Notes under the pieces: model-generated
What the model saw: the letters and a program-made list of their open reading frames with translations, nothing else
Databases searched by the model: none
Told to the model about the DNA's origin: nothing
Made by a program: the position numbers and the translations under genes
Shown here: positions 1-64,000 of the stretch, piece after piece
Layout: the number at the start of each line of letters is the position of its first letter
How positions within the stretch are numbered: the stretch's first letter is position 1
Assembly: GCA_048939625.1 (NCBI GenBank)
Contig: JBHLPH010000001.1
Location: 64,001-128,000 of the forward strand
Reading direction: 5' to 3'
Length of the DNA stretch: 64,000 bases
Origin: Promethearchaeota archaeon
GTDB lineage: Archaea; Asgardarchaeota; Hermodarchaeia; Hermodarchaeales; Hermodarchaeaceae

Positions 1-115
1 TGTTACTCGGGCTACAGGAGAGAATCTTGGCGAAAAAATCCGATGTTTAAATATGTATGAGCTGGTTTTTTGCTTAGATAGACTAGAGGAGAAGTATCAG
101 TTTTGTTCAGAAAAA

Positions 116-532
116 TTAAGTGAGTGGGATGATACGGATGGTATCTTCCCTTTTCTCTAGAAAGCCTTCAGCATGGAGGGTTTTAATTGCCTCTTGCACT
201 TCTTTTGGAATGAGCCCAGCTTCAATTGAACGTCGAAATACCTCTTGGACGGGTAACCATTTTGGAGTATCTAAGTAATGGGAGCGAAGAAGCTGGAGAA
301 TTTGCTTTGTTGGACGAAGATCTGTTCCCTGGGGTATTATTCCTTGAAAGACGTATTGTTTTTGTTGAATCTGCTTTTTTGCTTCTTTGGCACTAATGAC
401 TAAAGTTCCGTGTAATTCGTGAAGCGCGATTTTTACTTTACATCGCGGGCAGAAGTTACTGGGTACTATATCTGGGATGTAGGCGTATTCTAAACAATGG
501 GGGCATTGGATTACTTTGTACTGTTTGGACAT
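116..532 (-). CDS. Zn-ribbon (DUF1922-like) plus C-terminal winged-helix protein
   Basis: CPHC...CPRC near the N-terminus; C-terminal wHTH-like segment (VQEAIKTLHAEGFLEK). Start moved to MSKQY (532) to avoid overlapping the upstream gene. Confidence 0.7.
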   Translation of the reverse strand: MSKQYKVIQCPHCLEYAYIPDIVPSNFCPRCKVKIALHELHGTLVISAKEAKKQIQQKQYVFQGIIPQGTDLRPTKQILQLLRSHYLDTPKWLPVQEVFRRSIEAGLIPKEVQEAIKTLHAEGFLEKREDTIRIIPLT

Positions 533-533
533 T

Positions 534-3500
534 TTAATCATCATCCAGTGAATCAGTGGAGCTCGTTTCACCGGGTTGATTAGTAAGAAATTGGAGTAAT
601 TCATGAGATGACTCAAGTATGGTTTTCTGAGAAGGACGAATGCGGCTTAAGAAGTCATTAAGCCGCTTCTGCTGACGTATGAATAAGAAAGCACCTATTA
701 TTACTCCGAATATCATTACGATGAGGGACCAAATGAGAAGGGAAGTATCAACGCCTCCGATACGGTTCAGGGGATTTCGAACTAATAAGGGGGTTGTCGC
801 CTGACAAGGAACAAATCCACGTTGTCCTTCGAAGCGAACCGTGATAGTGTAGATTCCAGGTTGGGGTGTCATTATTGTTAGTTGACCGATGCCCATGGAA
901 TCTGTTTTGATTATAAAAGTGTCGAGGAGGGTGGTATCTTGACTAAGTAATTGCACGGTTAGATTGGCTACAAGACCTAAAGAAAGAGTTTCGTTAGTAT
1001 AAGACAATTGAACTTCTATTTGGAGAGTTGGCTGCAAAAGAATATCTTCTATCTCTAGGGGGGTAACTGTGAGTTTGAGTGTTGGTAGTATAACTCCTTG
1101 TAATGTTATGAGTAATGTTGCCTGGCTTTCATGATAGATATCCGGAGCGTCCAGTTGCCCGAAGAGGACAATGATTAGATGCTCACCGGTGATTTCAGTA
1201 TACTGTGTTGTGAGTGTGATTTCACCATAACCGTTAGAGATGGTGACATGCTGTCGCAATACTCCATCCCAGTAAAGAGCGGCAGTGCCATTGGGAGTGA
1301 GAGACATACCTGTGGTGATAGTGAGTTCGATGAAGATAGTGTCGCCGGCATAGACAGATGTTGAGTTGCTTGAGACGGAAAGGGAGGTGGTATCCCGAAG
1401 GAGAACTTGGAGTGATGAGGATACCCAGGAGTCATGTGTACTGGTTTCAGTGATCATAAGGTGTAAGTCCCGGTATCCGAGAGAACCACCTGCGATCCAT
1501 TGGCAATTAGCTTCACCCCACATATCGGTTGAAGCTGTTACTAAGAGGACTTCACCTTCGTAGAGACCCACTAGTAGATTGGGTAGGAGAGATCCATTGA
1601 GAGCATCTGAGACCTTGATTTGAAAATTGGTTTGGTTGCCGATGAAAAATGTGGAGGAGGGTAATATGTTGATAGTACATGCAAGGGGACGACGACTAAC
1701 TTGAATCATTGTGGTTGTCTGAGAGGCATTATACATTTCGCACTCAGCAAATTTTACACTAATTTGCCATTGTCCTACTTTGTCAGGTGTCCAGGAGCCC
1801 AGTGCAAGACCGGTTTGATTTGTGGTTAAGCTGTCAGAATGATAGGGAATGGAATCACCTGGCCGAGTAAAGTTAAAAGTGACCCTAAAGCCTGTGAGCT
1901 TCGTGCCACTTTCATTATTGAGACTAATTTCTATGGCCACAGGATCAAACAGAACTGGAGTTTCTGGCAGGATATTCTCTACGAGTAATGTGGTATCAAA
2001 CACTATTACCATAATTTGAGTTGTCTTAGTGTGGAAATTACAGTAAGGTACACTGGCATTGACGTGGAGAATGTGGCTGGTAGGTTCAAGATTTTGTGTT
2101 GGAATGGATACGTGATACTGGCTCGAACCGGCATAGCTTGCAGTATAGGTTACTGATGTTGTTAATAATGTCAGTACAACTTCTCCATTTGCAATGGGGT
2201 ATTGGGGCAAACTCGCGCCTGCGAGTCCAACATTGATCGTGACATTGAGCGGAATGCTTCGGGGAACCAAGGTTCCAGGCACAAAGGTAGTATTGAGGGA
2301 AAGAACACCCCATCCTGTACAGAAACTTGATGTAATCGAATAAGCAGGAATTGAGCCGGGGGAAAAGGCGAGAAGTGTGAGGTTCTGAGGACCTAGGGCG
2401 TTTAGATTGACTGGAATGAGCTCTTGAAGCATGAATGAGCCAGGAGGATTAATCCCACAAGAACTGAGAAAGGTGGTGTTGAAGAGGAGGGTTTGGATTT
2501 GAATTTTTTCCGGCAGTTGTCCCCATCTTGTTTCGATTACTGTTGCTGATAGAGCGAAAGGGTCACCAAGAGCAACAGTGCCAAGAGGAGACGAGATTTG
2601 CGTGAGATGTAGGATTGGGCTAACATCCAGATAAGAGAGAAGATTCATGCGTTGAACTAGTTCGAGCCCTAAGCTGATCAGGTATGGGATCCATTTGCCT
2701 TTAGGAAGAAGTGGTTCTGTGACTAATCCTTCATAGGAAAAGGCGGCGAGAAGCCGGTTATGAATGATTGACCAATCAGGACCTTGGAAGGCATTAGGAT
2801 TGAGTCCCATTTCAACCAGGAAATACAAGATTTCGGTGGCATAATAGACGCTAATCAAAGATGCATTCCCGTGGATGTACTGCTTAGCGAACATCGCTAG
2901 TTTATCTCCATTGAGACCCGAAAGGGAAGGATTCAGATAGGCATAAGCGCGTAGCCCAAGCCAGGTTTCAGCGAGATACTCATCAGCAGCTCGCCATTGA
3001 GCAGGCAGAAAAATCGGATGGGCTAGGTCTTGGAAATATTGATGAGTTGCATTATCTTGTAAGCAGCTGGTTAGGTAGGCAAGTATTGCTGATGCATTAT
3101 TCAGGTCTGTGGGTAGTCCACCTAGCCCTTGATGGGCTAATAAATTCCAGCAGGTTGTATCGAAACGGAAAGTTAGATCACTTTCGTGACCAACATAGAG
3201 ATGATGAATTCCCAACATTCCTGTATATTCTGAAGCTGTTGTTTGGCAGGCTTCGATTTCTTGTCGAATATGAAAGGCTCGTGTTGTCCAAGGTTCATAA
3301 TTTAGCCCTAGTTTTGCCATCAATTGGCTATACCCATAGTGATAGAGCGGTCCGAAGGTACCCGTTTCCAAGACGATACGATCAGGCGTTGGACTATCCG
3401 TGTCGATTCCTATAGAAGATGGAAGTTGATGGGCTACAAAAGAGCTGCGACTTGTGGACCAACAATTATCCAGATAGCTCAGAAAGGCTGAAAGGTTCAA

Positions 3501-5459
3501 AAAGTTCAACCCGTCAACCTGCCATAAAATTAGGATTATATCAACGCTTGATAAAAAATCACCAAAAATAACCGGTTCAGTTGCCCCACCCCAGCCCGTT
3601 AAACAATGAGTTAGATATTCGAGTAGAGTAGGTTCAGTAGTGCCTAATCCGCCAGTCAAGGCTAGCGCTTGGGCACCGTACCAAGTTTCATCGGGTGAAT
3701 TGTGAAAATCATGAAGCAAATCACCCCGTCCCCATCCTCCGTTAGGAAATTGATTTGTTAGAATATAGGTGCGACTAGCACTCGAATTGTATATGGGTAA
3801 TTTACCAAGAATAGAAAGGATTTGGAGAGCACAAGAAGTGCCAAGTATCCACTCATCTGAGTCCATGGAATATTTTGTATCGAAGACACTGCTTCCTATT
3901 GGTTCCTCACAGTTAGCAAGGAAAAGAAGAAGCGCCGTTTGATTGATGGCATCTAGTGCTTCAAGTTGAACAAGAGCCTTGAGTGCATGCAGAGTGTCAA
4001 TCAGGCTTGCGCTGAAGCTACCACTCGCTGAGGAATAGAAGCCACCGTATTCAGAATCTAGGGGATTAAGCTCTTGACAGGCAACCACAAAGTCGAGTGC
4101 AGCCTGAACATCAATGGCACTAAGTTGGTCAAGAGCTGATAGGCTTTCTAGCGCAAAACTGGTCGCGGCTAGGGTGGTCTGTTGTGCGTCGATTTCAGTG
4201 AAGAAGCCTCCTGAAATAGCATCTTGACATGAAGCTAGATACGCGCTGATTTGGGTCTGGTTAAATTGGTCAAGGATATTCAAATCCTTAGCCATGAGAA
4301 CACCCATGGCTGTGGTCATGCAACGATCGTTGAGCTGTGAACTTGCTAAATCTTCAAAGAAACCGAGAAGAGGATTATAACAGGTATTTAGCCATGATGC
4401 AAAACTGGAGATGTTCACAGCTAAATCAAAGGATTCAACCAAGTTGGTCACATAATACGAGAAGCGAAGCGATGGCTCAAGCGGATACCCAAACCCACCA
4501 GCACCTTGGATCTTCCAGTATCCTTCGGTTACATTCGAGGGTAATTGCCAATTGGAAAGCGTGTTTCCGAGCCGTTGTTGAAGGGTTGGACGGATTAACC
4601 AGTGTATGAGATTTTCACAAAACTGCTTGCCATGAATATTCAGGTTTTCTACTTGATTGATTCCCCAATAGTAAATGAAGGGAGTATTAACGAGTTTGCG
4701 GAACCAAAGGAGCTGAACACCAGACCCATCAAAGTTTGTTCCTAAAATTTCCGCTTTATCAGGTAATGCTGTTTTACGATAGGCATCGTAATGGACTAGT
4801 TGTGAATAGAGCCCATACCGTCCACTGCTTAGTGGAATGTTATGGGGAAGAGAGAAAATCTGAGAGCTATTAAGGGGTGACCAAAGATATCGTTCAACAG
4901 AGGGAATGAAGTGGGTCACTGGATTAAAACCATAAAGGCGATCTAGCACTTCATGACCATATCCGAGAAGTAAAAGTGGTTGGGAATAATTACTAAGAAT
5001 TTCCGCTGCATTCTGGCTAACGCCGAATGATGCATCACTTGTCCCTACACTCGGTGTAACGATGATTAGATCATTTCCTGAGGTATAGGTTAGGTTATTA
5101 ATGTGCGAGATAGTGGTATTGAAGCCTAGGTTTTGAAAGAAAGTGACCCAAACCTCTACTGGTTCCTGATGGGATTCATTTACATAATCACCATAGATAA
5201 GCATGAGATTACCGAAAGTGAGGAGGGATTGTGCGTTCTCCGGTGCTGGTAGTTCTCTGAAGGGTATTGCTGAATAAGGAGAATATGAAGAAGAGGTTGT
5301 AAGGGGTTGTTGGTATGCTTGAATTTCGTTGGGAGGTGATAATGCCCCCAATCTAGTCTCTGCTTCTTCGAAGAGAGTTAGAGGGTGACCACTAAGAAGA
5401 GGAAGAAGAAAAAGACAAAGGAAAATAATATGACGCAAACAGTATTTGTAACGGGACAT
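534..5459 (-). CDS. Large membrane-anchored surface protein with prenyltransferase/squalene-cyclase (alpha/alpha toroid) repeats and Ig-like domains
   Basis: Signal peptide; about 9 or more repeats of the type YLASCQDAISGGF / FVVACQ..GGFY / YILTNQFPNGGWG; beta-rich Ig-like C-half (TTNQTGLA, TDMWGEA, TDSMGIG); C-terminal TM helix and acidic tail. Confidence 0.8.
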   Translation of the reverse strand: MSRYKYCLRHIIFLCLFLLPLLSGHPLTLFEEAETRLGALSPPNEIQAYQQPLTTSSSYSPYSAIPFRELPAPENAQSLLTFGNLMLIYGDYVNESHQEPVEVWVTFFQNLGFNTTISHINNLTYTSGNDLIIVTPSVGTSDASFGVSQNAAEILSNYSQPLLLLGYGHEVLDRLYGFNPVTHFIPSVERYLWSPLNSSQIFSLPHNIPLSSGRYGLYSQLVHYDAYRKTALPDKAEILGTNFDGSGVQLLWFRKLVNTPFIYYWGINQVENLNIHGKQFCENLIHWLIRPTLQQRLGNTLSNWQLPSNVTEGYWKIQGAGGFGYPLEPSLRFSYYVTNLVESFDLAVNISSFASWLNTCYNPLLGFFEDLASSQLNDRCMTTAMGVLMAKDLNILDQFNQTQISAYLASCQDAISGGFFTEIDAQQTTLAATSFALESLSALDQLSAIDVQAALDFVVACQELNPLDSEYGGFYSSASGSFSASLIDTLHALKALVQLEALDAINQTALLLFLANCEEPIGSSVFDTKYSMDSDEWILGTSCALQILSILGKLPIYNSSASRTYILTNQFPNGGWGRGDLLHDFHNSPDETWYGAQALALTGGLGTTEPTLLEYLTHCLTGWGGATEPVIFGDFLSSVDIILILWQVDGLNFLNLSAFLSYLDNCWSTSRSSFVAHQLPSSIGIDTDSPTPDRIVLETGTFGPLYHYGYSQLMAKLGLNYEPWTTRAFHIRQEIEACQTTASEYTGMLGIHHLYVGHESDLTFRFDTTCWNLLAHQGLGGLPTDLNNASAILAYLTSCLQDNATHQYFQDLAHPIFLPAQWRAADEYLAETWLGLRAYAYLNPSLSGLNGDKLAMFAKQYIHGNASLISVYYATEILYFLVEMGLNPNAFQGPDWSIIHNRLLAAFSYEGLVTEPLLPKGKWIPYLISLGLELVQRMNLLSYLDVSPILHLTQISSPLGTVALGDPFALSATVIETRWGQLPEKIQIQTLLFNTTFLSSCGINPPGSFMLQELIPVNLNALGPQNLTLLAFSPGSIPAYSITSSFCTGWGVLSLNTTFVPGTLVPRSIPLNVTINVGLAGASLPQYPIANGEVVLTLLTTSVTYTASYAGSSQYHVSIPTQNLEPTSHILHVNASVPYCNFHTKTTQIMVIVFDTTLLVENILPETPVLFDPVAIEISLNNESGTKLTGFRVTFNFTRPGDSIPYHSDSLTTNQTGLALGSWTPDKVGQWQISVKFAECEMYNASQTTTMIQVSRRPLACTINILPSSTFFIGNQTNFQIKVSDALNGSLLPNLLVGLYEGEVLLVTASTDMWGEANCQWIAGGSLGYRDLHLMITETSTHDSWVSSSLQVLLRDTTSLSVSSNSTSVYAGDTIFIELTITTGMSLTPNGTAALYWDGVLRQHVTISNGYGEITLTTQYTEITGEHLIIVLFGQLDAPDIYHESQATLLITLQGVILPTLKLTVTPLEIEDILLQPTLQIEVQLSYTNETLSLGLVANLTVQLLSQDTTLLDTFIIKTDSMGIGQLTIMTPQPGIYTITVRFEGQRGFVPCQATTPLLVRNPLNRIGGVDTSLLIWSLIVMIFGVIIGAFLFIRQQKRLNDFLSRIRPSQKTILESSHELLQFLTNQPGETSSTDSLDDD

Positions 5460-5524
5460 AAGTTGTAAGCTCTTGTGAATGGTTGGCGCAGCGGGGTTTT
5501 TGGTTCGTTTTTAAGCATTTTGGC

Positions 5525-6355
5525 TCATTGGGTGGAAATTGGGTGTTTTCTATGTGTTGGAAGGAGATGTTGGATTAGATAATAGAGGAGAAGCGTTACT
5601 AATGTGGCTCCAAGAAAGGCTATGATAAATGATTGATAGTTTATCCAATAATGAAAGAGAATATGGATTTGAGGAAAGGCGGGATATGACGAGGAGAGCG
5701 CTAAATAGACTTCATGAACCGGTTGGGAGTTTTCGACTAGGATTGATGTAGCACTGATAAGAATACCAGTATGAAATTCGTAGTAATAGATTTCATACTG
5801 TGGTTGGTTTGAGAAATAGGTGAGTTGCCAGCACAAACAAGGGGCTTCTTTGACATAGAGTGAAACCAAGTCGGTTACCGTAAAGGGTGCTATGCGAAGA
5901 AAATTATTAGTTGCAGGAGCATCGCCGTCAATGCGAATCTGATCGCCTAACTGAGGCCCAGGAAGGATCCACCAAGCAGTGTAAAGGGTGAGACCTGCAA
6001 ACACGTAGCTGCGATTCCAACTGTAGGTGTAGGAGGCGTAATTCGTAGTCCAAGTGGTTCCTTCATCCCATGTAAGGTTCCAAGTTAATGAACCGAGGTA
6101 GTAATGATCATCCGTTGAATTCAGAACAAGTTCTACAATACCCCGATAGGAGTTTGAGAGATTGCCATAACAGGATTTAACCACGAGATGATAATTTCGT
6201 ATTTGATTCTGGCTCATTTGTTTATTGTTTGTTTCTATGGAATCCGAAACTGCAATGGGAAGGAGTGTACTAATTAATACCAATAAAGAGATGAAAAGGA
6301 TTGAAAGCAGTTGGGATTTCCTTTTAGGTCGGAGCCTTTTCATTTCACTAAGCAT
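5525..6355 (-). CDS. Hypothetical exported protein with N- and C-terminal hydrophobic helices
   Basis: 276-aa ORF with a signal-like N-terminus, aromatic beta-rich core and C-terminal TM; in the same operon-like run as its neighbours. Confidence 0.7.
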   Translation of the reverse strand: MLSEMKRLRPKRKSQLLSILFISLLVLISTLLPIAVSDSIETNNKQMSQNQIRNYHLVVKSCYGNLSNSYRGIVELVLNSTDDHYYLGSLTWNLTWDEGTTWTTNYASYTYSWNRSYVFAGLTLYTAWWILPGPQLGDQIRIDGDAPATNNFLRIAPFTVTDLVSLYVKEAPCLCWQLTYFSNQPQYEIYYYEFHTGILISATSILVENSQPVHEVYLALSSSYPAFPQIHILFHYWINYQSFIIAFLGATLVTLLLYYLIQHLLPTHRKHPISTQ

Positions 6356-6412
6356 GATGTATCACGTGAGAACACTGCCAATGTTCAGGGTGTGGTGGAT
6401 TTTTGTTGTTTT

Positions 6413-7081
6413 TTAGGAATTTCGGTGTGGTTTGAGAAGCTGCCATAATATCAGGGCTAAAACACTACTACCGATAATTAAAGCACCAAGAAGGATGATT
6501 GAAAACGTTGCGCCGGTTAGTGAGTTATATATCAGGTATAAGCAGCCGGCGATAAGAGGAAGGGAAAGTAGCAGTAGTTCCAGAAATGTTTGACTAGGTC
6601 GATTCTTTGCAACAGAGATGACAAGTTGGACATCTGCTTTACTAGGTGATAGACCAATAAAGAAACAGAAGGCGAAATAGATAACCAGCCCTTGATGCAT
6701 AGGGAGGACATGCCAGGAGGAAATTAACAGATACAAACCAAACGCGAGTATGAAAAAGGGAGCAAAAGCCACAAGAATACTGCTTGTAAAAGTCTGAATC
6801 TTATCTACATCAACGATGACACCCCCTACAACTCCTTCGTGTTTTCCAAGAAATATACGATGTTCGAGAATAGGAATACCGGTTAGGCGGCAGAGAAGAT
6901 CATGACAAATTTCATGAAGCACAATACCGGGAAATGCGAGGTAGCGGATAAGGGTCCCAAGACGACAGCTTAGAATATCGATGAATTTCATCAGAGCCAA
7001 GCTAGCGGTGAGAAAAAGGGGAATATAGACCATTGCTTCAAATAACATTGCCAAGACAAAGAGATCAAAAGTTGCTTGCAT
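6413..7081 (-). CDS. Membrane zincin metalloprotease (M50-like/DUF3267-type)
   Basis: PGIVLHEICH (HExxH), downstream AP and PSKAD motifs, multiple TM helices. Confidence 0.75.
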   Translation of the reverse strand: MQATFDLFVLAMLFEAMVYIPLFLTASLALMKFIDILSCRLGTLIRYLAFPGIVLHEICHDLLCRLTGIPILEHRIFLGKHEGVVGGVIVDVDKIQTFTSSILVAFAPFFILAFGLYLLISSWHVLPMHQGLVIYFAFCFFIGLSPSKADVQLVISVAKNRPSQTFLELLLLSLPLIAGCLYLIYNSLTGATFSIILLGALIIGSSVLALILWQLLKPHRNS

Positions 7082-7090
7082 CTTCTCACC

Positions 7091-8026
7091 CTATTTATTG
7101 AAAACCTCCGATTTTTGCTTCCGACGTCGATGCGGTGGGAATATAGCCAATTCAGTATTTGCCTTATCAGGGGTAGACGTGGGTGAAGAAGAAGGCACGA
7201 GAGAAGGTAGTGTTTCAGACTGAATTTCATCCTGGTGATTTTGGAGAGTTGAGGTTTCAAGGGGTTGAGCAGCTTGGACGGGAATCATATTTTTAATTCG
7301 AAAATGCTCGAATAATTTCGTTGCTCGATGAAGGAGAATAATGGGTCCCACAATTCCCAGAGTCAGTGTTATTAAAGCGATTGGAAAAAGGCCAAGACTA
7401 GCTAGGATTCCAGAAAGCCCGAGAAATAGTGGGAACATAATCAAGGAAAGACCAAGCTTTTGATAGGATTTCTTAAGCTCCTGAACATTTGGGCTTTGGG
7501 TGTCTGAGGAAAAAGTTCGTTGGGGAAGATTTTGGGTTAGAAATTCGTCAAGATTGTTGGTATGCATCACTTGGGCTGGATAGGCTGTAACATGGTCTCT
7601 AATGGATGATAGAAAGTCATCGGTTTGATAGAGGATTAGTGGAACCATTTGGCAATAAAGAGGTTGTGTTGTGCTGTATGTGAGGACATGGGCCTTTTTA
7701 CCAAGAAAGCTGATGGCATGGCTTTGAAAGTTGGAATTTAAGTGGTGTGGACTATCAGGAAGTTGACTTTGGAGATGTTTTAACGTTTGTATAAGAAGAG
7801 TAACCTCTCTTCTAAGCGCTATACCAGTTTCTTTGACTAACCGAAAGACAAGGATATCGCAGCAAACAGCACCATGATTTTGATATGTTCGAACAGCAAT
7901 GTAGGAGCCATTTCCTCTTGTCGGCAAGACTACGAACTCGTGCTGACAGAGAGTATTCACAAGCAGTTCAGAATCATGGTTAACTTGGTTCGCTTCAACT
8001 TGGGTCATAACGGTTGCGCGCGGCAT
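7091..8026 (-). CDS. Hypothetical membrane protein (2 TM)
   Basis: 311-aa ORF with two adjacent hydrophobic helices and an S/P-rich tail. Confidence 0.65.
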   Translation of the reverse strand: MPRATVMTQVEANQVNHDSELLVNTLCQHEFVVLPTRGNGSYIAVRTYQNHGAVCCDILVFRLVKETGIALRREVTLLIQTLKHLQSQLPDSPHHLNSNFQSHAISFLGKKAHVLTYSTTQPLYCQMVPLILYQTDDFLSSIRDHVTAYPAQVMHTNNLDEFLTQNLPQRTFSSDTQSPNVQELKKSYQKLGLSLIMFPLFLGLSGILASLGLFPIALITLTLGIVGPIILLHRATKLFEHFRIKNMIPVQAAQPLETSTLQNHQDEIQSETLPSLVPSSSPTSTPDKANTELAIFPPHRRRKQKSEVFNK

Positions 8027-8206
8027 TTGAAGAATTTTTAAGGATTTCTATTAGTAGCACCATTCGGAAAAACTACAGGTGTAGCACTTCATCAAGTTGC
8101 TAAAAACAAAGCCGCTTCCTTTTAAGAACGTAATTTTCACTGACCGGTTATAGACTGCTTACAGATTGCTTACTGGCAGGTTCAGAAACTACAAATTTGC
8201 GAGTAT

Positions 8207-8234
8207 GTTCAGAAATATCTCGTGAAATCTGAAC
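8207..8234. promoter_or_regulatory. Palindromic site GTTCAG-N16-CTGAAC (copy 1)
   Basis: GTTCAGAAATATCTCGTGAAATCTGAAC in the divergent intergenic region; second copy with the same spacing at 8349. Confidence 0.45.
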
Positions 8235-8348
8235 AAGCTAGCCCTCCTTGTAATAACTGATCCAAAATTTTATGATAAAGACTACAGTTTTTAAAATTCG
8301 AAGATACTCGAAAAACGGCAATGCAAGCTCTGCTGATCGAAGAATTCC

Positions 8349-8376
8349 GTTCAGTAAAGATTCCGTAGAGCTGAAC
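8349..8376. promoter_or_regulatory. Palindromic site GTTCAG-N16-CTGAAC (copy 2)
   Basis: GTTCAGTAAAGATTCCGTAGAGCTGAAC. Confidence 0.45.
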
Positions 8377-8476
8377 ACAGAAACTCGATGATAGTTGTTT
8401 TCGAAAGACCCCGCCTATGTGGTGTGTGGTTTAAGTAGTCTTTATCCCTAGAATTGAGAATTCGGAGGTTAAAGGA

Positions 8477-8761
8477 ATGACAAAATCTCATTGGCTGATT
8501 TATTCCGTTTTGGGGCGAGTCGCAGTACAAGCCAGAGGGCCAGCATTGCCTTTAGCGAAGGGATTGTTAGAACTGATTTCCCAGTATATTGCATCAGGAA
8601 TGCCGGTGAAAATGGCTCTGCGCGAATCACTTCTATTAGCAATCCATTCAGCTCAAGTCAAAGCAAAGCATTGTGTTGGAAGTGAACGCTATGCCCTTGA
8701 TGATTTTATTAATTATTGTATGAACATAGAAGTAATGACTGAGCAACTTGTTAGGATATAG
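8477..8761 (+). CDS. Hypothetical protein
   Basis: 94-aa ORF preceded by GGAGGT SD; no recognised motif. Confidence 0.5.
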   Translation: MTKSHWLIYSVLGRVAVQARGPALPLAKGLLELISQYIASGMPVKMALRESLLLAIHSAQVKAKHCVGSERYALDDFINYCMNIEVMTEQLVRI

Positions 8762-8902
8762 TTGGTGCATGAAATATCATCATATTTTGAAATCGTTGAA
8801 TTATAGTTCCTTCAAATGCCTAGGAGCAGGGAAGAGAAGAAAACCTTTAATCACAGTGTGTCGGGTGAAGGCATCAGAGACCAGAAAGGAAGGTTACACT
8901 CA

Positions 8903-9142
8903 ATGTCAGTTTCAGTTTATATCTTGTGCAAAGTGTTTATGGGACACATCCAAAACGTTGTGGAATCTTTGCGGGGATTGAAGGAAGCGACCAGTATTAC
9001 GGTTACAACAGGAGAATATGATGTCGTTGCGCGCCTTAACTTACCCAACCTTGAAGCCTTGTATAATCTTACAGTCAATCATATTGGCAAAATCCAAGGC
9101 TTGGAAAGCGTCACTACAGCAGTTGTTGAAAAGGAATTCTAG
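8903..9142 (+). CDS. Stand-alone Lrp/AsnC ligand-binding (RAM) domain protein
   Basis: VYILCKV...TTGEYDVVARL...IGKIQGLESVTTAVV pattern; no HTH; start at MSVSV. Confidence 0.85.
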   Translation: MSVSVYILCKVFMGHIQNVVESLRGLKEATSITVTTGEYDVVARLNLPNLEALYNLTVNHIGKIQGLESVTTAVVEKEF

Positions 9143-9177
9143 AGAAAGGTTGAGATAGAGAAGCGGGGGGAACGAGC

Positions 9178-10461
9178 TTGCGAGCAGCGATGGAACAACT
9201 CATCGGCGCCCGACAAGCGAAAACCGTCTTCTATTTCCTTGCCCTCATATCGGGCGTATTGTATGCGTTCTCCGTCTTCTTCGACGTCTTTATTTACCGA
9301 GTTTTTTTCCACCCTTTCCTTCCCAGTATTTATGCATCTGTAACATTTGCTCTTTCAGAACAGTGGCTTGCGTTATTGTTTACCGTTATTTTACTCCTCA
9401 TTCTTAGTATTCCCACTAATCGTGCCAGACGTCGAAGCGTGGGCACCATAATTGATCGGTCCTTTGCCCACATTACCTTCCCGTCTCGGAAGATTATTCG
9501 CGACATTATCCTGGCGGGACTATTTTCTGGCATCGCCACTTTCGCCTATTACTATGTTGCAGGTCAAAGTTCGGATGTCTCAGCAGTGATTCCCTTCTCA
9601 CGATTATCGCTAATCTACCTCATGATTGGTGACTTAATCCTGATTCGGGATTGGCCTAGCTCCATTGAAGCTCTCTCAATCCTTGCCATCACTTTTGGAG
9701 TCATCTTGGTCGGGATTACCCCAGTAGGAATTTTTAATCCCTATTTGTTGTTGTTCGTGATAACGGTATGGGCAGGTGGAATTGCGTTCAGTATATTCTT
9801 TCAAAGTCGGGCGAAACGTGCGGAAATTCGACCGAACACAACCACAGACTCGCTAAATTTACGGTTATGGATCCTACTGTTTCTAAACACCATCATGACA
9901 GTATTCATGATTCCCTTCATAACACCAGATGTTATCACATTACTCATTGTCCTTCTACCATTAATTTGGGGCTGGTTATTATTACCAGTCTCTCTAACGT
10001 TTTTTTCACTCGTTGCATACCTACAAGCGTTAGGAAGAGGAAAAATGTCAGTCGTCCAAAGCATTGGATCGATAGCTATAATCTTGGGTATCCCATTAAC
10101 AATGGTTGGCGCTTTTCTGTTGCCAGGAATATTCAATCCCCCAGCGACCGATTTCTTGTCTTGGATGCTCAAACTCACCGGCACAATTTTTGTTGTAGCT
10201 GGAATCATCGCTTTATCAAGCGCCACTCTACGCGGATATGTGTTTGTGAAACTAAGACCTGGCACAGGCGACATCATGGATGCTTTACGGCATATTCACG
10301 GAGTTCGCCGCGTCTCAGCAGTATCAGGTCCTTGGGACTACCTAATTAGGATTGAAATACGTACGTTAAGCAGCACCCGAGTGAAGACACTCCGAAAAAT
10401 CGAAGAAGTAAAAGGCGTCGCGGATATGGAGACCTCGCTCATCCTAAAAGAATGGGAATAA
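9178..10461 (+). CDS. EamA/DMT-family transporter fused to a C-terminal Lrp/AsnC RAM domain
   Basis: About 10 TM helices in two EamA-like halves; C-terminal GYVFVKL...VSGPWDYLIRIE...GVADMETSLILKEW. Confidence 0.8.
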   Translation: MRAAMEQLIGARQAKTVFYFLALISGVLYAFSVFFDVFIYRVFFHPFLPSIYASVTFALSEQWLALLFTVILLLILSIPTNRARRRSVGTIIDRSFAHITFPSRKIIRDIILAGLFSGIATFAYYYVAGQSSDVSAVIPFSRLSLIYLMIGDLILIRDWPSSIEALSILAITFGVILVGITPVGIFNPYLLLFVITVWAGGIAFSIFFQSRAKRAEIRPNTTTDSLNLRLWILLFLNTIMTVFMIPFITPDVITLLIVLLPLIWGWLLLPVSLTFFSLVAYLQALGRGKMSVVQSIGSIAIILGIPLTMVGAFLLPGIFNPPATDFLSWMLKLTGTIFVVAGIIALSSATLRGYVFVKLRPGTGDIMDALRHIHGVRRVSAVSGPWDYLIRIEIRTLSSTRVKTLRKIEEVKGVADMETSLILKEWE

Positions 10462-10535
10462 TCACAATTTGGTTCAAATTAGTTTTCGATTAGCCTCCGT
10501 AAGCTATATAAAAAAACTAAATTCCGCGCACCCCC

Positions 10536-11492
10536 GTGATAACCATGGAACCAAACACCCTATTACCCTTGGAAGGGCTGAGCGAAGGATATGGTCTTCG
10601 AGATGAAGCCTTGGATCAAATGCTCATGACTACAGGTTATCGAGAGGTTACCCTACAGTACAGGGCAGCCATCAAACGTGTTCAAGATGCATTTTGTAAC
10701 GATATGCGACTGCGCATTATCTCTATGCCCTCAGAGGATGAAGAACCCCCCCTCTGGCCTCATATGGCTTGGATGCCATTATGGTCCAACCGAGATACCT
10801 GTGTTCTGGTCGCAGACCCATTACAACCCCAAAGCCGCCACAATATCGAATACCTCATTCCATTAGGATATGCTCAGCATTTTGCCCACACAGAAGAAGA
10901 TTACCCCTATTACATGCCTATCAACACACCAGAAATGGTGCTCCCCCCATATCTCGAATGCCATCCTATACGCCTTTCGCCAATATCCATTCTTAACCCT
11001 CGAATCCCTCATGATCCCACTGATAGTGATCCCACGATTTATTCTTTAACTCTTGAAGTAATTTTGCGCCTAAGGGCGTATCTTGCCGATCAACTCCTCA
11101 TTGAAAGGGGATACACTAATGGTGTGTCATATCAGCACACAACCCTACTCTATGAGCTGCCACTCCCAGCTTACCTCGAGGCCGCAGAAGAACCCTGGGC
11201 GCTTTCTTTTCTCCTAATCGATACTGCAAGAGCGATAATCACCTTGGGCCAGACTAATTATCTTACATGGGGGGGACTTAACAACCTCATCGAGTATGTA
11301 CGAAACCGATTACAAGAGTTTGACCGCCTAGTTGGAATCGTGAGCCCACATCCAAGGTTCCTGAACCAATTTGATCAAATTCACCAATATTTCGCTAATA
11401 TCCACCAAACGTTACTTCGAGCTCCTTCAGAAACAAACGAATTCATCTACGAACTATCTCTGAAAGCCGGAATTATCCAAGAAGAAGACTAG
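10536..11492 (+). CDS. Hypothetical protein
   Basis: 318-aa ORF after a TATA-like element; no confident family. Confidence 0.65.
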   Translation: MITMEPNTLLPLEGLSEGYGLRDEALDQMLMTTGYREVTLQYRAAIKRVQDAFCNDMRLRIISMPSEDEEPPLWPHMAWMPLWSNRDTCVLVADPLQPQSRHNIEYLIPLGYAQHFAHTEEDYPYYMPINTPEMVLPPYLECHPIRLSPISILNPRIPHDPTDSDPTIYSLTLEVILRLRAYLADQLLIERGYTNGVSYQHTTLLYELPLPAYLEAAEEPWALSFLLIDTARAIITLGQTNYLTWGGLNNLIEYVRNRLQEFDRLVGIVSPHPRFLNQFDQIHQYFANIHQTLLRAPSETNEFIYELSLKAGIIQEED

Positions 11493-11679
11493 CCAACATA
11501 AATCGTAGGTCACAAATCCCTAATTGAAACCAAAGCCGAGTCGCCTCTGATTTAGTGTGAACGCTAACTATTTTGATCTAATATTGGACAGCCAGCAATC
11601 CATCAAGATATTTGGAGTTTAAATGCTTAAAAGAGTAAACGAATTACTGATACCCCACCATCCCCTGGTGAGAAACCCT

Positions 11680-12369
11680 ATGCAGTTTCCCTCTCCGGAT
11701 CCTCTTTGGATAATTGAAATCTTTAAGGTCACTGTTCTGTTTTTACTCGCAGCACTATTATTTTGGAAATGGGGGAAGGCAGAACGTCGATTCTATACTG
11801 ATTTTCCTTTCTTAATCGCGTTAGCAATTTCGTTCATCGCTTTTGGTGAATGCATGGAGATAATTGTTCATTCAGGTCTCGCTGTTTTTACCCTTGAACT
11901 CTTCAAACTTCGTGCATCAATTACCGGTGTCTCAATGCTCATGATTCTGTTCATTATCATACGCATTTGGCTTGCTGAGAATATGCGCATTGGTTGGATC
12001 TTAATGGCCATCTTTGCAATTACCTTCTTCACAGCAATTGCACTTGCCCCAACAATGGAGTTAGCACAATTGTTTGCCATTGCGTTCCTACCAATTATCA
12101 TGATTGTGTTCATCATCACCTTTCTTTGGGCATGGCGGCTTCGTCGGCTCCCTGATGTCCACAGCCTGGTCCTAGTCTTGGGAGTCATTATCCTTATGAC
12201 CGCACAGGTGATTAAAGCAGTTCTTCAAGTAATTGGTCTCGTTTACCTAGTTTGGGTTACTGAACTTGTTGACCTTCTTGGATATACCATTTTGGCAACT
12301 AGTTTCCTTGTCAAACCAGGATGGGCGAAACAAAGCCAAGTTGCTTCAACTTCACCCACACCAACCTAA
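11680..12369 (+). CDS. Stand-alone 7-TM membrane protein
   Basis: Seven hydrophobic helices with short loops; GGTGA SD before MQFPS. Confidence 0.75.
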   Translation: MQFPSPDPLWIIEIFKVTVLFLLAALLFWKWGKAERRFYTDFPFLIALAISFIAFGECMEIIVHSGLAVFTLELFKLRASITGVSMLMILFIIIRIWLAENMRIGWILMAIFAITFFTAIALAPTMELAQLFAIAFLPIIMIVFIITFLWAWRLRRLPDVHSLVLVLGVIILMTAQVIKAVLQVIGLVYLVWVTELVDLLGYTILATSFLVKPGWAKQSQVASTSPTPT

Positions 12370-12427
12370 CCGAAGAGTCTCCAATTTCGAATTCGCTAGC
12401 CAAATTGAAGAGCCAACAAAAGCTACG

Positions 12428-14005
12428 CTAGGCAATTAGCTGTGTCACTGTGGGTAGCAGGTTAGTAGTTACTTCTTCAAATTTTATAATTCGCCGAATC
12501 TTGGTTTGCCCAGCTATTGAAACGCCGTTCTGCAAACAATGCTGTTGATATTGATCGAAGCTTCCTGGAGCTAAAACATGGATTGAAGGGAGCTGTAAGG
12601 TTCCTGCGTGTCGCACATGTTGGTATAAGTTATTTGTGTTTTGTAGAGCGTCATCAAATTCTTGAGTGAATTTTTTAAGATCCTCTGGCCGATTGGAAAG
12701 TTCGGCAAAAATGTGATAGGAGGCTCCTGATGCATTGATTTCTGGTGCAACAACGTATTCTCGGAGTTGAATTCCATGGTCGTCACACGTGGCGGTTAGT
12801 GCGGAACTGACATCCCATTCTGTAACTTTCTCTCCGCTAAGGTTCATCACATTCTCGCTTTTTCCAAGACATTTGAAGGTTAAAGGATTCAGTGAAGTGA
12901 ATTGAACAAGATCATGAACATCATACCTCCAGAGACTGGTGGGTGAGCTAATGACGATACGATAGGGCGTATTGATTTTCACATCACTTAGTGGAATTGT
13001 TTCAACATCTGCTGCTAGTGGTCCATCTTGAACTGGAGCAAATTCGAAGAAATTATCATCCACAAATGGTGCCACACCATCGGAATCTTGGAAGACTTGT
13101 AGACCATACATGGCTTCTGTACCCGAATAGGAATCATGAATGTGGACATCACCAACTAGATCATGAATAGTTGCAGTATAAAGATCACGGGTAACTCCTG
13201 CACTGACAATTACGGATAACTCAGGCCAGATAGTCCGTAAATCAAGACTGCCATCATCATTAACAGCTTTATCTAGAACTCTCTGTGTGTTTTTTGAGAG
13301 GGTTGGTTCATCCTTTAACCAGCCATAGGATTCATACTTCGTTCGACGGAGAACCGCTAGGACAAAGGAGGTTATGCCTGCTGCCCCCGTGAGATTGCGG
13401 GTTTCAACTCCTTGTTGGATAGAAACACGGAACTTTTGATCCCAATCCTGTAAATCAAACACTTCTCCCTTGGGTACGATTTTTCGAGAAAGCAATGGGT
13501 TTCCGTTTTTTGCTAAATGTCCTGAAACAAAGCCCACATCCCACTTACCTATACGCTTATAGACGGACGGGGCGGCCATCACTAGAAGTTTTCCATGGAA
13601 AAACGGCCTTAGATAATCAGCAAATGCGAAAACCCGCATTCGTAACTTCGCACAGGACTTATTGCACGTATGTGTATAAGGGATAAGCTTTGGTTCACCT
13701 GTTGTGCCACTGGTAGCCATGACATTTTCAATGGGTTCGGGATATAGCACATTTGAATTCCCTTCTAGTTCACGTAGAATCAGAGGTTCAAAATCAGCAT
13801 ATTGATTAACTGGAATCCGTTGCACCAAGTCCTCAAAACCACGAATATCACTGAATCTATGTTTTTTTCCATAATGCGTATTTGCCGCATAGTTCAGTAA
13901 ACGCTTAAGTGAGTCTTCTTGGGCAGCTATAGGATCCTCCAGTGTTTTTAGAAAAGGTTTCACACTTATTCGATGAAGCAATTTTGAGGCTAGTTTCCAA
14001 ATCAT
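12428..14005 (-). CDS. GH3-family acyl-acid amido synthetase
   Basis: ATSGTTGEPKLIP, YSGTEA, LWRYDVHD, GEKV and C-terminal GQTKIRR motifs. Confidence 0.9.
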   Translation of the reverse strand: MIWKLASKLLHRISVKPFLKTLEDPIAAQEDSLKRLLNYAANTHYGKKHRFSDIRGFEDLVQRIPVNQYADFEPLILRELEGNSNVLYPEPIENVMATSGTTGEPKLIPYTHTCNKSCAKLRMRVFAFADYLRPFFHGKLLVMAAPSVYKRIGKWDVGFVSGHLAKNGNPLLSRKIVPKGEVFDLQDWDQKFRVSIQQGVETRNLTGAAGITSFVLAVLRRTKYESYGWLKDEPTLSKNTQRVLDKAVNDDGSLDLRTIWPELSVIVSAGVTRDLYTATIHDLVGDVHIHDSYSGTEAMYGLQVFQDSDGVAPFVDDNFFEFAPVQDGPLAADVETIPLSDVKINTPYRIVISSPTSLWRYDVHDLVQFTSLNPLTFKCLGKSENVMNLSGEKVTEWDVSSALTATCDDHGIQLREYVVAPEINASGASYHIFAELSNRPEDLKKFTQEFDDALQNTNNLYQHVRHAGTLQLPSIHVLAPGSFDQYQQHCLQNGVSIAGQTKIRRIIKFEEVTTNLLPTVTQLIA

Positions 14006-14272
14006 TTAGTTCACTTCTTAGTAATTATAAGAAGCGAGAAATGCGAATCCATAGAGCCGCCCAAAATGCGTTGGATTCCATACTCTATCAGAGCTAGTGA
14101 AATCAACCTTTGCTTTTGGATTTTATAATTGGAGTCCGCATGTTCTCGCTCCAGCAAGCTTGTTTGCGTGATTTCACCATTTTTTAAGCGCTATGGGGAC
14201 TAGCTCCACAACTGAATGACTTTTCTAACCTTCTGAGTGCGCTCCCTAGAGCTAGAAGACGTCGCTTTCCTG

Positions 14273-14398
14273 CTATGAAATCCAGCAGAACATAATTCGA
14301 AATAGCCTGAAGGTTTCAAAATCCGTCTTGTTGATAGATTTTTTTGGTACATCGAATATTGCTTGAATAATTTTCTCCAATCTGCATTGGAATTTCAT
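14273..14398 (-). CDS. Possible small protein (41 aa)
   Basis: AGGTGA SD upstream of ATG; MKFQCRLEKIIQAIFDVPKKSINKTDFETFRLFRIMFCWIS; below the ORF-track cutoff. Confidence 0.3.
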   Translation of the reverse strand: MKFQCRLEKIIQAIFDVPKKSINKTDFETFRLFRIMFCWIS

Positions 14399-14632
14399 TT
14401 CGTTTCACCTGAATACGGAAACAAAGATTAAATGCCATAGTAAGGGGTTTCACGGCGTAAGAATAGTATCGGGAAAAATGGTTTTTGGCATAACGCTTTT
14501 AAACTAATCAAATTCCGCGCGGTTCCAGACACAACTTACCTACAAGCGAAAAATGAAGGTGCGGAACAACATGGACCCACGCTCAGATGGACCAATCTGG
14601 CCTTGTTAAGGACCATTAACTTCAATGATTCT

Positions 14633-14678
14633 TGGGATGCGCAGCCTATTGTTGCTGCCATCCCAGCTTCTTTTTCTT
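14633..14678 (+). terminator. Hairpin followed by T-tract
   Basis: TGGGATG(C)GCAGC-CTATTGTT-GCTGC-CATCCCA, then GCTTCTTTTTCTT. Confidence 0.55.
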
Positions 14679-15562
14679 TAACCCTTTAGCTCCTGGAGAA
14701 TGTAGGAGATAATTTCGTCAGCAGCGTCGACGCCCGTCGCTTTTTGTAATCCACTCCAGTTGGGAGCCGCGTTGACTTCACTAACGACTAACTGATCGTT
14801 ATCCTCAAGGATATCAATACCTGCAAAATCCATTTCCAAGGCGTCTGCAGCCTTTAAGGCGAGTTTTTCAAGTTCAGAGGAAAGTGGACATGCCTGAGGT
14901 TTGCCACCCCGTGACACATTGGTTTTCCACTCACCGGGCTTCGCATACCGGTACATGGCACCAATGACCCGTTTTCCAACAATAAAAACCCGAATATCTC
15001 GACCGGGAGTTTCAATGAATTCTTGAATAAGCATAGTTTGGTTTTCGGTTTGTAGAATCTTGAAAATGCGGAATGCCAAATCAGGATCCTGTAATCGGAA
15101 AATGCCTTGCCCCTGAGAACCCCGCAGGGGTTTAGACACGATGTCTTCATATCGTCTGGTTGCTGCGACCGCGACAGCTAGTCGTTCTGTAACGGTTGTT
15201 CGAGGAATCGGAATACCATTATGTGCCAGCCAGACTAGTGTGGCGAGTTTATCTTTTGCACGTCGATGACTATAAGCTCGGTTAAAAACACGGATGCCGG
15301 AGAATTCCAATGCCTCAAGTACTGAAATCCGGCTAGTAATTTGATCTGTTGAACCTCCACCAATGCTTCGAAGAATAATTCCTGACACGTCTAGCGGTCG
15401 TCGACGTGGAAGCAGAAATTGGGATTTCCCAGAATCCATGTGCACTGAGAGATTCTTCAAACAGAAGGTCAGACTTTCACAAGACTGGGCAGCTAGGGCA
15501 CGAATTAGTCGTCGAACGGGCCAGTTGGGGCGGTCACGACTCATAGCGATTCCAATTCGCAT
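14678..15562 (-). CDS. RimK-family ATP-grasp alpha-L-glutamate ligase (MptN/CofF-like)
   Basis: KPLRGSQGQG, IQEFI, RDIRVFIVG, WKTNVSRGG, GIDIL, EVNAAP motifs; start at MRIGI. Confidence 0.9.
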   Translation of the reverse strand: MRIGIAMSRDRPNWPVRRLIRALAAQSCESLTFCLKNLSVHMDSGKSQFLLPRRRPLDVSGIILRSIGGGSTDQITSRISVLEALEFSGIRVFNRAYSHRRAKDKLATLVWLAHNGIPIPRTTVTERLAVAVAATRRYEDIVSKPLRGSQGQGIFRLQDPDLAFRIFKILQTENQTMLIQEFIETPGRDIRVFIVGKRVIGAMYRYAKPGEWKTNVSRGGKPQACPLSSELEKLALKAADALEMDFAGIDILEDNDQLVVSEVNAAPNWSGLQKATGVDAADEIISYILQELKG

Positions 15563-15645
15563 TATAGGCACACTCAAACCACAATTGGGTATAGAGTATG
15601 CGTTTCCCCTCATGGAATATAAAAGACGCTAGACTGAAGAATGCC

Positions 15646-16713
15646 CTAGATGGGACGTGTGCTGCGAATAAAATGTTCAAATATCGTTTCACTTAGTGAG
15701 AGCGGATAAGGATGAGGTGGCGCTTTAAATCCATAGGAACACACTGCGTCAATGGGTCCTGTAAATCCCCGATCGATACCAATCTGAACTCCCCGAATTA
15801 TATCTAGAAGAATCGAGGTGCTGTTTGGAGCGTCTTCACTAATTAAGCGAAGATCAATTTTGAAATCAGCATTTCCAATGTATTGACCGCGAAGATAGAA
15901 GTAGCTTTCACGACGGTTACCTAGGAAGTACACATAGTCGGTTGATCCTGCCGTAATGGGAACCTCATAAGGCACTTCCTTGGAGACAATATTGGTTTTC
16001 ATCGAGCGTTTCTGGTCCCTGGCCCGGGTCAAGGATTCGAGGGATTCGGTGGCTCCCCCCACATCAAGTTGATAGCTTTCCTTGATATGTACACCACGTT
16101 TAACCAAAAAATCAAGAAGAGCACGGTGAAGAGCTGTAGCTCCTACTTGACTCATTAAATCGTCTCCGACAATCGAGAGTGTTTCTTCATGAAATCGTTG
16201 AGCCCATTTCCGGTCGCTAGCCAACATGACGGGAGAGGTGTTGATATAGGCACACTTCGCCTGTAACGCAGCGCCTGCATAATGGTATGTAGCTTCACTA
16301 GCCCCACTAGGAAGGAGTCCAACCAACATGTGTGTACCACTTTCTTTTAGCACACCTGGAATATCTACTGGTTTCGCCGTACTTTCTTTGACAAGTTCAC
16401 TAAGTTCCGGAGTAATTCCATCAAGCGTGGGTCCACGTTGAACTACAACGTTCTTGGTTTGAACTTCTGTGAATTTCGGGGCATTGTTCGGATGAGCGAA
16501 AATCGCTTCACTGAGATCCTTTCCAACTTTATCTTGGTGGACATCAAACGCCGCGACGATTTCGATATCACTTACAGCATAATTCCCGATCATGGGATGG
16601 GCAAGTCCAGCACTTTCCGTTGCTTTTGTGGGATTTCCGTAATGATAGATGGCTTGAACCAGGCTACTGGCACAGTTGCCAATGCCAGCAAGAGCAATCT
16701 TGATTTTTCCCAT
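15646..16713 (-). CDS. ino1: Inositol-3-phosphate synthase family protein (divergent)
   Basis: GIGNCASSLVQ, AAFDV..KVGKDL, GDDxxSQVGAT, DAPNS, FKAPP. Confidence 0.8.
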   Translation of the reverse strand: MGKIKIALAGIGNCASSLVQAIYHYGNPTKATESAGLAHPMIGNYAVSDIEIVAAFDVHQDKVGKDLSEAIFAHPNNAPKFTEVQTKNVVVQRGPTLDGITPELSELVKESTAKPVDIPGVLKESGTHMLVGLLPSGASEATYHYAGAALQAKCAYINTSPVMLASDRKWAQRFHEETLSIVGDDLMSQVGATALHRALLDFLVKRGVHIKESYQLDVGGATESLESLTRARDQKRSMKTNIVSKEVPYEVPITAGSTDYVYFLGNRRESYFYLRGQYIGNADFKIDLRLISEDAPNSTSILLDIIRGVQIGIDRGFTGPIDAVCSYGFKAPPHPYPLSLSETIFEHFIRSTRPI

Positions 16714-16843
16714 CGTAAACGACCTCGTAATTATTTTACAGTCATTAAGTATTTAGGTGTTAGGTGGCGTTCTGCCATAAATGAATTTAAGCATTTCTCT
16801 TACTAAATCAATAGAATCCCAATTCCTACCTGAGCGTGGTAAT

Positions 16844-17275
16844 ATGCAGAACAAAATCGTTCCCTGTGTAGGTGCCGTGATTCTTGATGAAAAAAATCGA
16901 GTTCTATTAGTGAAGCATGTACTCGAAAAAGGTGGCTTTTGGCAGGGCAAATATATTTGTCCCGGTGGTCGTCTCGAATTTGGTGAATCGCTCGAAGTTG
17001 GTGTGCAACGCGAGGTCCGTGAGGAAACTGGGTTAGAGATTAAAATATTACAGTGGGTGCGACCCATGGAACGGCTTATCTTTGGTGCTGCAGGGACTCT
17101 TGAGGAACATATCTTGTATCTGGACGTTGTTGCTCGGGTTCAACATGGTCAATTTAAACCTGCATCAGATGTTGGAGAAGGCGATTGGTTTTCCAAAACT
17201 CAACTTCCACTCATGCTGACAGAAATCCATGAAGATACCCAAAAGCTCCTAAAAGAAGCTGGATTCCTCAAATAA
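16844..17275 (+). CDS. NUDIX hydrolase
   Basis: Intact Nudix box GGRLEFGESLEVGVQREVREETG. Confidence 0.9.
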   Translation: MQNKIVPCVGAVILDEKNRVLLVKHVLEKGGFWQGKYICPGGRLEFGESLEVGVQREVREETGLEIKILQWVRPMERLIFGAAGTLEEHILYLDVVARVQHGQFKPASDVGEGDWFSKTQLPLMLTEIHEDTQKLLKEAGFLK

Positions 17276-17288
17276 GAAGGAAAACCGT

Positions 17289-17837
17289 CTACTTCAGATA
17301 CTTCTGGAGATGATCTTTGATTTCGGAAGGATGTTCCAAGATTATCATCCCTTCCATAGCTCGAAGCTTTTCGACATTCTCTAAATCGAGTTTCCGTGTC
17401 GTTAAATCTAACTTTTTTCCACTGGGTAGCACAGTGGTTACAGTGCCCGGTTTTTGGTCAACAGGGTAAATATAAATTGGCACACCTGTCTTCATGGCTT
17501 GAGCAACCGCGTTGGTCACAAGGGTGTCAGCGATGCCATAAGCAAGTTTTGCTACTGTATTAGCCGTTGCGGGCATCACAGCGATGAACTGATGCGTGCG
17601 CTTTTGGAGCGCCCCTACAATGAAAGGGGTGTTTGCATCAACTTCGGTGCGTATCTGCGAAGAAATTGATTCTAGGTCAGGGAGCAGTTTGTACCATTTG
17701 ATGACTTGCATTCCAGCCTTAGTTAAGAAGACGAGAATCTGCGCCTTGTACTGAGATACGATTTCTTGCATAACTTCAACCGATTCGCGTATGTAATCGC
17801 CTGCACCAGTAATCGCCCAAGCAAACTTCAACTGCAT
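17289..17837 (-). CDS. afpA: Archaeoflavoprotein AfpA (HFCD flavoprotein, dihydromethanopterin reductase-like)
   Basis: AWAITGAGD, PATANTVAKLAYGIADTLVTNAVAQ, PVDQ motifs. Confidence 0.85.
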   Translation of the reverse strand: MQLKFAWAITGAGDYIRESVEVMQEIVSQYKAQILVFLTKAGMQVIKWYKLLPDLESISSQIRTEVDANTPFIVGALQKRTHQFIAVMPATANTVAKLAYGIADTLVTNAVAQAMKTGVPIYIYPVDQKPGTVTTVLPSGKKLDLTTRKLDLENVEKLRAMEGMIILEHPSEIKDHLQKYLK

Positions 17838-17979
17838 CCATCATCACTCCGAAATAGATTGTATGATAGTGCTTCCCGCTTTTTTGTGTTATTTCTTTTC
17901 CTAGTCCTGTGCGTGTATGCTTCTTGATAATTGATAAGGTATATACAACGGAACCCCATTCAATGTAATGGTGACCCTG

Positions 17980-18588
17980 ATGAGTGGAAAACCCTATCGT
18001 ATCCTAGGAATTTCGGGAAGTCCACGAAAGGCTGCTACGGATTTTGTCGTACAAGAAGCCCTCAAATATTTGGAAGCCAAAGGTTCAGTGGAAACCAAAT
18101 ATTTCTCAGTCATGGACAAAAAATTGAATTTCTGCATACATTGTGATCACTGCATCCGAAAAAAGCAGGGATGCATTTTCAAAGATGATATGGAAGAAGT
18201 TTATCAACTCCTTGAATGGGCAGATGCTTTTGTCTTTGCGAGCCCCGTCTATCAGGGAAACATCAGTGGCCAATTGAAAACGCTCTTCGATCGTACTCGA
18301 GCCTTATTAGTTCAAAAGCCCCAAGTCTTTGAAGGCAAAGTTGGTGTTGGAATCGCTGTTGGCGGAGATCGCGTTGGAGGGCAAGAACCGACCTTACGGA
18401 CCATCCATGATTTCTATATCATTAACCATATTTTTTCAACGGGCGGAGGAGCCTTTGGAGCCAACCTTGGAGCTACAATTTGGTCAAAAGACAAACGGGC
18501 GGAAGGAGCTGCAGCTGACAAGCGAGGGCTTAAGACCCTATATAAAACGATGGACCGTCTGTTTGTTGTATTAGAAAAGCTCTGTTAA
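17980..18588 (+). CDS. Iron-sulfur flavoprotein (Isf / flavodoxin-like)
   Basis: GISGSPR, CIHCDHC..C cluster, DDM, SPVY, GGDRVGGQE. Confidence 0.9.
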   Translation: MSGKPYRILGISGSPRKAATDFVVQEALKYLEAKGSVETKYFSVMDKKLNFCIHCDHCIRKKQGCIFKDDMEEVYQLLEWADAFVFASPVYQGNISGQLKTLFDRTRALLVQKPQVFEGKVGVGIAVGGDRVGGQEPTLRTIHDFYIINHIFSTGGGAFGANLGATIWSKDKRAEGAAADKRGLKTLYKTMDRLFVVLEKLC

Positions 18589-18757
18589 ACTGCCTACGAT
18601 TTCTTTTGTGTATGAGTGCTAGTTAGAAAAAAGACCAAAAGAGCAACCAATGCTGCAAGGATTTCCATTAAATTCCGGGCTGCAAGACCACAGGACTAAT
18701 CCTTTCTACTGAAATAGTGCTTCATGATTGACTAAAATCAACAACGTCCGAGTCTTC

Positions 18758-20494
18758 TTAGCTTATCAATAGGAACCTAGCAAATAGTTTGCCTAAGAGA
18801 TAGTTCAGTAGAATTCCGAGCCATAAACCAACTAGACCGACAAGATGAGCAATCTGCACAGGATATCCGGATAGGAAAATGATGGACCACAGCAGAGCAA
18901 AACACCCAAGGGGAATGAAGGCAAATATAGTATTTAGTATTCCAACTATTATCATTTGAGCAATATGTTGTCCTATTTCAAACCCAATTAGACGTCCACC
19001 ACCAACTACACGTGTAAACAGGACCAAGGAAATGTATGCTGACACATAAACCCCAGGAATCATTGAGGCGGCAATAGCGAATGAGATTGGATTAGTGAAA
19101 GGTTTGAAAAGAGAAGCGATGAGGACGAAAACGGGGATGGCGAGGGATATTAAAGTAATTAGCTGGGCTTTTGCTCGTAGAATACGTTCAGTTGGGAGCG
19201 GGAGAGTCATGGTGTAAGCCATTCCACGGGCTTCGACACTGAGGAAGAAGATTGAGAAGAAGCCTAAGGTGATTGTGGGAATGGTGATTAAAAAAATGAT
19301 GTCGGAGACATGTACTACACCAAGATCTAAGATGAATTGTAAAAAGATTGGAAGCATCATCAGAACGGGTAAGAAGAACATCATGGCTTGTCCGGGGGTT
19401 CGAAAGGCAATCCGAAGATCTTTGCGTAGTAGTGCAATTCCGACACGACTCACTTTCATATCCACTGGACGAACAATGCTAGTTGTAGATGCAGTTACAC
19501 CTCCCGAACCTAATTGCTGTAGGAAGTTTCGAGACCAGCGAATTCCAATGAAAGCTAGTGCACCATATACAATTACGGCGATGAAGTCTAACCAGTAGGC
19601 AGGAGTACCAGGGATTCCAGTGATAAGCACAACAAAGGTTCCCATTGAGAAAGGATAGCCAAAATAGAGGATATGCCAAAAAGGCGCAAGGATGATGGCG
19701 AAGCCCTCAAGGAGGGGAATGATGAAGTTGAGAAGTTGGAAGGATAGAGAAAAGCTGAGAATAGCAAACGCCCATAGAAGGATGAAAAGAAAACGCACTA
19801 ATGACCCAAGTCGTGAACCTCCACTCGACTGAATCCGAGTGTAAAAGTACAGAGCTAGAAGCAACATTATGGTGATTGCTATACCGACAGTGATTAGGTA
19901 CACAGTAAGGCAGGCGAGAGTTGCAAGAATGGCAGAATAAACGAGTCCTGAAACAAGGTATATCACCACCCCATAAGCTAATGGAAAACTAAAGATGATT
20001 GATATCATCTGGGCATCGAATAGGCGAATATAAGCTAAGAGGGCGAGTTTTCCGGTATCTATACGAGATACAGGGAGATAATGACCGATGCTAGCCGCGT
20101 TTGTTGATATGAAAGAAGTGGAAACCATAATTCCCCAAAAAACAAGAAAGGCAAAGCCAACGAGGCAGAAAATAGAAATTGTGAATGCGACAGTTATCCA
20201 TTGATATTCAGCTGGTGTGCCATAAAGGCCGCTCAGAGTCCCCCAGACAATAATCCCAAAAACACCAGCTAAAATTGCAATGAAGATACTAACCATTACT
20301 TTGTTGACTCGAGCATTACTTCTTGCTTTTTCAATCGTTCGCTCAACAGACTGAGTCATTGCACCGGAACTCATTGACATAGCGGAACGAAACTGAACTT
20401 CAAAAGCAATCGTTCCAGCAATTTTCCAAGCTTGACGCCAACCAATGTTCTGTTTCTCTTCTGGAAGATCAGTCAAAAATCCTGGACCACCCAA
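18758..20494 (-). CDS. ABC-2 type exporter permease
   Basis: About 14 TM helices, RKDLRIAFR motif; directly downstream of an ABC ATPase. Confidence 0.8.
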   Translation of the reverse strand: MGGPGFLTDLPEEKQNIGWRQAWKIAGTIAFEVQFRSAMSMSSGAMTQSVERTIEKARSNARVNKVMVSIFIAILAGVFGIIVWGTLSGLYGTPAEYQWITVAFTISIFCLVGFAFLVFWGIMVSTSFISTNAASIGHYLPVSRIDTGKLALLAYIRLFDAQMISIIFSFPLAYGVVIYLVSGLVYSAILATLACLTVYLITVGIAITIMLLLALYFYTRIQSSGGSRLGSLVRFLFILLWAFAILSFSLSFQLLNFIIPLLEGFAIILAPFWHILYFGYPFSMGTFVVLITGIPGTPAYWLDFIAVIVYGALAFIGIRWSRNFLQQLGSGGVTASTTSIVRPVDMKVSRVGIALLRKDLRIAFRTPGQAMMFFLPVLMMLPIFLQFILDLGVVHVSDIIFLITIPTITLGFFSIFFLSVEARGMAYTMTLPLPTERILRAKAQLITLISLAIPVFVLIASLFKPFTNPISFAIAASMIPGVYVSAYISLVLFTRVVGGGRLIGFEIGQHIAQMIIVGILNTIFAFIPLGCFALLWSIIFLSGYPVQIAHLVGLVGLWLGILLNYLLGKLFARFLLIS

Positions 20495-20498
20495 TAAA

Positions 20499-21299
20499 TT
20501 ACCGATTGTTATTTCTTGCTAACGCTTTTCGAAGTGCTTGGACAGTTTCAGCGACTTCAGCATCTTGTTGAACAGCACGGAGGAAAATTTCCTCAAGTGA
20601 CCCATGGGCTTTGACCATTTCGCGAAGCTCATCCACGGTGCCTTCAGCGACCATTTTACCATCGTCGATGATTCCGATTCGGTTACAAAGGCTTTCAGCT
20701 ACTTCAAGAATGTGGCTGCTAAACAAAATGCCTCCACCATTTTCCAAATGAATGTTAAGAATGTCTTTGAACACTCGAGCAGTTCGGGCATCTAATCCAC
20801 TAAAGGGTTCATCAAGAACCAACAGAGGAGGATCATGAATGATGGCAGCGATGATGCTAGCCTTTTGTCGATTCCCATGACTAAGCGCAGCTATTGGTTT
20901 ATCATAATATTCCTCGAATTCAAATGCATCGATAAGTGATGGAACACGGGTTATAAGCTCTGACGGTTCTAGTTGACGAATGGATGCAATGAAATTGAAG
21001 AATTCACGGGGAGTCAGTGACTCATAGAGTATGTGTTCCTCAGGCACTAATCCGATTCGATTCTTGACTTCAATTGGCTGTGCCATCGGATCAAAACCAA
21101 ATACTTTCACCTGCCCAAGAGTTGGAGGGAGTAATCCACTGACCATTTTGACCGTAGTAGTTTTTCCAGCGCCATTCGGTCCGAGAAGCCCATAAATTTC
21201 ACCGGCACGAACTTCAAAGGATAAATGATCAACTGCAACCGTCTCTCCGAAATTACGCACCAAGTCGTTTGCAATGATTGGCTTGCCGTTACCTTTCAT
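20499..21299 (-). CDS. ABC transporter ATP-binding protein
   Basis: GPNGAGKTT, LSHGNRQK, LVLDEPFSGLD, SSH. Confidence 0.95.
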   Translation of the reverse strand: MKGNGKPIIANDLVRNFGETVAVDHLSFEVRAGEIYGLLGPNGAGKTTTVKMVSGLLPPTLGQVKVFGFDPMAQPIEVKNRIGLVPEEHILYESLTPREFFNFIASIRQLEPSELITRVPSLIDAFEFEEYYDKPIAALSHGNRQKASIIAAIIHDPPLLVLDEPFSGLDARTARVFKDILNIHLENGGGILFSSHILEVAESLCNRIGIIDDGKMVAEGTVDELREMVKAHGSLEEIFLRAVQQDAEVAETVQALRKALARNNNR

Positions 21300-21359
21300 C
21301 GTTTGTCTCCTATTGTTTTCAGGTTAACTCATGGCTAAATAATTTCTGAAAAGAGGAAG

Positions 21360-22577
21360 TCATTCAACCATTGAGTTCGTATCACGTCGATGAACAAAGG
21401 GAACTAAGAACGCAGCAAATAACCCAAGGAGTGCTAGAATGAAGAATCCAGCAACCCAGGTTCCGAAGATGAAGAAGCTAATGGTGATAATTGGAATGCC
21501 AAAGGCACCAAGTCCAAAACGAGTGAAAAAGCTCCAACCAAAGACCTTACCACGGCTACCAGGACTAGACAGGTGGGCAACCATGGTATTATTTGCAGCC
21601 TGAGCTGCAAAAAAGGAAAAACCAAAAATCATAACGGCAGCGATTAACAATGAATCCCCAAAGATAGTTGGTGAATAAGGCACCGCTAAGAGTACCAATG
21701 AAACAGTTGTAAGTAAAGTCATTATAATTAGAATTTTACGCCAGCCATACCGATCGGTGAGCCGACCACCCACTTCTTGACCGAACATTCCGCCAATATA
21801 AACTAGCGTTCCAATAAACCCAGCAATGACTAGTAGTGCACCTAACTCGAGGGTAATATAGACCGGTAAAGCAGTAACAGTCCCACGGTAGAGCATCCCT
21901 CGAGCAGCGAAGATGAACGAGACAAGAATCATCACACCAACCGATGCTGCACTAAAGAAACCTAATCCCTTTTCTTTATCATCATTTGTCCATGCAGGAA
22001 TTTCGGAGGTTTGTACTCTGACACGTAGAGTAATTACTGCGATTATTATGCCAATTGCTGCAAGAAAGAGGAAAATTGCTTGCCAAAAGATTGTGCTTAA
22101 AATCAATGCAGAAATCAGAGGAGCCATCATTTGGCCAATACTGCCACCAATACCATGACGGCCCAAAGCCTTTCCACGATTTTTTTCAAAGGTGTTTGAA
22201 ACCCATGTTGTACCTGCCGGATGATATAATCCAGCGCCGAAAGCATAGGTCATAAAGAGGAATGCAATCACACCAATTCCCAAAGGCCAGAGAAAGAACA
22301 AAGCAATCCCTGAAAACACCGAGAGCATTAATCCAATGGCGATTACCAGACGTGGACCAATACGGTCACAAAGAAAACCTGCTGGAATTGCTCCAAAACC
22401 AAACACAAAGTATGCAGGTGTATTAAGCAGTAAGACAACTAACCATTCCAAACCCGGAGTAATCGGAGTTACAAGAAGAAGCTTGGTTGTAATATAGGGA
22501 AGTGCAAGCATTAACAGATGAACCATACCATGTGCTGCACCCGTAATGAGCAAAGTGGTATTTTGCTGGTTCACCAT
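21360..22577 (-). CDS. MFS transporter
   Basis: GFLCDRIGPR and GRLTDRYGWRK motif A; about 12 TM. Confidence 0.9.
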   Translation of the reverse strand: MVNQQNTTLLITGAAHGMVHLLMLALPYITTKLLLVTPITPGLEWLVVLLLNTPAYFVFGFGAIPAGFLCDRIGPRLVIAIGLMLSVFSGIALFFLWPLGIGVIAFLFMTYAFGAGLYHPAGTTWVSNTFEKNRGKALGRHGIGGSIGQMMAPLISALILSTIFWQAIFLFLAAIGIIIAVITLRVRVQTSEIPAWTNDDKEKGLGFFSAASVGVMILVSFIFAARGMLYRGTVTALPVYITLELGALLVIAGFIGTLVYIGGMFGQEVGGRLTDRYGWRKILIIMTLLTTVSLVLLAVPYSPTIFGDSLLIAAVMIFGFSFFAAQAANNTMVAHLSSPGSRGKVFGWSFFTRFGLGAFGIPIITISFFIFGTWVAGFFILALLGLFAAFLVPFVHRRDTNSMVE

Positions 22578-22738
22578 CAGCTACACCAAGAAAATAATTG
22601 TTAGAAACCGGCTATTGCGAATCTCCTTAAGATTCTTTCACATCAATTAAGTCCTCAGTGTCGTAATCTGACTGTGAGATGATAGAAACACATTAAATGA
22701 GTAAGCGTTTGGTTAGCCCAATCACAAGAGGGTCAACC

Positions 22739-24115
22739 ATGGAGACTACGACTCCAGCAACACCTGTTAAACCATGGGGTAGACGCGATCGAGTCACGTA
22801 TGGAATTCTTTTTGTTCTTGGAATTATTGTTGCAGCAGCAAGCGCCCTTCTACCACCAATGACAGGTGTTCTAGTTTCCGCCCTAGGAGTCCCTTCCGAT
22901 GACTGGATTGCCCTAATAGTTACAATCTTTCTTCTTATCTCGGGTTTTGCCGCCATTCCATGGGCGTATTTTGCAGATCGATCGACTCGACGAAATCTGC
23001 TTATCATCAGCACCTTCTTCTGGTTATTTTGGTTCATTCCAATCCTCCTACCCTCTATCACATACCTACAATTGCTTCTCTTCTATTGTCTAGCAGCTGT
23101 TGGCGTGGGAGCGGCAGGACCCCTTTCCCTTTCAATGACGATTGACTGTGTTCCCGCTCATTACCGTTCGACTACAATTGGAATTCTTGGAACTGCTGCG
23201 GGGGCAGGGTATGGATTGGGATTTATTATTGCAGGCTTGCTTGTTGAAACCTTTGGTTGGCAAACACCCTTTCTAATATTAACAGTATTTGGATTTTCAG
23301 CTGCATTCCTGCTATTTCTCACCCGAGAACCACCACGAGGTCAATATGAAGAATGTCTATTAGACCTTCAAGACACAGGAGTTGTGTACACCTATACCCT
23401 AAATAAAAAAGATTTACAGCGTATGTGGTCTAAGAAATCTAACATCTGGCTCATCGTTGTGGGGATAATTGCCATTATTCCAACAGCCGCTTTTGGGGCA
23501 TGGGCTGTTCGATGGCTAAACGTGGATCACAATCTTAGTATTTTTGTTGCTACTCTTTTCATGACCCTAGCCCTCGCTAGCCAAATTATTGGCACAACTG
23601 TTTTTGGGCGACTAGGAGACCGTTATTTCAAAAAAGACAAACGAGGACGCGCCTACCTCATCTTAGTTTGTTGTCTAGTTGCTGGCCCAATACTCATCAT
23701 TGCTAGTCTGTATCCCTTCACAGTTGCACCTTCTTCAACAATATGGGACCTATTTCTCAATCCTGCAACTTTTGTCTTCTTTCTTATCATCTTTGTGGGA
23801 ACTCTTTTTGACGCTGGAATAACCCCTCTGATTTATGTTAGTGCAGGGGACGTTAATCCTCCCGAAATTCGCAGTACGGCTCTCTCTCTGAATATGCTAG
23901 CTCACGTAATTGGGGTAGCTATAGGAACCCAACTTGTTCCGACGATTGCAGTTATTTTCTTCGCGGGATTCTATTCGCCTGCGTTTGTTATTATTTGCCT
24001 TTTCTTCTTCGTTGGTGCCCTTGTAACAATCCCTATTATCAGCAGTATCCGGAAGGATATCCAAACCACCGAAGAGGATACTCGGCAACGGTTTGAAAAT
24101 CAAACCAATAGATAA
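22739..24115 (+). CDS. MFS transporter
   Basis: FADRSTRR, GRLGDR, EPPRG motifs; about 12 TM. Confidence 0.9.
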   Translation: METTTPATPVKPWGRRDRVTYGILFVLGIIVAAASALLPPMTGVLVSALGVPSDDWIALIVTIFLLISGFAAIPWAYFADRSTRRNLLIISTFFWLFWFIPILLPSITYLQLLLFYCLAAVGVGAAGPLSLSMTIDCVPAHYRSTTIGILGTAAGAGYGLGFIIAGLLVETFGWQTPFLILTVFGFSAAFLLFLTREPPRGQYEECLLDLQDTGVVYTYTLNKKDLQRMWSKKSNIWLIVVGIIAIIPTAAFGAWAVRWLNVDHNLSIFVATLFMTLALASQIIGTTVFGRLGDRYFKKDKRGRAYLILVCCLVAGPILIIASLYPFTVAPSSTIWDLFLNPATFVFFLIIFVGTLFDAGITPLIYVSAGDVNPPEIRSTALSLNMLAHVIGVAIGTQLVPTIAVIFFAGFYSPAFVIICLFFFVGALVTIPIISSIRKDIQTTEEDTRQRFENQTNR

Positions 24116-24205
24116 TCTAAATTTGGAAGCTAATCACGTTTTTAAGGCACAAAGGATTTCTAAGCAACCTGAAACCCATGGCTTTCCTTTGCCTGGTGAG
24201 TCATT

Positions 24206-25228
24206 ATGCCTGAATCAGCGATAAAGATGGGACTTGTTAGTACTGGAGTCTATCTCCCAAAATACCGCCATACAGCTGCTTTCATCTCGAAAGAAACCGG
24301 TATTCCTGAAGATATTCTCAAAACGAAATTTGGACTTACAAGTAAAACAGTGGGTGGTCCTGAAGATGGCCCAGTCAGCATGGGGATCCGAGCAGCAAAT
24401 ACTGCTTTGAAAAAGGCTCCAAAGATATCTACCGAGGACATCGATGTCGTTCTTTGGACAGGTGAGACGTTTATTGAACGCCCGATGCAAGTAGCGGGTG
24501 TCAAACTCTCCTATGAGATAGGTGCCAATAGAGCCTGGGCCTTGGACCTCAGCGCTCGATGTGCAACCCTGATGGGGGGAATCCGGCTAACAAAAGCGTT
24601 GATGGCAACGGAACCAGATGTTCGCACCGTTTTACTAGCGAGCGGATACCAGAATTGTGACCTGATTAATTACAAGAATGAAAGAAGCCGGTTTATGTTC
24701 AGCCTCGCGGCAAGCGGAGTGGCAGCCATCCTGCAAAGGGATTACCCGCACAATCAGGTGCTTGAAACCTCGATTATCACTGATGGCGCCTTTGCAGACG
24801 ATGTCTATTGTCCTGCTGGGGGCACTGAATTACCCATTAGTTGTGAAGCCATCAAAAAGGGACTCCAATACTTAGACGTCCCTGACCCACCGAGTATGAA
24901 AGCTCGACTGGATAAACTCTCCATGCAGAACTTCATTCGCGTGGTCAAAGACGCCACCAACCGTAGTGGATACTCAATCAATGATATCGATTACTTGGCT
25001 TTACTCCATATGAAACGATCTGCTTTCACGTATGTCCTCAATGAACTTGGACTTACCATGGATCAAACGACATATTTTGAAGAATGGGGACACATGGGAC
25101 AAAATGATGCCATTGTCTCCATTGAAGAAGGATTAAAAACAGGCAAAATAAAGACTGGAGATCTCGTGTGCTTAGCGGCCGCTGGAATCGGATATACCTG
25201 GTCGTCGACCTGTATCAAATGGGGCTAA
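24206..25228 (+). CDS. FabH-like 3-oxoacyl-ACP/CoA synthase III family protein
   Basis: Thiolase fold; catalytic Cys in ARCAT, His in LLHMK, GHMGQND, AAAGIGYTW. Confidence 0.85.
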   Translation: MPESAIKMGLVSTGVYLPKYRHTAAFISKETGIPEDILKTKFGLTSKTVGGPEDGPVSMGIRAANTALKKAPKISTEDIDVVLWTGETFIERPMQVAGVKLSYEIGANRAWALDLSARCATLMGGIRLTKALMATEPDVRTVLLASGYQNCDLINYKNERSRFMFSLAASGVAAILQRDYPHNQVLETSIITDGAFADDVYCPAGGTELPISCEAIKKGLQYLDVPDPPSMKARLDKLSMQNFIRVVKDATNRSGYSINDIDYLALLHMKRSAFTYVLNELGLTMDQTTYFEEWGHMGQNDAIVSIEEGLKTGKIKTGDLVCLAAAGIGYTWSSTCIKWG

Positions 25229-25239
25229 ACAACCGAATA

Positions 25240-25398
25240 TCACATTTGCTTAAGATGCCGTTCCAAACAACTGAGTTGGTGTTCCGCACCTTCAAGATTT
25301 CCCTCGACAATTAGTTTCCGTGCTGTAGTTACGTGTTTCAGGGCACAGCCCTTGAAATCATTGGTTAATTCACATTCCTGACATTTTCCTTCCGACAT
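25240..25398 (-). CDS. Small Cys/His-containing protein (52 aa)
   Basis: GGTGA SD; MSEGKCQECELTNDFKGCALKHVTTARKLIVEGNLEGAEHQLSCLERHLKQM; fills the gap between genes; not in the ORF track. Confidence 0.65.
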   Translation of the reverse strand: MSEGKCQECELTNDFKGCALKHVTTARKLIVEGNLEGAEHQLSCLERHLKQM

Positions 25399-25466
25399 TG
25401 AAAAATCACCATAGAACCACTTGGGCTTGAAAGTTCCTCTTATGCTTTATGTGCTATCAGGTTTGA

Positions 25467-27383
25467 TTAGTCCAAGGGTTGAATAACCAATGAATGATGT
25501 CCCGGTTTCAGCACTCGAAAACCGAAAAGTTGGTCATCACCAGTATCAATATGTTCCCAATCAGATAACACAACTTGAAATCCTTCTGGATAATGAAAAG
25601 CTGGAACATAAATGATAGATGGTGCTTTGATTTTGGGATCAGCATCGAACTCCAAGCGAAACTCTTTCTGCTTTATCGAAAAACCCATTGACAAAGGTGT
25701 TCCAGCAATTGCTACGATGTGGGGACGGCAAAATCCAGCAGTACCACGACCGCCACTGTTAATGTCAAAAGGATCAATCTGTTGTGAGATGCTAAAGATT
25801 GAGAAATCTTCTTGATTCCATTGGTCACCCCATGTATTGTCATTATCAGCAGAATAATTCCAAAGCATAGAATGGAGTAGATTTGCATCCATTGCATTGT
25901 AATACATTGAGAGTGCCATGACATGCTTCTTCCACGCCTTTTTGGGGTTTGTTTTCCAGTGCCTGAAGCCTTCACGGTTGTTTAAATCAAAGGATAAACC
26001 AAACTCACCGATAATTGTGGGAACCCCTCCATGAATTTCATGGGATAATGCTTTAATTTTCGCTAGTTGTTGGGTAAACATCTTTTGTACATTCTTGGTT
26101 CCGAGCACTAGTTTATTCCGAGTGGTGTCAAAACTAAACCATCCACGAAATCGTTTCAATCCTACAGCAATTTCATCATACCAGTGACTGGAGTTCACAC
26201 TATTGGTTGGTGGGTTTTGAGGGAAGGCTTCTCCACGCATCGCAGCCTCTGGTGGCGGTTCAACTCCAATAATGGCATTTGGACAAATCGTACGAATCCC
26301 CTCAGCAAATTGATAGATAAACGGTGACAAGAACTGCTCTAAGAAATCAACATGTCTTCCATTTTGAATCAGAAAATAATCGTTGTGTAAAATGACTGGA
26401 AACCCTTCTTTGTTAACATCCCATACCCCATGTTCTCGCCAGATATCCTCGAAGCCATCAAGCCAACATGAAACCCCGTTGGGATTCAGAACTTCCCGTC
26501 GAATCTCTCGCACCGCAAACCGTTTGATAAGACTATAAGGAATTTCACGCGGAAACCCTGAGGCCATTACCATGGCGTCGAAGGGATTAATTCCGTAAAA
26601 CAATTCGCGGGAAATAAGTTTTGATGCGCCATCCACACGTTGACCGATCCATCCTGGACAGGGTTCATTCATTGCTTCAAAACCTATCACATTGGGATTG
26701 TCCCGAACACGCTTTGCCACCTGCTTCAAGGCGTTAAGATAGTGATCTTGAAGGAAGTTTTGAACGGGAATACCGTGAACTGTGCATTTAGGCGCAAAGG
26801 TATTACCTCCGAAAAAGAGTGTAAACATTGTGCAAGTAGCGAAGCGCCCATAATTTTGTAACCACGCCATTGGGGGGTATGCGTCGGGATTATTTGGGTC
26901 ATATCGATGTTGCATGACAAATGCTGCAGCAGATTCATCAAATTTTGTAATATCAAGCCCCACTTTTTCAAAGGTCCAGATAGGAGCACCATCGCCACCC
27001 GAAGCTCGACTCCAGAGGTCTTGATGAGGATCGATGAATATATAGAACTGAAATTCTGCGGCGATTTTTAACACTTCTTCGATGTAGTCGAGATACTCTT
27101 TGTCGTAGTTTTTGGGTCCGTTGTGTTCGATTGATTCCCAGGTCACGATGAACCGGAGAGCATTGAACCCCCAATGTTGGATACGTGAGAAATGATTTGT
27201 TGCATCTTTGAGTGGAAAGGGGCGACCTACAAACGAGATATTATAGTCAGTAAAATCGGTTTTCAGATGAGTAGCACCATTTGGTTTAAACGGGACCTTG
27301 GAACTGCCTCCAAGATTGATACCTCGGAGTAACACTTTTCGCCCATCTTCATCTCGGAACCATTCATTATAAATGGTAAGCAA
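25467..27383 (-). CDS. GH5 glycosidase, endoglycoceramidase-related (EGCrP/steryl-glucosidase-like)
   Basis: LRGINLGGSSKVP, SFVGRPFPL, DPHQDLWSR, acid/base NEP, nucleophile IGEFG, WNQEDFSI; TTG start chosen after GAGGT SD. Confidence 0.9.
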   Translation of the reverse strand: MLTIYNEWFRDEDGRKVLLRGINLGGSSKVPFKPNGATHLKTDFTDYNISFVGRPFPLKDATNHFSRIQHWGFNALRFIVTWESIEHNGPKNYDKEYLDYIEEVLKIAAEFQFYIFIDPHQDLWSRASGGDGAPIWTFEKVGLDITKFDESAAAFVMQHRYDPNNPDAYPPMAWLQNYGRFATCTMFTLFFGGNTFAPKCTVHGIPVQNFLQDHYLNALKQVAKRVRDNPNVIGFEAMNEPCPGWIGQRVDGASKLISRELFYGINPFDAMVMASGFPREIPYSLIKRFAVREIRREVLNPNGVSCWLDGFEDIWREHGVWDVNKEGFPVILHNDYFLIQNGRHVDFLEQFLSPFIYQFAEGIRTICPNAIIGVEPPPEAAMRGEAFPQNPPTNSVNSSHWYDEIAVGLKRFRGWFSFDTTRNKLVLGTKNVQKMFTQQLAKIKALSHEIHGGVPTIIGEFGLSFDLNNREGFRHWKTNPKKAWKKHVMALSMYYNAMDANLLHSMLWNYSADNDNTWGDQWNQEDFSIFSISQQIDPFDINSGGRGTAGFCRPHIVAIAGTPLSMGFSIKQKEFRLEFDADPKIKAPSIIYVPAFHYPEGFQVVLSDWEHIDTGDDQLFGFRVLKPGHHSLVIQPLD

Positions 27384-27505
27384 GAATATGACCTCAGTTC
27401 TAGGCAAAGAGCAAGGGGATATTGGTTAAATGACTTGCAGGAAGGGAAAAGTCTATTTTATGTTTAACATAATCCCATGCCTACCTAAAAATTGAGGTTT
27501 CCAAC

Positions 27506-27997
27506 ATGACAAAATATCCATGGTTAACCAAGGCATTTACAGATGCTCTTTACGGAAAATATGCCCATTATGATGTCTTGAAAGCACTTCGGGGACTCAC
27601 CGCTGAGCAAGCAAAACAACAACCAATCAAGAATGAACGATCGATTTGGGATCAATTATACCATATTGTGTTTTGGCATGATATGGCATTTCGAGCAGTT
27701 CAGGGTGAAGAGTTTGATTGGAAAGCCATTCAAGGGACAGACTGGTTACCTGAAGGTGCAGTATTTACTGAAAAAGCGTGGAATGAACTTGTGGAGAGTT
27801 TTACTGATCATCTTATCAAGCTAAAAGAGATTACAGAAAAGGACGATATTGATCGGCTCCTCAAAGGTTTTGACAATACACCCCTTGGTAGAAACATTAT
27901 CATTGAATTTCAACACAATGCCTATCATATAGGTCAAATCGTCCTCCTTCGCAAGTTACAGGGGTATTGGCCCCCACCAGAAGACGAACAGGAATAA
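27506..27997 (+). CDS. DinB/YfiT-family protein
   Basis: SIWDQLYHIVFW and HNAYHIGQIVLLRK. Confidence 0.85.
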   Translation: MTKYPWLTKAFTDALYGKYAHYDVLKALRGLTAEQAKQQPIKNERSIWDQLYHIVFWHDMAFRAVQGEEFDWKAIQGTDWLPEGAVFTEKAWNELVESFTDHLIKLKEITEKDDIDRLLKGFDNTPLGRNIIIEFQHNAYHIGQIVLLRKLQGYWPPPEDEQE

Positions 27998-28105
27998 CCA
28001 AGCTTACCGGTTCAGATACTCAAAAACTTCTCACCAAGATTTCTCAAAGTCCTACACTTACCCTGACACGATATGCTTGAGGTGAGGATGTATCTCTCCG
28101 TACAA

Positions 28106-29680
28106 TTATTTCCTCCGGGCTTCTTGCTCTAATTTTCGCTTATCTATCTTACCAGCACTGGTTTGGGGCAATTCAGGTAGGAATATAATTGTTTTTGGCA
28201 CTTTATAGCGGGCAAGTTTTGACCGCATGAACTCAAAGAGCTCCATCTCGGTGACTTCAGCATTCTTCTCTAACACAACAAAAGCGCAACCTACTTCACC
28301 CCATTTTTCATCCGGAACTCCTACGACTGCAGTCTGATCAACCGCCGGGTGCTCATCTAGGACTCTTTCAATTTCGATTGGGAATACGTTTTCCCCGCCA
28401 GAAATGTACATGGCTTTTTTGCGACCTGCGATATAGAAGAACCCATCTTCGTCTTGACGAACCAAATCTCCTGTGTGAATCCAGCCATTGGGTTCGATGA
28501 CATCTTGGGTTGCTTGCGGGTTGTTCCAGTAGCCGCTGAAGGCATGTGGTCCTCTAAGTAAGAGTTCTCCAACGTCCCCAGGCTTAACATCTTCCAAAGC
28601 GTCGTTAACAACGCGTACCTCGTTATGGAAGAAGGGTAATCCGACGGATGTCGGCTTCTCCTTCGATGTCCCCGGAGGCATATAGAAATTATTGGGACCC
28701 ACTTCGGTCAGACCATACCCCATGGCAAATTCTTGCGCCCTAGCCCAAAACGCCTCCATTATCGACAGAGGACATGGAGCACCACCACTCAACCAGAACC
28801 GGACTGAGCTGAAATCGGTTTTTTCGAACTCTGGCGAATTAATCATCATATGATACATAGTGGGGACGCCAATGATGATTGTACACCGCTCTTGCTCAAT
28901 TCGTCGAAGAGTATCCACGGCATCGAATTTCTGCCATAAAAGCACACGCGCTCCGACATGGAACAGTGGAATGAGTAATACGTTCCAGCCTCCGGTATGG
29001 AATAAAGGGAAGATGATAGGGCAGATATCAGTGGGGCCTAATCCCCAGCACACCACGGTGTTGATGGCATTCCAGAAGATGTGGCGATGGGACAAAACTG
29101 CGCCTTTGGGTAACCCAGTAGTTCCCCCAGTGGGAAGAATAAAAGCCGGATCTTCGAATCGGATAGTGGGTCGAGGGGGCGATGTCCGTGCCTGTTTTTT
29201 AAGGAGCGTGTAATAAGACTGACTTTGAGTTAGGCGTGATTTGTCGACTGCTAGTAGGTGAGTGAGGGTTGGTGTGTTAGAGTGAAACACTTCGATGGTG
29301 GAATCGAAGGCTCCTTCATAGATGAGTGTTGTAGGTGCAATATTGGTGAGGTATTCCTGATGTTCGATGGGGGCTAATCGAGCGTTAAGAGGTACCAGAA
29401 TGGCACCAAGTTTTCCACACGCAGCAAAGGCATCAATACATTCAAGGCGATTATTCAGCAGGAAAGCCACACGGTCACCCTTGCCGATGTCGCACTCCTT
29501 GGCTAGAAGATGTGCCAGTTGATTCCCCCGTTCGTTAAGCTCTGAGTACGAATAGCGACGATTCGTTGTTGTGTCCAGTAAAGCTTCGCGGTCAGATGAA
29601 AGCAAAGCACGTCGTCCTAACCAATCACCTATCCAGGTCCAATCCTCTGGGGGAGAAACATTCATCATGGATAGTCCCAC
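28106..29680 (-). CDS. Acyl-CoA synthetase (AMP-forming, long-chain/MenE-like)
   Basis: TGGTTGLPKG, GYGLTE, TGDL, SGGENVFP, GKIDK. Confidence 0.92.
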   Translation of the reverse strand: MGLSMMNVSPPEDWTWIGDWLGRRALLSSDREALLDTTTNRRYSYSELNERGNQLAHLLAKECDIGKGDRVAFLLNNRLECIDAFAACGKLGAILVPLNARLAPIEHQEYLTNIAPTTLIYEGAFDSTIEVFHSNTPTLTHLLAVDKSRLTQSQSYYTLLKKQARTSPPRPTIRFEDPAFILPTGGTTGLPKGAVLSHRHIFWNAINTVVCWGLGPTDICPIIFPLFHTGGWNVLLIPLFHVGARVLLWQKFDAVDTLRRIEQERCTIIIGVPTMYHMMINSPEFEKTDFSSVRFWLSGGAPCPLSIMEAFWARAQEFAMGYGLTEVGPNNFYMPPGTSKEKPTSVGLPFFHNEVRVVNDALEDVKPGDVGELLLRGPHAFSGYWNNPQATQDVIEPNGWIHTGDLVRQDEDGFFYIAGRKKAMYISGGENVFPIEIERVLDEHPAVDQTAVVGVPDEKWGEVGCAFVVLEKNAEVTEMELFEFMRSKLARYKVPKTIIFLPELPQTSAGKIDKRKLEQEARRK

Positions 29681-29701
29681 ATCACCTTGCGTGGCTCAGT
29701 G

Positions 29702-30481
29702 TTAGCCCATTTCGTCAACTTTGGCGAGGAAGTTCAGAACAAGCTGGTTGAATTCTTCTGGATTATCCACCGGTGTCATATGGGAGGCACCTTTCATGAC
29801 AACGAATTCAGCGGATGGCATCCAGCTTTTCAGCTGCTCTGCATGCCACATAGGCACTGTTTGATCTTTTTCACCCTGAATAATGAGAACCGGGGATTTG
29901 ATTTTTTTCAAGTCATCTGCGATGTTAAATCCTGCTGTGGAAATGATAGCTAATCGATAATCAGTCCGATCGACCCGACGAATCATCTCTCGCACATGCT
30001 CCTTTGCCTCCTTATCTGCCAGACGCAAGATTTTCTTGACACCATAGTTACCAAACCAGTTCATGTCATGCTCTGAGATTAAGGTGAGTCGTTCGGTTAT
30101 AGCATCATTAGAAATCATTGCAGCGGAATCCGCGAGAACCAACCCTTTCACAAGTTGGGGATACTTGATAGCGAGGACTTCTGCAACCATTCCCCCCATG
30201 GAGAGTCCGCAAACATGAGTTTGGGAGATATTCAGCTGTTTCAGTAAAGCGTGGAGATCGTCTGCATGAGAGTGAACACGATATTCATATTGAGGCTTTG
30301 TGGATTTACCGAAACCCTTCAAATCAACAGCAATTACATGATATCGGGTGGAAAAAGGTTTAATTTGATATTTCCAACTCGTCAAGTCGCTAAGCAAACC
30401 ATGAATGAGTAATAGGGGAAACCCTTGTCCAGCTTCCTCAAAATAGAGCGTGAGTTCATCGTCTAATTGGACTTTAGGCAT
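29702..30481 (-). CDS. Alpha/beta hydrolase
   Basis: HG oxyanion motif, GLSMGG nucleophile elbow, GEKD, ASH. Confidence 0.92.
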   Translation of the reverse strand: MPKVQLDDELTLYFEEAGQGFPLLLIHGLLSDLTSWKYQIKPFSTRYHVIAVDLKGFGKSTKPQYEYRVHSHADDLHALLKQLNISQTHVCGLSMGGMVAEVLAIKYPQLVKGLVLADSAAMISNDAITERLTLISEHDMNWFGNYGVKKILRLADKEAKEHVREMIRRVDRTDYRLAIISTAGFNIADDLKKIKSPVLIIQGEKDQTVPMWHAEQLKSWMPSAEFVVMKGASHMTPVDNPEEFNQLVLNFLAKVDEMG

Positions 30482-30593
30482 TAAAATCTCCTCTTAGAGA
30501 TTGTTGAGGTGTAAATTGGGGTGTTCTATTCACGCTTATATATCTTAAGCGTACGAAAGAGAACCCACAACACCTTCAATGGAAGTTTGCGTT

Positions 30594-31943
30594 ATGTCAG
30601 ATGAACAACCTTTAGAGAATCAAGTATGGCGTCCTGTTGTCACAGAACGCCGATGGAACTGGGTTGTCTCCGGATTCGTTAATCTCATTTTGATCCTACT
30701 GATTGCCCTCATCATCTGGTGGGTATTAGTCGATCCACGAATTGAATTCAGTGGTGTGCATAACTGGCTCTATACCTGGTATGCCTCAGTCATTGCCGGA
30801 TTTGGAATCCTTGCTGTTGTTGTGCAGATCTGGTTTGATCATTATCCCTACGGACGCTTCAGAGACATCTTCAGTCATGCAATGTGGGGAATCATCATCA
30901 ATATCCTCCTCGTAGCGTTAGCCATCGTCTTCTTCTGGTTTATCGTTGGACCCTTTATGATTCCAATGTTTAGTCCACTTGCACTCATGAACGTGCCAGA
31001 TCCCATCTTCCTAGATCCCGATATGATTGTGTTCCTCTCTGCTAGTGCAATGGGAACAATCCTATCTTGTGGTTTCTCCTTTGCAGCCATCTGGGTCGCA
31101 GGCGGAATGTTCTGGCCTTTCACTGAACTGAAGCCCGTCAAACGAGGATTTGCCGTCTTCACTGTAGCCGCGATTATTACGGCCATCGCCTGGTTCATCC
31201 TCTACTGGCCCTATCAGATTCTGACCGCCGTACCACCCTTACCCTCCGTAGTGACTTGGACTATATGGACTGCGGTCCCAATCTGGGCTCTCTACGACCC
31301 CATCATCGGAGTCACTAATTGGGGGGCATACATTTCACTAAACTTCACACAGTGGATCATTGTATTTGGTCTACTGACCTTGATGACCTATGAGTATGGT
31401 CCGTGGAATCGTCTTGGGAAGCAACCATGGATAGGACTTGGCGCTTTAATCGGCTCTATCGTTCTTGGTGCGCTATTCTCACTCTACCTCATGCCGTATC
31501 TGATTCTACCAACATTGCTTCCTGGGCTTAATGTATCAGGCACCATGTTTGAGTACCACGCTACATCAGTGCAGATTGCTGTCTGGATTTTACTAATGAT
31601 CGTCATCTGGACCTATTACTTCAGTAACAAACCCACCCGATTCCACCCTGCAGTGAATAACCTATTACGCACTTTAGCTATCGTGTTCTTTGCGATTGTC
31701 GCGTATATTCTGTTCTGGTTCATTGCACCTATATTGATTGGCGAGACCGCACTGGTTGCTACGCAGAATCCTGTTCGTTGGGTTCTTTGGCTACTCTGGT
31801 TTATGCTTCTTCACATCTACATAATGAAGCGGTGGCCAGGGTGGAAGATAGTCAGCTTTGCTGAAGGAAAACACCGAAAACCCAAACCGGAATCCGAACC
31901 TCAACCTGAAGCGGAAGAGATGCCAGAATCTGGATTCGAATAA
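30594..31943 (+). CDS. Polytopic membrane protein, putative amine/amino-acid transporter
   Basis: About 11-12 TM; DPR, recurring YPY/WPF/GPW motifs and C-terminal WPGWK, recalled from a family annotated as AAT-type transporters. Confidence 0.65.
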   Translation: MSDEQPLENQVWRPVVTERRWNWVVSGFVNLILILLIALIIWWVLVDPRIEFSGVHNWLYTWYASVIAGFGILAVVVQIWFDHYPYGRFRDIFSHAMWGIIINILLVALAIVFFWFIVGPFMIPMFSPLALMNVPDPIFLDPDMIVFLSASAMGTILSCGFSFAAIWVAGGMFWPFTELKPVKRGFAVFTVAAIITAIAWFILYWPYQILTAVPPLPSVVTWTIWTAVPIWALYDPIIGVTNWGAYISLNFTQWIIVFGLLTLMTYEYGPWNRLGKQPWIGLGALIGSIVLGALFSLYLMPYLILPTLLPGLNVSGTMFEYHATSVQIAVWILLMIVIWTYYFSNKPTRFHPAVNNLLRTLAIVFFAIVAYILFWFIAPILIGETALVATQNPVRWVLWLLWFMLLHIYIMKRWPGWKIVSFAEGKHRKPKPESEPQPEAEEMPESGFE

Positions 31944-31950
31944 ATCCTAT

Positions 31951-31992
31951 AGAGAAGGGACGTACTGCTCCTTCTCTCCCCCTTTCTTTTTA
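31951..31992 (+). terminator. Hairpin plus pyrimidine tract between convergent genes
   Basis: AGAGAAGGGA-cgtactgc-TCCTTCTCT followed by a C/T run. Confidence 0.5.
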
Positions 31993-31996
31993 TAAA

Positions 31997-32596
31997 TTAT
32001 ATAACACCAATCATTGTGCCTACACCAAGTATGGCGAGAGCGATGAAAACAATACCTAAGAGATCACCAACGGTGGTGGTGAGTGGGGGAATAATGCTAT
32101 CGGGGTCACGACCAGAGCGGTAGACCAGTCGCGCCGTGAATAAGCCAATTAGGCTTGTTACAAGTGTGGCCAATACTCCGGCAGCTACTATAGCACCGAA
32201 TAAATGGGGAAACCCAAAGTAATGGATCACCAGTATACCTGTTATTGTCTGAAAGCCAATCGTTATTCCAATTACGCATAGGCCCAGGAAAGCATAAGCA
32301 GTTGCGGAGACGAGGAGAATGGCAAGCAGATTACTAAGGAGCAGGCGATATGGTCGGAAGCCTTTGTCGAGTTCACCTGTGTAGAGATGACTTGTGACGC
32401 GTGCACCAACCACTCCTGCAAGGTCCCCGGTTATGTCAATGAAAGCAGGCACCATGAGGAGGATAAATGGAAAAATAATCCGTAGTCCTTCAATGGCACT
32501 GTCTAAGAATTGTCCGGCCGCAAGGGCGAAGACTAAAACTACCACTAGGACTGGGAGGCTTTCGGTGAGGATTTTTCGGACAGTGTATTCAACCAT
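31997..32596 (-). CDS. MgtE/SLC41 membrane-domain divalent cation transporter (half 2)
   Basis: PAFIDITGD and DPDSIIPPLTTTVGD; start MVEYT after GAGGTGA SD. Confidence 0.85.
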   Translation of the reverse strand: MVEYTVRKILTESLPVLVVVLVFALAAGQFLDSAIEGLRIIFPFILLMVPAFIDITGDLAGVVGARVTSHLYTGELDKGFRPYRLLLSNLLAILLVSATAYAFLGLCVIGITIGFQTITGILVIHYFGFPHLFGAIVAAGVLATLVTSLIGLFTARLVYRSGRDPDSIIPPLTTTVGDLLGIVFIALAILGVGTMIGVI

Positions 32597-32606
32597 TATC
32601 TTCACC

Positions 32607-33245
32607 TCAGGATAGGAGTGGTGGTAGTGGAAATACAATGAGTGCCACTGAGATGGCAATGAGTAGACAGGCGATGGTAATGATGTCACCAATTGCAGCC
32701 ACAAGGGGAATGGTGATGTTGTCAGGGTCAAGACCCCGTGCATGGGCAAGTAGTGAGACGGTTACAGTAATAGTTACTTGAAATACACTTGCTAGCAGAG
32801 CGGTGACTAATGCGATTGTGAGAAAGTGGGATAAGTTGAGAGGGATTCCGTCTCGGGGAGCGATTCCTTGTATAAAGACTGAGACGAGCCATGCGCCAAC
32901 TCCTAATGCTGTAGACATAATGAGAACAAGGTAAAAGGCGGCTTTGATGTTGGCACGAAGTGGCTGGTTTAGGCCTTGTTTCCATGAAATTGTGCCTAGA
33001 TGAGTACCCGAGCCTAGGCGTTGGGCGAGACTAGTTGAGATATTGCCCCGTAATTGCATTAGACCTGGAATGAGTATGAAAAGACCGATAAGGCTGTGGG
33101 TAGCAATATCAAGCTGCCAAAGAAGAAAGCCAGCAAATAGCTCCGCTAGGACGGTGAAGAGTAAGACGGGCATCGCTTCGCGGTAGACCCGCCAGATTAG
33201 AGTACGCTCTAGTGAGCGGCCGTTGGCCATCCCCATCGTCATCAC
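32607..33245 (-). CDS. MgtE/SLC41 membrane-domain divalent cation transporter (half 1)
   Basis: PGLMQLRGNI and GLDPDNITIPLVAAIGD. Confidence 0.88.
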   Translation of the reverse strand: MMTMGMANGRSLERTLIWRVYREAMPVLLFTVLAELFAGFLLWQLDIATHSLIGLFILIPGLMQLRGNISTSLAQRLGSGTHLGTISWKQGLNQPLRANIKAAFYLVLIMSTALGVGAWLVSVFIQGIAPRDGIPLNLSHFLTIALVTALLASVFQVTITVTVSLLAHARGLDPDNITIPLVAAIGDIITIACLLIAISVALIVFPLPPLLS

Positions 33246-33424
33246 CTTGCGAACTAGTGGAGGTCGGCGTAGTCTGGCATTGGGCAGGTCGGTTGTAGAT
33301 TGTCATTAGATGGTCACCCTTTTGGAGCTTTGTATTACGCGCCAAGAATTTAGGCACGCTTAACGGCTTACCTTGATTAACTCAATAAATATGTTTCGAC
33401 TGAAACACAGCGTGTTTTGAGGTG

Positions 33425-34855
33425 TTAAAGGGATAGAAGATATTGATGAATATTCCGTGCAGCAATTTTTCCTTCGCCTGCTGCGGCAATAACGGTGCCT
33501 TCGCCTCCAGTGATGTCGCCTGCCGCCCACACATGGGCGATGGAGGTTTCAAGAGATTCAGGATCAACAATGACATCACCCAATCGGTCACACTCTAATC
33601 CCGGGGTACAACTAGGCACCGAAGGATTGGCACTAGCGCCTATGGCAAAAATAACTGTATCGACAGAAATTTCGAATTCTGATCCTTCAATGGGTTCTGG
33701 TCGACAGCGCCCACTCTCATCGGGTTCGCCAAGGCAATTGCGAAGACATTTCATCACTTTAACACGCCCTTGCTCATCGCCCAGTAATTCAATGGGCTGG
33801 GTCAGGAACTGGAACTCAACCCCTTCTTCCTGAGCGTGATGGTATTCTTCTCGGCGAACAGGCATTTCATTTTCAGACCGACGATAAACGATGTAGACCT
33901 TTGTGGCTCCGAGTCGTAAAGCGGTACGGGCACTGTCCATAGCGGCGTTCCCCCCACCAATAACTGCAACGACTTTCCCTCGAATAATTGGTGTATCAAA
34001 AACAGGGAATTGATAGGCACGCATGAGGTTGACTCGTGTCAAGAATTCATTGCTGCTGTAGCTTCCAACAAGGTTCACTCCAGGAACACGGAGAAAACGT
34101 GGAAGTCCTGCCCCAGAAGCAAGTAGAATGGCTTTGTAGCCTTTTTTGAAAAGGTCATCAAAGGAATATAATTGACCAATAAATGCATTCAATTGAAACT
34201 CGACACCCAATTGTTTCAAGTAATCAACTTCTGCCTTGACAATTGCCTTGGGAAGTCGAAACTCAGGAATGCCATAAACCAAGACGCCACCTGGTTCATG
34301 TAGACTTTCAAAAACGGTGACTTGGTGACCGAGTAGCGCCAAATCACCAGCGGCAGTAAGACCAGCAGGACCACTCCCCACAATGGCTACTTTATGACCA
34401 GTGGGTCTAGGAAGTTGGGGAACCTCAACACCATGCTCGCGTTCCCAATCAGCCAAGAACCGCTCAATGCGACCGATTTCAATGGCATTCCCCTTCTTAC
34501 TGAGAATGCAAGCAGCTTGACATTGAGCTTCTTGAGGGCAAACCCGACCACATATGGCAGGAAGACTGTTCTTTTCCTTGATGATGAGAATAGCCTTCTG
34601 ATAATCACGATTTCGGACCGCTTCTAAGAATCGATTAATTTCAATCTCAACGGGGCATCCACTCACACACTTTGGGTTCTTGCATGCCATGCACCGTTCC
34701 ACTTCTTGAAGTACCTGGTCTTCGCTGTACCCCAAATTAACCTCGTCGAAATTCCGAATACGTATCTTCGGGTCTTGTTCGGGCATTTCCGGGGGCTCAA
34801 TGAGCCAAGGTTTCGGTCGCTCTCTTTTTGCATCTTTGGATTTTCTTGGTGACAT
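33425..34855 (-). CDS. nfnB: NfnB / SudA (GltD-like) large subunit of electron-bifurcating transhydrogenase
   Basis: RCMACKNPKCVSGCPV, CGRVCPQE.QC, GSGPAG, YGIPEFRLPK, GGGNAAMD, YRRS. Confidence 0.88.
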   Translation of the reverse strand: MSPRKSKDAKRERPKPWLIEPPEMPEQDPKIRIRNFDEVNLGYSEDQVLQEVERCMACKNPKCVSGCPVEIEINRFLEAVRNRDYQKAILIIKEKNSLPAICGRVCPQEAQCQAACILSKKGNAIEIGRIERFLADWEREHGVEVPQLPRPTGHKVAIVGSGPAGLTAAGDLALLGHQVTVFESLHEPGGVLVYGIPEFRLPKAIVKAEVDYLKQLGVEFQLNAFIGQLYSFDDLFKKGYKAILLASGAGLPRFLRVPGVNLVGSYSSNEFLTRVNLMRAYQFPVFDTPIIRGKVVAVIGGGNAAMDSARTALRLGATKVYIVYRRSENEMPVRREEYHHAQEEGVEFQFLTQPIELLGDEQGRVKVMKCLRNCLGEPDESGRCRPEPIEGSEFEISVDTVIFAIGASANPSVPSCTPGLECDRLGDVIVDPESLETSIAHVWAAGDITGGEGTVIAAAGEGKIAARNIHQYLLSL

Positions 34856-34943
34856 GGTCAAACCCTCATGTGATGAACCCGGTCACCGAGGGAGCACTTG
34901 CAACAGAATTAAAGCCTTCCGCAAATACAGCGTTGTTCCCGTG

Positions 34944-36797
34944 CTATTTTTTCACCTGCCAAAGATCTTTTGATATGTCTGGCAGATTTAGCTTCAGTAA
35001 GAGCTCGTTAGTAGGCTTCCCAGTCTTTGAATCCCATTGGCTAGTTTTGTAGAATTGTTGCAACTGCTCGTGTAGACTCGGTATTTTGCCTTCATTGGCT
35101 CCGGTTGTGAATGGTTTATTCAGTCCTTTAGGAAGGCAATCATCGGAGGCTGTGATGCCACAGCGAATATTGAACGCCCGTTTCACTGTCATAGTTCGTT
35201 CACCGATTTCCAATAGTTGTATTGGATTGAGAGTGCGGCCTGTTGCTGCATTATAGAGTTTTGTGACGAGAGTCGGTTCAAGGAGGGCAAGTTGACAGAG
35301 AGTCAGCGAATTAAAAAGCGATCGCCAATTTCTGAGTTTCGCGACAGAGGTTCCTTGGTTTTGGTCATTATGCCGATCTCCTGATTTAATTTCATATTCT
35401 GGAATCTCGACTCCCATATCAACAGTATGGATGTCACCTTGCATATGTGAGGCACCAATGGGAGAAACGGCATAAGTGGTGGCTAATCCAAAAAAGGCGC
35501 GAGGGTCGTGCATAGGAAGTTCTAGCCCCTTCACATGATAGGCCAAGTCGGGAGCTCCGATGGTTTCGGCTGCTCGTTGAACCCCTTCCGCTAGTATATC
35601 ACCTAATCCTTGCCGATGGACAATCAATTCAATGAGGTTCAATATGGTATTGCCGTTACCAAACTCCAAGTTCAATGAAGCACTCAAATTACTTGGGAGC
35701 TTTCCAGCTTCGTTGGCAGCAAAACTGAAAGCAATTACATTACCGCATGAAATCGTATCTAAACCATACAGATTACAGAGATGATTCGCTTGGCAAAGTA
35801 TAGGAAGATTATCGACCTGACATAAAGTTCCGAAAGCCGCAACGGTTTCGTACTCAGGACCTGCAATATTGTCTAATTTTACATCTCCTTCATCAATTGT
35901 GATGATAGGGCCACAGCCAATAGGGCAGGCATGACAACGGAATTGTCCAGACCGATATTGTTTCAGAGCTGCTGCGTTGATGCTAGAAATGTCCATAAAT
36001 GGTTCAGAAAAGTAGCGAACAGGCATATCGTTGAATAAGTTCATCAGCATATCGGCACCATACAAAGTCCCGTTAGCACCTAGAAAGGGAGCAAGTCCTT
36101 CAAGGAGCTGATATGCCGTTTTGACATGTTCACGAAAGGTATCCGGATCGGCAAGTTCTGGTTTTTGGGACCCGTGAACACTTATGGCTTTGAGTCGTTT
36201 CGCTCCCAGGACTGCACCGGCTCCAGCTCGTGCACTAGCACGTCCCATATCATTCATGACAGCTGCAAATCTTACTCGATTCTCGCCCGCAGGGCCAATT
36301 GAGAGAACGCGAATCTTTGAATCGCCTACATCAGCTTTAATGAGCTCTTCCGTTGTAAAGCTATCCTTACCCCAGAGATGGTCTGCAGAAACCAAGGAGG
36401 CATTCTCATCGTTAATCTGTAGGAATACTGGGGTTTCAGCTGCACCCGTCACGAGAATACCATCAAGACCCGCTTGACGTAATTCTGCTCCAAAGTACCC
36501 CCCTCCTGTTGATTCACCCCAAATACCAGTCAACGCCGATTTCGTACAGATTGCGTGCCGACCTGTGCATGGAGCACCGGTAGCAGTTAAGGGTCCAGTG
36601 AAAATGGCGACTTCATTCTGTGGGTGAAAGGGATCGAGGTCTTCGATAGGAAGGCGATCATAAAGTAGTCGGCTGGCATAACCAGCTCCACCAATGAAGT
36701 CATGAACATACTTCTGATTGATAGATTTTCGTTTAGCGATTCCTTTTGTTAGATCAACAAAGAGAAACTTGCCCATGTACCCAGGCAGAGAAGTCAA
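34944..36797 (-). CDS. aor: Tungsten aldehyde:ferredoxin oxidoreductase family protein
   Basis: IGPAGE, GAKRLKAI, CHACPIGC, GPEYET, GLDTIS, VKGLELPMHDPR. Confidence 0.92.
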   Translation of the reverse strand: MTSLPGYMGKFLFVDLTKGIAKRKSINQKYVHDFIGGAGYASRLLYDRLPIEDLDPFHPQNEVAIFTGPLTATGAPCTGRHAICTKSALTGIWGESTGGGYFGAELRQAGLDGILVTGAAETPVFLQINDENASLVSADHLWGKDSFTTEELIKADVGDSKIRVLSIGPAGENRVRFAAVMNDMGRASARAGAGAVLGAKRLKAISVHGSQKPELADPDTFREHVKTAYQLLEGLAPFLGANGTLYGADMLMNLFNDMPVRYFSEPFMDISSINAAALKQYRSGQFRCHACPIGCGPIITIDEGDVKLDNIAGPEYETVAAFGTLCQVDNLPILCQANHLCNLYGLDTISCGNVIAFSFAANEAGKLPSNLSASLNLEFGNGNTILNLIELIVHRQGLGDILAEGVQRAAETIGAPDLAYHVKGLELPMHDPRAFFGLATTYAVSPIGASHMQGDIHTVDMGVEIPEYEIKSGDRHNDQNQGTSVAKLRNWRSLFNSLTLCQLALLEPTLVTKLYNAATGRTLNPIQLLEIGERTMTVKRAFNIRCGITASDDCLPKGLNKPFTTGANEGKIPSLHEQLQQFYKTSQWDSKTGKPTNELLLKLNLPDISKDLWQVKK

Positions 36798-36801
36798 TTA
36801 A

Positions 36802-37476
36802 TCACCGTTTCTTCATCCGCTTCATAAGATCAAACATCTGCGCTTGGGTTTCAACCGCATCAGGAGGGATGGTGGTCAGCTGCTTATTACCACCTGCTGC
36901 AGCTGACGCTAGCAAATAAATATGGGCAACACGCTCGAGCAGAAGTGCATTATGGAGTGCCACTTCCATCGTGGGTCCGCAACACAAAGCACCATGATTC
37001 GCAAGGAAGACAGCATTCCGTGGACCTAAAGCTTCCACCACGTTTTTAGCTAGTTCCTCACTTCCAGGCATACCATAATTGGCTACCTCAACTTGACCTC
37101 CAAGACGAATCACGAATTCATCAACAATGGGTGGAAGAGGTTCTTGGAGCACGGCCAAAGCTGACGCATAAATACAGTGAGTATGAACAATGGCGTTTAC
37201 GTCAGGTCTTGCTTTATAGATCGCAAGATGTAGGGGATGTTCGATGGATGGATTTCGATCGCCTTCGATGATTTCACCGTCCATATCGATGATCATTACA
37301 TCTTCAGCACTCATGCACGAATAGTCAACGCTACTTGGTGTAATAGCAATTTGGCCAGTCCCTTCGATGCGATAACTGGCGTTGCCTGAGCTACCGATGA
37401 CCAGTTCTGCTGCTTGCATATTCTGACAGGTAGACAGAACTTGGGTTTTTGCCTCCTTTGTTTTGTTCGAAGTCAT
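36802..37476 (-). CDS. Class II aldolase (L-fuculose-phosphate aldolase-like)
   Basis: SSGNAS, ITPS, PSIEHPLH, VHTH, LANHG; start MTSNK. Confidence 0.9.
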   Translation of the reverse strand: MTSNKTKEAKTQVLSTCQNMQAAELVIGSSGNASYRIEGTGQIAITPSSVDYSCMSAEDVMIIDMDGEIIEGDRNPSIEHPLHLAIYKARPDVNAIVHTHCIYASALAVLQEPLPPIVDEFVIRLGGQVEVANYGMPGSEELAKNVVEALGPRNAVFLANHGALCCGPTMEVALHNALLLERVAHIYLLASAAAGGNKQLTTIPPDAVETQAQMFDLMKRMKKR

Positions 37477-37505
37477 AGTAATTCCCTTAACACAATGGCT
37501 TGACA

Positions 37506-39035
37506 CTATAAATTTACAGATTGGTTGTATAATGTCTGCCATCTGGTGAAATAGGTTGTGTACTGATTATGAATGTCCTCTCGTGGCACTAAATCAGGTC
37601 GCAACTTCACCATCCGGCGCATCGCAGTTGTCAACGATTCATAGACTCCAGTAGCAGTTGCTGCACAAATAGCCGCACCTAAACTTGATGCCTCTGTCAC
37701 TTGCCCGCTTCGAATGATCAAACCGGTCACATCAGCCAGTAATTGCCGCCAAAAGTCGCTTCGAGTCAACCCGCCAGCAACAACACAGGTCTCGACCTGG
37801 CAATTCGCCAAGTTCTGAATCCGCTCGATATTCGTGCGAGCTGCAAAACAAATATTCTCAAATAAAGCCCGTGAAATTTCTCTGATTGAAGTCGGTGTAA
37901 CAACGGGTGAGGTAGGCGGAGGAAAAAGGAAGAATGATGGCCGAACTGTTGTCATGTCACTAGCATCCATGATTTGAGGTCCAAGTAAAGCGATAGTATC
38001 ATTTGAGCCCACAGGAGCTTGGGCAGCTAGAGCTTCAACCTGCTTGAATGTCTGCTCTGTGAGTCCTGTTAACTCGGAACTAAGAGGAGCGATGAAATTT
38101 GTTATAAACCACTTGAGAACTGAACCAGTTGGTCCTGAATTCGCTTCAAGAACCCATTTTTCTGGAAAGAGGAAACGTCCAGTCCAAAGCCGATAATTTG
38201 GATCGATTAATAGTTCAGACGTTACTAATTGAATCGGTCCGGTGTTCCCCGCTACAAACCCAATATCTCCGGATTCAATTGCACCGGATCCGAGAAGTGC
38301 ACATTGTGTATCTGCTCCTCCAATGCCCACCTGAGATGTCCTTGATAATCCAGTACTTTTACATGCAGCAGATGTGACCTGACCAACTAATGTGCCTGAG
38401 TCTGAAATGTCAGGTAATAACTCGCTTGATAATTCTGCCATTTCTAAGATTTCAGGTGCCCATTGAGAGGACCGAATATCCATTAACTGTGTGTTGGAAG
38501 CCTGTGTCGGATCTGTGGTAACCTCTCCTGTGAATTGATAGACTAGCCAGTCACTAATTGATAAGGCATGGCGGATTTTCGAAAACAGACCAGGCTTTTC
38601 GCGTTTAAACCAAAGTAACCGGCACAGTGAATACAGGAGGGGCGGCCAGCACCCTGTAGGCGGACAAGATTCCTCTAAACCTTTTTTAACGGAATCCTGC
38701 GTGAAGACTCCACGGGCATCAAGGTTCGGCCCCGCATAAATTACTTCGCCGTACTTATCGAGAAATACTGCACCATGCCGTTGACTGGTTGGGGCGATAC
38801 CGACGATATCTTTGGGTTGAGAATTCGCTTCTTTGATAGCCAAAGGAATCATTTCGCAAATCATATTCCATACCGCTGGTGCATCGAATTCCTTCCCGAT
38901 GCCAAAAAGACCCTCAGCATCTACGTATTGGATTGACTGAAATTGTCGAGCAAGCGCTATCCCTTCTTGTGAAAATACCATGCATTTGATACCTGAGGTA
39001 CCAAAGTCAATTGTCAGAAAGTGCGACTTGGACAT
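37506..39035 (-). CDS. FGGY carbohydrate kinase (LsrK/YoaC-like)
   Basis: IDFGTSGIK, TSQRHG, PNLDARG, GGADTQCA, AGG, EASSLGAA. Confidence 0.9.
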   Translation of the reverse strand: MSKSHFLTIDFGTSGIKCMVFSQEGIALARQFQSIQYVDAEGLFGIGKEFDAPAVWNMICEMIPLAIKEANSQPKDIVGIAPTSQRHGAVFLDKYGEVIYAGPNLDARGVFTQDSVKKGLEESCPPTGCWPPLLYSLCRLLWFKREKPGLFSKIRHALSISDWLVYQFTGEVTTDPTQASNTQLMDIRSSQWAPEILEMAELSSELLPDISDSGTLVGQVTSAACKSTGLSRTSQVGIGGADTQCALLGSGAIESGDIGFVAGNTGPIQLVTSELLIDPNYRLWTGRFLFPEKWVLEANSGPTGSVLKWFITNFIAPLSSELTGLTEQTFKQVEALAAQAPVGSNDTIALLGPQIMDASDMTTVRPSFFLFPPPTSPVVTPTSIREISRALFENICFAARTNIERIQNLANCQVETCVVAGGLTRSDFWRQLLADVTGLIIRSGQVTEASSLGAAICAATATGVYESLTTAMRRMVKLRPDLVPREDIHNQYTTYFTRWQTLYNQSVNL

Positions 39036-39053
39036 ACGAGCCTCTCATTTTTC

Positions 39054-40070
39054 TTATTTGAAAACATCAGGGTTTGCCAAGTATTTGGGCGTTTCTCCCC
39101 TTAAGAACCGGTCAATATCCTTGGCTAGAATCATGGATTGTCGATACACCACATCCTCGGTGTTACCTCCAATATGGGGAGTTACAGTGACATTGTCAAA
39201 TTGAAGGAACCGGTTATCAGATCCAACGGGTTCCCGTGAGTGGACATCAAGCCCGGCTCCGCCAATGGTACCCGCCTGAATGGCGTCAAAGAGAGCACCT
39301 TCATCAATTATGGCAGACCGTGCCGTATTGATCAAATGCGCAGTGGGCTTCATCCAAGCCAGCTGCTCCTTTCCTATCATTCTAAAAGTTTCAGGGGTTG
39401 CCCGAGTGTGAAGCGTGACAAAATCGGATTCCTGCAAGAGAGTCTCCAAATCGACCTTCTCTGCGTCCACCTTCTTGCCTTGTTTGGAATTAACATAGGG
39501 ATCCGTAAAGAGAACTCGACAACCGAAACCCTGAAGACGTTTAGCCACCTGCATCCCAATTTGACCTAATCCAACAATTCCAACTGTACTCCGTCCAAGT
39601 TCCCGCCCCTTTAATGAATCATGGAGAGTTGCAAAGTCTTCAGCACTATCAATTGAAACCGCCCCAGATTTAAGAAGACGATCAGCAGGAATTAGTTTTC
39701 GTGCTTGAGCAAGAATCAGAAGTATCGTCAAATCAGCAACTGATTCAGCATTACGTCCGGGAGCATAAAACACTGGAACACCGTGAGCAGACGCCGCTTC
39801 AAGGTCCACTTCTTTTGGATTATCACGAGCACTGCCGATGAACTTCAGAGAAATGCCTTCGAAGACTTCTTCCGTGACAGCATCAGCTTCAACAATAGCT
39901 GCATCGGCTTTCGTGACTTTCAGTTTTTCTAGGAGTTCTTCGCCCCAAAGGACTTGCCCAGTAGTTCGCCAATCTTCGTAAATTACAGTCCCATGCTTTC
40001 TTAACAGATTTAGTCCATCCTCATGGAATGAGGCAGTAATGAAAATTCTCATACTCCTTCGAATCATCAA
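39054..40070 (-). CDS. D-isomer-specific 2-hydroxyacid dehydrogenase (SerA/YoaD-like)
   Basis: PGRNAESVAD, GLGQIG, INTAR, LDV, TPHIGG. Confidence 0.9.
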   Translation of the reverse strand: MMIRRSMRIFITASFHEDGLNLLRKHGTVIYEDWRTTGQVLWGEELLEKLKVTKADAAIVEADAVTEEVFEGISLKFIGSARDNPKEVDLEAASAHGVPVFYAPGRNAESVADLTILLILAQARKLIPADRLLKSGAVSIDSAEDFATLHDSLKGRELGRSTVGIVGLGQIGMQVAKRLQGFGCRVLFTDPYVNSKQGKKVDAEKVDLETLLQESDFVTLHTRATPETFRMIGKEQLAWMKPTAHLINTARSAIIDEGALFDAIQAGTIGGAGLDVHSREPVGSDNRFLQFDNVTVTPHIGGNTEDVVYRQSMILAKDIDRFLRGETPKYLANPDVFK

Positions 40071-40080
40071 GGCAGTTAAG

Positions 40081-40416
40081 CTACATAAGGATTTGGAGTT
40101 TGAGAAGGTCAGTCATGCTCCCTTTGGCCTTCAATTTGCCAACCGAATAAGCATCCAGTGGGCTAAGGCTTCCCTGCATGATTCCAACAAGTGTTCCACT
40201 ATCAGTTGTTACCAGTAGGTTTGGTTTCTCCAATTTTCCTTCCGAAAAAGGATCCATGACACCCTCATGGATGCGTGTATGAAAACTAGTTTCAAGATCT
40301 GTGAACTGAAACTGGAGCGTGCGATCAAACCCTTCGAACTTGGATTTCATATCCTGAGCAACAAATTTTTCTCTTACACCCTCAAGAACTTGTAATACCT
40401 CGTCTTTGGTAGCCAT
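40081..40416 (-). CDS. SCP2 sterol/lipid-binding domain protein
   Basis: LSPLDAYSVGKLKAKGSMTDLLKL signature. Confidence 0.85.
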   Translation of the reverse strand: MATKDEVLQVLEGVREKFVAQDMKSKFEGFDRTLQFQFTDLETSFHTRIHEGVMDPFSEGKLEKPNLLVTTDSGTLVGIMQGSLSPLDAYSVGKLKAKGSMTDLLKLQILM

Positions 40417-40523
40417 TTTTCTGGTTCACCTTTTAAACACACCAATAACTAAGATAGTTAAAAACACACTCCCTATTCAGAATAATCGACTTAACGTCTA
40501 AGGGCTATCAGTAAGACTGCGAA

Positions 40524-40886
40524 TTAAATCACCGGAAACAAGGGAAGGAGAAAATATCCGAGTAAGCCGACAATTAGAAGCAGGGCACCAGATGCAAGTA
40601 TTACGATGCCACTTCCAGATTGTTCACTCCGTCGATCTGGATAGTGTCGAGCCGTATCGCGAGTCACTTGCGGATTTACTGCATACCTTGCAGTTGCCAT
40701 GGCTTCTATGAAGGGCGTCTGAAGGCAAGCCCCGAAAACTAGTAAAAATATTCCTAGACCGACCAAAATGAGAAAGAAATTGGTAAAAGTCCATATCTGA
40801 AAAATCACAATTGTGGCAACCCAGGCAGCGATAATACAAATCACAGTAAGGAGAACAAATCGTTTTCCAAAGGACACCCAGTCCAT
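40524..40886 (-). CDS. Small membrane protein (3 TM)
   Basis: 120-aa ORF with three hydrophobic helices. Confidence 0.7.
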   Translation of the reverse strand: MDWVSFGKRFVLLTVICIIAAWVATIVIFQIWTFTNFFLILVGLGIFLLVFGACLQTPFIEAMATARYAVNPQVTRDTARHYPDRRSEQSGSGIVILASGALLLIVGLLGYFLLPLFPVI

Positions 40887-40968
40887 TCGAGTAACCCAAG
40901 TTTACTCAGGAAATCTAAAAACAAAAAGTTATGTACGTTAGACACCGGTGACAAATGGAAGTTCTGTA

Positions 40969-41805
40969 TTAACTGTGTGAACACTTCTGCTTATATGACT
41001 CGAAAGCTTGTGTCTCTTGTTCCTTATAGGTGTCAAGCCGGGAGATTAGTAAATCGAAATCTACTTCATGGGCATCAAATTCGGGTCCGTCCACACAGGC
41101 GAATTTCATTTCCCCACCTACATCAACGCGGCAGGCGCCACACATGCCAGTTCCATCAACCATGATGGGATTTAAGCTGCATTCAGTTTTGACATTGAAG
41201 GGTTTGGTGGTAGCAGCAACAAACTTCATCATGATTGGGGGCCCAACGGTGAAAACATAATCAATCTGTCTGTCAGATTCAAGGAGCTCTTTGAGTTTTG
41301 TAGTTACAAAACCGTGTGTCCCTTTGGAACCGTCGTCAGTGGTGATGTGGAGTTCATCACTAATCTGGTTGAGTTCAAGCTCACATACCAAGAGATCCTC
41401 TTGCCGGGCTCCTAAAATTGTAATGAGGTAATTTCCAGCCGCTTTGATTTGACGTGCCCGTGGAAGAGCCGGAGCAGCACCACAACCACCAGCAACCACT
41501 ATAACCGTCCCATATAGCTCAACAGTTGGAGCATGCCCTAAAGGTCCAAGGATATCTTTGATAAAATCACCAGGCTTCAGTTTAGCTAACTCCATCGTTG
41601 ATTTGCCCACAACCTGGAAAACAATGGTTACCAAACCTTTCTCACTCTCCCAATCTTTGAGGGTAAGAGGAATGCGTTCACCCTGATCATGTAATCGAAG
41701 AATCAGAAATTGGCCAGGCTGAGCTTTAGCAACAATTTCTGGTGCTTCAACATCAAACTCGTAAATATCAGGAGCGATTTTCCTGGTCGCTAACACCTTG
41801 AACAT
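40969..41805 (-). CDS. nfnA: NfnA / SudB small subunit (FNR-like, 2Fe-2S)
   Basis: PGQFLILR, GERIPLT, GPLG, TDDGSKG, MVDGTGMCGACRV, CVDGPEFD; start MFKVL. Confidence 0.92.
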   Translation of the reverse strand: MFKVLATRKIAPDIYEFDVEAPEIVAKAQPGQFLILRLHDQGERIPLTLKDWESEKGLVTIVFQVVGKSTMELAKLKPGDFIKDILGPLGHAPTVELYGTVIVVAGGCGAAPALPRARQIKAAGNYLITILGARQEDLLVCELELNQISDELHITTDDGSKGTHGFVTTKLKELLESDRQIDYVFTVGPPIMMKFVAATTKPFNVKTECSLNPIMVDGTGMCGACRVDVGGEMKFACVDGPEFDAHEVDFDLLISRLDTYKEQETQAFESYKQKCSHS

Positions 41806-41876
41806 AGAGTCAACACCTGTATTTGTATTGGGGAAAGTACTGAATGGCGGGACACAAGCGATGGTAAAAAGATTAC

Positions 41877-42605
41877 TCACACATCAATAGAAACTGTTAG
41901 CCCATCAACCGTGTAGGAGTAGGCATCATAGGTTTTGGGATTATAACGTCCACCAGCCTTCTTAACTTGGAGTAATCGTGTGTTGCTTTCACGATTCAAT
42001 TCAATGACGACTTGCGTGGTATGTTCGATCGCTGCAAGAAATTCTTTGTTGTGGGCATTTCGGTTTATTGTCCAGTAAGCTAAGGTTTTGTACGCATACA
42101 ATGCGGGACAGATATGGCCAAAAAGGCTCCGAGCGTTCTCTTGCCCCCAAAGGATTTCCATTGCTGTGAGACTATTAATTACAAGGCGGGTTCCATCTCC
42201 AATAAACTCCCTTTCGATACGACCAAAAAAGTGGTGGAACCTTTCAATCTCTCGGGACATAGGGACCTTTCGTATCCAAGAAGGAGCTTTATCATAAAAA
42301 TCCGTGAATACAAGTTCCCCACGACCCCCAGATTCGGAGAAACAATCTAACACTAAGAAATAATCCTCCCAACCCGAAGGAAGAGAACTAATTAGGGGTT
42401 TAAGAAATAATAGCAAAGCCTGTGGTGGATAAATGAAATCCAAGTAAATAACTTGCTTCTCTTCATCTATCCCCTTCCTCATGAAGTTCTGAAGGAATTC
42501 GTTTACAAAAGTTCCTGTTTCATACTCCCAGACTACGTTTTCACCGAGAATTAACCCTTCACCAAGAATGTCATCTAACACCGGAATACCAGTCGAAGTT
42601 GGCAT
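41877..42605 (-). CDS. KaiC/RecA-superfamily ATPase-like domain protein with degenerate P-loop
   Basis: STGIPVLDDILGEG start, LVLDCFS, RLVINSLT, LLQVKKA; the Walker A position reads YETGTFV (no GKT). Confidence 0.8.
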   Translation of the reverse strand: MPTSTGIPVLDDILGEGLILGENVVWEYETGTFVNEFLQNFMRKGIDEEKQVIYLDFIYPPQALLLFLKPLISSLPSGWEDYFLVLDCFSESGGRGELVFTDFYDKAPSWIRKVPMSREIERFHHFFGRIEREFIGDGTRLVINSLTAMEILWGQENARSLFGHICPALYAYKTLAYWTINRNAHNKEFLAAIEHTTQVVIELNRESNTRLLQVKKAGGRYNPKTYDAYSYTVDGLTVSIDV

Positions 42606-42664
42606 GAGACCTCAATCCATTCAATTCTTTTCATCCGCGCATTAAATGTATGATTGTTGTTTGA

Positions 42665-42710
42665 TGTACATACGTGTACAATTTGAACATAAGCTTTGAA
42701 TAGTTGAACA
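42665..42710. promoter_or_regulatory. TGT/AACA operator array flanking the gdh TATA box
   Basis: TGTACA 42665, TGTACA 42675, TGAACA 42684, TGAACA 42705; TTTGAATA lies between the last two. Confidence 0.6.
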
Positions 42711-42740
42711 CTATATTCTATCTTAACCAGGTGAAGTCAC

Positions 42741-44519
42741 ATGCTGAACCTGGTTGAATTAACACCAACTGAATTGGGCTTGCAAAAGTTAATGGTTGAC
42801 TTTTTTGCAGAAAAGCCTCAATACACAGCCGGACTGGATCAATTCACATCCACACATTATGCCTTAATGACGGCATTATCCGAGAATTACAACATTCCTT
42901 TTGCAACAACCTCAATTATCTTCGAACAGCTAGCCATGAAGATTCGTCGGGCGGAATATCTGAATGTCGAATGTCCTGATGATGCATCAGGAAATGGGTG
43001 CTTAACCCGTCAGGAACATCAAATTCTGAGTGCAATGTTTGATTATTTTGCTGAACAACCGTCTCAAGCTGAAGCAAGCCTTCTCGCTGATCGTCGCGAA
43101 GCGTTCATCGATTACTTCAAATGGATTCACGGTGGTGATGTTGCTAAAATCTCAACCTGTTGTGATCGTGTAATCGATCAATTACAGAGAGCAGTCTCTG
43201 CAACAATCCAAACCTTGGATGAAGTTACACCTACACCTAATCCTTATGAAGCGGCCCTCGAACAACTGGATCTCGCTGCCGAAAAGCTGGGATTAGACCC
43301 AGCCACTCATGAGGTTTTACGTCATCCAGAACGAATTCTCATCGTAAATATTCCAGTCCAAATGGACGATGGATCAGTTCGTGTTTTTACGGGATACCGT
43401 TCTCAGTACAATGATGCGCTGGGACCTACAAAAGGAGGTATTCGCTATCATCCTGATACAACAATCGATGAAGTTATTGCCCTATCTGCCTGGATGACTT
43501 TCAAAACAGCTGTCGTGGGCTTACCCTTGGGTGGCGGTAAAGGCGGGATACGGTGTAATCCTAAAGAGATGTCATTAGGCGAGCTTGAACGTCTAACTCG
43601 TGGATATACAAGAGAAATGGTTCGATTCATCGGTCCACAATTAGATGTTCCGGCCCCAGATGTGTATACGGATGCACAAACAATGGCATGGATTATGGAC
43701 GAATATGTCGAATGTACGGGTGCATATTGTCCAGGTGTGGTCACAGGAAAACCTGTGGGGATTGGTGGTTCGAAAGGCCGAGAAGAAGCAACCTCACTTG
43801 GCTTGGTCTTCACTGTTATTGAGGCAGCTCAAGAACTTGGTGTCCCCCTAGACGAAATCCGGGTGGCTATTCAAGGGTTTGGCAACGTTGGGTTCAACGC
43901 CGCCCGAATTCTCCATGAGAGAGGGTGTAAAATCATTGCGGTGTCTGACTCTAAAGGAGGAATCCTAAATCCCGAAGGATTGGATCCCCTGAAGGTAAAG
44001 GAACATAAGAAGCAGTCTGGTTCCGTCATTGGTTACAAGGATTCTATTCAAATTAGTAATAGTGACCTTCTGGAACTTGAATGCGATATACTCATTCCAG
44101 CAGCATTAGAAAACGTCATTACTGCTGAAAATGCCCCTCGAATCAAAGCGAAGATAATCGCTGAGGGAGCAAACGGTCCTACAACACCGGATGCGGATCT
44201 CATTCTCCATGAACAAAACGTCTTCCTCATCCCTGACATTCTTGCGAATGCAGGTGGCGTTACGGTTAGCTATTTCGAAATGGTCCAAAATCAAATAAAC
44301 TATTTTTGGACTCTGGAAGAAGTACATAGTAAACTCAAACAAATTATGCAGACCGCATTTCATGATGTACTAGTGCTTTCTAAGGAACATGATGTTCCGA
44401 TGCGTATTGCTGCATATATGCTTGCTTTGAGTCGTATCAGCTATGCAATGCAGACTAGGAAACATTCGTTCTCACCAAAACGAGTTACTGGTTCAAAACC
44501 GAAAATCTTGAAAGGGTAA
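42741..44519 (+). CDS. gdhA: Glutamate dehydrogenase with ~165-aa duplicated N-terminal extension
   Basis: GPTKGGIRYHP, WMTFK, GGGKGG, DVPAPD, QGFGNVG, EGANGPTT, NAGGVTVSYFE; AGGTGA SD. Confidence 0.92.
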   Translation: MLNLVELTPTELGLQKLMVDFFAEKPQYTAGLDQFTSTHYALMTALSENYNIPFATTSIIFEQLAMKIRRAEYLNVECPDDASGNGCLTRQEHQILSAMFDYFAEQPSQAEASLLADRREAFIDYFKWIHGGDVAKISTCCDRVIDQLQRAVSATIQTLDEVTPTPNPYEAALEQLDLAAEKLGLDPATHEVLRHPERILIVNIPVQMDDGSVRVFTGYRSQYNDALGPTKGGIRYHPDTTIDEVIALSAWMTFKTAVVGLPLGGGKGGIRCNPKEMSLGELERLTRGYTREMVRFIGPQLDVPAPDVYTDAQTMAWIMDEYVECTGAYCPGVVTGKPVGIGGSKGREEATSLGLVFTVIEAAQELGVPLDEIRVAIQGFGNVGFNAARILHERGCKIIAVSDSKGGILNPEGLDPLKVKEHKKQSGSVIGYKDSIQISNSDLLELECDILIPAALENVITAENAPRIKAKIIAEGANGPTTPDADLILHEQNVFLIPDILANAGGVTVSYFEMVQNQINYFWTLEEVHSKLKQIMQTAFHDVLVLSKEHDVPMRIAAYMLALSRISYAMQTRKHSFSPKRVTGSKPKILKG

Positions 44520-44564
44520 GGGCAGTCATCACTGCCTTTCTTTTACATTTGTTGGATCCTAAGG

Positions 44565-44600
44565 CGTACACTATGTACAACATTAATAAACGAGTGTACA
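44565..44600. promoter_or_regulatory. (T/C)GTACA operator array flanking the TATA box of the RHH regulator
   Basis: CGTACA 44565, TGTACA 44574, TGTACA 44595 (same 9/21 spacing as at gdh); TTAATAAA lies between the last two. Confidence 0.6.
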
Positions 44601-44624
44601 TCGCATCAAAATGAGGGCCCACTG

Positions 44625-46556
44625 GTGTCGGTTCATATTCACACAACCATCCCCAAAAAAACAGGGGCAATTTTAGATGAATTAGCTGGAACATATGGGA
44701 CCAAAAGCCGCGTTCTTGAAATAGCTTTGGAAACCTTGCTTCGCGTTGATAAAGTTGGTTCCTGTGACGATTGTCAATTGAAGGCACAAATCGAAGAACA
44801 GCTAAAACTACGCGAAACATTAGAGCTTGCTTCATTTCGCCGAGACTTATTGGATGAACTTCTCAAAATCGCTTTAGCGGACCAAACACTGGAAGAATTC
44901 ATTCAATGGCAACAAAAGGAAGCACAACATACTATAGAGCTAATTCAGAGTGCCATCCAGTGGAAAACACCAACACAATTTAGTGAATTTCTAGCGGTGA
45001 TAGAGCTAATCAGCAAGACAACAAGGGGATTTGAGATTGCTTCCCATCGAGAAATGGATCACTCAATCGTTTTACGACCCGTAGTATTTCTTAGACTACC
45101 GGAATTAGTTGCTCTACAACTCGCGATCATACTGGAAGGCATTGGCTGCCATTTTGATCTTCGAATTATACGAAAAGAGGTTATAATCAAAATGCTTCGA
45201 AGAGATTTATCAGCAATTCGACGTACTGATCCTATGCAACTAATCCTTCAAAGCCTAAAGGAGAAGTTAGCCACCCTTCAACCATTACTTTTCAAGGACC
45301 AACTTGCCTTAGTTGGACCTGCCTTCTTGAAATGGGCAACAAAGAACCTTGAAGTGTCGGTCACAGACTTAGGAACTGCAATTGAGGATATTCAATTATT
45401 CCTTAAACCCAGCGAATTGCCTGATGTACCTCAAGAATTCATGCAAGGATTGCTCGAAGCAACTCGGGCAATGAATTGGATTTCGCAGTACAGAATCGAT
45501 CATGAGTCCAATAGTCAATATCATATAACCTTTCAAGCAACATCACCCCCCATGGCTAACATCGCTACAATAAGCTTTGCAATTATTTTGGCAACACGAG
45601 GATGGAAACTCAACCGATACTCCACTGAATATAACCACGGAACATTAGACGTAGAGCTAGTGGGAGAAAGCTCTCAGAATATTGTGGACCAGTTGAGTGA
45701 TTTGAATCTGTATGGCGTAGTAAACGAACAGTTCTTGGATTCCATTCCAGTTCCACGAGAACTATATGAGACCTTTACGGTGAAAGTCTATGACAGTGAT
45801 CGTCGACGATTTGACGAAATCTATCGAAATATGGGTTTCCGAGTGGCAAATGCTATTCGTATGCTAGGTAGCGATGATGATTCACGCATATTACAACTCG
45901 CTCAAATGTTTATTGAGAAAAACATCCACCAAGCTCAGCCCAATGCTGACGTTCGATTTGTTGATGATGAAAATTTCTCAATAGTCTTCAAGAAAATGAA
46001 TGCGGTAACATTGGCTAGCCAACGATTAATCATTGGAGCGATGCTTGAGGCTTTAGGGTATCAAGTTTCTTTCAAGGAGTTCCAAAATCTACTGAGTGTT
46101 GTGATGAAGAAAGTTGACAAACCATTCCTAAGTCCTCTTCATCGAAGGGAAGTTGTTCAAATGGTGAGTGATGCAATTGCCGCAGATTCAGCAAAGAATG
46201 CCCTTAAGCAAGTGAAACCCACATTAGACGATCTATTTCCATTGGATTATCCTTGGACGATACATGAAATTGGAGACCGGCTCTTAGAGATGTATCGTGA
46301 GTTAGGAATACAAGTGGAAATCGAGTACTTCGAGGGGGGGTTTACCCTCAAATATCGCACTTGCCCCTATTACAAACTGGTTAAGAATGATCAAAAGACA
46401 TGGCTCTGTACCTTCCGAAAAAAGGCCATTGAGTATATTCTCTCACGAGTAACAAAAACAGGTAAAGGACAAATCAGGGTACTCAAGTCGCTAATTCAAA
46501 ACGGCACACACCCCTGTGAATATGCGGTCTTCTTAGAGGAGTTCCTTGCTACATAG
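44625..46556 (+). CDS. Putative transcriptional regulator: RHH plus four tandem V4R-like domains
   Basis: N-terminal VHIHTTI-helix-TKSRVLEIALETL (RHH), CDDC, three repeats ending IILEGIG / IILATRG / AMLEALG, and a terminal V4R/MetOD1-like domain with TCPY..LC..PCEY. Confidence 0.7.
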   Translation: MSVHIHTTIPKKTGAILDELAGTYGTKSRVLEIALETLLRVDKVGSCDDCQLKAQIEEQLKLRETLELASFRRDLLDELLKIALADQTLEEFIQWQQKEAQHTIELIQSAIQWKTPTQFSEFLAVIELISKTTRGFEIASHREMDHSIVLRPVVFLRLPELVALQLAIILEGIGCHFDLRIIRKEVIIKMLRRDLSAIRRTDPMQLILQSLKEKLATLQPLLFKDQLALVGPAFLKWATKNLEVSVTDLGTAIEDIQLFLKPSELPDVPQEFMQGLLEATRAMNWISQYRIDHESNSQYHITFQATSPPMANIATISFAIILATRGWKLNRYSTEYNHGTLDVELVGESSQNIVDQLSDLNLYGVVNEQFLDSIPVPRELYETFTVKVYDSDRRRFDEIYRNMGFRVANAIRMLGSDDDSRILQLAQMFIEKNIHQAQPNADVRFVDDENFSIVFKKMNAVTLASQRLIIGAMLEALGYQVSFKEFQNLLSVVMKKVDKPFLSPLHRREVVQMVSDAIAADSAKNALKQVKPTLDDLFPLDYPWTIHEIGDRLLEMYRELGIQVEIEYFEGGFTLKYRTCPYYKLVKNDQKTWLCTFRKKAIEYILSRVTKTGKGQIRVLKSLIQNGTHPCEYAVFLEEFLAT

Positions 46557-46656
46557 GAGGAGAAGAGGCGCATTATGTATCGAAGTCGAATGTATCACCA
46601 AACTCTGTATAATCCTGGAGGTTTTAAAATCAGGAGAAATAAAGGAGTGGTTGGAT

Positions 46657-49470
46657 TTGGTAACAACTAATTTGGATCAAATTTTTAATCCCAAGAGTAT
46701 TGCCCTCATTGGCGCTAGCGAAGAGGAGGGATCAGTAGGGCAAATTCTCATGCGTAATTTAACGATGATTGCATTACATGAAAAGGTCTTTCCAATTAAT
46801 ATTCGTCACAAAGAAGTAATGGGCATCAAGACTTTTGCCAAGGTGGGCGACGTCCCTGAACCCATTGATTTAGCTATAATCGCGACTCCAGCAAAAACCG
46901 TGCCTGGGATTGTGGAAGAATGTGGACAAGCAGGAATCAAGGGAATAATCATCATCTCTGCAGGGTTCAAAGAAATCGGCTCTGAAGGCCTCGCCCTTGA
47001 GAAGGAATTAATCGAACTTAAACGAAAATATAACCTTCGAATAATTGGACCGAACTGCTTTGGTATCATCCGTCCGAGCATCCAACTAAATGCAACCTTT
47101 GCAGAAGCGATGCCAAAAGCAGGAAACATTGCATTCATTTCTCAGAGTGGAGCATTGGGTTCAGCTATCATCGATTGGGCACTTAGCCAAAATCTAGGAT
47201 TCAGTAATTTCGTTTCGGTCGGTTCGATGATCGATGTGGATTTTGGAGATTTGATCGACTATTTTGGAACCGATCCCCAAACGCGAAGCATAATTTTGTA
47301 TATTGAAGGCATAACTGATGCAAGGAAATTCATGAGTGCAGCCCGCCATTTTGCAAAAACCAAACCCATTATCGTAGTAAAGGCAGGTAAATATGGTGAA
47401 AGTGCCAAGGCTGCGGCATCTCACACAGGATCATTAACCGGTTCAGATTTGGTTTACGATGCAGCATTTAAACGGGCAGGCATTGTCCGAATCGAAGAAA
47501 TTTCGGATCTCTTTAATGCCGCAGAAACCTTGGGGATGCAACCATTACCTGGAGGCTCGCATCTAGCCATTATTACAAATGCGGGGGGTCCCGGAGTGAT
47601 GGCTGCGGATGCGTTACTCCAAAGAGGAGGAAAACTCGCACAGCTTTCAGAAGCTACAATAAAAGAATTGGATAAGATTTTACCGCCGTTTTGGAGCCGA
47701 GGGAACCCTATTGATATTCTTGGTGATGCTGATGCGCAGCGTTACCGCGAAACGATGAGTATATGTTTGGCTGACAAAAACGTTGATGGAATCCTGCTTA
47801 TTTATACACCACAAGCAATTGCGGCTGCAGAAACAATCGCGAAGAATATCGTTTCGGCTTGTGACGCCCGTGGAGGCTGCGAAAAGACTATTTTGACTTC
47901 TTTCATGGGTGGGAACAAAGTTGAGAAGGCAAACCAAATTTTCACAGAAAACGGATACCCCACCTATTGGACACCCGAACATGCTGTTGCCACTTACATG
48001 TACATGTACCAGTATAAGCGAAATCTTGAATTATTATACGAAACCCCAGAAGAACTACCCATTGAGAGTGCTCCACCAAAACGTCCTATTACGGTGCTTT
48101 TACGGAATGCTGCTAAGCAGAAACGTGAGATCCTTACTGAAGTTGAAGCCAAACAACTTTTAGAATTCAACAATATCCCAGTGGTAAAAACCCGAATCGC
48201 CAATTCCGTGGATGAAGCTGCCGCCGTAGCCGCCACAATAGGGTATCCTGTCGTCTTAAAGATTCATTCACCAGATATCACACACAAATCTGATGCGGGT
48301 GGAGTGAAACTCAATCTTCATGACGATAACGAAGTCCGTAATGCCTACAACGCCATTATCGAAGCAGCGAAAGCACACAACCCAACAGCGAAGATCCAAG
48401 GCGTGACAGTTCAGGCAATGATTGAGCCAACAGGAACTGAAGTGATTCTAGGCGCAAAACGCGACCCGCTCTTTGGACCTGTCATACTCTTTGGAATGGG
48501 AGGTGTCGGTGTCGAGTTTTTCAATGATGTATCACTTGGTTTTCCTCCTCTTAATCAAACCCTTGCTCGACGCATCATGGAGGACACCCGAGTGTACGAA
48601 GTTCTGGTCAAAGGATATCGGCGGATTCCTCCTGTAAATCTAAAATTACTGGAAGAACTCATTGTTCGCTTCTCTCAAATGATTGTTGATTTTCCTGAAA
48701 TTAAAGAACTGGACATAAATCCCCTGCTTGTTGATGATAAACACGTCATTGCCCTTGACGCGCGCGTGGTTATCGATTTATCGCGAATTGAAAAAAAAGG
48801 AGACAGCCCACAGGAACTGGTAATTAGTCCCTATCCAAAACGGTATGAACAGATTTGGCGAATACGTGATGGGCGAACGGTCTTATTCCGTGCTATCAAA
48901 CCTGAAGATGAACCGCTTTGGTTGGAAATGTTTCAGAACTTTTCTGAAGAATCGATTCGCTACCGGTTTTTCGAAATTATCAAAGATACTCCCCATGAAG
49001 TACGAATACGATATACTAACATCGATTATGACCGTGAAATCGCGATCGTACCAATCCTTAATGAAAGAGGAAAAGACCGAATTCTTGGTGTGGTGCGATT
49101 AATTGAAGAACCCGATGGGAAACGTGGAGAAATCGCCTTCATCATTGCTGATCCGTGGCAAGGTCTTGGCCTTGGCTCGAAGCTGATTGATTATATGATT
49201 GAAATTTCAATCGACCGAGGATTGGAAGAAATCTATGGAGTGATGCTTCCCGATAACTATCGAGCCCATAAGCTAATGCAAAAGATGGGATTTACACTCG
49301 AAAAGACAAAAGATGACTTGGTCAAAGCTACGCTTGATTTAGCCGCAGAAAGGCGATGGAGAACGCCACGAGAATTTCGACCAAGCGCAGAACCAGAAAA
49401 TGAAGCTGAAGCACCCAAGAAAGGTGTTCAGTCAAAAAAGAAACGAACAAAAAAAGCAAAAAAGCCCTGA
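46657..49470 (+). CDS. ADP-forming acyl-CoA ligase (alpha+beta) fused to GNAT (Pat-type protein acetyltransferase)
   Basis: IFNPKSIALIGAS, GPNC, SQSGA, SHTG, TNAGG, HKSDAGGV, DINPL, and C-terminal GNAT WQGLGLG; TTG start (46651 or 46657) after AGGAG. Confidence 0.9.
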   Translation: MVTTNLDQIFNPKSIALIGASEEEGSVGQILMRNLTMIALHEKVFPINIRHKEVMGIKTFAKVGDVPEPIDLAIIATPAKTVPGIVEECGQAGIKGIIIISAGFKEIGSEGLALEKELIELKRKYNLRIIGPNCFGIIRPSIQLNATFAEAMPKAGNIAFISQSGALGSAIIDWALSQNLGFSNFVSVGSMIDVDFGDLIDYFGTDPQTRSIILYIEGITDARKFMSAARHFAKTKPIIVVKAGKYGESAKAAASHTGSLTGSDLVYDAAFKRAGIVRIEEISDLFNAAETLGMQPLPGGSHLAIITNAGGPGVMAADALLQRGGKLAQLSEATIKELDKILPPFWSRGNPIDILGDADAQRYRETMSICLADKNVDGILLIYTPQAIAAAETIAKNIVSACDARGGCEKTILTSFMGGNKVEKANQIFTENGYPTYWTPEHAVATYMYMYQYKRNLELLYETPEELPIESAPPKRPITVLLRNAAKQKREILTEVEAKQLLEFNNIPVVKTRIANSVDEAAAVAATIGYPVVLKIHSPDITHKSDAGGVKLNLHDDNEVRNAYNAIIEAAKAHNPTAKIQGVTVQAMIEPTGTEVILGAKRDPLFGPVILFGMGGVGVEFFNDVSLGFPPLNQTLARRIMEDTRVYEVLVKGYRRIPPVNLKLLEELIVRFSQMIVDFPEIKELDINPLLVDDKHVIALDARVVIDLSRIEKKGDSPQELVISPYPKRYEQIWRIRDGRTVLFRAIKPEDEPLWLEMFQNFSEESIRYRFFEIIKDTPHEVRIRYTNIDYDREIAIVPILNERGKDRILGVVRLIEEPDGKRGEIAFIIADPWQGLGLGSKLIDYMIEISIDRGLEEIYGVMLPDNYRAHKLMQKMGFTLEKTKDDLVKATLDLAAERRWRTPREFRPSAEPENEAEAPKKGVQSKKKRTKKAKKP

Positions 49471-49496
49471 GCTAAATCAATGATTGGATTTGTGTA

Positions 49497-50036
49497 TTGA
49501 TGACAAACCTATGGCGCGATTTACCCCCGGGGCCTAATCCTCCTAAACGAGTCAATGTGATTGTGGAAGTTCCGAAGGGAGAGACGAATAAATATGAATA
49601 CGACCACAAATGGGGAGTGTTTCGCCTTGACAGGGTCCTATACGGGGCACTCTATTTTCCCGCAGACTACGGTATCATCCCCCAAACCTGGTATGATGAT
49701 AATGATCCACTTGATATCATGGTGTTGACTTCAAAAGCCACATTTACCGGATGTGTTCTGGAAGCACGACCCATCGGAGTTCTCACAATGGAAGATGAAA
49801 AAGGCGAAGATGATAAGATCATCGCGGTCCCGGTTAATGATCCTCGATTCGACGAGCTTACTGATTGCTCGATGATGGCCAAACACCTCCGTGCTGAGAT
49901 TGCAGATTTCTTCTTGAACTATAAGAACCTGGAACCCCGAAAATGGGTAAAAGTCAAAGTATGGAAAGACTCACTCCCTGCAGAAAAAATCATCACGCAT
50001 GCCATTGAACAATACAGGGTGCAAATGAACCAGTAG
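49497..50036 (+). CDS. ppa: Family I inorganic pyrophosphatase
   Basis: NKYEYD, LDRVL, YGIIPQT, DNDPLD, DDKII, YKNLE. Confidence 0.95.
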   Translation: MMTNLWRDLPPGPNPPKRVNVIVEVPKGETNKYEYDHKWGVFRLDRVLYGALYFPADYGIIPQTWYDDNDPLDIMVLTSKATFTGCVLEARPIGVLTMEDEKGEDDKIIAVPVNDPRFDELTDCSMMAKHLRAEIADFFLNYKNLEPRKWVKVKVWKDSLPAEKIITHAIEQYRVQMNQ

Positions 50037-50039
50037 CCG

Positions 50040-50615
50040 TTACGAACGTTGTTTTTCATCTCGATGGCGCGCAAAATATAACCGTATACTCGGAACCAAA
50101 AACGGGGTTCTCTTCTTGTACGCCAAATATTCTGCACCAAAACGATGTTCTAAATTCGGTTCTTCACGTTTTTTTATTATGATAATTTGCACTATAATGA
50201 CTATCAATGGAATAACGAGAGTCATAGCAAGGGATCTGAAGAGCAAACCCATTCCAGCAGGGAGTAATGTATATCCAAAAGTCATAGGGTTTCGTGTATA
50301 AGCAAAAATCCCTGTCGTGAGAAGAATAGATGACTGCGATCTTTGATCTGCCTCACCCCAAGGTAATCCTCTCCCAATCTCTCTTAATTGTCTGGTTGCC
50401 TTAATCCCAATTACAGCACCTCCTACCATAACGAAAATACCAGAAAAGATGTTAAAAGGAATTGGTGGAAATGGTGGAAGGTGTAATAGTAGATCAACCA
50501 TAGTGCCGAGTAGAAAAGTCCCCAGGGGGACTAGAATGAAGATCAAAATATAAGGAATCAAATAACGTAAACGAATAACTGGTTTTGTAGTGTTAGAGGC
50601 AGTAGGGGTGGTCAT
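50040..50615 (-). CDS. Isoprenylcysteine carboxyl methyltransferase/PEMT-family membrane methyltransferase
   Basis: TTGIFAYTRNPM, EEPNLEHRFGAEYLAYKKRTP. Confidence 0.88.
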   Translation of the reverse strand: MTTPTASNTTKPVIRLRYLIPYILIFILVPLGTFLLGTMVDLLLHLPPFPPIPFNIFSGIFVMVGGAVIGIKATRQLREIGRGLPWGEADQRSQSSILLTTGIFAYTRNPMTFGYTLLPAGMGLLFRSLAMTLVIPLIVIIVQIIIIKKREEPNLEHRFGAEYLAYKKRTPFLVPSIRLYFARHRDEKQRS

Positions 50616-50633
50616 AGAGGTGCCATCCGAGAA

Positions 50634-50710
50634 TGGCGGGCCCGCGGGGATTCGAACCCCGGTTTTTCGGCTTAGAGGGCCGATGCCTTATCCAGCTTGG
50701 CCACGGGCCC
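50634..50710 (-). tRNA. tRNA-Arg(UCU), intron-less, CCA encoded
   Basis: GGGCCCG/CGGGCCC acceptor, D-loop with GG and A20, TCGGC-CCTCTAA-GCCGA anticodon arm, CGGGG-TTCGAAT-CCCCG T arm, G73-CCA. Confidence 0.93.
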
Positions 50711-50820
50711 GAATTGAGTGGATTAAGGAATTCGGGAAGTTCGCAACTGATAGCAGTGAGAGCCGGATATATTTTTATCTGTACATCGTGATGAGGGAAG
50801 TGTGTTGCGGTGGTGTCTCG

Positions 50821-51036
50821 ATGGAAGCGGATTTTAACCTGACAGAGATGGCGTTACGAAGCGGTCTTACCGAATTGCAAATGACAGAAACCAAGACAGT
50901 ACGGTCACTTTTAAAGGAATTGGGGTTACTTTACCGACATTATGTCGTCTTGGTTGATGGAAGACGAGCCCATCTTGAAGATGAAATCGTTGAAGGACAA
51001 CGCGTAATCGTTCTTCCAATCATTGCAGGTGGATAA
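50821..51036 (+). CDS. MoaD/ThiS/SAMP ubiquitin-like sulfur carrier
   Basis: 71 aa with a beta-grasp pattern ending LPIIAGG. The longer ORF-track version overlaps the tRNA and is an artefact. Confidence 0.85.
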   Translation: MEADFNLTEMALRSGLTELQMTETKTVRSLLKELGLLYRHYVVLVDGRRAHLEDEIVEGQRVIVLPIIAGG

Positions 51037-51105
51037 GAGACGATTCATTATTTTTTACAGGGTATTTAGTAGAATTTTGTTTGGATATTTCTACCAGAAA
51101 ATCTT

Positions 51106-51622
51106 GTGAACTGCTCCTACATAGATGAAGGAGCTTCCATCTAGTCCACTCTAGAGAGGACATTGGGGAGGGCTGTATGTCGATGCAAGCTAGCCCAAAA
51201 CGCATGGATTAGCGCCCCGTTCACAGGGGGTTGCTGCAATAAGAACCGTAATATAATCTGCATAAAGACGGCAAAGGGTCATTTGAAGTACTTTGGAGTT
51301 GACTCAGGCGTATTCTGGGTATTGTGTTTTAAGGGCAGGCAAGGTGTTTTGTTGTTGGGTATAGGTGATCTATTACGTTGGGCTTCAGGCTTCGAGTGAA
51401 CCGTCGCCCCATGATTGCGTCGTTCAGCAAGAGCGAAGTTATAAAGGAGGCGGCATTTTTCTGACAGGACCCAAAGGACTTGAGCCTGTTCAGTTGTCGA
51501 AGTGATGCGGATTTTTCGTTTTAGCAGCATCGAGGTCATGCTGGGACTAGATGGGAAGTCAATATTTTTCAGTCTGGTGGAGTGGTCCGGATAAGTATCA
51601 AGTCAGTTCATACTTGATATCC
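51106..51622 (-). mobile_element. Non-autonomous, internally deleted IS200/IS605 (IS1341-like) element
   Basis: Right end GGAAGCTCCT-N10-AGGAGCAGTTCAC; candidate left-end palindrome TATCAAGT-N8-ACTTGATA (51596-51619); tnpB remnant between them; no tnpA. Left boundary approximate. Confidence 0.75.
51140..51530 (-). pseudogene. tnpB: tnpB pseudogene (N-terminal HTH/wedge joined to C-terminal tail; RuvC/ZnF deleted)
   Basis: MLLKRKIRI..EKCRLLYNFALAER; frameshifted ITYTQQQNTLPALKTQYPEYA*VNSKVLQMTL; then tail RFLLQQPPVNG..LHRHTALP. Confidence 0.8.
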
Positions 51623-51716
51623 AAAAAGAGGTTTCTTAACGAAGAAGTTAAAAACAACCTTTGAGTATTCGGGTTCACTCCGGTAAGAAGTTCTCATTAC
51701 ATGATGGTGTTTAACT

Positions 51717-53093
51717 GTGAAGAAAATGACAACATTGATTCCCATCCTGGTCTTACTAGCCATGCTGATACTGAGCCCAATCATTGCGCCAACTATTAGC
51801 TTACAACTAGGAGAGTCAGGAAAGAACAATCTATTGCAATCAAAGAGCCCTCCAGCTCCACAGATCACAGCGGACTGGCTTGATGTCAACCTTGATGTAG
51901 AATTCGGTTTTGATAGTGATTCGGTGACCATTGGATGGACCGGACGTCCCCGAACTGGCACACAATCCCCCTTTAATCCCCTTTATACCTGGACGAAATC
52001 TGGCTCTATTGATGGTGGAATCTGGGAAGGCAATCCTGGAAATGCCACAATTTCAGCTGTTGCGTGGGATAATACTACAACAGCTTCTGAAGTCAGCGAT
52101 TTCTTGAATTACACCATGGAAAACTACGTACGTTTTACCAGTTATCCCTCCCTTAGTAGCTTTAACTTTACAGACTACGAGAATCAAACCACCTGGCTTT
52201 TTAATGACGTGATTGCCTCACATGAAGAATTTCTTAACAACACGTTCTATCTTGTAAACAACGCTACAGCGTACCTTATGGATGGTTTTAATGCAACCGG
52301 AATCATCGGAAGTCTCAGTGAATATCACATTCATCTTGAATGGTTCGAGAGCGACCCAATTGCTGATGTGACCTTCACCTACACCATCTCGGATATCATA
52401 ACCCAGATAGGGAACACCTACGACTTTCGCCTTGGAGATGCTTTTGGCTATTCTGCTCCTCTGGATCTAACTGGCGAAGGCACTGTAATTATTAATGCCC
52501 CACATAATCGTGTCTACTTGAATGGAACCCCCACGTGGGTATTTGAGGATAAGCCCTTCCCTTTCTATCCAATAGGCACTGAGGAATATTCGCTGTCAGA
52601 TTCTACTGAGGATTTTGAGTACTGGATTTCCTTCCAAGAGGGATCCTCGGTACTGTCCATTACCCGAGAGCTCAGCACGAACGTCCTCAATCGTGGTGAT
52701 CTCCTGACTGTAAGAATCATAGTTGAAAACACTGGAAATACCATCTTTACTGAAGCGATAATTCGGGATGTTGTTTCAATTGAAACGGGTGTATTCCAGC
52801 TCGTTAGTGGAATCGCATCGACAACCATTCAAGACCTTCATCCTGGCGAAAACGTCACCCTTGAGTACACTGCTATGGCACTTCAAGCAGGTATCTACGA
52901 ATATCCCTCAGTCATCATCGTGGGTTTTGATGTGTTCAGCAGCCAACACACCTTTACTTCCATGACCGAATCGATTACCATCGGAAGTGGTTTAATCCCA
53001 AGTGAACTCTCCCTAATCGGGATAGTTGTCGCCATTATCATTATCTTCATTATTCTACTCATCCTCTATCGGTTCCGACGACGAATCTTCTAG
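51717..53093 (+). CDS. Membrane-anchored surface glycoprotein with C-terminal DUF11/BatD-like Ig domain
   Basis: Signal peptide, about 10 N-x-S/T sequons, GDLLTVRIIVENTGN...LHPGENVTLEY, C-terminal TM plus RFRRR. Confidence 0.8.
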   Translation: MKKMTTLIPILVLLAMLILSPIIAPTISLQLGESGKNNLLQSKSPPAPQITADWLDVNLDVEFGFDSDSVTIGWTGRPRTGTQSPFNPLYTWTKSGSIDGGIWEGNPGNATISAVAWDNTTTASEVSDFLNYTMENYVRFTSYPSLSSFNFTDYENQTTWLFNDVIASHEEFLNNTFYLVNNATAYLMDGFNATGIIGSLSEYHIHLEWFESDPIADVTFTYTISDIITQIGNTYDFRLGDAFGYSAPLDLTGEGTVIINAPHNRVYLNGTPTWVFEDKPFPFYPIGTEEYSLSDSTEDFEYWISFQEGSSVLSITRELSTNVLNRGDLLTVRIIVENTGNTIFTEAIIRDVVSIETGVFQLVSGIASTTIQDLHPGENVTLEYTAMALQAGIYEYPSVIIVGFDVFSSQHTFTSMTESITIGSGLIPSELSLIGIVVAIIIIFIILLILYRFRRRIF

Positions 53094-53216
53094 CCAAATC
53101 TTCAACCGCATAAATCCGATTTTCGGTAAAAAAGACTCAATATGAGGACGTAAGATTAAGTTGGGCAAAGTCCTAAAAGCTCAAAACCCTAAGATGCCTA
53201 CAGGCGGTTGTTCAAT

Positions 53217-54572
53217 ATGCCAATAGAGGAACCTGCCGGATATCTCGGCAATGCTCAGAAAACTCTTAGCAAAGCAAAGGTCCGGATTGGAGATCGCATA
53301 TCCATCGAAACTACTGATAACACCTTTGAAGGGATTGTAATTCCTCGTGCAGAAATTGGTGCTGATGACCAACACATAGTCCTCAAACTGGATTCTGGAT
53401 ATAATGTGGGTATTCATGTTGATAATATTAAGCAACTCAAACGGGTAGCCGCAGGAAGAGAAGTTCAACCCGAAATGCCTTCAGTTCTGAGGAAAACTAA
53501 GAAAGGATTACCCTGGGTCAGTATCTTGAGTACCGGAGGAACCATTGCCAGTCGGGTTGACTACCATACGGGCGCTGTCAATCCTGCCTTAACAGCAGAT
53601 GATCTCTATACAGTCGTCCCAGAACTAGGTGAGTTGGCAAATATTCGTGCTGAGGTCCTACTTAGCATATTTAGTGAAAACCTACTCCCAAGCCATTGGA
53701 CAGCAATCGCTAAACAGACGGCAAACCATCTTGAGGAGTCCGAAGGCGTTGTAATTGCTCATGGGACAGATACAATGGGATATACGGCTGCAGCACTTAG
53801 TTTTGCCCTCCAACACCTCCCGCGTCCAGTAATTCTAACGGGTTCACAGCGATCGTCTGACCGCCCATCTTCGGATGCGGCCTTGAATTTAACAGGTGCG
53901 GTTATCACAGCGTGTCAAGCACCCTTTGCCGAAGTTGTAATCGCAATGCATCGCTCCCCGGATGATACCCGAATAGCCCTACACCCAGGAACCCAGGTTC
54001 GTAAATGTCACACCAGCCGCCGAGATGCTTTCTTGACCATCAACGCAGACGTGCTAGGCGAGGTCAAAGATGGAAAGTTGCATATGTTCGTCGATAAGTC
54101 TTTGTACCGCCATCGTGATACTAAGCGAAAACTAAAATTGCAGCCTAACTTCGACGCCAAAGTTGCATTATTGAAAACCACCCCCGGGATAACTGGTGAA
54201 CTAGTTGATACACTTATTGATCGCAACTATCACGGAATAGTCCTCGAAGGAACTGGGCTTGGCCATGCCCCTGAATCGATGTTCGCTGCAATTGAAAGAG
54301 CCCGAGAAGAACGCATTCCGATTGTGATGACGTCTCAGTGCATTTGGGGGCGCGTTCAGATGCGCGTTTACCGAACAGGAGTGGAATTAGTCCAACGCGG
54401 AGTCATCCCCGCCGAGGACATGATTGCGGAGACAGCTTACGTGAAGTTAATGTGGGTTCTGGCTCAAACTCGTGACCCTTCCGAAGTTCGGAAAAAAATG
54501 CTGAAAAACCTCACTGGAGAGATAACAGACCGTTCGAAACGCAGTCAATACGAGGAGATGAGTCAAGGATGA
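53217..54572 (+). CDS. gatD: Glu-tRNA(Gln) amidotransferase subunit D
   Basis: KLDSGYNVG, STGGTIASRVDY, HGTDTM, GSQRSSDRPSSD, HTSRRDAF. Confidence 0.96.
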   Translation: MPIEEPAGYLGNAQKTLSKAKVRIGDRISIETTDNTFEGIVIPRAEIGADDQHIVLKLDSGYNVGIHVDNIKQLKRVAAGREVQPEMPSVLRKTKKGLPWVSILSTGGTIASRVDYHTGAVNPALTADDLYTVVPELGELANIRAEVLLSIFSENLLPSHWTAIAKQTANHLEESEGVVIAHGTDTMGYTAAALSFALQHLPRPVILTGSQRSSDRPSSDAALNLTGAVITACQAPFAEVVIAMHRSPDDTRIALHPGTQVRKCHTSRRDAFLTINADVLGEVKDGKLHMFVDKSLYRHRDTKRKLKLQPNFDAKVALLKTTPGITGELVDTLIDRNYHGIVLEGTGLGHAPESMFAAIERAREERIPIVMTSQCIWGRVQMRVYRTGVELVQRGVIPAEDMIAETAYVKLMWVLAQTRDPSEVRKKMLKNLTGEITDRSKRSQYEEMSQG

Positions 54573-56476
54573 CTCCCATAGATTTCGAGAAAGTGGGAGC
54601 TCTCATTGGTATTGAGGTTCATCAGCAGTTGGATACGAAAACCAAATTATTCTGTAATTGTCCTACTGCAATCCGAGAAGATGACCCCGATTTCACTTTT
54701 CTCCGTCGCTTGCGTCCAACTCAGAGTGAACTTGGTGAGGTAGATCCTGCTGCGCTGTTTGAATTCCAGAAAGGTCGAGTTCACATTTATGAAAACTATG
54801 ATGATAGTGTCTGTTTAGTGGAACAGGATGAAGAACCACCCCACCTTCTAGATGAAGAAGCGGTAGATTTCGCCTTAGAAATTTCGCTACTAATGAAAGC
54901 ACAACCTGTAGATGAGATTCAGGTTATGCGTAAGCTAGTCATTGATGGCTCTAACACAACAGGTTTCCAACGAAGCGTCGTCGTCGCTTTTGGTGGATTA
55001 ATTAATGTAAATGGATTGACTGTGCCAATCCAAACCATCGGCGTAGAAGAAGATGCGGCAAGAAAAATCCGAGACGAAGGATTTCGAACCTATTGGCGTC
55101 TTGACCGTTTGGGAATTCCGCTCATTGAGGTTGCGACCGCACCTGTAATGAAAACGCCCCAACAGGTTTTAGATACGGCTCTTCGTATCGGACAAATCTT
55201 CAGAGTCACTGGAAAAGTCAAACGAGGTTTGGGAACAATTCGCCAAGATATTAATGTATCAATCGAAGGGGGAGCCATTATAGAAATAAAGGGAGTTCAA
55301 AAACTGAATCTCATTGGTCAAGTGGTCCAATTTGAGGTTCAACGACAGATTGAACTCCTTAAATTGCGTGACGAATTGAAGCAAAAAGGCATCCGTCCCA
55401 GCCAAATAAAGAAAGACATTCATGATGTCTCGGAGCTATTTCGGCAGAGTAAAAGCAAAGTTATCAAGGCAGCACTTAAACGAAATGAAGGTGTTTATGC
55501 CTTGGTGCTTCCAGGATTCACCGGGTTTGTTGGGCGGGAGATACAGCCTGGTCGTCGACTAGGAAGTGAGTTTGCGGATTATGCGAAATTCTGGGGCGGA
55601 GTTCAAGGACTATTCCATACCGATGAACTCCCTAATTATGGAATTACCGCCGAAGAAGTATCACAATTACGGAGTAATATCAAAGCCGAAACGAAAGATG
55701 CTGTTATCATTGTTGCTGCATCGGAATCCGCGTCTATGGAAGCACTCAAAGCAGTTGCTGAACGAGCAAAAGAAGCACTGAAAGGTGTACCAGCAGAAAC
55801 TCGAGGTCCAATAGAGAATGGTACAACGCATTACTCCCGACCAAGACCTGGTGCGGCTCGCATGTATCCAGAAACGGATGTGGCACCTGTTGTAGTGACC
55901 ACTGAACGGCTTGCTCGTATTCGTGCAGGCTTACCTGAGTTGCCAGAGGAAAAATTGCAGAAATTCCGGGACGAGTATCAACTTAGCGATGAGTTAGCAG
56001 GAATTATGATTCGTTCTCTCCGAATTGACCTTTTTGAGCAGATCACCAACAAACATCCGTCTTTAGCCGTCACAGCTGCTTCAGCTCTTGAAACAACATG
56101 GCGGAATCTCGAACGAGAAGGCTTGGCAGTTGATGACATATCTGAAAAACAGATCCTGCTTTTATTTGATCGACTAGCAGAGGAAAAATTTGCCAAGGAA
56201 GCCATTGAAGAGCTTCTGACATGGTTAGCGAAAAATCAAGAGAAATCAGTGGATGATGCCATCACCGATCTCGGGTTAGGTGTGATCTCCCGAAAAGAGC
56301 TTAAGTCTATTATTGATAAGATTGTTGAATCAAATGCTTCGATGGTTACCGAGCGTGGAGAAAGAGCTATTGGCCCACTCATGGGTATGGTGATGAAGGA
56401 AGTAAGAGGGCGGGCTGATGGAAAACTGGTAAATGAATTATTACAAAATGCAGTAAAAGCGCATCTTATGAACTAA
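54569..56476 (+). CDS. gatE: Glu-tRNA(Gln) amidotransferase subunit E
   Basis: GIEVHQQL, KLFC, DGSNTTGFQR, LDRLGIPLIE, PGAARMYPETD. Confidence 0.96.
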   Translation: MTPIDFEKVGALIGIEVHQQLDTKTKLFCNCPTAIREDDPDFTFLRRLRPTQSELGEVDPAALFEFQKGRVHIYENYDDSVCLVEQDEEPPHLLDEEAVDFALEISLLMKAQPVDEIQVMRKLVIDGSNTTGFQRSVVVAFGGLINVNGLTVPIQTIGVEEDAARKIRDEGFRTYWRLDRLGIPLIEVATAPVMKTPQQVLDTALRIGQIFRVTGKVKRGLGTIRQDINVSIEGGAIIEIKGVQKLNLIGQVVQFEVQRQIELLKLRDELKQKGIRPSQIKKDIHDVSELFRQSKSKVIKAALKRNEGVYALVLPGFTGFVGREIQPGRRLGSEFADYAKFWGGVQGLFHTDELPNYGITAEEVSQLRSNIKAETKDAVIIVAASESASMEALKAVAERAKEALKGVPAETRGPIENGTTHYSRPRPGAARMYPETDVAPVVVTTERLARIRAGLPELPEEKLQKFRDEYQLSDELAGIMIRSLRIDLFEQITNKHPSLAVTAASALETTWRNLEREGLAVDDISEKQILLLFDRLAEEKFAKEAIEELLTWLAKNQEKSVDDAITDLGLGVISRKELKSIIDKIVESNASMVTERGERAIGPLMGMVMKEVRGRADGKLVNELLQNAVKAHLMN

Positions 56477-56495
56477 TGCAGATATGTAGTGTTTC

Positions 56496-57110
56496 TTAGT
56501 AAATGGCAGCTAAAACCACTAAGATAAGACCAGTAACAACCCCTGCCAACACCATTCGTAATCCCCCTACTATCATATTTGAATTAGCTATTCGCCCCAT
56601 CCAAACACCTAGAATAAACAGGAAAATCATTGTAATAGATACAGAGAAAGCAGCTGCAACGAGAAAATTAGCGGGTAAAATCATGAGAGGGATGAGAGGA
56701 AGAATTGCTGCTGGAAGTGGTGCAAAGCCATGAATAAACGAAGCCCAAATCGTGGCGAACCGCACTGCAGAATTCACTAAACAGCCATCCATTGGGCGTT
56801 GCATTTGTATTTCGAGTTGGTGAATTTCTAATTTTCTTTCCACGCGTTCAGCTTCATAAGCCCCCCATCCACTAGAGATTGCTAACCCAATTGCTGCGGC
56901 TACACTAGCGTTTACTAGAAGCCGAACATCAAAGGGGCTAATAATATTGCCAAAAAAGACAACAGCGGCAAGGGCACCCAGTACAATGGCTACAATGGTT
57001 AAAGCCCCATCAAATGCACCAATCACGATATAGCGACGAGTGAGTGAACCGAGTTCCGTCATTCGCCAATACATTTTCCAGCATTCGATACGTCCCATTG
57101 TCTTTGCCAT
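56496..57110 (-). CDS. VIT1/CCC1-family transporter (archaeal type)
   Basis: RRYIVIGAFDG, GAYEAERVE, FILGVWMGRI. Confidence 0.85.
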   Translation of the reverse strand: MAKTMGRIECWKMYWRMTELGSLTRRYIVIGAFDGALTIVAIVLGALAAVVFFGNIISPFDVRLLVNASVAAAIGLAISSGWGAYEAERVERKLEIHQLEIQMQRPMDGCLVNSAVRFATIWASFIHGFAPLPAAILPLIPLMILPANFLVAAAFSVSITMIFLFILGVWMGRIANSNMIVGGLRMVLAGVVTGLILVVLAAIY

Positions 57111-57229
57111 TATTGTCACCCTAGCCTGTTTACTTGGAAATGAATCAAAGGATACTATTGAAAGGGCTCTAAACCTGAAAAAAGGTAGGCTGTGAAAAGC
57201 AAATTAAGAAATTGAGGGGGGTAGAACCT

Positions 57230-58720
57230 TTAACAATTCAGGAGATTAGGTATTTCACTAATTAGGTGACGGGTTTGATCCCCAGTATCACGGTCCCGAA
57301 TCGTTGCAGTTTGATCCTCTAGACTTTGAGGATCAATTGTTACTGCTTTCGGTATTCCAATTTCATCTGCTCTTGCATACCGACGGCCTATACGTCCACT
57401 GGCATCATATTGAACTGCCAGACCCTGGGACTTACAGACATTATAAAGTGTGGTTGCTTTCTCTTCAATCTTGGATCGATTCAAGAGAGGTAATATTACG
57501 GCTTGGTACGGTGCAAGCGCGTTTGGAAATTGGAACCAGCTCCATCCACGTGCTTTATCTTTAGGTCGGTAAGCATGTTCTAAAATGGCATAGATAACTC
57601 GATCTACACCGAATGAAGGTTCAATAACATGGGGGATTACCTTTCGACCCTCAACATCGATACTTAGATCCTTTTGACTTCCATTCATATGTGATTTGAG
57701 GTCGTGATCTCGCCGATAGGCATTGCCAATTACTTCCTTCCATCCAAAACTAAATTGGACCTCGAGATCGAAATTCCCTCCACTATAGTGTGGTGTTTCT
57801 TCTTTTCGCATATGCCGAAACCGCAACGCATTGTCAGGAATTCCCAAGAGCTTAAAGAATTCCACTTCTTCACCCAAGGTTGCCGCCATCCATTGGTTTG
57901 GGACGTATTTTTTTTCAAAGGCTTCTTGCACACTCAATTGAACTGATTTATACTCAGTACTTCCCTTTTTAGCAGCCTTTTCTTGTTCTTCACGAGTAAC
58001 GAAGTTTAAGGATACTCCTGCGACGTCTTCAATTAATGGACAATCATCCAAAGCCTGAGGATCAATGAAGTATTCGATTTCCATTTGACCAAATTCGCGA
58101 ACCCGAACTATGCTTTGACGTGGAGAAATTTCATTTCGATATGAGCGCCCGATTTGTGCAATGCCAAAAGGTAACTTGGCACGCATGGCTGTTTGGATGC
58201 GCTTGAAACCAAGAAAAATATTCTGAGCGGTTTCAGGTCGAAGGAATGCTTGACGGCGTTCACCACCCACATTTGTTCCAAACATCAATCCGAAGCTTTT
58301 GACTTCACGTAACGGTTCTCCACAAACCGGGCAACGTAATTTCTTTTCTTGCACAATGGCTTGCAATTCCTTGTTGGATTTACCTTCTGCGGGGATTTTC
58401 AACCGCTCTTCGATTAACTGGTCAATGCGGGAAACGTGCCCCTTGGAGCACTCAGCTGATGGGTCAGTAAAATGATCTAAATGCCCTGAAGCTTTGAATA
58501 CCAAGCTGGGTAGAATGGTATTACCACTTACTTCAAATACATAGTCTCGACTTTCAACGAACCGATCTCGCCACAGCTTGATAAGTTGGTTTCGGATTCG
58601 AGTGCCTATGGGACCAAAATCGTAAAATCCAGCAAGCCCTCCGTAGATTTCGGCACTAGGATATAGAATACCACGGCGTAATGAAATAGTCATTACTTCT
58701 TCAAGAAGTGATTTCGGCAT
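57230..58720 (-). CDS. glyS: Glycine--tRNA ligase (archaeal/eukaryotic homodimeric type)
   Basis: IYGGLAGFYDFGP, LRPETAQ, RNEISPRQ, REFGQMEIE, VIEPSFG, IGRRYARADEIG. Confidence 0.96.
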   Translation of the reverse strand: MPKSLLEEVMTISLRRGILYPSAEIYGGLAGFYDFGPIGTRIRNQLIKLWRDRFVESRDYVFEVSGNTILPSLVFKASGHLDHFTDPSAECSKGHVSRIDQLIEERLKIPAEGKSNKELQAIVQEKKLRCPVCGEPLREVKSFGLMFGTNVGGERRQAFLRPETAQNIFLGFKRIQTAMRAKLPFGIAQIGRSYRNEISPRQSIVRVREFGQMEIEYFIDPQALDDCPLIEDVAGVSLNFVTREEQEKAAKKGSTEYKSVQLSVQEAFEKKYVPNQWMAATLGEEVEFFKLLGIPDNALRFRHMRKEETPHYSGGNFDLEVQFSFGWKEVIGNAYRRDHDLKSHMNGSQKDLSIDVEGRKVIPHVIEPSFGVDRVIYAILEHAYRPKDKARGWSWFQFPNALAPYQAVILPLLNRSKIEEKATTLYNVCKSQGLAVQYDASGRIGRRYARADEIGIPKAVTIDPQSLEDQTATIRDRDTGDQTRHLISEIPNLLNC

Positions 58721-58875
58721 TGAAAACCCACACACACAAGGAAGAGTGCACCCTATTAAAGCCTGCTACGTTAATTTTCAACTTTATTCCTTTCTGAAAA
58801 CCGACAAAGGGGACAACTGTGGGTCGAAACATTTTAAGCAATATGTGGGAGTGGTTATTTATCGCTCAGTAAAGC

Positions 58876-59634
58876 GTGTTTAACACGTTTGATTATCTGT
58901 GGGAAAGGTGTAACTCCGAAATGTCACAGGAAGAATTTGGTCAAATGTACTGGAACGGCGTACGAGACGCATTACGTATGGCTCAAACGTTTCTCTTTTG
59001 GAAAGAAAAGAACCCAAACGAGGATCGCACAATCGAAACCTTTGTTAGTGAAGCTCTTGAAGCTGTTCGTCAAAAGTGTGCCCCCTGCTTGAAAGAGATT
59101 TTGGGTGTCACGTTTGGAGAAGATGAAGCAGCTGTTGAAGAAATGCTGCCAGGCCTCCAAGAGATTGAAACAGCTCCAGAACCAGCCCCTGAGCCGGTTG
59201 TTGAATCCGAGCCGATTCCAGAACCGATGCCTGAACCAGAGCCTGAAGAGATTCCACCACCCGTCCCTCCTGTTCCTGAGCCTGAAGCAGTCCCCGAGCC
59301 GATTCCAGAACCGGCACCTATTGAAGCACCACCAGTAGCTGCTACTGAACCGGAACCAGAGCTTCCAGTCTTTCCTGCTGAAGAACCAGAAGCCCCAACG
59401 GAACCACCAACATTTGATTTTGGTGAAACAGAACCCGCTCCTGCACCTGCTCCTGAACCAGAGCTTCCAGCAGAACCAACCTTCGAACCTGCACCCGAAT
59501 TCGAAACTCCTGCTGAACCGGTTGCTCCAGCTCCCGTAGAACCAGCACCTGAACCAGCTCCTGCTGAACCTGCGGCTGAGGAATCCCAAGAGGGTGAAGA
59601 AGAAGAACCTAAACGGCGAACCTTCTTCTTCTAA
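58876..59634 (+). CDS. Hypothetical protein: small helical N-domain plus long Pro/Glu-rich disordered tail
   Basis: About 80-aa folded N-terminus with CAPC, about 160 aa of PEPE/PAPE low complexity, ends KRRTFFF. Confidence 0.75.
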   Translation: MFNTFDYLWERCNSEMSQEEFGQMYWNGVRDALRMAQTFLFWKEKNPNEDRTIETFVSEALEAVRQKCAPCLKEILGVTFGEDEAAVEEMLPGLQEIETAPEPAPEPVVESEPIPEPMPEPEPEEIPPPVPPVPEPEAVPEPIPEPAPIEAPPVAATEPEPELPVFPAEEPEAPTEPPTFDFGETEPAPAPAPEPELPAEPTFEPAPEFETPAEPVAPAPVEPAPEPAPAEPAAEESQEGEEEEPKRRTFFF

Positions 59635-59678
59635 ATCATACACTCCCGTTCAGGCGACGTTCACACCCTGAAAGCATA

Positions 59679-60065
59679 TTAGGTTGACTTAAATAACTGC
59701 TGAAGCTGTTTTGCTGCCTGCTCAACCAAAATTAGTATTGCTCCCAGATGCTGCCGTTTGAATACGGCCACAAAGACCATATCATCATTCACCCCTCGCA
59801 GGATTAAACTCCCACCCTCAGTATCCAAGATTAATCGAGCAGGGGTCAGTGTAAACAGCTTGTCTGACAAGTCCACCGACACGTTGAGGAGAGTAGCCAA
59901 ACTCGCCGAGAGAAAGGTTTCATCTACATGCGCCCGAATTCGTGCCGTTACCGGTAACCCGGTCTTCATTAGCAACACAACTGCAATAACTCCCCCTGCC
60001 CGCTCATCAAATGTCTCCAACACTTTCTCTACATCCGCCATCAAACGATCTGCATCAACCGTCAC
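59679..60065 (-). CDS. Roadblock/LC7 (MglB-like) domain protein
   Basis: GVIAVVLLMKTGLPV..SASLATL..LILDTEGGSLIL..LGAIL pattern; GTG start after GGGGTG. Confidence 0.85.
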   Translation of the reverse strand: MTVDADRLMADVEKVLETFDERAGGVIAVVLLMKTGLPVTARIRAHVDETFLSASLATLLNVSVDLSDKLFTLTPARLILDTEGGSLILRGVNDDMVFVAVFKRQHLGAILILVEQAAKQLQQLFKST

Positions 60066-60210
60066 ATAAACACCCCAGGCACAGTAACCATGCACTCCTA
60101 GGATAGAACCGTGTTTAAGAGTTTGGGCAAGTCCTAAAGACCACATAGCAAAGAATCAAGAGAAACTAAAATCGGATCAGAGGCAAAATATTCGCGCCTT
60201 AGATCTTTCA

Positions 60211-60528
60211 CTAAAGAATCTCAGCAAGCTCTTTCTCAATCTCTTCCCGAGGCCAAACACCGATATGTGTCTGAATCGGTTTTCCATCCTTAAACAAAAT
60301 CAATGTCGGAATCGCTCGAATCTGAAAGCGCATCGACGTCTCTGGCGCTTGATCCGCATCAATCTTCGCGATCGCTACACGACTCTTATCCAACTCCTTT
60401 TCCAAACTCTCCAATATAGGTGTCTGCATCTTACAGGGACCACACCACACTGTGTAGATGTCAAGTATTACGATTTCGTTTTTGTTGAGGAAGGCATCGA
60501 TTGTGGCATCAGTTAGTTCTTCGACCAT
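60211..60528 (-). CDS. trxA: Thioredoxin
   Basis: WCGPCK active site, IPTL cis-Pro. Confidence 0.95.
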   Translation of the reverse strand: MVEELTDATIDAFLNKNEIVILDIYTVWCGPCKMQTPILESLEKELDKSRVAIAKIDADQAPETSMRFQIRAIPTLILFKDGKPIQTHIGVWPREEIEKELAEIL

Positions 60529-60635
60529 GGTGATTACCTCGGTGGTTGGTTGGACTGTATCTTTTCCTCTTTATGGTTTGCCCTTTTTCGGTTTCTTCTT
60601 TTTCTTGTTCGATGCTGATATTGGATATTGTAGAG

Positions 60636-61154
60636 TTAGGCATTTTCAAGAAGTGTCGAGATGTTTAAGCCTTTGCCGATGTCACCGAGGTAGCGGATGA
60701 ATTGGATGAGAAGTTGGTCGAGCCCAAGAGCGCGGTGGGCTTGGGTGGGAAAGACCGGTGCCTGGATATTCATTAGAGTTTCGATTTGTTTAGGATGGAT
60801 AGCACCGGGGAGGTCTTGTTTGTTCGCGGCAACCGCGACTGGTGGTGGGTTGGGTCCGAAAATCTCGCGAAGATAGCGTTCGCCTTGGATAATTGTGTGG
60901 GGATTAGCACTGTCGACGACGAGGATGACACCGTCGGTTCCGCTGGAGAGGGCTTTGCGGACTAGACCAAATTGTTGGAGACCAGGGCTGCCAAATAGAT
61001 GCGCTTTGAACTCGCGATATTCAAGCGTCCCAAAATCTAAGCAAACCGTGCAACCGTTTACCTCGGTGGAAATGGCGTGATTGCTGACGCTTTGAATAAG
61101 AGTGGTTTTGCCGACGCCTTGAGGTCCTATGACAAGGATTTTCAGATGCCGCAT
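60636..61154 (-). CDS. Small GTPase (MglA-like / Ras superfamily)
   Basis: G1 GPQGVGKTT, TVCLDFG, G3 GSPGLQQF, G4 NKQD. Confidence 0.9.
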   Translation of the reverse strand: MRHLKILVIGPQGVGKTTLIQSVSNHAISTEVNGCTVCLDFGTLEYREFKAHLFGSPGLQQFGLVRKALSSGTDGVILVVDSANPHTIIQGERYLREIFGPNPPPVAVAANKQDLPGAIHPKQIETLMNIQAPVFPTQAHRALGLDQLLIQFIRYLGDIGKGLNISTLLENA

Positions 61155-61212
61155 GGTGCTACCCCCTAATGGTTAAGCCGTGGGTTGTGTGGTCTTAAGC
61201 CTTAAGGTTTAT

Positions 61213-61483
61213 GTTTTCACGCGATTTCCGCACTCTTTAGTGGAGTACCGAAGTAAATGGGTCGCTGGAAATCCGCGCGGTAACAGCAAGCGTGTTGGGC
61301 GATGGAGGGATGTTGAGGTTGGAAAATTGGGATTAGTTCATGCGAGGAGGAGGGGAGGGAAATATTGGGATAGGAGGGAGTTCCGGGTTCCTCAACATCC
61401 TATCTCCGCGGTTTTGCGTATTGGGGCTTTTTGTCGGCTTGTTACTCTTAAGCCTTACGGCTCAGAGATCATAACGTGAAGAC
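61213..61483. ncRNA. Candidate structured non-coding RNA (unassigned)
   Basis: Nested long-range stems: 61213-61221/61475-61483, 61280-61291/61437-61445, and a perfect 11 bp at 61308-61318/61390-61400; local tetraloop hairpins. Strand unresolved. Confidence 0.55.
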
Positions 61484-61513
61484 GCGAAAGGAAGCTCATT
61501 TCTAAGCAGGAAT

Positions 61514-61843
61514 TCATTCCTCGACGTAAACGACGGTTACGTATTCGATGATTGCAAATCGGTCTTTGCTTCGTGAAATGAGTTTGAGATCCTCGCGAAG
61601 AGCATTTAGGTGAAGGAACCGTTTCAGATAGGTTCGTAGCTGGGTTTTACTTGGGTGGTTGGCAGTGTCACTTCGTATATAGACTTCGTTGTCGGATACT
61701 GTAACTGTGATGTCATTAGCGAGTTTCTCGCTGAGAAAGTTAACCATTGCTGTACCTAGCTCATTGCCATGATTGAGCATATTTTGGATTTCAATAGTGA
61801 TGAAAGTTTTACTAGATTCTGGTTCCGTTGTGGATTTGGACAT
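61514..61843 (-). CDS. rpl22e: Ribosomal protein eL22 (L22e)-like
   Basis: ITIEI...NFLSEKL...SKTQLRTYLKRFLHLNALREDLKLISRSKDRFAI matches the eL22 pattern (SKRYLKYLTKKYLKK..LRDWLRVVA..K..YEL). Confidence 0.75.
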   Translation of the reverse strand: MSKSTTEPESSKTFITIEIQNMLNHGNELGTAMVNFLSEKLANDITVTVSDNEVYIRSDTANHPSKTQLRTYLKRFLHLNALREDLKLISRSKDRFAIIEYVTVVYVEE

Positions 61844-61906
61844 GAATTTGGTCCCTCAGATGCAAGGATAATGCCCTTACCAAAAGTATGCCCCTTAAAA
61901 GTTCTC

Positions 61907-62482
61907 CTATTCTTCACGCTCAGAGTTTTCCCGACTTTTGGAGGAAGGAGAGAGGTGAAGGGGTGGAGGATTGTCTTCGCGGAGTGCCTGGCGTTTTTCT
62001 CGCCACCGGATTATACGTGGAGACAGAGCTCCGAATCCAAGTGTATATCCACTGTAGAGAATGACGACAATGAGATAATAGAATAGGTTGAAGGAGGAGA
62101 GGACAAATCCGACAGCATAACCCAAGAGGAACCCGGTGAGGGCACGAACGGGATTGCGACTTTCTCGTATCCGTAGCGTTTGAGTGGACCAATCGATGAC
62201 CGCAGGCAGGCTTATGATAAAAGCCCCAAGGAAGGTTATAGGGTTGATAGGAATGTAGACTAGGAAGATATGGATGTAGAGTGCAAGAACGATTCCGATT
62301 AGGAGGGCAGAGCATCGAGCACAAATATGGAGCGTGTGCCCACGAAAAGAGATGGACCAGGTTCGATGCATATAGGGTGGATCGTGATGACTGATAAGTA
62401 AGTGGAGTGTATCGAGGATCCGACGTTTTCGTGATTTTCGGGGAGGTTGTTCGGTCACATGAACACCTACATTCGCAACCAC
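61907..62482 (-). CDS. DUF2085-family membrane protein
   Basis: SHH, ICARC, PAVIDWSTQ, RESRNPVRALTGFLLG. Confidence 0.85.
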   Translation of the reverse strand: MVANVGVHVTEQPPRKSRKRRILDTLHLLISHHDPPYMHRTWSISFRGHTLHICARCSALLIGIVLALYIHIFLVYIPINPITFLGAFIISLPAVIDWSTQTLRIRESRNPVRALTGFLLGYAVGFVLSSFNLFYYLIVVILYSGYTLGFGALSPRIIRWREKRQALREDNPPPLHLSPSSKSRENSEREE

Positions 62483-62560
62483 TACACAGAGGTTAAGAGA
62501 TTAAAAATTCACTACTCAACCTAGGGTTTCTTGTAGGGGTGAATGCTAGTATCTTGAAAG

Positions 62561-62956
62561 GTGATTTGGGTGTCCCCCTCTAGCCTGCTCGCGACTGGAG
62601 TAGCCATTGTTGTTCGGGGAAAACTTCTATTGACCTGCGAAACTGAAAAGGGTGCACTTCAGCTACCAGGGTATTTCGTCGAAGAAGGGAAAAGAGCAAT
62701 TAGTCTTCTTCAAACATTTCTTTCAAAGAACAATCTAAACGAACTCCCCCAACAAACTCTCTATATTTCGGAGATTAAGTTGCGTCATCCAAAAAAAACC
62801 GAGGTTACCGGAGTGGTGACAGTGATTAATCTCCCCAAAGCACTTGGAACTAAAATGCTCAACTGTAAATATTTGACCGGAAAACAGCTCTCAAGAGACG
62901 AGAGAGCTAATGGTTTGCTAAAAGCCGTTGCCCAATGGCTCAGTAATAGTCTTTAG
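62561..62956 (+). CDS. Degenerate NUDIX-fold protein
   Basis: GKLLL..LQLPGYFVEEG present, but the REUxEE helix is missing. Confidence 0.55.
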   Translation: MIWVSPSSLLATGVAIVVRGKLLLTCETEKGALQLPGYFVEEGKRAISLLQTFLSKNNLNELPQQTLYISEIKLRHPKKTEVTGVVTVINLPKALGTKMLNCKYLTGKQLSRDERANGLLKAVAQWLSNSL

Positions 62957-63474
62957 GCGTCAATGAGAATCCGTAACAATTCAACACTGAAGTAACCCTT
63001 AGCGCGAAGATCCTCCAACGGGGTGTGGAGCTTAATCGACACATAAGCTGCTTCCCCTTTTACACCGATCATTTTCTTGTAGGTCTTTTTAAATTCGAGT
63101 AAAGAGGTCGTCATAGCTAGGGCACCTGCAGCTTCTTCAGATATTCGAATGAAGACATCGGATTGAATACTCCGTTCAAGAACAAGTCCCATCGGTTGAA
63201 CACCTTCCTTCTTCATGAGGAGAGGTTCTCCCCCAACGATGAGTTGCAAGCGGGTATCTTTCAAGGCCTTTGTTTTTTCACTAACATCAGGATCAGCAAG
63301 AAGTTCATCTAGGCGTTGGATATAGGCTTCAACGGGATTTGTCAATGACACTATGGAGGTTTCAGGGAGAACGGATTCCATTGGAGAAGGAGTTGATGAA
63401 AAGTCATCGTCCCTAGCCTGCGGAGTAGTTTGTTGTTTGGTCTCGTCTGATTTCTTCCGTTTAAACCATCGCAT
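62953..63474 (-). CDS. Hypothetical protein (possible SCP2-like fold after disordered N-terminus)
   Basis: 173-aa ORF; beta-beta-beta-SDVFIRISE-helix pattern. Confidence 0.6.
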   Translation of the reverse strand: MRWFKRKKSDETKQQTTPQARDDDFSSTPSPMESVLPETSIVSLTNPVEAYIQRLDELLADPDVSEKTKALKDTRLQLIVGGEPLLMKKEGVQPMGLVLERSIQSDVFIRISEEAAGALAMTTSLLEFKKTYKKMIGVKGEAAYVSIKLHTPLEDLRAKGYFSVELLRILIDA

Positions 63475-63652
63475 GATCTTTCATTCCTAAAATACTCTCT
63501 TTGCCGTGTGACGGTTAGGGAAGACGGTGGAAGCCATAAAAGCCTGCCGAAGTCCATTTCGAAATCTGGCTGAATAACAGGAAAACGCAGAATCCCCAGA
63601 AAAGAGCGGATTTTATAACCGCTATTATTCCAATAGTCAATGGTGAACTACC

Positions 63653-63943
63653 TTGACGAAAGTAACTGAAATCGTCCACTTTTTTGAACAAAAAATCTCA
63701 TCAATCCTGACAGTTGATGGTTTCCTCCCGGAAACAAAAAAGGACCGATTCGTAAAGGAAGGGGGTTTCTTCATTCGTGTCGCTGATGGTGATGGCAATG
63801 CACAAACCATCAAACTAAGTGATACAGAAATGACCACCCTAATACAGGACGTTAAACTTGCCTTGGAGAACCACCGACACCATAAACTCCAGCTATATGC
63901 TGAAATCGATGATCGCCAACGATCTAGTGCAAGCCAGGACTAA
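63653..63943 (+). CDS. Hypothetical protein
   Basis: 96-aa ORF with GGTGA SD before TTG; beta strands followed by one long helix. Confidence 0.65.
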   Translation: MTKVTEIVHFFEQKISSILTVDGFLPETKKDRFVKEGGFFIRVADGDGNAQTIKLSDTEMTTLIQDVKLALENHRHHKLQLYAEIDDRQRSSASQD

Positions 63944-63950
63944 ACGGAAT

Positions 63951-64000
63951 TCAGCTTTTTGCATGCTTGGCCATGTCGTGAAGGACCTTCTTGGGATCCT
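63951..64000 (-). CDS. C-terminal fragment of a gene entering from beyond the window
   Basis: Reads ...DPKKVLHDMAKHAKS*; resembles the last helix of TIM-barrel enzymes such as archaeal TPI, but too short to assign. Confidence 0.35.
   Translation of the reverse strand, partial: DPKKVLHDMAKHAKS

Follow-up and report, generated by a model that had tools for sequence, protein, structure and literature searches.

A conserved three-gene module of long glutamate dehydrogenase, P-loop-less KaiC-like protein and candidate RHH regulator in some Asgard archaea and Bathyarchaeia

Introduction

In PutA of E. coli, an RHH domain is fused to proline dehydrogenase, and PutA binds to multiple 6-bp operator sites of the divergent putA-putP spacer. 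Direct binding is what is seen with RocG and GltC of Bacillus subtilis, that is, a glutamate dehydrogenase (GDH) there controls a transcription factor by contacting it. Bathyarchaeia and Asgard archaea, both plentiful in sediments, are believed to subsist mainly by fermenting protein and amino acids, and to our knowledge almost nothing is known experimentally of their gene regulation. Among described archaeal signalling parts are iKaiC (inactivated KaiC-like) domains as well as MetOD1, the latter described as HNOB/V4R-like and as possessing three conserved cysteines (PMC5847659).

Considered here is a locus within a 64,000-nucleotide stretch of DNA from a Promethearchaeota archaeon (‘the window’). 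A gene for a KaiC-like protein is divergent there from that of a long GDH (gdh), which is followed by the gene for a 643-aa protein, a putative transcription regulator to which we refer simply as ‘the regulator’. No paper was found that describes this combination of GDH, KaiC-like protein and regulator, which together make up a tightly conserved and so far undescribed unit in some archaea of the Asgard and Bathyarchaeia groups.

Gene order and distribution

By the list of open reading frames, the KaiC-like gene lies on the minus strand, with gdh and then the regulator gene following divergently on the plus strand (Table 1). This order is kept in 60 of 60 public loci, i.e., loci with matches to all three genes and with the KaiC-like gene on the opposite strand, the flanks of these loci being unrelated. 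One further locus (L069) is rearranged, yet there as well all three genes are together. An initial annotation of the window had joined four genes into one system, adding to these three a downstream Pat-like gene. All four open reading frames are present where that annotation had placed them, and the KaiC-like, long GDH and RHH/V4R-like genes are indeed co-conserved, but the Pat-like gene is found only beside Asgard loci. What is co-conserved in two archaeal phyla, that is, is a unit of three genes rather than of four.

Hosts of the trio are one Asgard family along with about 4% of sampled Bathyarchaeia. A suggested range that included Deltaproteobacteria was not supported: the genome scan gave Asgard and Bathyarchaeia records plus a single 135-residue match, located at the first positions of a 3.5-kb contig under the title Acidoferrum. 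At the level of genomes the KaiC-like gene and the regulator both co-occur and co-decay. Particularly, 17 of 401 Bathyarchaeia genomes carry the regulator and in 16 of those 17 the KaiC-like gene is intact, with the regulator copy of the seventeenth found near a contig end. Two genomes without a detected full-length regulator have the KaiC-like gene only as pseudogene pieces, and at locus L086 the KaiC-like and regulator genes are both decayed and the long GDH is absent.

Table 1. Features of the locus, in window positions.
Feature	Position	Strand	Basis or remark
NfnA/SudB-like FAD/NAD-binding iron-sulfur protein, Asgard-specific neighbour	40969..41880	-	NCBIfam PRK06222
P-loop-less KaiC/RecA-like (PAXNEB/Elp4-like) protein, 242 aa, core member	41877..42605	-	Pfam and PDB profile
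Divergent promoter spacer, KaiC-like/gdh, 135 bp	42606..42740	.	Boxes and TATA-like elements
ATTTAAT-type TATA for KaiC-like gene	near 42651-42660		By eye
TGTACA boxes, divergent spacer	42665-42670, 42675-42680
TGAACA boxes, divergent spacer	42684-42689, 42705-42710
gdh TATA-like element, TTTGAATA	42695-42702
Long glutamate dehydrogenase, 592 aa, core member	42741..44519	+	Pfam, NCBIfam, PDB match
N-terminal GDH extension, 163 aa, acidic (pI 4.5), two β-α-α-α-β repeats	42741..43229	+	Alignment A3, model
Hairpin with T-run	44512-44548		-14.1 kcal/mol, z -3.7
gdh/regulator spacer	44520..44624	.	Hairpin, boxes, TATA-like element
Boxes, gdh/regulator spacer	GTACA 44566-44570; TGTACA 44574-44579, 44595-44600
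Regulator-gene TATA-like element, ATTAATAAA	44582-44590
Regulator, 643 aa, core member	44625..46556	+	Model, structure matches, profile matches
Regulator parts (residues)	RHH about 1-45; CxxC C47, C50; modules about 76-222, 226-350, 376-500, 506-643
Pat-like ACD (CoA-binding, ATP-grasp) and GNAT fusion, lineage-specific neighbour, not core	46651..49470	+	Pfam, NCBIfam

Boxes shared between two promoters

In both of the module's spacers, boxes at roughly 10-bp spacing flank TATA-like elements. Within the divergent spacer the gdh TATA-like element has three boxes close on its upstream side and a fourth between it and the start codon, with the same box-TATA-box layout seen for the regulator's own promoter. 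Such tandem occurrence is otherwise scarce: the pattern GTACA-N3-6-GTACA is present three times in the 64 kb, with 0.14 expected, and all three are within the two spacers, as are 4 of the 12 TGTACA sites of the window (in 240 bp). Over 61 loci, the two spacers hold TGTACA at 10.1/kb and the rest at 0.23/kb.

That these operator-like boxes link the promoters had been proposed from the window alone, and the layout around the TATA-like elements turns out to be both real and conserved in both phyla. A strict box-box-box-TATA-box pattern is found in 36 of 61 divergent spacers, the rest being TGTTCA/TGTACA variants, and 59 of 61 gdh/regulator spacers have two or three TGWACA boxes; the rearranged L069 retains its boxes too. 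Genome-wide (2.3 Mb), the only intergenic cluster of tandem boxes is that of these spacers. Two other clusters are both inside open reading frames and were taken as chance. No boxes were found at the canonical GDH/GltB-like locus (contig C58), nor was there box enrichment near two distant paralogues of the regulator. A conserved candidate DNA operator thus appears, from its sequence, to span the promoters of the module, though in principle another factor could bind these boxes.

The 643-aa regulator

The structural model of the regulator (mean pLDDT 68) consists of an RHH domain and four αα-ββ-α-ββ modules. No Pfam model covers the whole 643 aa; PF27313 (AF_0136_C) is carried by 10-14% of members of the regulator's ESM Atlas clusters and is absent from the local Pfam search. 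A Foldseek search of the whole model against the PDB returned nothing at E <= 0.001.

For the RHH the indications are mostly structural. Over residues 2-44 the closest structure is the PutA RHH-operator complex (Z 6.2, rmsd 1.6 Å, 43 of 44 residues aligned), and the N-terminal region matches as well the TacA antitoxins (Z 5.9-6.1). Pfam RHH_3 matches 5 of 25 members, none better than E 0.011, which is weak sequence support, and a PDB profile search with the region gave no RHH match. Residues 1-8 are of low pLDDT; among 30 aligned orthologues the β-strand residues H4, H6, T7 and T8 are invariant.

The description ‘4x V4R’ had been given to the remainder of this protein; the four modules are a matter of predicted structure, only the fourth being MetOD1/V4R by profile, and no sequence similarity is detectable between modules (hhalign probability <3%). 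Module 4, the sole module with sequence support, is assignable to the V4R/MetOD1/H-NOX/Bet3 superfamily. Of 24 members, 22 show MetOD1 there (E 1.9e-5 at best), with the window's own regulator scoring 16.5 bits against a cut-off of 23.8, and within this module C580, C595, H629 and C631 are invariant. A PDB profile search using module 4 gave no meaningful match. The resemblance of modules 1-3 to V4R/Bet3 is at middling Z only, that is, TRAPPC3 of Thorarchaeota for module 1 (Z 6.1), H-NOX for module 2 (6.4), and Bet3 (8.3), PoxR (7.7) and DmpR (7.6) for module 3.

Between phyla the conservation of the regulator is about 50% over its 643 aa. Shorter paralogues share the N-terminal strand and the CxxC motif. 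Two whose neighbours were scanned adjoin unrelated metabolic genes, and none of six fetched paralogues has a KaiC-like or GDH neighbour, an arrangement that local regulators would be expected to show.

The long GDH and the KaiC-like protein

The long GDH is a second copy, with a canonical GDH found elsewhere in the same genome. Matches are to PF02812 (ELFV_dehydrog_N, 1.9e-57), PF00208 (ELFV_dehydrog, 1.2e-81), NCBIfam GdhA_Arch (555 bits) and the T. maritima GDH 2tmg (E 1.7e-142), the last with a core alignment that begins at residue 166. The GGGKGG, GFGNVG and C-terminal motifs align with 2tmg, and catalytic motifs are in register; the enzyme is intact, with a core of the ordinary hexameric archaeal/Thermotoga type.

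Preceding that core is an extension of 163 aa, which is real, as 61 homologues conserve its start codon and initial residues. For its model (pLDDT 80, pTM 0.70) a VIA search gave a best structural match at only Z 4.1, with the matches mostly winged-helix/HTH domains, a hint only, and Foldseek against the PDB found nothing at E <= 0.001. Exhaustive phmmer found 8 representative clusters only, in which the sole full-length match, a long GDH of 593 aa, stands beside pieces of 77-170 aa that align from their first residues; no relatives outside of the long-GDH family were found by that search.

The KaiC-like protein has weak matches to Pfam PAXNEB (28.8 bits, cut-off 28) and to KaiC (E 5e-5, which is under the KaiC cut-off), while the family profile matches KaiC in the PDB over residues 3-95 (E 2e-6); its ESM Atlas neighbours are archaeal RAD55/KaiC clusters. 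Opposite the KaiC P-loop GTGKT is found GTF(A/V)(R/N/H), so that the Walker A pattern GxxxxGK[ST] is not present in the family. The lysine and threonine are missing from 20 of 20 aligned members, consistent with the earlier characterization of this gene as P-loop-dead. The Walker B aspartate is retained, i.e., as the invariant D87 of LLVLD, opposite ILD of KaiC. By these motifs the protein is a pseudo-ATPase rather than an active KaiC, and we use for it the term ‘pseudo-KaiC’. Identity within the family is 60-97% across the two phyla. A predicted complex of pseudo-KaiC with GDH residues 1-165 scored 0.00, which counts neither for nor against binding.

Interpretation

We consider it reasonably probable (roughly 0.6) that the three genes form a self-contained module in which a specialised second GDH is controlled by an autoregulated repressor-sensor of local action, namely the regulator. 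The 643-aa protein would thus be a one-component transcription regulator, with dimers of its N-terminal RHH binding to the 6-bp TGTACA-type boxes about one helical turn apart. The fourth box of the divergent spacer should cover the expected start of gdh transcription. Given the placement of boxes around both TATA-like elements, their occupation would silence gdh along with the regulator's own gene, and the divergent KaiC-like operon could be modulated as well. Sensing of a small molecule or of a metal/redox signal, and with it the release or tightening of DNA binding, presumably would fall to module 4 (MetOD1/V4R-type, with the Cys/His cluster) together with the three degenerate Bet3/V4R-like ones. 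For pseudo-KaiC and the acidic GDH N-domain, apparently obligate companions, we infer roles most likely as non-catalytic protein-protein adaptors, ones coupling the state of the enzyme to the regulator.

Conservation of the regulator (about 50%) and of pseudo-KaiC (about 65%) exceeds what a simple repressor should need, which hints at a larger assembly. Tentatively, and with lower probability, one may envisage an enzyme-coupled transcription switch of undescribed kind, with the GDH N-domain docking onto pseudo-KaiC, onto the V4R/Bet3-like modules, or onto both, such that the TGTACA operator responds directly to the state of the enzyme, be it catalytic or allosteric (glutamate, 2-oxoglutarate, NAD(P)H). 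If true, this would be a three-protein ‘trigger enzyme’ circuit at the glutamate node of Bathyarchaeia and Hermod-type Asgard archaea, i.e., a new wiring of a central nitrogen/carbon branch point to transcription.

Rather doubtful is an enzyme complex in which pseudo-KaiC and the 643-aa protein serve the GDH chiefly as structural or allosteric subunits, docked via its N-domain, with DNA binding either absent or secondary, as with a PutA-like trigger enzyme. In its favour, the three proteins all show unusual conservation and a fixed length, the enzyme bears a family-specific N-domain, the genes are strictly co-inherited and co-lost, and the best structural match of the RHH is to PutA, itself a trigger enzyme. 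Against this, boxes that are conserved and centred on the promoters, together with an invariant β-strand, argue for a real DNA-binding role, paralogues of the regulator exist without a GDH or KaiC-like gene, and fused forms of pseudo-KaiC were not found among longer proteins, this last being weak evidence.

The initial annotation's four-part nitrogen/redox switch, in which Pat acetylates GDH alongside a pseudo-KaiC scaffold and a sensor-repressor, is improbable, as the Pat-like protein does not hold its place as a fourth member. Its gene (pat) does lie directly behind the regulator gene on the same strand, both here and in close relatives, and its product has the domain architecture of a Pat-type lysine acetyltransferase, that is, ACD-GNAT, an NDP-forming acyl-CoA synthetase-like region with C-terminal GNAT (Pfam CoA_binding, Succ_CoA_lig, ATP-grasp_5, Acetyltransf_1). 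The GNAT part, however, scores 57 bits on a Pat model that has a cut-off of 460, and pat adjoins the module in Asgard loci only, being beside the trio in 0 Bathyarchaeia loci. The open reading frame as listed is 46546-49470(+); the more likely start is the TTG at 46651, and the 94-bp spacer that this leaves has no TGTACA boxes. We view pat as a lineage-specific neighbour, outside of the module. The nfnA-like gene, which the KaiC-like gene had been described as heading, is similar in this regard: here it is directly behind the KaiC-like gene (396 bits on PRK06222, cut-off 220; start probably about 25 codons after the listed one), but it adjoins in Asgard loci only. Two Bathyarchaeia loci have a 47%-identical match several kb away, and in 36 of 45 a GltB-like gene is found at the nfnA position behind the KaiC-like gene.

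Synteny without joint function, that is, a block spread as a unit by horizontal transfer with the KaiC-like gene serving its own downstream operon (GltB-like or NfnA-like), is suggested by nesting of the Asgard clade within Bathyarchaeia sequences in the regulator tree, which points to block transfer, and by the difference between phyla in downstream genes, but is quite unlikely given an order kept in 60 loci despite deep divergence (regulator 41-56%), the togetherness of the genes even in L069, and decay of the KaiC-like gene where a full-length regulator was not found.

Comparison with known systems

The module offers a defined operator sequence and a candidate regulator of new domain architecture, along with a GDH possessing a domain seen nowhere else and a pseudo-ATPase that is inherited and lost alongside. 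As its proteins are small and soluble-looking, operator binding and complex formation are directly testable.

PutA of E. coli, whose RHH is the best structural match to regulator residues 2-44, resembles the present locus also in its short hexameric boxes, which recur within a divergent spacer that controls the gene of an amino-acid dehydrogenase. Here, though, the putative RHH is on a separate protein with four V4R/Bet3-like modules rather than on the enzyme, the enzyme carries a new N-domain of its own, and there is a third member, pseudo-KaiC. RocG-GltC is an analogy for the enzyme-coupled reading only, in that the state of a GDH is passed to a dedicated regulator of glutamate metabolism; the regulator here lacks homology to that system.

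In the large GDHs of bacteria (115 and 180 kDa), too, the catalytic core follows extra N-terminal domains, regulatory ones, whereas the extension here is only 163 aa and is without sequence relatives outside of its family. Modules 3 and 4 resemble the V4R/MetOD1/H-NOX/Bet3 sensors, i.e., the phenol sensor domains of PoxR, MopR and DmpR and the MetOD1 output domains of methanogen response regulators, but there are four modules in tandem per chain, three of them without a Cys cluster or detectable similarity, and their fusion partner is a putative RHH, not a REC or AAA+/HTH domain. With iKaiC, single-domain archaeal proteins of the RAD55 family, and Elp4/PAXNEB, pseudo-KaiC shares a RecA/KaiC-type N-terminal region and the Walker B aspartate; it differs from them in family-wide loss of the P-loop lysine and threonine, and in constituting a distinct, highly conserved orthologous group that is tied to a GDH and a candidate RHH regulator.

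Gene content and co-inheritance

The module considered here is a trio consisting of a P-loop-less KaiC-like gene (pseudo-KaiC), a long gdh, and the gene for a 643-aa regulator, with ORF calls in the window bearing out the positions that the initial annotation had assigned. The genome itself is that of an Asgard MAG (2.3 Mb, 83 contigs, 88% complete), with the nearest relatives of the window carrying the labels Hermodarchaeota or Promethearchaeota. Behind the KaiC-like gene, and on the same minus strand, are found not only the NfnA/SudB-like gene but also genes for a small membrane protein, SCP2, a 2-hydroxyacid dehydrogenase, and an FGGY kinase, a run which is prolonged by the NfnB/GltD-like, AOR, and aldolase genes of the table. 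Elsewhere in the window a 458-aa protein matches TRAP_beta (translocon-associated protein beta; E 4.7e-7), with one homologue (locus L005) showing in addition a weak CLIPPER_2 match, and the protein is possibly a eukaryote-like signature protein.

Features of the module and of related loci. Coordinates without a locus name are window positions; L numbers are homologous loci from other genomes, except L099, which is on contig C58 of the window's own genome.
Feature	Position	Strand	Remarks
KaiC-like protein gene	41877-42605	-	242 aa; weak PAXNEB/KaiC matches (Pfam)
Long GDH gene	42741-44519	+	592 aa; Pfam domains begin only at residue 196
Regulator gene	44625-46556	+	643 aa; without Pfam match
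ACD-type CoA-ligase region fused to GNAT domain (Pat)	46546-49470	+
NfnA/SudB-like gene	behind KaiC-like gene	-	396 bits vs 220-bit cut-off
NfnB/GltD-like (Fer4_20 + Pyr_redox_2), tungsten-type aldehyde:ferredoxin oxidoreductase (AOR), class II aldolase genes	33425-37542	-
TRAP_beta-matching protein gene	51717-53093	+	458 aa
Boxes, divergent KaiC-like/gdh spacer	42665, 42675 (TGTACA); 42684, 42705 (TGAACA)
TATA-like TTTGAATA	42695-42702		between boxes 3 and 4 of divergent spacer
Boxes before regulator gene	44566 (GTACA); 44574, 44595 (TGTACA)		either side of ATTAATAAA
Hairpin, then T-run	44512-44548		directly after gdh stop codon; -14.1 kcal/mol, z -3.7
GltB-like (PF01645) gene	L099:1884-3482	+	532 aa
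Canonical GDH gene	L099:4348-5646	-	432 aa
Split KaiC-like gene	L086:8614-9240		66- and 86-aa ORFs beside 81-residue regulator remnant
Stand-alone last regulator module	L084:587-982		131 aa; beside GDH with short N-terminus
Shorter regulator paralogue	L089:6790-8349	-
Shorter regulator paralogue	L090:4064-5611	+
Shorter regulator paralogue	L091:3253-4383	+
Shorter regulator paralogue	L094:7418-8560	+

Neighbourhoods were compared by tblastn among three distant homologues and 80 loci from a scan, one genome per species. Among loci having all three matches along with an opposite-strand KaiC-like gene, the arrangement of KaiC-like (-), long gdh (+), and regulator (+) was seen in 60 of 60, the flanks otherwise being unrelated. 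In one further locus, L069, the order has changed to gdh (-), KaiC-like (+), and regulator (+), with all three genes kept. Pat, which the initial annotation had proposed as a fourth member of the system, was found near the module in Asgard loci only, and the four-gene version of the proposal, when judged by co-conservation as that annotation had asked, does not hold. NfnA adjoins the KaiC-like gene likewise in Asgard loci only, with a 47%-identical match found several kb off in two Bathyarchaeia loci. What follows the KaiC-like gene in Bathyarchaeia, on the same strand, is a GltB-like (PF01645) gene (36 of 45 loci; adjacent but convergent in two more), with a canonical GDH in that same flank in 34 loci.

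Among 400 Asgard genomes, full-length regulator orthologues are seen in no family but that of the window (11 of 18, and the window's genome in addition), and among 401 Bathyarchaeia genomes they are present in 17. An intact KaiC-like gene accompanies the regulator in 16 of those 17, the 17th regulator copy lying near a contig end, while only broken KaiC-like pieces are present in two genomes for which a full-length regulator was not detected. Loci L086 and L084 hold decayed copies of the module, with both the KaiC-like and regulator genes having decayed in L086, where the only GDH is canonical. The trio is inherited together and is lost together.

Maximum-likelihood analysis of the regulator, rooted with two distant paralogues on long branches, puts the Asgard sequences, as a clade with a support of 100, inside of those of Bathyarchaeia, the branches that enclose the clade having supports of 97 and 99. 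This would fit with a single transfer that brought the block into the Hermod-type family, although the root is uncertain.

Operator boxes and transcripts

Two spacers, that between the KaiC-like gene and gdh and that between gdh and the regulator gene, carry TGTACA-type boxes (TGTACA and TGAACA, together TGWACA, with TGTTCA as a further variant). Across 61 loci, TGTACA occurs 184 times in the 18.1 kb of these spacers (10.1/kb) vs 253 times in 1.10 Mb elsewhere (0.23/kb). Both the boxes and their positions are conserved: The layout common to both phyla begins with two or three boxes spaced at intervals of 9-10 bp, continues with a TATA-like element, and ends with one further box, this last found 37-52 nt upstream of the gdh start. 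TGTTCA/TGTACA boxes are retained even in the divergent spacer of the rearranged L069. As the remaining tandem or clustered boxes in the window's genome are all within ORFs, the regulon looks to be local.

The hairpin and T-run after gdh, to which a comparable GC-rich inverted repeat corresponds in Asgard relatives at this position, are likely a terminator between the gdh and regulator transcripts. This suggests that the two genes are transcribed separately, each from a boxed promoter of its own.

The regulator

Homologues of the regulator number more than 300, nearly all 641-655 aa and none with a name, and share 60-93% identity (Asgard) or about 50% identity (Bathyarchaeia). An AlphaFold model (mean pLDDT 68) consists of a short unstructured strand, an N-terminal helix pair, a CxxC motif followed by a long helix, and then four αα-ββ-α-ββ repeats (modules 1-4). 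Parts of this model were compared with the PDB in an all-against-PDB structural search, from which Z values were middling. The matches of residues 2-44 are to the RHH-operator complex of PutA (Z 6.2, with 43 residues at an rmsd of 1.6 Å) and to TacA antitoxins; RHH Pfam models match only weakly. Residues H4, H6, T7, and T8 of the β-strand are invariant in 30 of 30 aligned orthologues, which agrees with a conserved DNA target.

Module 3 matches Bet3/TRAPP (Z 8.3, 7.8, 7.4) and the phenol sensor domains of PoxR (Z 7.7) and DmpR (Z 7.6), module 1 matches Thorarchaeota TRAPPC3 (Z 6.1), and module 2 matches H-NOX (Z 6.4). Module 4 alone has support for its fold from sequence: Of 24 members, 22 match MetOD1 (PF18546; best E 1.9e-5), which is described as an HNOB/V4R-like domain containing three conserved Cys (PMC5847659), and C580, C595, H629, and C631 are invariant. 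Module-vs-module comparison detected no sequence similarity among the four. The earlier description of the protein as an RHH plus four V4R-like domains thus is fair structurally but at the level of sequence is proven for the last domain only. In the ESM Atlas, PF27313 (AF_0136_C; Pfam 38.1) is listed for 10-14% of the proteins clustered with the regulator; it is absent from local Pfam matches. A 3.5-kb contig titled Candidatus Acidoferrum and binned as a bacterium (L083) also has, right at its start, a 135-residue match to the regulator C-terminus (53% identity), which probably reflects a binning error rather than a bacterial homologue.

The long GDH and pseudo-KaiC

The core of the long GDH is intact, with Thermotoga maritima GDH aligning end to end from residue 166 and with catalytic and dinucleotide motifs in place. 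The 163-aa extension preceding it is translated, as 61 homologues keep both the start codon and the first residues (ML.L/S.E.). This extension is acidic (pI 4.5) and has two repeats, both of which contain a DFFAE/DYFSE-type motif; it is modelled confidently as two β-α-α-α-β units (pLDDT 80, pTM 0.70). Structural matches, the best at only Z 4.1, are mostly to winged-helix-type domains, a likeness which may be taken solely as a hint. Exhaustive phmmer against 1.84 billion representatives returned eight clusters only, the sole full-length match being a 593-aa long GDH and the others pieces of 77-170 aa whose alignments begin at their first residues. As the genome possesses a second, canonical GDH, which on C58 is found beside a GltB-like gene, the long GDH is a specialised paralogue. 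No TGWACA boxes were found near the promoters of that C58 pair, and the same pairing is what is found in the module's flank in Bathyarchaeia.

Searched against the PDB, a family profile of pseudo-KaiC (20 members) matches KaiC (E 2e-6). The P-loop has been lost: opposite the GTGKT of KaiC is G-T-F-(A/V)-(R/N/H), with the P-loop Lys/Thr absent from all aligned members (n=20) and the Walker B Asp (D87) invariant. Conservation is unusually high (60-68% identity, Asgard vs Bathyarchaeia). Among the invariant residues are several His, Cys, and aromatics, which suggests that surfaces are constrained. A search of longer proteins found no fused longer forms.

Proposed mechanism and relation to other regulators

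The best-supported mechanism would have the regulator act locally, as an RHH repressor-sensor which controls its own gene, that of the specialised GDH, and, via the shared spacer, the KaiC-like operon. The regulator would be the protein which binds the boxes, with binding presumably repressing, and with its sensor modules responding to a small molecule or to a metal/redox signal. The KaiC-like operon would come under the same control through the shared divergent spacer, and pseudo-KaiC and the GDH N-domain may act as adaptors. No publication describing the module turned up in a literature search.

Shorter paralogues of the regulator (380-530 aa, 21-32% identity) exist in other Asgard families, keeping the H.HTTI strand and CxxC motif and possessing fewer modules. 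None of six fetched loci had a KaiC-like or GDH neighbour, and the KaiC-like protein and GDH extension thus are specific to the 643-aa subfamily. For the two paralogues whose neighbours were scanned, that of L091 adjoins CoA-transferase and MtmB/corrinoid genes and that of L089 adjoins radical-SAM and amine-oxidase genes. The paralogues form a family of local regulators without a name, their neighbourhoods showing the pattern that is expected of local one-component regulators.

Follow-up and report, generated by a model that had tools for sequence, protein, structure and literature searches.

Phased hexamer boxes shared by the promoters of an extended glutamate dehydrogenase and an adjacent predicted ribbon-helix-helix regulator in Asgard archaea and Bathyarchaeia are probable operator sub-sites

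Introduction

The ribbon-helix-helix (RHH) proteins CopG, Arc, MetJ and omega bind as cooperative dimers to short repeats that lie 7–11 bp apart on one face of the DNA. In the locus described here, three boxes upstream of a glutamate dehydrogenase gene (gdh) are similarly spaced by 10 and 9 bp; these proteins, however, have only 45–105 aa and lack sensor repeats, MetJ uses a co-repressor, and we know of none that brackets an archaeal TATA box at 21 bp. For the RHH domain of PutA, Zhou et al. (2008) are said to have found one dimer on each 6-bp GTTGCA operator hexamer. As with PutA, several boxes occupy the divergent intergenic control region of the gene of an amino-acid catabolic enzyme, but the RHH domain of PutA is fused to its enzyme, whereas regulator and enzyme are encoded here by separate genes, and the sequence and phasing of the PutA boxes differ from those reported below.

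The nickel-responsive repressor NikR, which joins an N-terminal RHH domain to a C-terminal ligand-sensing and oligomerising part, recognises the operator GTATGA-N16-TCATAC (PMC7055735). A comparable protein architecture is predicted here from sequence and models, and in both systems two 6-bp half-sites lie over the promoter about two helical turns apart, at 22 bp centre to centre in NikR and 20–21 bp here, with N16 replaced by N15 (N14 in many Bathyarchaeia). By analogy, this spacing points to a NikR-like way of working rather than to membership of the NikR family. Specifically, NikR has 133 aa and one ACT-like metal domain, whereas the regulator has 643 aa and several V4R/Bet3-like units; the NikR half-sites are the inverted arms of one palindrome, while each hexamer here is palindromic or nearly so and up to four are arrayed; and a bacterial sigma-70 promoter stands against an archaeal TATA/BRE promoter.

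Among archaeal proteins, the Sulfolobales RHH repressor aCcr1 binds between TATA and start codon, where its short palindromic boxes around or after TATA block the pre-initiation complex (PMC9976878). Unlike the regulator described here, aCcr1 is a small stand-alone RHH protein that recognises a 9-bp box and governs a cell-cycle regulon; it has neither sensor domains nor a link to gdh. MsvR of methanogens is a one-component autorepressor that carries a Cys-bearing V4R sensor, and every gene of its own family is preceded by its boxes (PMC3729527). Boxes before own-family genes are a shared feature, and a V4R-type sensor, to which weak matches point here, may be another, but MsvR is a helix-turn-helix protein with a single V4R unit and another motif, whereas the N-terminus of the present regulator is a predicted RHH.

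To our knowledge, experiments have revealed almost nothing about how particular genes are regulated in Asgard archaea or Bathyarchaeia, nearly all of which are uncultivated. Here we analyse a Hermodarchaeota window (the whole stretch of 64,000 nucleotides under study), in which a regulator joining a predicted RHH to several sensor-like units, its boxes with their spacing rules and a probable target enzyme at the glutamate/2-oxoglutarate node can be named from sequence alone. We found no account of this module in our searches of the literature. If the reading proposed below is true, the regulator and its boxes would be among the first transcription factor–operator pairs for these lineages and would offer a handle on the control of nitrogen and carbon flow; the predicted switch is testable wholly in vitro, as synthetic DNA and recombinant protein would suffice.

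Results

The cassette consists of a divergent KaiC-like gene, gdh and the regulator gene (Table 1). The KaiC-like protein matches the Pfam KaiC ATPase below the cut-off (E 5e-5), and its synteny is kept in Hermodarchaeota and Bathyarchaeia. The element ATTAAATGT / ATTATATGT, located 36–44 nt 5' of the minus-strand start and hence near the genome-wide TATA position, is the probable TATA element of this gene. In GDH, Pfam places the ELFV domains from residue 196 on, and the N-terminal extension, for which the ESM Atlas gave no lead, is retained in orthologues that are 58–87% identical. A hairpin followed by a T-run 3' of gdh points to separate transcription of gdh and the regulator gene. The gene for an acyl-CoA synthetase fused to GNAT overlaps the regulator stop by 11 nt and is therefore probably co-transcribed with the regulator gene; most Hermodarchaeota loci have it downstream, whereas no Bathyarchaeia locus does.

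Table 1. Positions of the genes, boxes and promoter elements in the window
Feature	Position	Strand	Basis or remark
KaiC-like gene, divergent, 242 aa, first of the conserved cassette	41877..42605	-	ORF list
ATTAAATGT / ATTATATGT, probable TATA element of the KaiC-like gene	42641..42649	-	conserved columns, 9 genomes
TGTTGTTTGA block adjoining box 0	42655..42664	+	kept in the Hermodarchaeota genus only
gdh box 0, TGTACA	42665..42670	+	sequence read and repeat finder
gdh box 1, TGTACA	42675..42680	+	sequence read and repeat finder
gdh box 2, TGAACA, at BRE position, directly 5' of the TATA-like element	42684..42689	+	sequence read and repeat finder
Candidate TATA-like element of gdh, TTTGAATA	42696..42703	+	inferred from position and conservation
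gdh box 3, TGAACA, 3' of the TATA-like element and 5' of the expected transcription start	42705..42710	+	
Shine-Dalgarno-like GGTGA of gdh	42730..42734	+	conserved; 6 nt before ATG
Glutamate dehydrogenase (gdh), 592 aa, N-terminal extension of about 190 aa	42741..44519	+	Pfam
Hairpin and T-run 3' of gdh, terminator-like	44518..44544	+	hairpin kept in most Hermodarchaeota orthologues
Upstream box of the regulator promoter, CGTACA (one mismatch), auxiliary, variable	44565..44570	+	sequence read and relatives
Regulator-promoter box 2', TGTACA, at BRE position	44574..44579	+	invariant in 11/11 Hermodarchaeota
Candidate TATA-like element of the regulator operon, TTAATAAA	44583..44590	+	begins 42 nt before the start codon
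Regulator-promoter box 3', TGTACA, 3' of the TATA-like element	44595..44600	+	invariant in 11/11 Hermodarchaeota
Shine-Dalgarno-like GAGGG of the regulator gene	44613..44617	+	conserved
Regulator, 643 aa	44625..46556	+	start position conserved with ATG, GTG or TTG
ADP-forming acyl-CoA synthetase fused to GNAT	46546..49470	+	ORF list and Pfam

A sequence-only reading of this DNA had described boxes with the same 9-bp and then 21-bp spacing at both promoters, and reading of the sequence together with a repeat finder places them exactly so. Start-to-start distances are 10, 9 and 21 for gdh boxes 0-1-2-3, including the additional TGTACA at 42665 that had also been reported, and 9 and 21 at the regulator promoter. 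The four gdh boxes span 76 to 31 nt 5' of the ATG and the consensus of the gdh array is TGWWCA-N4-TGTACA-N3-TGNACA-N15-TGAACA. Likewise, the 15-bp gaps do hold TATA-like elements, TTTGAATA at gdh and TTAATAAA at the regulator gene. These AT-rich octamers, flanked by the boxes, begin at -45 (gdh) and -42 relative to the start codons, inside the genome-wide peak of TATA-like hexamers, which falls at -45 to -40 before starts with a Shine-Dalgarno sequence. At the regulator promoter, the first box is one base off (CGTACA) and varies among relatives. A sigma-70 promoter scan, a bacterial model that does not apply to an archaeon, returned no match. The TGAACA boxes that flank the gdh TATA-like element are non-palindromic and form a direct repeat, an arrangement that is unexpected for a symmetric dimer. 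The TGTTGTTTGA block contains TGTTGT 10 bp 5' of box 0, hence in phase with the array.

The pattern YGWACA-N3-TGWACA-N15-TGWACA has two matches in the window as against none in 100 shuffles, and the genome-wide scan that the sequence-only reading had called for finds just these two promoters in the 2.31-Mb assembly, even when the first base of each box is freed. The single hexamer occurs 69 times with 71 expected, so the signal lies in the arrangement. Because the three-box pattern was defined after the sites had been seen, conservation serves as the independent test, and the pattern passes it. A genome-wide scan for intergenic pairs with up to one mismatch yielded no convincing further regulon member in an assembly that is 88% complete, from which members may be missing, and in five other genomes pairs with an AT-rich centre are essentially confined to the same genes. 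These distributions bear on the reading of the hexamers as lineage-specific basal promoter elements (variants of BRE or of the proximal element) or as a chance repeat. Box 2 does coincide with the BRE position and box 3 with that of the proximal promoter element, but the arrangement stands at no other promoter of this genome and, in other genomes, only at the same two genes; moreover, at 20–45 bp 5' of the TATA element, the distal boxes fall beyond the reach of any basal element. The shuffles and the conservation rule out chance repetition, and the probability of this reading as a whole is close to negligible.

The motif and its spacing recur in orthologous promoters. The phasing of the gdh array is kept in 48/49 gdh promoters of Hermodarchaeota (Asgard) and Bathyarchaeia: the 10/9/21 array is present in 9/9 same-genus gdh promoters, in the sister genus and in 39 Bathyarchaeia with 58–63% GDH identity, counts that overstate independence as the related genomes are kin. 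Among the 48 anchored promoters, box 1 is always TGTACA or TGAACA, box 2, which varies most, is always TGNACA, and box 3, the most invariant, is always TGAACA at N15 after box 2. Box 0 is TGTACA in 9/9 Hermodarchaeota, and in Bathyarchaeia (n = 39) it is TGTACA in 27 and TGTTCA in 12. Across nine genomes the box positions are invariant except for T/A at the third base of box 1, and the 3–4-nt spacers vary; in Bathyarchaeia, where the conserved TATA-like counterpart is TTTCTATA, few positions other than those of the boxes and of the TATA element attain 90% consensus. Only 10% of the four-fold degenerate gdh sites are invariant in the nine genomes, with pairwise differences of 46–64%. With these sites near saturation, conservation of the array reflects selection and not recent ancestry.

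At the regulator gene, a TGWWCA pair with N14 or N15 is found upstream in 54 of 55 fetched loci, in addition to that of the window, N14 being the spacing in many Bathyarchaeia. In Hermodarchaeota, box 3' starts 30 nt before the regulator start codon and ATTAATAA in the TATA-like element is invariant (11/11 each), and the upstream box precedes the next one by 9 bp in six and by 21 bp in five; the L064 promoter has a one-mismatch box at 9 bp together with a perfect box at 21 bp. Identical clamping of both TATA boxes, which had been claimed from the sequence, extends to Hermodarchaeota and two Bathyarchaeota-labelled MAGs, but does not describe most Bathyarchaeia regulator promoters (about 40), in which the whole pair is 5' of the TATA box and nothing is clamped. 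At the regulator promoter, the 20–21-bp pair alone is general, and the 9+21 phasing is universal only at gdh. Boxes 0–2 of gdh and most Bathyarchaeia regulator pairs lie upstream of TATA, where archaeal activators also bind.

Several observations connect the boxes with the adjacent protein. Distant paralogues of the regulator share its H-x-H-T-T strand, and their own upstream regions hold 3.2 boxes per 160 nt versus a background of 0.17; two to four boxes are present in 17/17 paralogues, and at least three in 0/359 background windows. Canonical gdh paralogues, a negative control, have no boxes upstream. In four same-genus genomes without a detected regulator, no extended gdh was found but only the canonical paralogue (assemblies 78–88% complete). 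Together with the predicted RHH fold, these findings favour the link to the adjacent protein that the sequence-only reading had drawn.

If the boxes were bound by another protein, be it GDH through its N-terminal extension (a trigger enzyme in the manner of PutA), the KaiC-like gene product or an unlinked factor, the 643-aa protein would be merely co-inherited. An extension of about 190 aa without an assigned fold, which always co-occurs with the boxes in the cassette, invites this thought, and PutA is an enzyme with its own operator-binding domain (PDB 2rbf title). We nevertheless consider it very unlikely, in that the paralogues in other Asgard families keep the boxes while adjoining MtmB-like or radical-SAM genes instead of gdh, and that a DNA-binding fold is predicted for the regulator whereas the KaiC-like protein shows none. 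The extension was not found in five paralogue genomes, a weak argument given a single query and genomes 77–93% complete.

The regulator, annotated only as a hypothetical protein and matching no Pfam or other described family, consists of an N-terminal predicted RHH (residues 1–43), a CxxC motif and repeated alpha/beta sensor-like units, the last of which bears Cys; C580, C595 and C631 are invariant. In the AF2 model of residues 1–55 (pLDDT 85), residues 1–10 are extended and are followed by helices 11–24 and 27–43. With this model, nearly all of the best 45 VIA-align matches are RHH proteins (Z 3.7–6.2 over 40–53 residues), including PutA52 on operator DNA (Z 5.5, rmsd 1.8 over 43 residues), NikR, AmrZ, Arc and omega; Z values of 5–6 fall under the aligner's general caution line, yet are near the ceiling for a 45-residue domain. 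Foldseek likewise returns ParD, CopG, Arc, NikR and PutA, CopG with an rmsd of 1.1 over 41 residues. Residues 1–45 are thus predicted to fold as RHH. Strand residues V3–P10 do not vary within the genus, and Bathyarchaeia as well as another Asgard family retain H-x-H-T-T.

At the sequence level, hhalign against the four RHH_1 proteins of the same genome gives the correct register (P 6.6e-4) with a probability of only 27%, and the ESM Atlas gives weak leads to DUF5371 (0.76) and RHH_1 (0.75). The N-terminal 70 aa have no Pfam match, RHH_1 included, at E up to 10, and a genome-wide PF01402 (RHH_1) search finds four other genes but not that of the regulator. The protein shares the RHH fold, as predicted from models, but is not a member of the RHH_1 sequence family. 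A PDB-sequence profile search with the N-terminus returned no RHH but a weak match to the HhH region of NAD-dependent DNA ligase (E 0.009); a helix-hairpin-helix was rejected, both structural aligners returning RHH proteins. For the remainder, Pfam gives no NikR_C or ACT match, MetOD1 (PF18546) scores E 0.0085 and 16.6 bits, under its 23.8 cut-off, and the C-terminal model retrieves Bet3 and H-NOX rows in Foldseek at probability 0.9–0.99 but with weak E values of about 0.1. The full-length model has no Foldseek match at E 0.001 or better.

Discussion

We propose, with a probability of about 0.75, that the boxes are operator sub-sites through which the adjacent 643-aa regulator would regulate itself and control gdh, probably by repression. 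The N-terminal RHH domain would pair into a dimer, whose two-stranded sheet (invariant V-H-I-H-T-T-I) may read one TGWWCA hexamer in the major groove. Hexamers 9–10 bp apart would hold neighbouring dimers on one DNA face, whereas hexamers 20–21 bp apart, that is, two helical turns, may be bridged, in the manner of NikR, by the large C-terminal part. At gdh, the sub-sites take in the BRE position, lie on both sides of the TATA-like element and occupy the DNA from there to the expected transcription start, so that the bound regulator would exclude TBP, TFB and RNA polymerase from the promoter and thereby repress it. Binding to its own promoter would bring about autoregulation, the signature of which in archaeal promoter-occluding repressors, a motif before the regulator's own gene, is found family-wide. 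In Hermodarchaeota this promoter probably also drives the acyl-CoA synthetase-GNAT gene. A ligand or redox signal at the C-terminal V4R-like units may switch binding.

The same protein and boxes could instead work as an activator or in a dual mode, with boxes 0–2 recruiting TBP/TFB to a weak gdh TATA and box 3 or ligand-dependent occupancy adding repression. The TATA-like elements of gdh (TTTGAATA, TTTCTATA) are indeed imperfect. Ptr2 and TFB-RF1 are examples of archaeal activators that bind 5' of BRE/TATA. Of the four gdh boxes, three are situated 5' of the TATA element, and so are both boxes of the pair in about 40 regulator promoters of Bathyarchaeia. However, the proximal box overlaps the BRE position rather than lying 5' of it, and box 3, invariant in 48/48, is placed 3' of the TATA element but ahead of the expected start, as is typical for repression, with aCcr1 as precedent (PMC9976878). 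On balance we find activation unlikely and retain repression by the regulator as the preferred reading.

The module occurs in about 55 uncultivated archaea of two phyla, and an operator layout kept across both suggests a portable regulatory module. A more far-reaching proposal, which we regard as quite unlikely in its entirety, is that a dead KaiC-like protein, the extended GDH and the RHH multi-sensor regulator form, together with the phased operators, a switch complete in itself, and that this cassette has passed between Asgard archaea and Bathyarchaeia without losing its cis-elements. In its Hermodarchaeota form, the regulator would bridge two hexamers that flank the TATA centre at a distance of exactly one helical turn each, on the DNA face that TBP does not use. 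Rather than just keeping TBP off, it would clamp or oppose the TBP-induced bend. This would permit graded multi-input control of the geometry of the pre-initiation complex, with inputs from four V4R-like units and possibly a KaiC-like partner.

As a minor point, TGTACA is also said to be the core of the operators of YefM/Axe antitoxins; as the YefM/Axe fold differs, we take this link to be a coincidence.

Phased boxes at two neighbouring promoters

The sequence-only reading had described TGTACA-type boxes with the same 9-then-21-bp spacing ahead of both gdh and the adjacent regulator gene, and our read of the sequence bears out these positions and this spacing at both promoters, which lie 1.9 kb apart. 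A scan for terminator-like sites locates a hairpin and T-run 3' of gdh, so gdh and the regulator gene probably have separate promoters. The three-box pattern matches twice in the window and in none of 100 shuffles, and the genome-wide scan proposed with that reading finds it in the whole 2.31-Mb assembly only at the gdh and regulator promoters, even with the first base of every box freed. Because the lone hexamer is not enriched (69 observed versus 71 expected) and the pattern is confined to two places, the signal lies in the phased arrangement at these promoters.

Features of the gdh-regulator region (window coordinates)
Feature	Position	Strand	Sequence	Remark
KaiC-like gene	41877-42605	minus		divergent from gdh
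Stretch adjoining box 0	42655-42664		TGTTGTTTGA	invariant in the Hermodarchaeota genus, not in Bathyarchaeia
gdh box 0	42665		TGTACA	
gdh box 1	42675		TGTACA	
gdh box 2	42684		TGAACA	
gdh box 3	42705		TGAACA	
gdh	42741-44519			four boxes in the intergenic region shared with the KaiC-like gene
GDH N-terminal extension	42741-43310			~190 aa
Regulator-promoter upstream box	44565		CGTACA	between gdh and the 643-aa ORF
Regulator-promoter boxes	44574 and 44595		TGTACA (both)	between gdh and the 643-aa ORF
Regulator (643-aa ORF)	44625-46556			
Acyl-CoA synthetase-GNAT fusion (ADP-forming)	46546-49470			start overlaps the regulator stop codon by 11 nt

The 15-bp gaps contain AT-rich octamers, TTTGAATA at gdh and TTAATAAA at the regulator gene, which start at -45 and -42, respectively, ahead of conserved Shine-Dalgarno-like sequences (GGTGA and GAGGG). 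As a genome-wide proxy, 1266 long ORFs whose start follows a Shine-Dalgarno-like sequence were compared; in these, TATA-like hexamers show a two- to three-fold peak between -45 and -40. Judged from sequence, the octamers are plausible TATA boxes. Additionally, the TGTTGT located 10 bp before gdh box 0 could represent a fifth, degenerate box or belong to the control region of the KaiC-like gene.

Conservation within and beyond Hermodarchaeota

Regulator orthologues occur in 10 same-genus genomes at 67-87% identity. All 11 regulator promoters share ATGTACAA-s-ATTAATAA and the TGTACA downstream of it without change, and the upstream box is variable, lying 9 bp upstream in six genomes (TGTTCA in one) and 21 bp upstream in five. 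The gdh promoter retains four boxes with 10/9/21 phasing in all nine genomes compared, in which the 4-nt and 3-nt inter-box spacers vary freely. This conservation is not due to low divergence, because only 10% of the four-fold degenerate gdh sites (n = 159) are the same in all nine genomes, with 46-64% difference between pairs. In the sister genus, gdh is preceded by TGTTCA-N4-TGTACA-N3-TGAACA-N15-TGAACA and the regulator gene by TGTACA-N14-TGAACA.

A wider survey, with one genome per species scanned for full-length regulator homologues, identifies about 45 Bathyarchaeia, members of a different phylum (Thermoproteota), whose copies share 41-56% identity and which keep the KaiC-like/extended gdh/regulator cassette intact and lack the synthetase-GNAT gene. 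The absence of motif and spacing from orthologous promoters would have counted against the reading of the boxes as operators; both are present, as the four-box gdh array with identical phasing in 48/49 promoters of Hermodarchaeota (an Asgard lineage) and Bathyarchaeia, and as two TGWWCA boxes separated by N14 or N15 before the regulator gene in 54 of 55 fetched loci and in the window. In these 48 gdh promoters, box 3 is always TGAACA, box 1 is TGTACA in 43, box 2 is TGNACA and box 0 is TGTACA or TGTTCA; in the 39 from Bathyarchaeia, few positions besides the boxes and the TATA element attain 90% consensus. Sequence comparison of these loci (L061-L115, Hermodarchaeota and the ~45 Bathyarchaeia) suggests that the cassette may have been transferred between phyla with its operators intact.

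The proposal that boxes clamp both TATA boxes holds universally at gdh. At the regulator promoter the clamp is lineage-specific: Hermodarchaeota and two Bathyarchaeota-labelled MAGs have one box of the pair on each side of the TATA box, the last one beginning at -30, and in other Bathyarchaeia the pair lies upstream, its proximal box abutting TTTAAAAG and its last box at about -48. The two MAGs (L069 and L070; regulator identity 56%) may be intermediates or mislabelled bins. In the most distant full-length homologue (L104, 41% identity), gdh and the KaiC-like gene are arranged differently, and no boxes lie within the 120 nt taken as upstream of the regulator, whose start codon may be mis-set. 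The synthetase-GNAT gene follows the regulator in most Hermodarchaeota loci and in no Bathyarchaeia locus.

The regulator and a model for operator binding

The regulator matches no Pfam family, and public sources call it simply "hypothetical protein". Modelled with AF2, residues 1-55 (pLDDT 85) form an extended segment and two helices. With few exceptions, the top structural matches to this model are ribbon-helix-helix (RHH) proteins (Z 5-6 over 40-53 residues), including antitoxins, ParD, NikR, PutA52 on operator DNA, AmrZ, ArtA, Arc, omega and CopG (rmsd 1.1 over 41 residues). In hhalign, this genome's own RHH_1 proteins align in the expected register (P 6.6e-4), with a probability of only 27%. 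The remainder is predicted as repeated alpha/beta units with weak Bet3/TRAPP and H-NOX matches; a MetOD1 match of the Cys-bearing last unit falls below the cut-off.

We propose that one RHH dimer would bind each hexamer, with neighbouring dimers taking boxes 9-10 bp apart and the large C-terminal part bridging boxes 20-21 bp apart. PutA provides a precedent for one RHH dimer per hexamer box. A symmetric-dimer model in its simple form does not explain why the direct repeats of TGAACA at gdh are non-palindromic. Because the boxes occupy the BRE position and the stretch after the TATA element, the regulator would probably repress gdh and its own operon; the main rival to repression is activation or dual control via the upstream boxes. 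Repression from sites around the TATA box is known for an archaeal RHH protein, aCcr1 (PMC9976878), and the nearest operator geometry is that of NikR, GTATGA-N16-TCATAC (PMC7055735). The V4R regulator MsvR resembles this system in that its boxes precede every gene of its own family (PMC3729527); its sensor is comparable only via the weak matches here.

Literature searches found no paper on this box/regulator module. One-component RHH regulators whose operators overlap promoters are known in kind; new here are a multi-sensor architecture that has not been described before and a putative operator that spans two helical turns, brackets the TATA element and is conserved in two archaeal phyla.

Boxes accompany the regulator family

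Promoters of canonical 420-aa gdh paralogues carry no boxes, and four same-genus genomes lacking a regulator match (78-88% complete) yielded only this paralogue in the search, with extended gdh not found. Extended GDH occurs wherever the regulator was found among the genomes searched; its extension has no Pfam or Atlas match and, with a single query, was not found in five genomes whose paralogue promoters bear boxes.

A profile search over 400 Asgard genomes recovers regulator paralogues of 380-530 aa in other Asgard families, with the strand R-V-H-L-H-T-T-I-S or E-H-I-H-V-V-T-D and with MtmB-like or radical-SAM genes, not gdh, as neighbours. Two to four TGTACA, TGAACA or TGTTCA boxes lie upstream, often at N14/N15, as in TGAACA-N17-TGAACA-N15-TGAACA around a TATA-like stretch. 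On average, these regions hold 3.2 boxes per 160 nt; across 359 background windows the mean is 0.17, and no background window holds three.

In one Asgard family (L040-L055; for example L050:1435-2577 and L041:1189-2358), paralogues of 380-426 aa with RVHLHTTIS adjoin MtmB-like methyltransferase genes and are preceded by TGTTCA-N25-TGAACA-N14/15-TGTTCA, the last box touching the probable start codon; the regulator family may control methylamine genes there. At the beginning of the coding region in three of these genes (L041, L046 and L048), the R-V-H codons (CGT GTT CAT) of the predicted DNA-reading strand spell TGTTCA, which is probably a coincidence.

Follow-up and report, generated by a model that had tools for sequence, protein, structure and literature searches.

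Related RNA systems and the present element

To our knowledge, the EndA substrates known outside tRNA and rRNA are few, i.e., cbf5, HVO_1309 and the SRP RNA of Thermoproteus tenax. The archaeal splicing endonuclease recognises a motif termed hBHBh' (PMC7714728, PMC4090602). In T. tenax, a BHB forms from the leader and the trailer of the SRP RNA; after EndA cleavage the molecule is circularised by the joining of its ends (Plagens et al. 2015, PMC4731332). The intron of tRNA-Trp is a circular C/D guide RNA (PMC7714728, PMC4090602), and BHB introns have been described in the 5' UTR of Haloferax HVO_1309 (PMC7714728) and in the cbf5 mRNA. A different kind of RNA, the Cuckoo/CcsR sRNAs of Alphaproteobacteria, carries CCUCC-type anti-SD-like motifs in its loops (PMC4615179).

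The element described here lies between the genes for eL22 and a small GTPase, and it resembles each of these RNAs in part. As with the SRP RNA of T. tenax, it appears to be a stand-alone gene with a TATA promoter and a short leader; however, it is devoid of SRP motifs, is unpermuted, would give a circle of 100 nt, belongs to a multi-copy family and has a C/U-rich loop. It shares with HVO_1309 and cbf5 a BHB that is found outside tRNA and rRNA and precedes a protein gene encoded on the same strand; unlike in those cases, conservation lies in the piece that would be excised, and a separate promoter serves the gene downstream. The tRNA-Trp intron offers the parallel of a functional circle of about 100 nt released by EndA and RtcB, whereas here the circle is predicted and the RNA has neither tRNA exons nor C/D boxes; indeed, no C/D or H/ACA guide RNA boxes were seen in the alignment. 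Anti-SD-like loop motifs also occur here, but Cuckoo RNAs consist of 2-4 adjacent hairpins each with CCUCCUCCC, whereas the present RNA has one large loop, different motifs, a BHB and no Rfam match. No paper describing this RNA family was found in the literature.

The absence of RNase P and SRP signatures had been remarked on in a sequence-only reading of this DNA, and the searches agree with it. Rfam returned nothing for the element at E values up to 10; neither RNase P RNA (RF00373), whose real gene is located at G000:C62, nor SRP RNA (RF01857, helix 8 motifs) matched at the element. In 12 of 14 congeners the SRP RNA was detected at a place other than the element, and the relatives that carry the element have their SRP RNA elsewhere. 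In genome G000 itself, whose assembly is 88% complete, matches to SRP RNA and to 16S/23S rRNA were not found. The 16S rRNA genes of Hermodarchaeia (L083, L084, L085, L088, L091) contain up to five insertions of 32-870 nt with intron-type ends, one of which sits in helix 45 near the 3' end.

Genomic setting and promoter

In the window, i.e., the whole 64,000-nt stretch of DNA that was analysed (G000:C9:64001-128000), the upstream neighbour of the element is the eL22 gene (61514..61843, minus strand; PF01776, E 4.6e-7) and the downstream neighbour is a small GTPase gene (60636..61154, minus strand; Arf/Ras-type Pfam matches), which bears out the flanking genes proposed earlier. Switch I of this GTPase reads NGCTVCLDFG, with two Cys, and NGSTVGLDFG in L056; genes for a thioredoxin and a roadblock protein come after it. 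The relatives that have names belong to Hermodarchaeota/Hermodarchaeum, which are Asgard archaea. The eL22-GTPase intergenic region measures 364-387 nt and can be aligned across 14 genomes of the genus. The element is present at this locus in 14 of 15 genomes of the Hermodarchaeum genus and in one distant relative, L056. In the sister genus the eL22-GTPase adjacency is kept with a spacer of 136-149 nt and the element is absent; the element is not tied to eL22 and does not need it.

Column identities given below come from the alignment of 16 homologues, structure measures from 17 sequences, and the retention of base pairs from 13 congeneric homologues. A BRE and TATA promoter, P1, was recognised at 61446..61461 of the minus strand (89% column identity in 16 homologues). 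The same letters had been read as a GUAA hairpin (61450-61463, minus strand); such a hairpin can be drawn and keeps 69-78% of its pairs, but it overlies the conserved BRE/TATA GCCRYAAGGYTTAA, and the variation of GCCRYAAGGYTTAA among homologues breaks the stem. P1 resembles the promoters found ahead of the tRNA genes of this genome, and its TATA box lies at a nearly constant distance from the central helix of the BHB: 45 nt here and in L056, 44 nt in paralogue B2, and 46 nt in the copy from family f12. A conserved promoter-proximal CCGACAAAAA is found at 61428..61437 (minus strand) in the homologue alignment. Given this promoter-like sequence the element is presumably transcribed, and from the TATA spacing transcription would start near 61423.

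The suggestion that the element is a cis-acting site bound by eL22 found no support, since it lies downstream of eL22 with a promoter of its own, the sister genus has the gene pair without it, and the G-C-necked hairpin followed by U that characterises eL22 binding (PMC3750023) was predicted in just one of 16 homologues.

A conserved hairpin core

Judging from its conservation, the element is a real RNA gene absent from Rfam, encoded on the minus strand as a hairpin of about 120 nt (61296-61415). The earlier proposal of a novel Asgard ncRNA is thus upheld in kind, but not in extent, strand or architecture, given that the element is a BHB-closed hairpin and not a rod with side hairpins. Likewise, of the structured element of about 270 nt, the conserved non-coding element is real, whereas its core is only about 120 nt long and there is no 270-nt rod on the plus strand. 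Read on the minus strand, the core consists of an outer stem, GGAG, AUA, GGAUG, a large C/U-rich loop, CAUCC, CUCC, AUC and the outer stem.

The motifs quoted in the sequence-only reading are all present where it placed them in the window, and the comparison of syntenic regions that it called for separates them clearly: the central helix holds with double changes, while the other proposed helices fail. The 11-bp helix GGATGTTGAGG (61308-61318) / CCTCAACATCC (61390-61400) keeps 85-88% of its pairs. The end helix GTTTTCACG (61213-61221) / CGTGAAGAC (61475-61483), the helix GTAAC..AAGC (61280-61291) / GCTTGTTAC (61437-61445) and the UUCG hairpin (61246-61255, minus strand) can all be drawn here, but they retain only 32-40%, 41-54% and 36-41% of their pairs, respectively, and are therefore regarded as incidental. 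With outer helices that keep only 32-54% of their pairs, and with no Rfam match, a 6S-like rod with a bubble is not supported either.

The 11-bp helix constitutes the inner stem of the core, with its 5' strand at 61390..61400 and its 3' strand at 61308..61318 of the minus strand, and double changes in 6 of 11 pairs. Over the 17 sequences, 85.8% of cells are paired and double changes occur at 9 of 22 pairs; slid registers pair just 46-54% of cells. In a shuffle test, four of five measures were reached by 0-1 of 500 shuffles and the fifth, the count of pair types, by 257 of 500; the significance of this test is overstated because the sequences are related. Folding of single sequences gave modest z-scores (-0.4 to -3.0), and the 301-nt region folded modestly better than its shuffles on the minus strand (z -2.05) and no better on the plus strand (z 0.58). 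In the distant copy L056, whose eL22 is 61% identical, the synteny is the same, the inner stem is re-written and the outer stem has 5 bp. An alternative stem, GAUAGGA/UCCUAUC, was discarded: it shows zero compensatory changes and is broken where its positions vary.

Within the large loop two motifs stand out, GGAACUCCCUCCUAUCCC at 61367..61384 (97% column identity) and UCCCCUCCUCCUCGCAU at 61338..61358 (92%), both on the minus strand. The first could form an invariant GGA/UCC mini-hairpin; invariant pairs are uninformative on structure. A U-rich tract (61321..61328, minus strand) precedes the 3' strand of the stem and occurs in related RNAs too, and a partly conserved CGCGCGGAUUUCC box lies in the trailer (61267..61279, minus strand; 87% identity within the genus), and was not recognisable in L053 or L056.

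The element could also be read as coding sequence. A polyproline leader peptide (SD GGAG, AUG at 61398, MLRNPELPPIPIFPSPPPRMN) would then control the GTPase through ribosome stalling, and the AUG is present in 12 of 16 homologues, with an in-frame SPPP in most of them and in L056. Against this, the start codon is lost in four homologues, the frame is shifted in four, the length ranges from 20 to at least 60 codons, and the peptide is absent from the paralogues. Moreover, synonymous change is nearly lacking at the Pro codons, a sign that selection acts on the nucleotides. We regard such a peptide as very improbable.

The BHB base and the predicted circle

By its aligned geometry, the base of the element is a canonical hBHBh' motif. 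Its 5' strand (61401..61409, minus strand) comprises the outer GC, the GGAG of the central helix (61407-61404) and the bulge AUA (61403-61401), whereas its 3' strand (61299..61307, minus strand) comprises the CUCC of the central helix (61307-61304), the bulge AUC (61303-61301) and the outer GC. The central helix of 4 bp has 97% of its cells paired and is complete in 15 of 17 sequences; two copies have an A-C pair within it. Both bulges are exactly 3 nt long in all 17 sequences, with varying letters. The flanking helices, of 4-11 bp on the inner side and 2-5 bp on the outer side in 16 of 17 sequences, show compensatory changes; the outer one is reduced to 2 bp in many copies and to 1 bp in L050. 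A loose genome-wide BHB scan gave 4 matches against 5 for the mirror geometry, hence geometry in one genome alone does not discriminate and the argument rests on conservation.

The strand follows from the same geometry. In all 17 sequences the two bulges lie on opposite strands, and only when the minus strand is read does each fall 3' of the central helix; this polarity matches the 16S intron junctions of the same lineage, and thus the BHB fits the minus strand alone. The claim that G-U pairs favour the plus strand proved weak: the minus strand has 8 G-U against 12 A-C cells, counts that do not favour the minus strand either, and part of the imbalance reflects a register shift. A plus-strand RNA or DNA element, i.e., a GGAG-repeat sponge or a G-quadruplex, would stand near that earlier strand call, as the 12 A-C cells become G-U on the plus strand, the repeats are G-rich, and a TATA-like sequence lies on the plus strand near 61205. 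Nevertheless, the G4 pattern occurs in just 6 of 17 homologues, the TATA-like sequence of the plus strand degenerates (to TTTG in many) and is missing in L056, and the bulges would form a mirror image without a known reader, so that we give this possibility hardly any credence.

From the BHB geometry, cuts are predicted after the second base of each bulge (61402/61401 and 61302/61301, minus strand), releasing a piece of 100 nt (61302..61401, minus strand). The genome encodes RtcB and two genes of the EndA family, at C38:8695 and C46:2767 of G000. By analogy with the SRP RNA of T. tenax (PMC4731332), the RNA is probably excised and ligated into a 100-nt ring that shows the conserved C-rich loop. 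The predicted junction loop (61302-61307 joined to 61401) reads CUCCAUA and resembles the anticodon loop of Trp (CU-CCA); this likeness is probably a coincidence of the BHB geometry, because paralogue B reads CGCUAUA.

The same motif could instead mark an intron within an extended 5' leader that the GTPase-thioredoxin-roadblock mRNA would carry, whose splicing would drop the anti-SD and turn translation on, leaving the circle as a by-product. HVO_1309 sets a precedent (PMC7714728), the GTPase gene is on the same strand, the interval that separates it from the BHB shows no conserved terminator, and the loop could mask the GTPase SD. However, conservation peaks inside the excised piece (85% column identity, versus 73% in the leader and 60% in the trailer), and a separate, highly conserved BRE/TATA promoter, P2 (61192..61210, minus strand; 97% identity), with a TATA-like core in L056 too, serves the GTPase gene. 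In addition, the paralogues stand alone with their own terminators and the element is absent at this place in the sister genus. A spliced leader is accordingly an unlikely explanation, although it is one of the two main rivals of a trans-acting circle.

Related RNAs in this genome and in other Asgard archaea

A paralogue, B, was detected at G000:C58:61957-62048 on the minus strand (R2 model, 34.9 bits, E 2.5e-6). It is found in both genera, with an invariant loop of about 50 nt, and a hairpin and a U-tract come next on the same strand; its junction, GG(A/C)G-ANA-GGAU, is the same as in this copy. Further copies with a BHB or near-BHB stem and a C-rich loop lie in C31 (~17600-17710 and ~47100-47190, both minus strand) and C75 (~5010-5100, plus strand). 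RNA C (C58, ~65950-66170; minus strand at 65950-65985) and a possible RNA D (C40, ~4640-4770, minus strand) each have a stem and a C-rich loop but lack a BHB, and one more stem and C-rich-loop element lies in C81 (~31130-31260). L187 (G018:C88:230-4350) contains five repeats of the 3' half of paralogue B, each beside different cargo genes; the repeats begin inside a 7-nt loop that an inverted repeat borders, and the arrangement resembles an integration site that has grown by tandem accretion, as happens at tRNA genes.

Candidate relatives were recognised in two other Asgard families. Family f12, probably Atabeyarchaeia and represented by two complete 2.8-Mb genomes, has a copy with a perfect BHB and a TATA box 46 nt ahead; G049 (L135, L137, L140) contains the f12 element in several copies, whether full, degenerate or truncated. 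In one genus of family f6, probably Thorarchaeia, 18 of 28 genomes have a promoter-led stem with the same two loop motifs, mostly without a BHB, which implies that circularisation is not required family-wide. These distant assignments are based on weak scores of 10-28 bits together with the order of promoter and motifs. Rfam gave no match for the related RNAs at E values up to 1-5. The distribution is a lower bound, given that filtering caused known members (e.g., L114:1884-1995) to be missed when 150 Asgard genomes were searched with the CM. Weak matches in L119, L120, L125-L131, L133, L142 and L143 were not accepted, since most lie within ORFs or are stemless.

The other main rival is a linear small RNA that acts as a protein scaffold, e.g., for Sm-like or poly(C)-binding proteins, with the bulged helix as an uncut protein site. 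The continuous stem of the f6 relatives begins at the predicted start site, the U-tract precedes the 3' strand of the stem, and this copy has yielded no RNA target, all of which would suit such an RNA. What it leaves unaccounted for is the exact 3/4/3 BHB with correct polarity, which is retained in A, B, B2 and the f12 copy despite differing letters, and we therefore hold an uncut linear RNA to be quite improbable, slightly more so than a spliced leader.

Possible targets of the loop and a proposed mechanism

Genome-wide, the best non-self partner for the invariant loop of paralogue B lies in the 3' domain of RNA C (-42 kcal/mol). The complementarity spans about 19-27 bp (also in L188, L177 and L114), and 11 of 12 C homologues, from both genera, preserve the pairing at -33 to -50 kcal/mol; the conservation of RNA C could partly stem from its own local hairpin. 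This complementarity to a neighbouring RNA suggests that the loops may work by base-pairing. For the loop of the present copy, pairing is stronger with start regions (-11.6) than it is with coding windows (-10.0), and the SD motifs GGAGG/GGTGA are in use in the genome. Searches of rRNA, of rtcB and of the whole genome gave no specific conserved target for this copy: matches of the loop motifs to rRNA reach at most 9-10 nt, i.e., chance level, and an rtcB mRNA site for both loop motifs is not conserved at synonymous positions.

We consider it probable that the element is a stand-alone small RNA gene of the minus strand, driven by P1 and processed through its BHB into a trans-acting circle of 100 nt. 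P1 would transcribe a precursor, with about 20 nt of leader, that would fold into a hairpin closed by the hBHBh' base; this base is shown by covariation and geometry. As in the processing of archaeal tRNA and rRNA, EndA would sever each bulge behind its second base, and the inner 100 nt would then be joined into a ring by RtcB. This ring would consist of the 11-bp stem capped by the 7-nt junction loop, keeping open a C/U-rich single-stranded loop of about 70 nt, which the circular form may shield from exonucleases. Tentatively, the most likely role of the loop would be pairing in trans with G/A-rich RNA, e.g., SD-type sites or a partner RNA. A circle that pairs in trans is favoured by the pairing of B with C and by that with SD regions, with no specific target having survived for this copy.

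This reading predicts exact cut sites and an exact junction sequence, with CUCCAU joined to AGGAUG, as well as a named RNA partner for paralogue B. In a broader and rather doubtful extension, Asgard archaea would use the tRNA-splicing machinery for a family of small RNAs made specifically as circles, whose conserved C/U-rich loops would pair both among themselves, as B with C in a manner loosely reminiscent of U4/U6, and with other RNAs, forming an RNA-RNA network. If true, a multi-copy gene family dedicated to circles of 80-100 nt would mean programmed circular RNAs in the archaea closest to eukaryotes.
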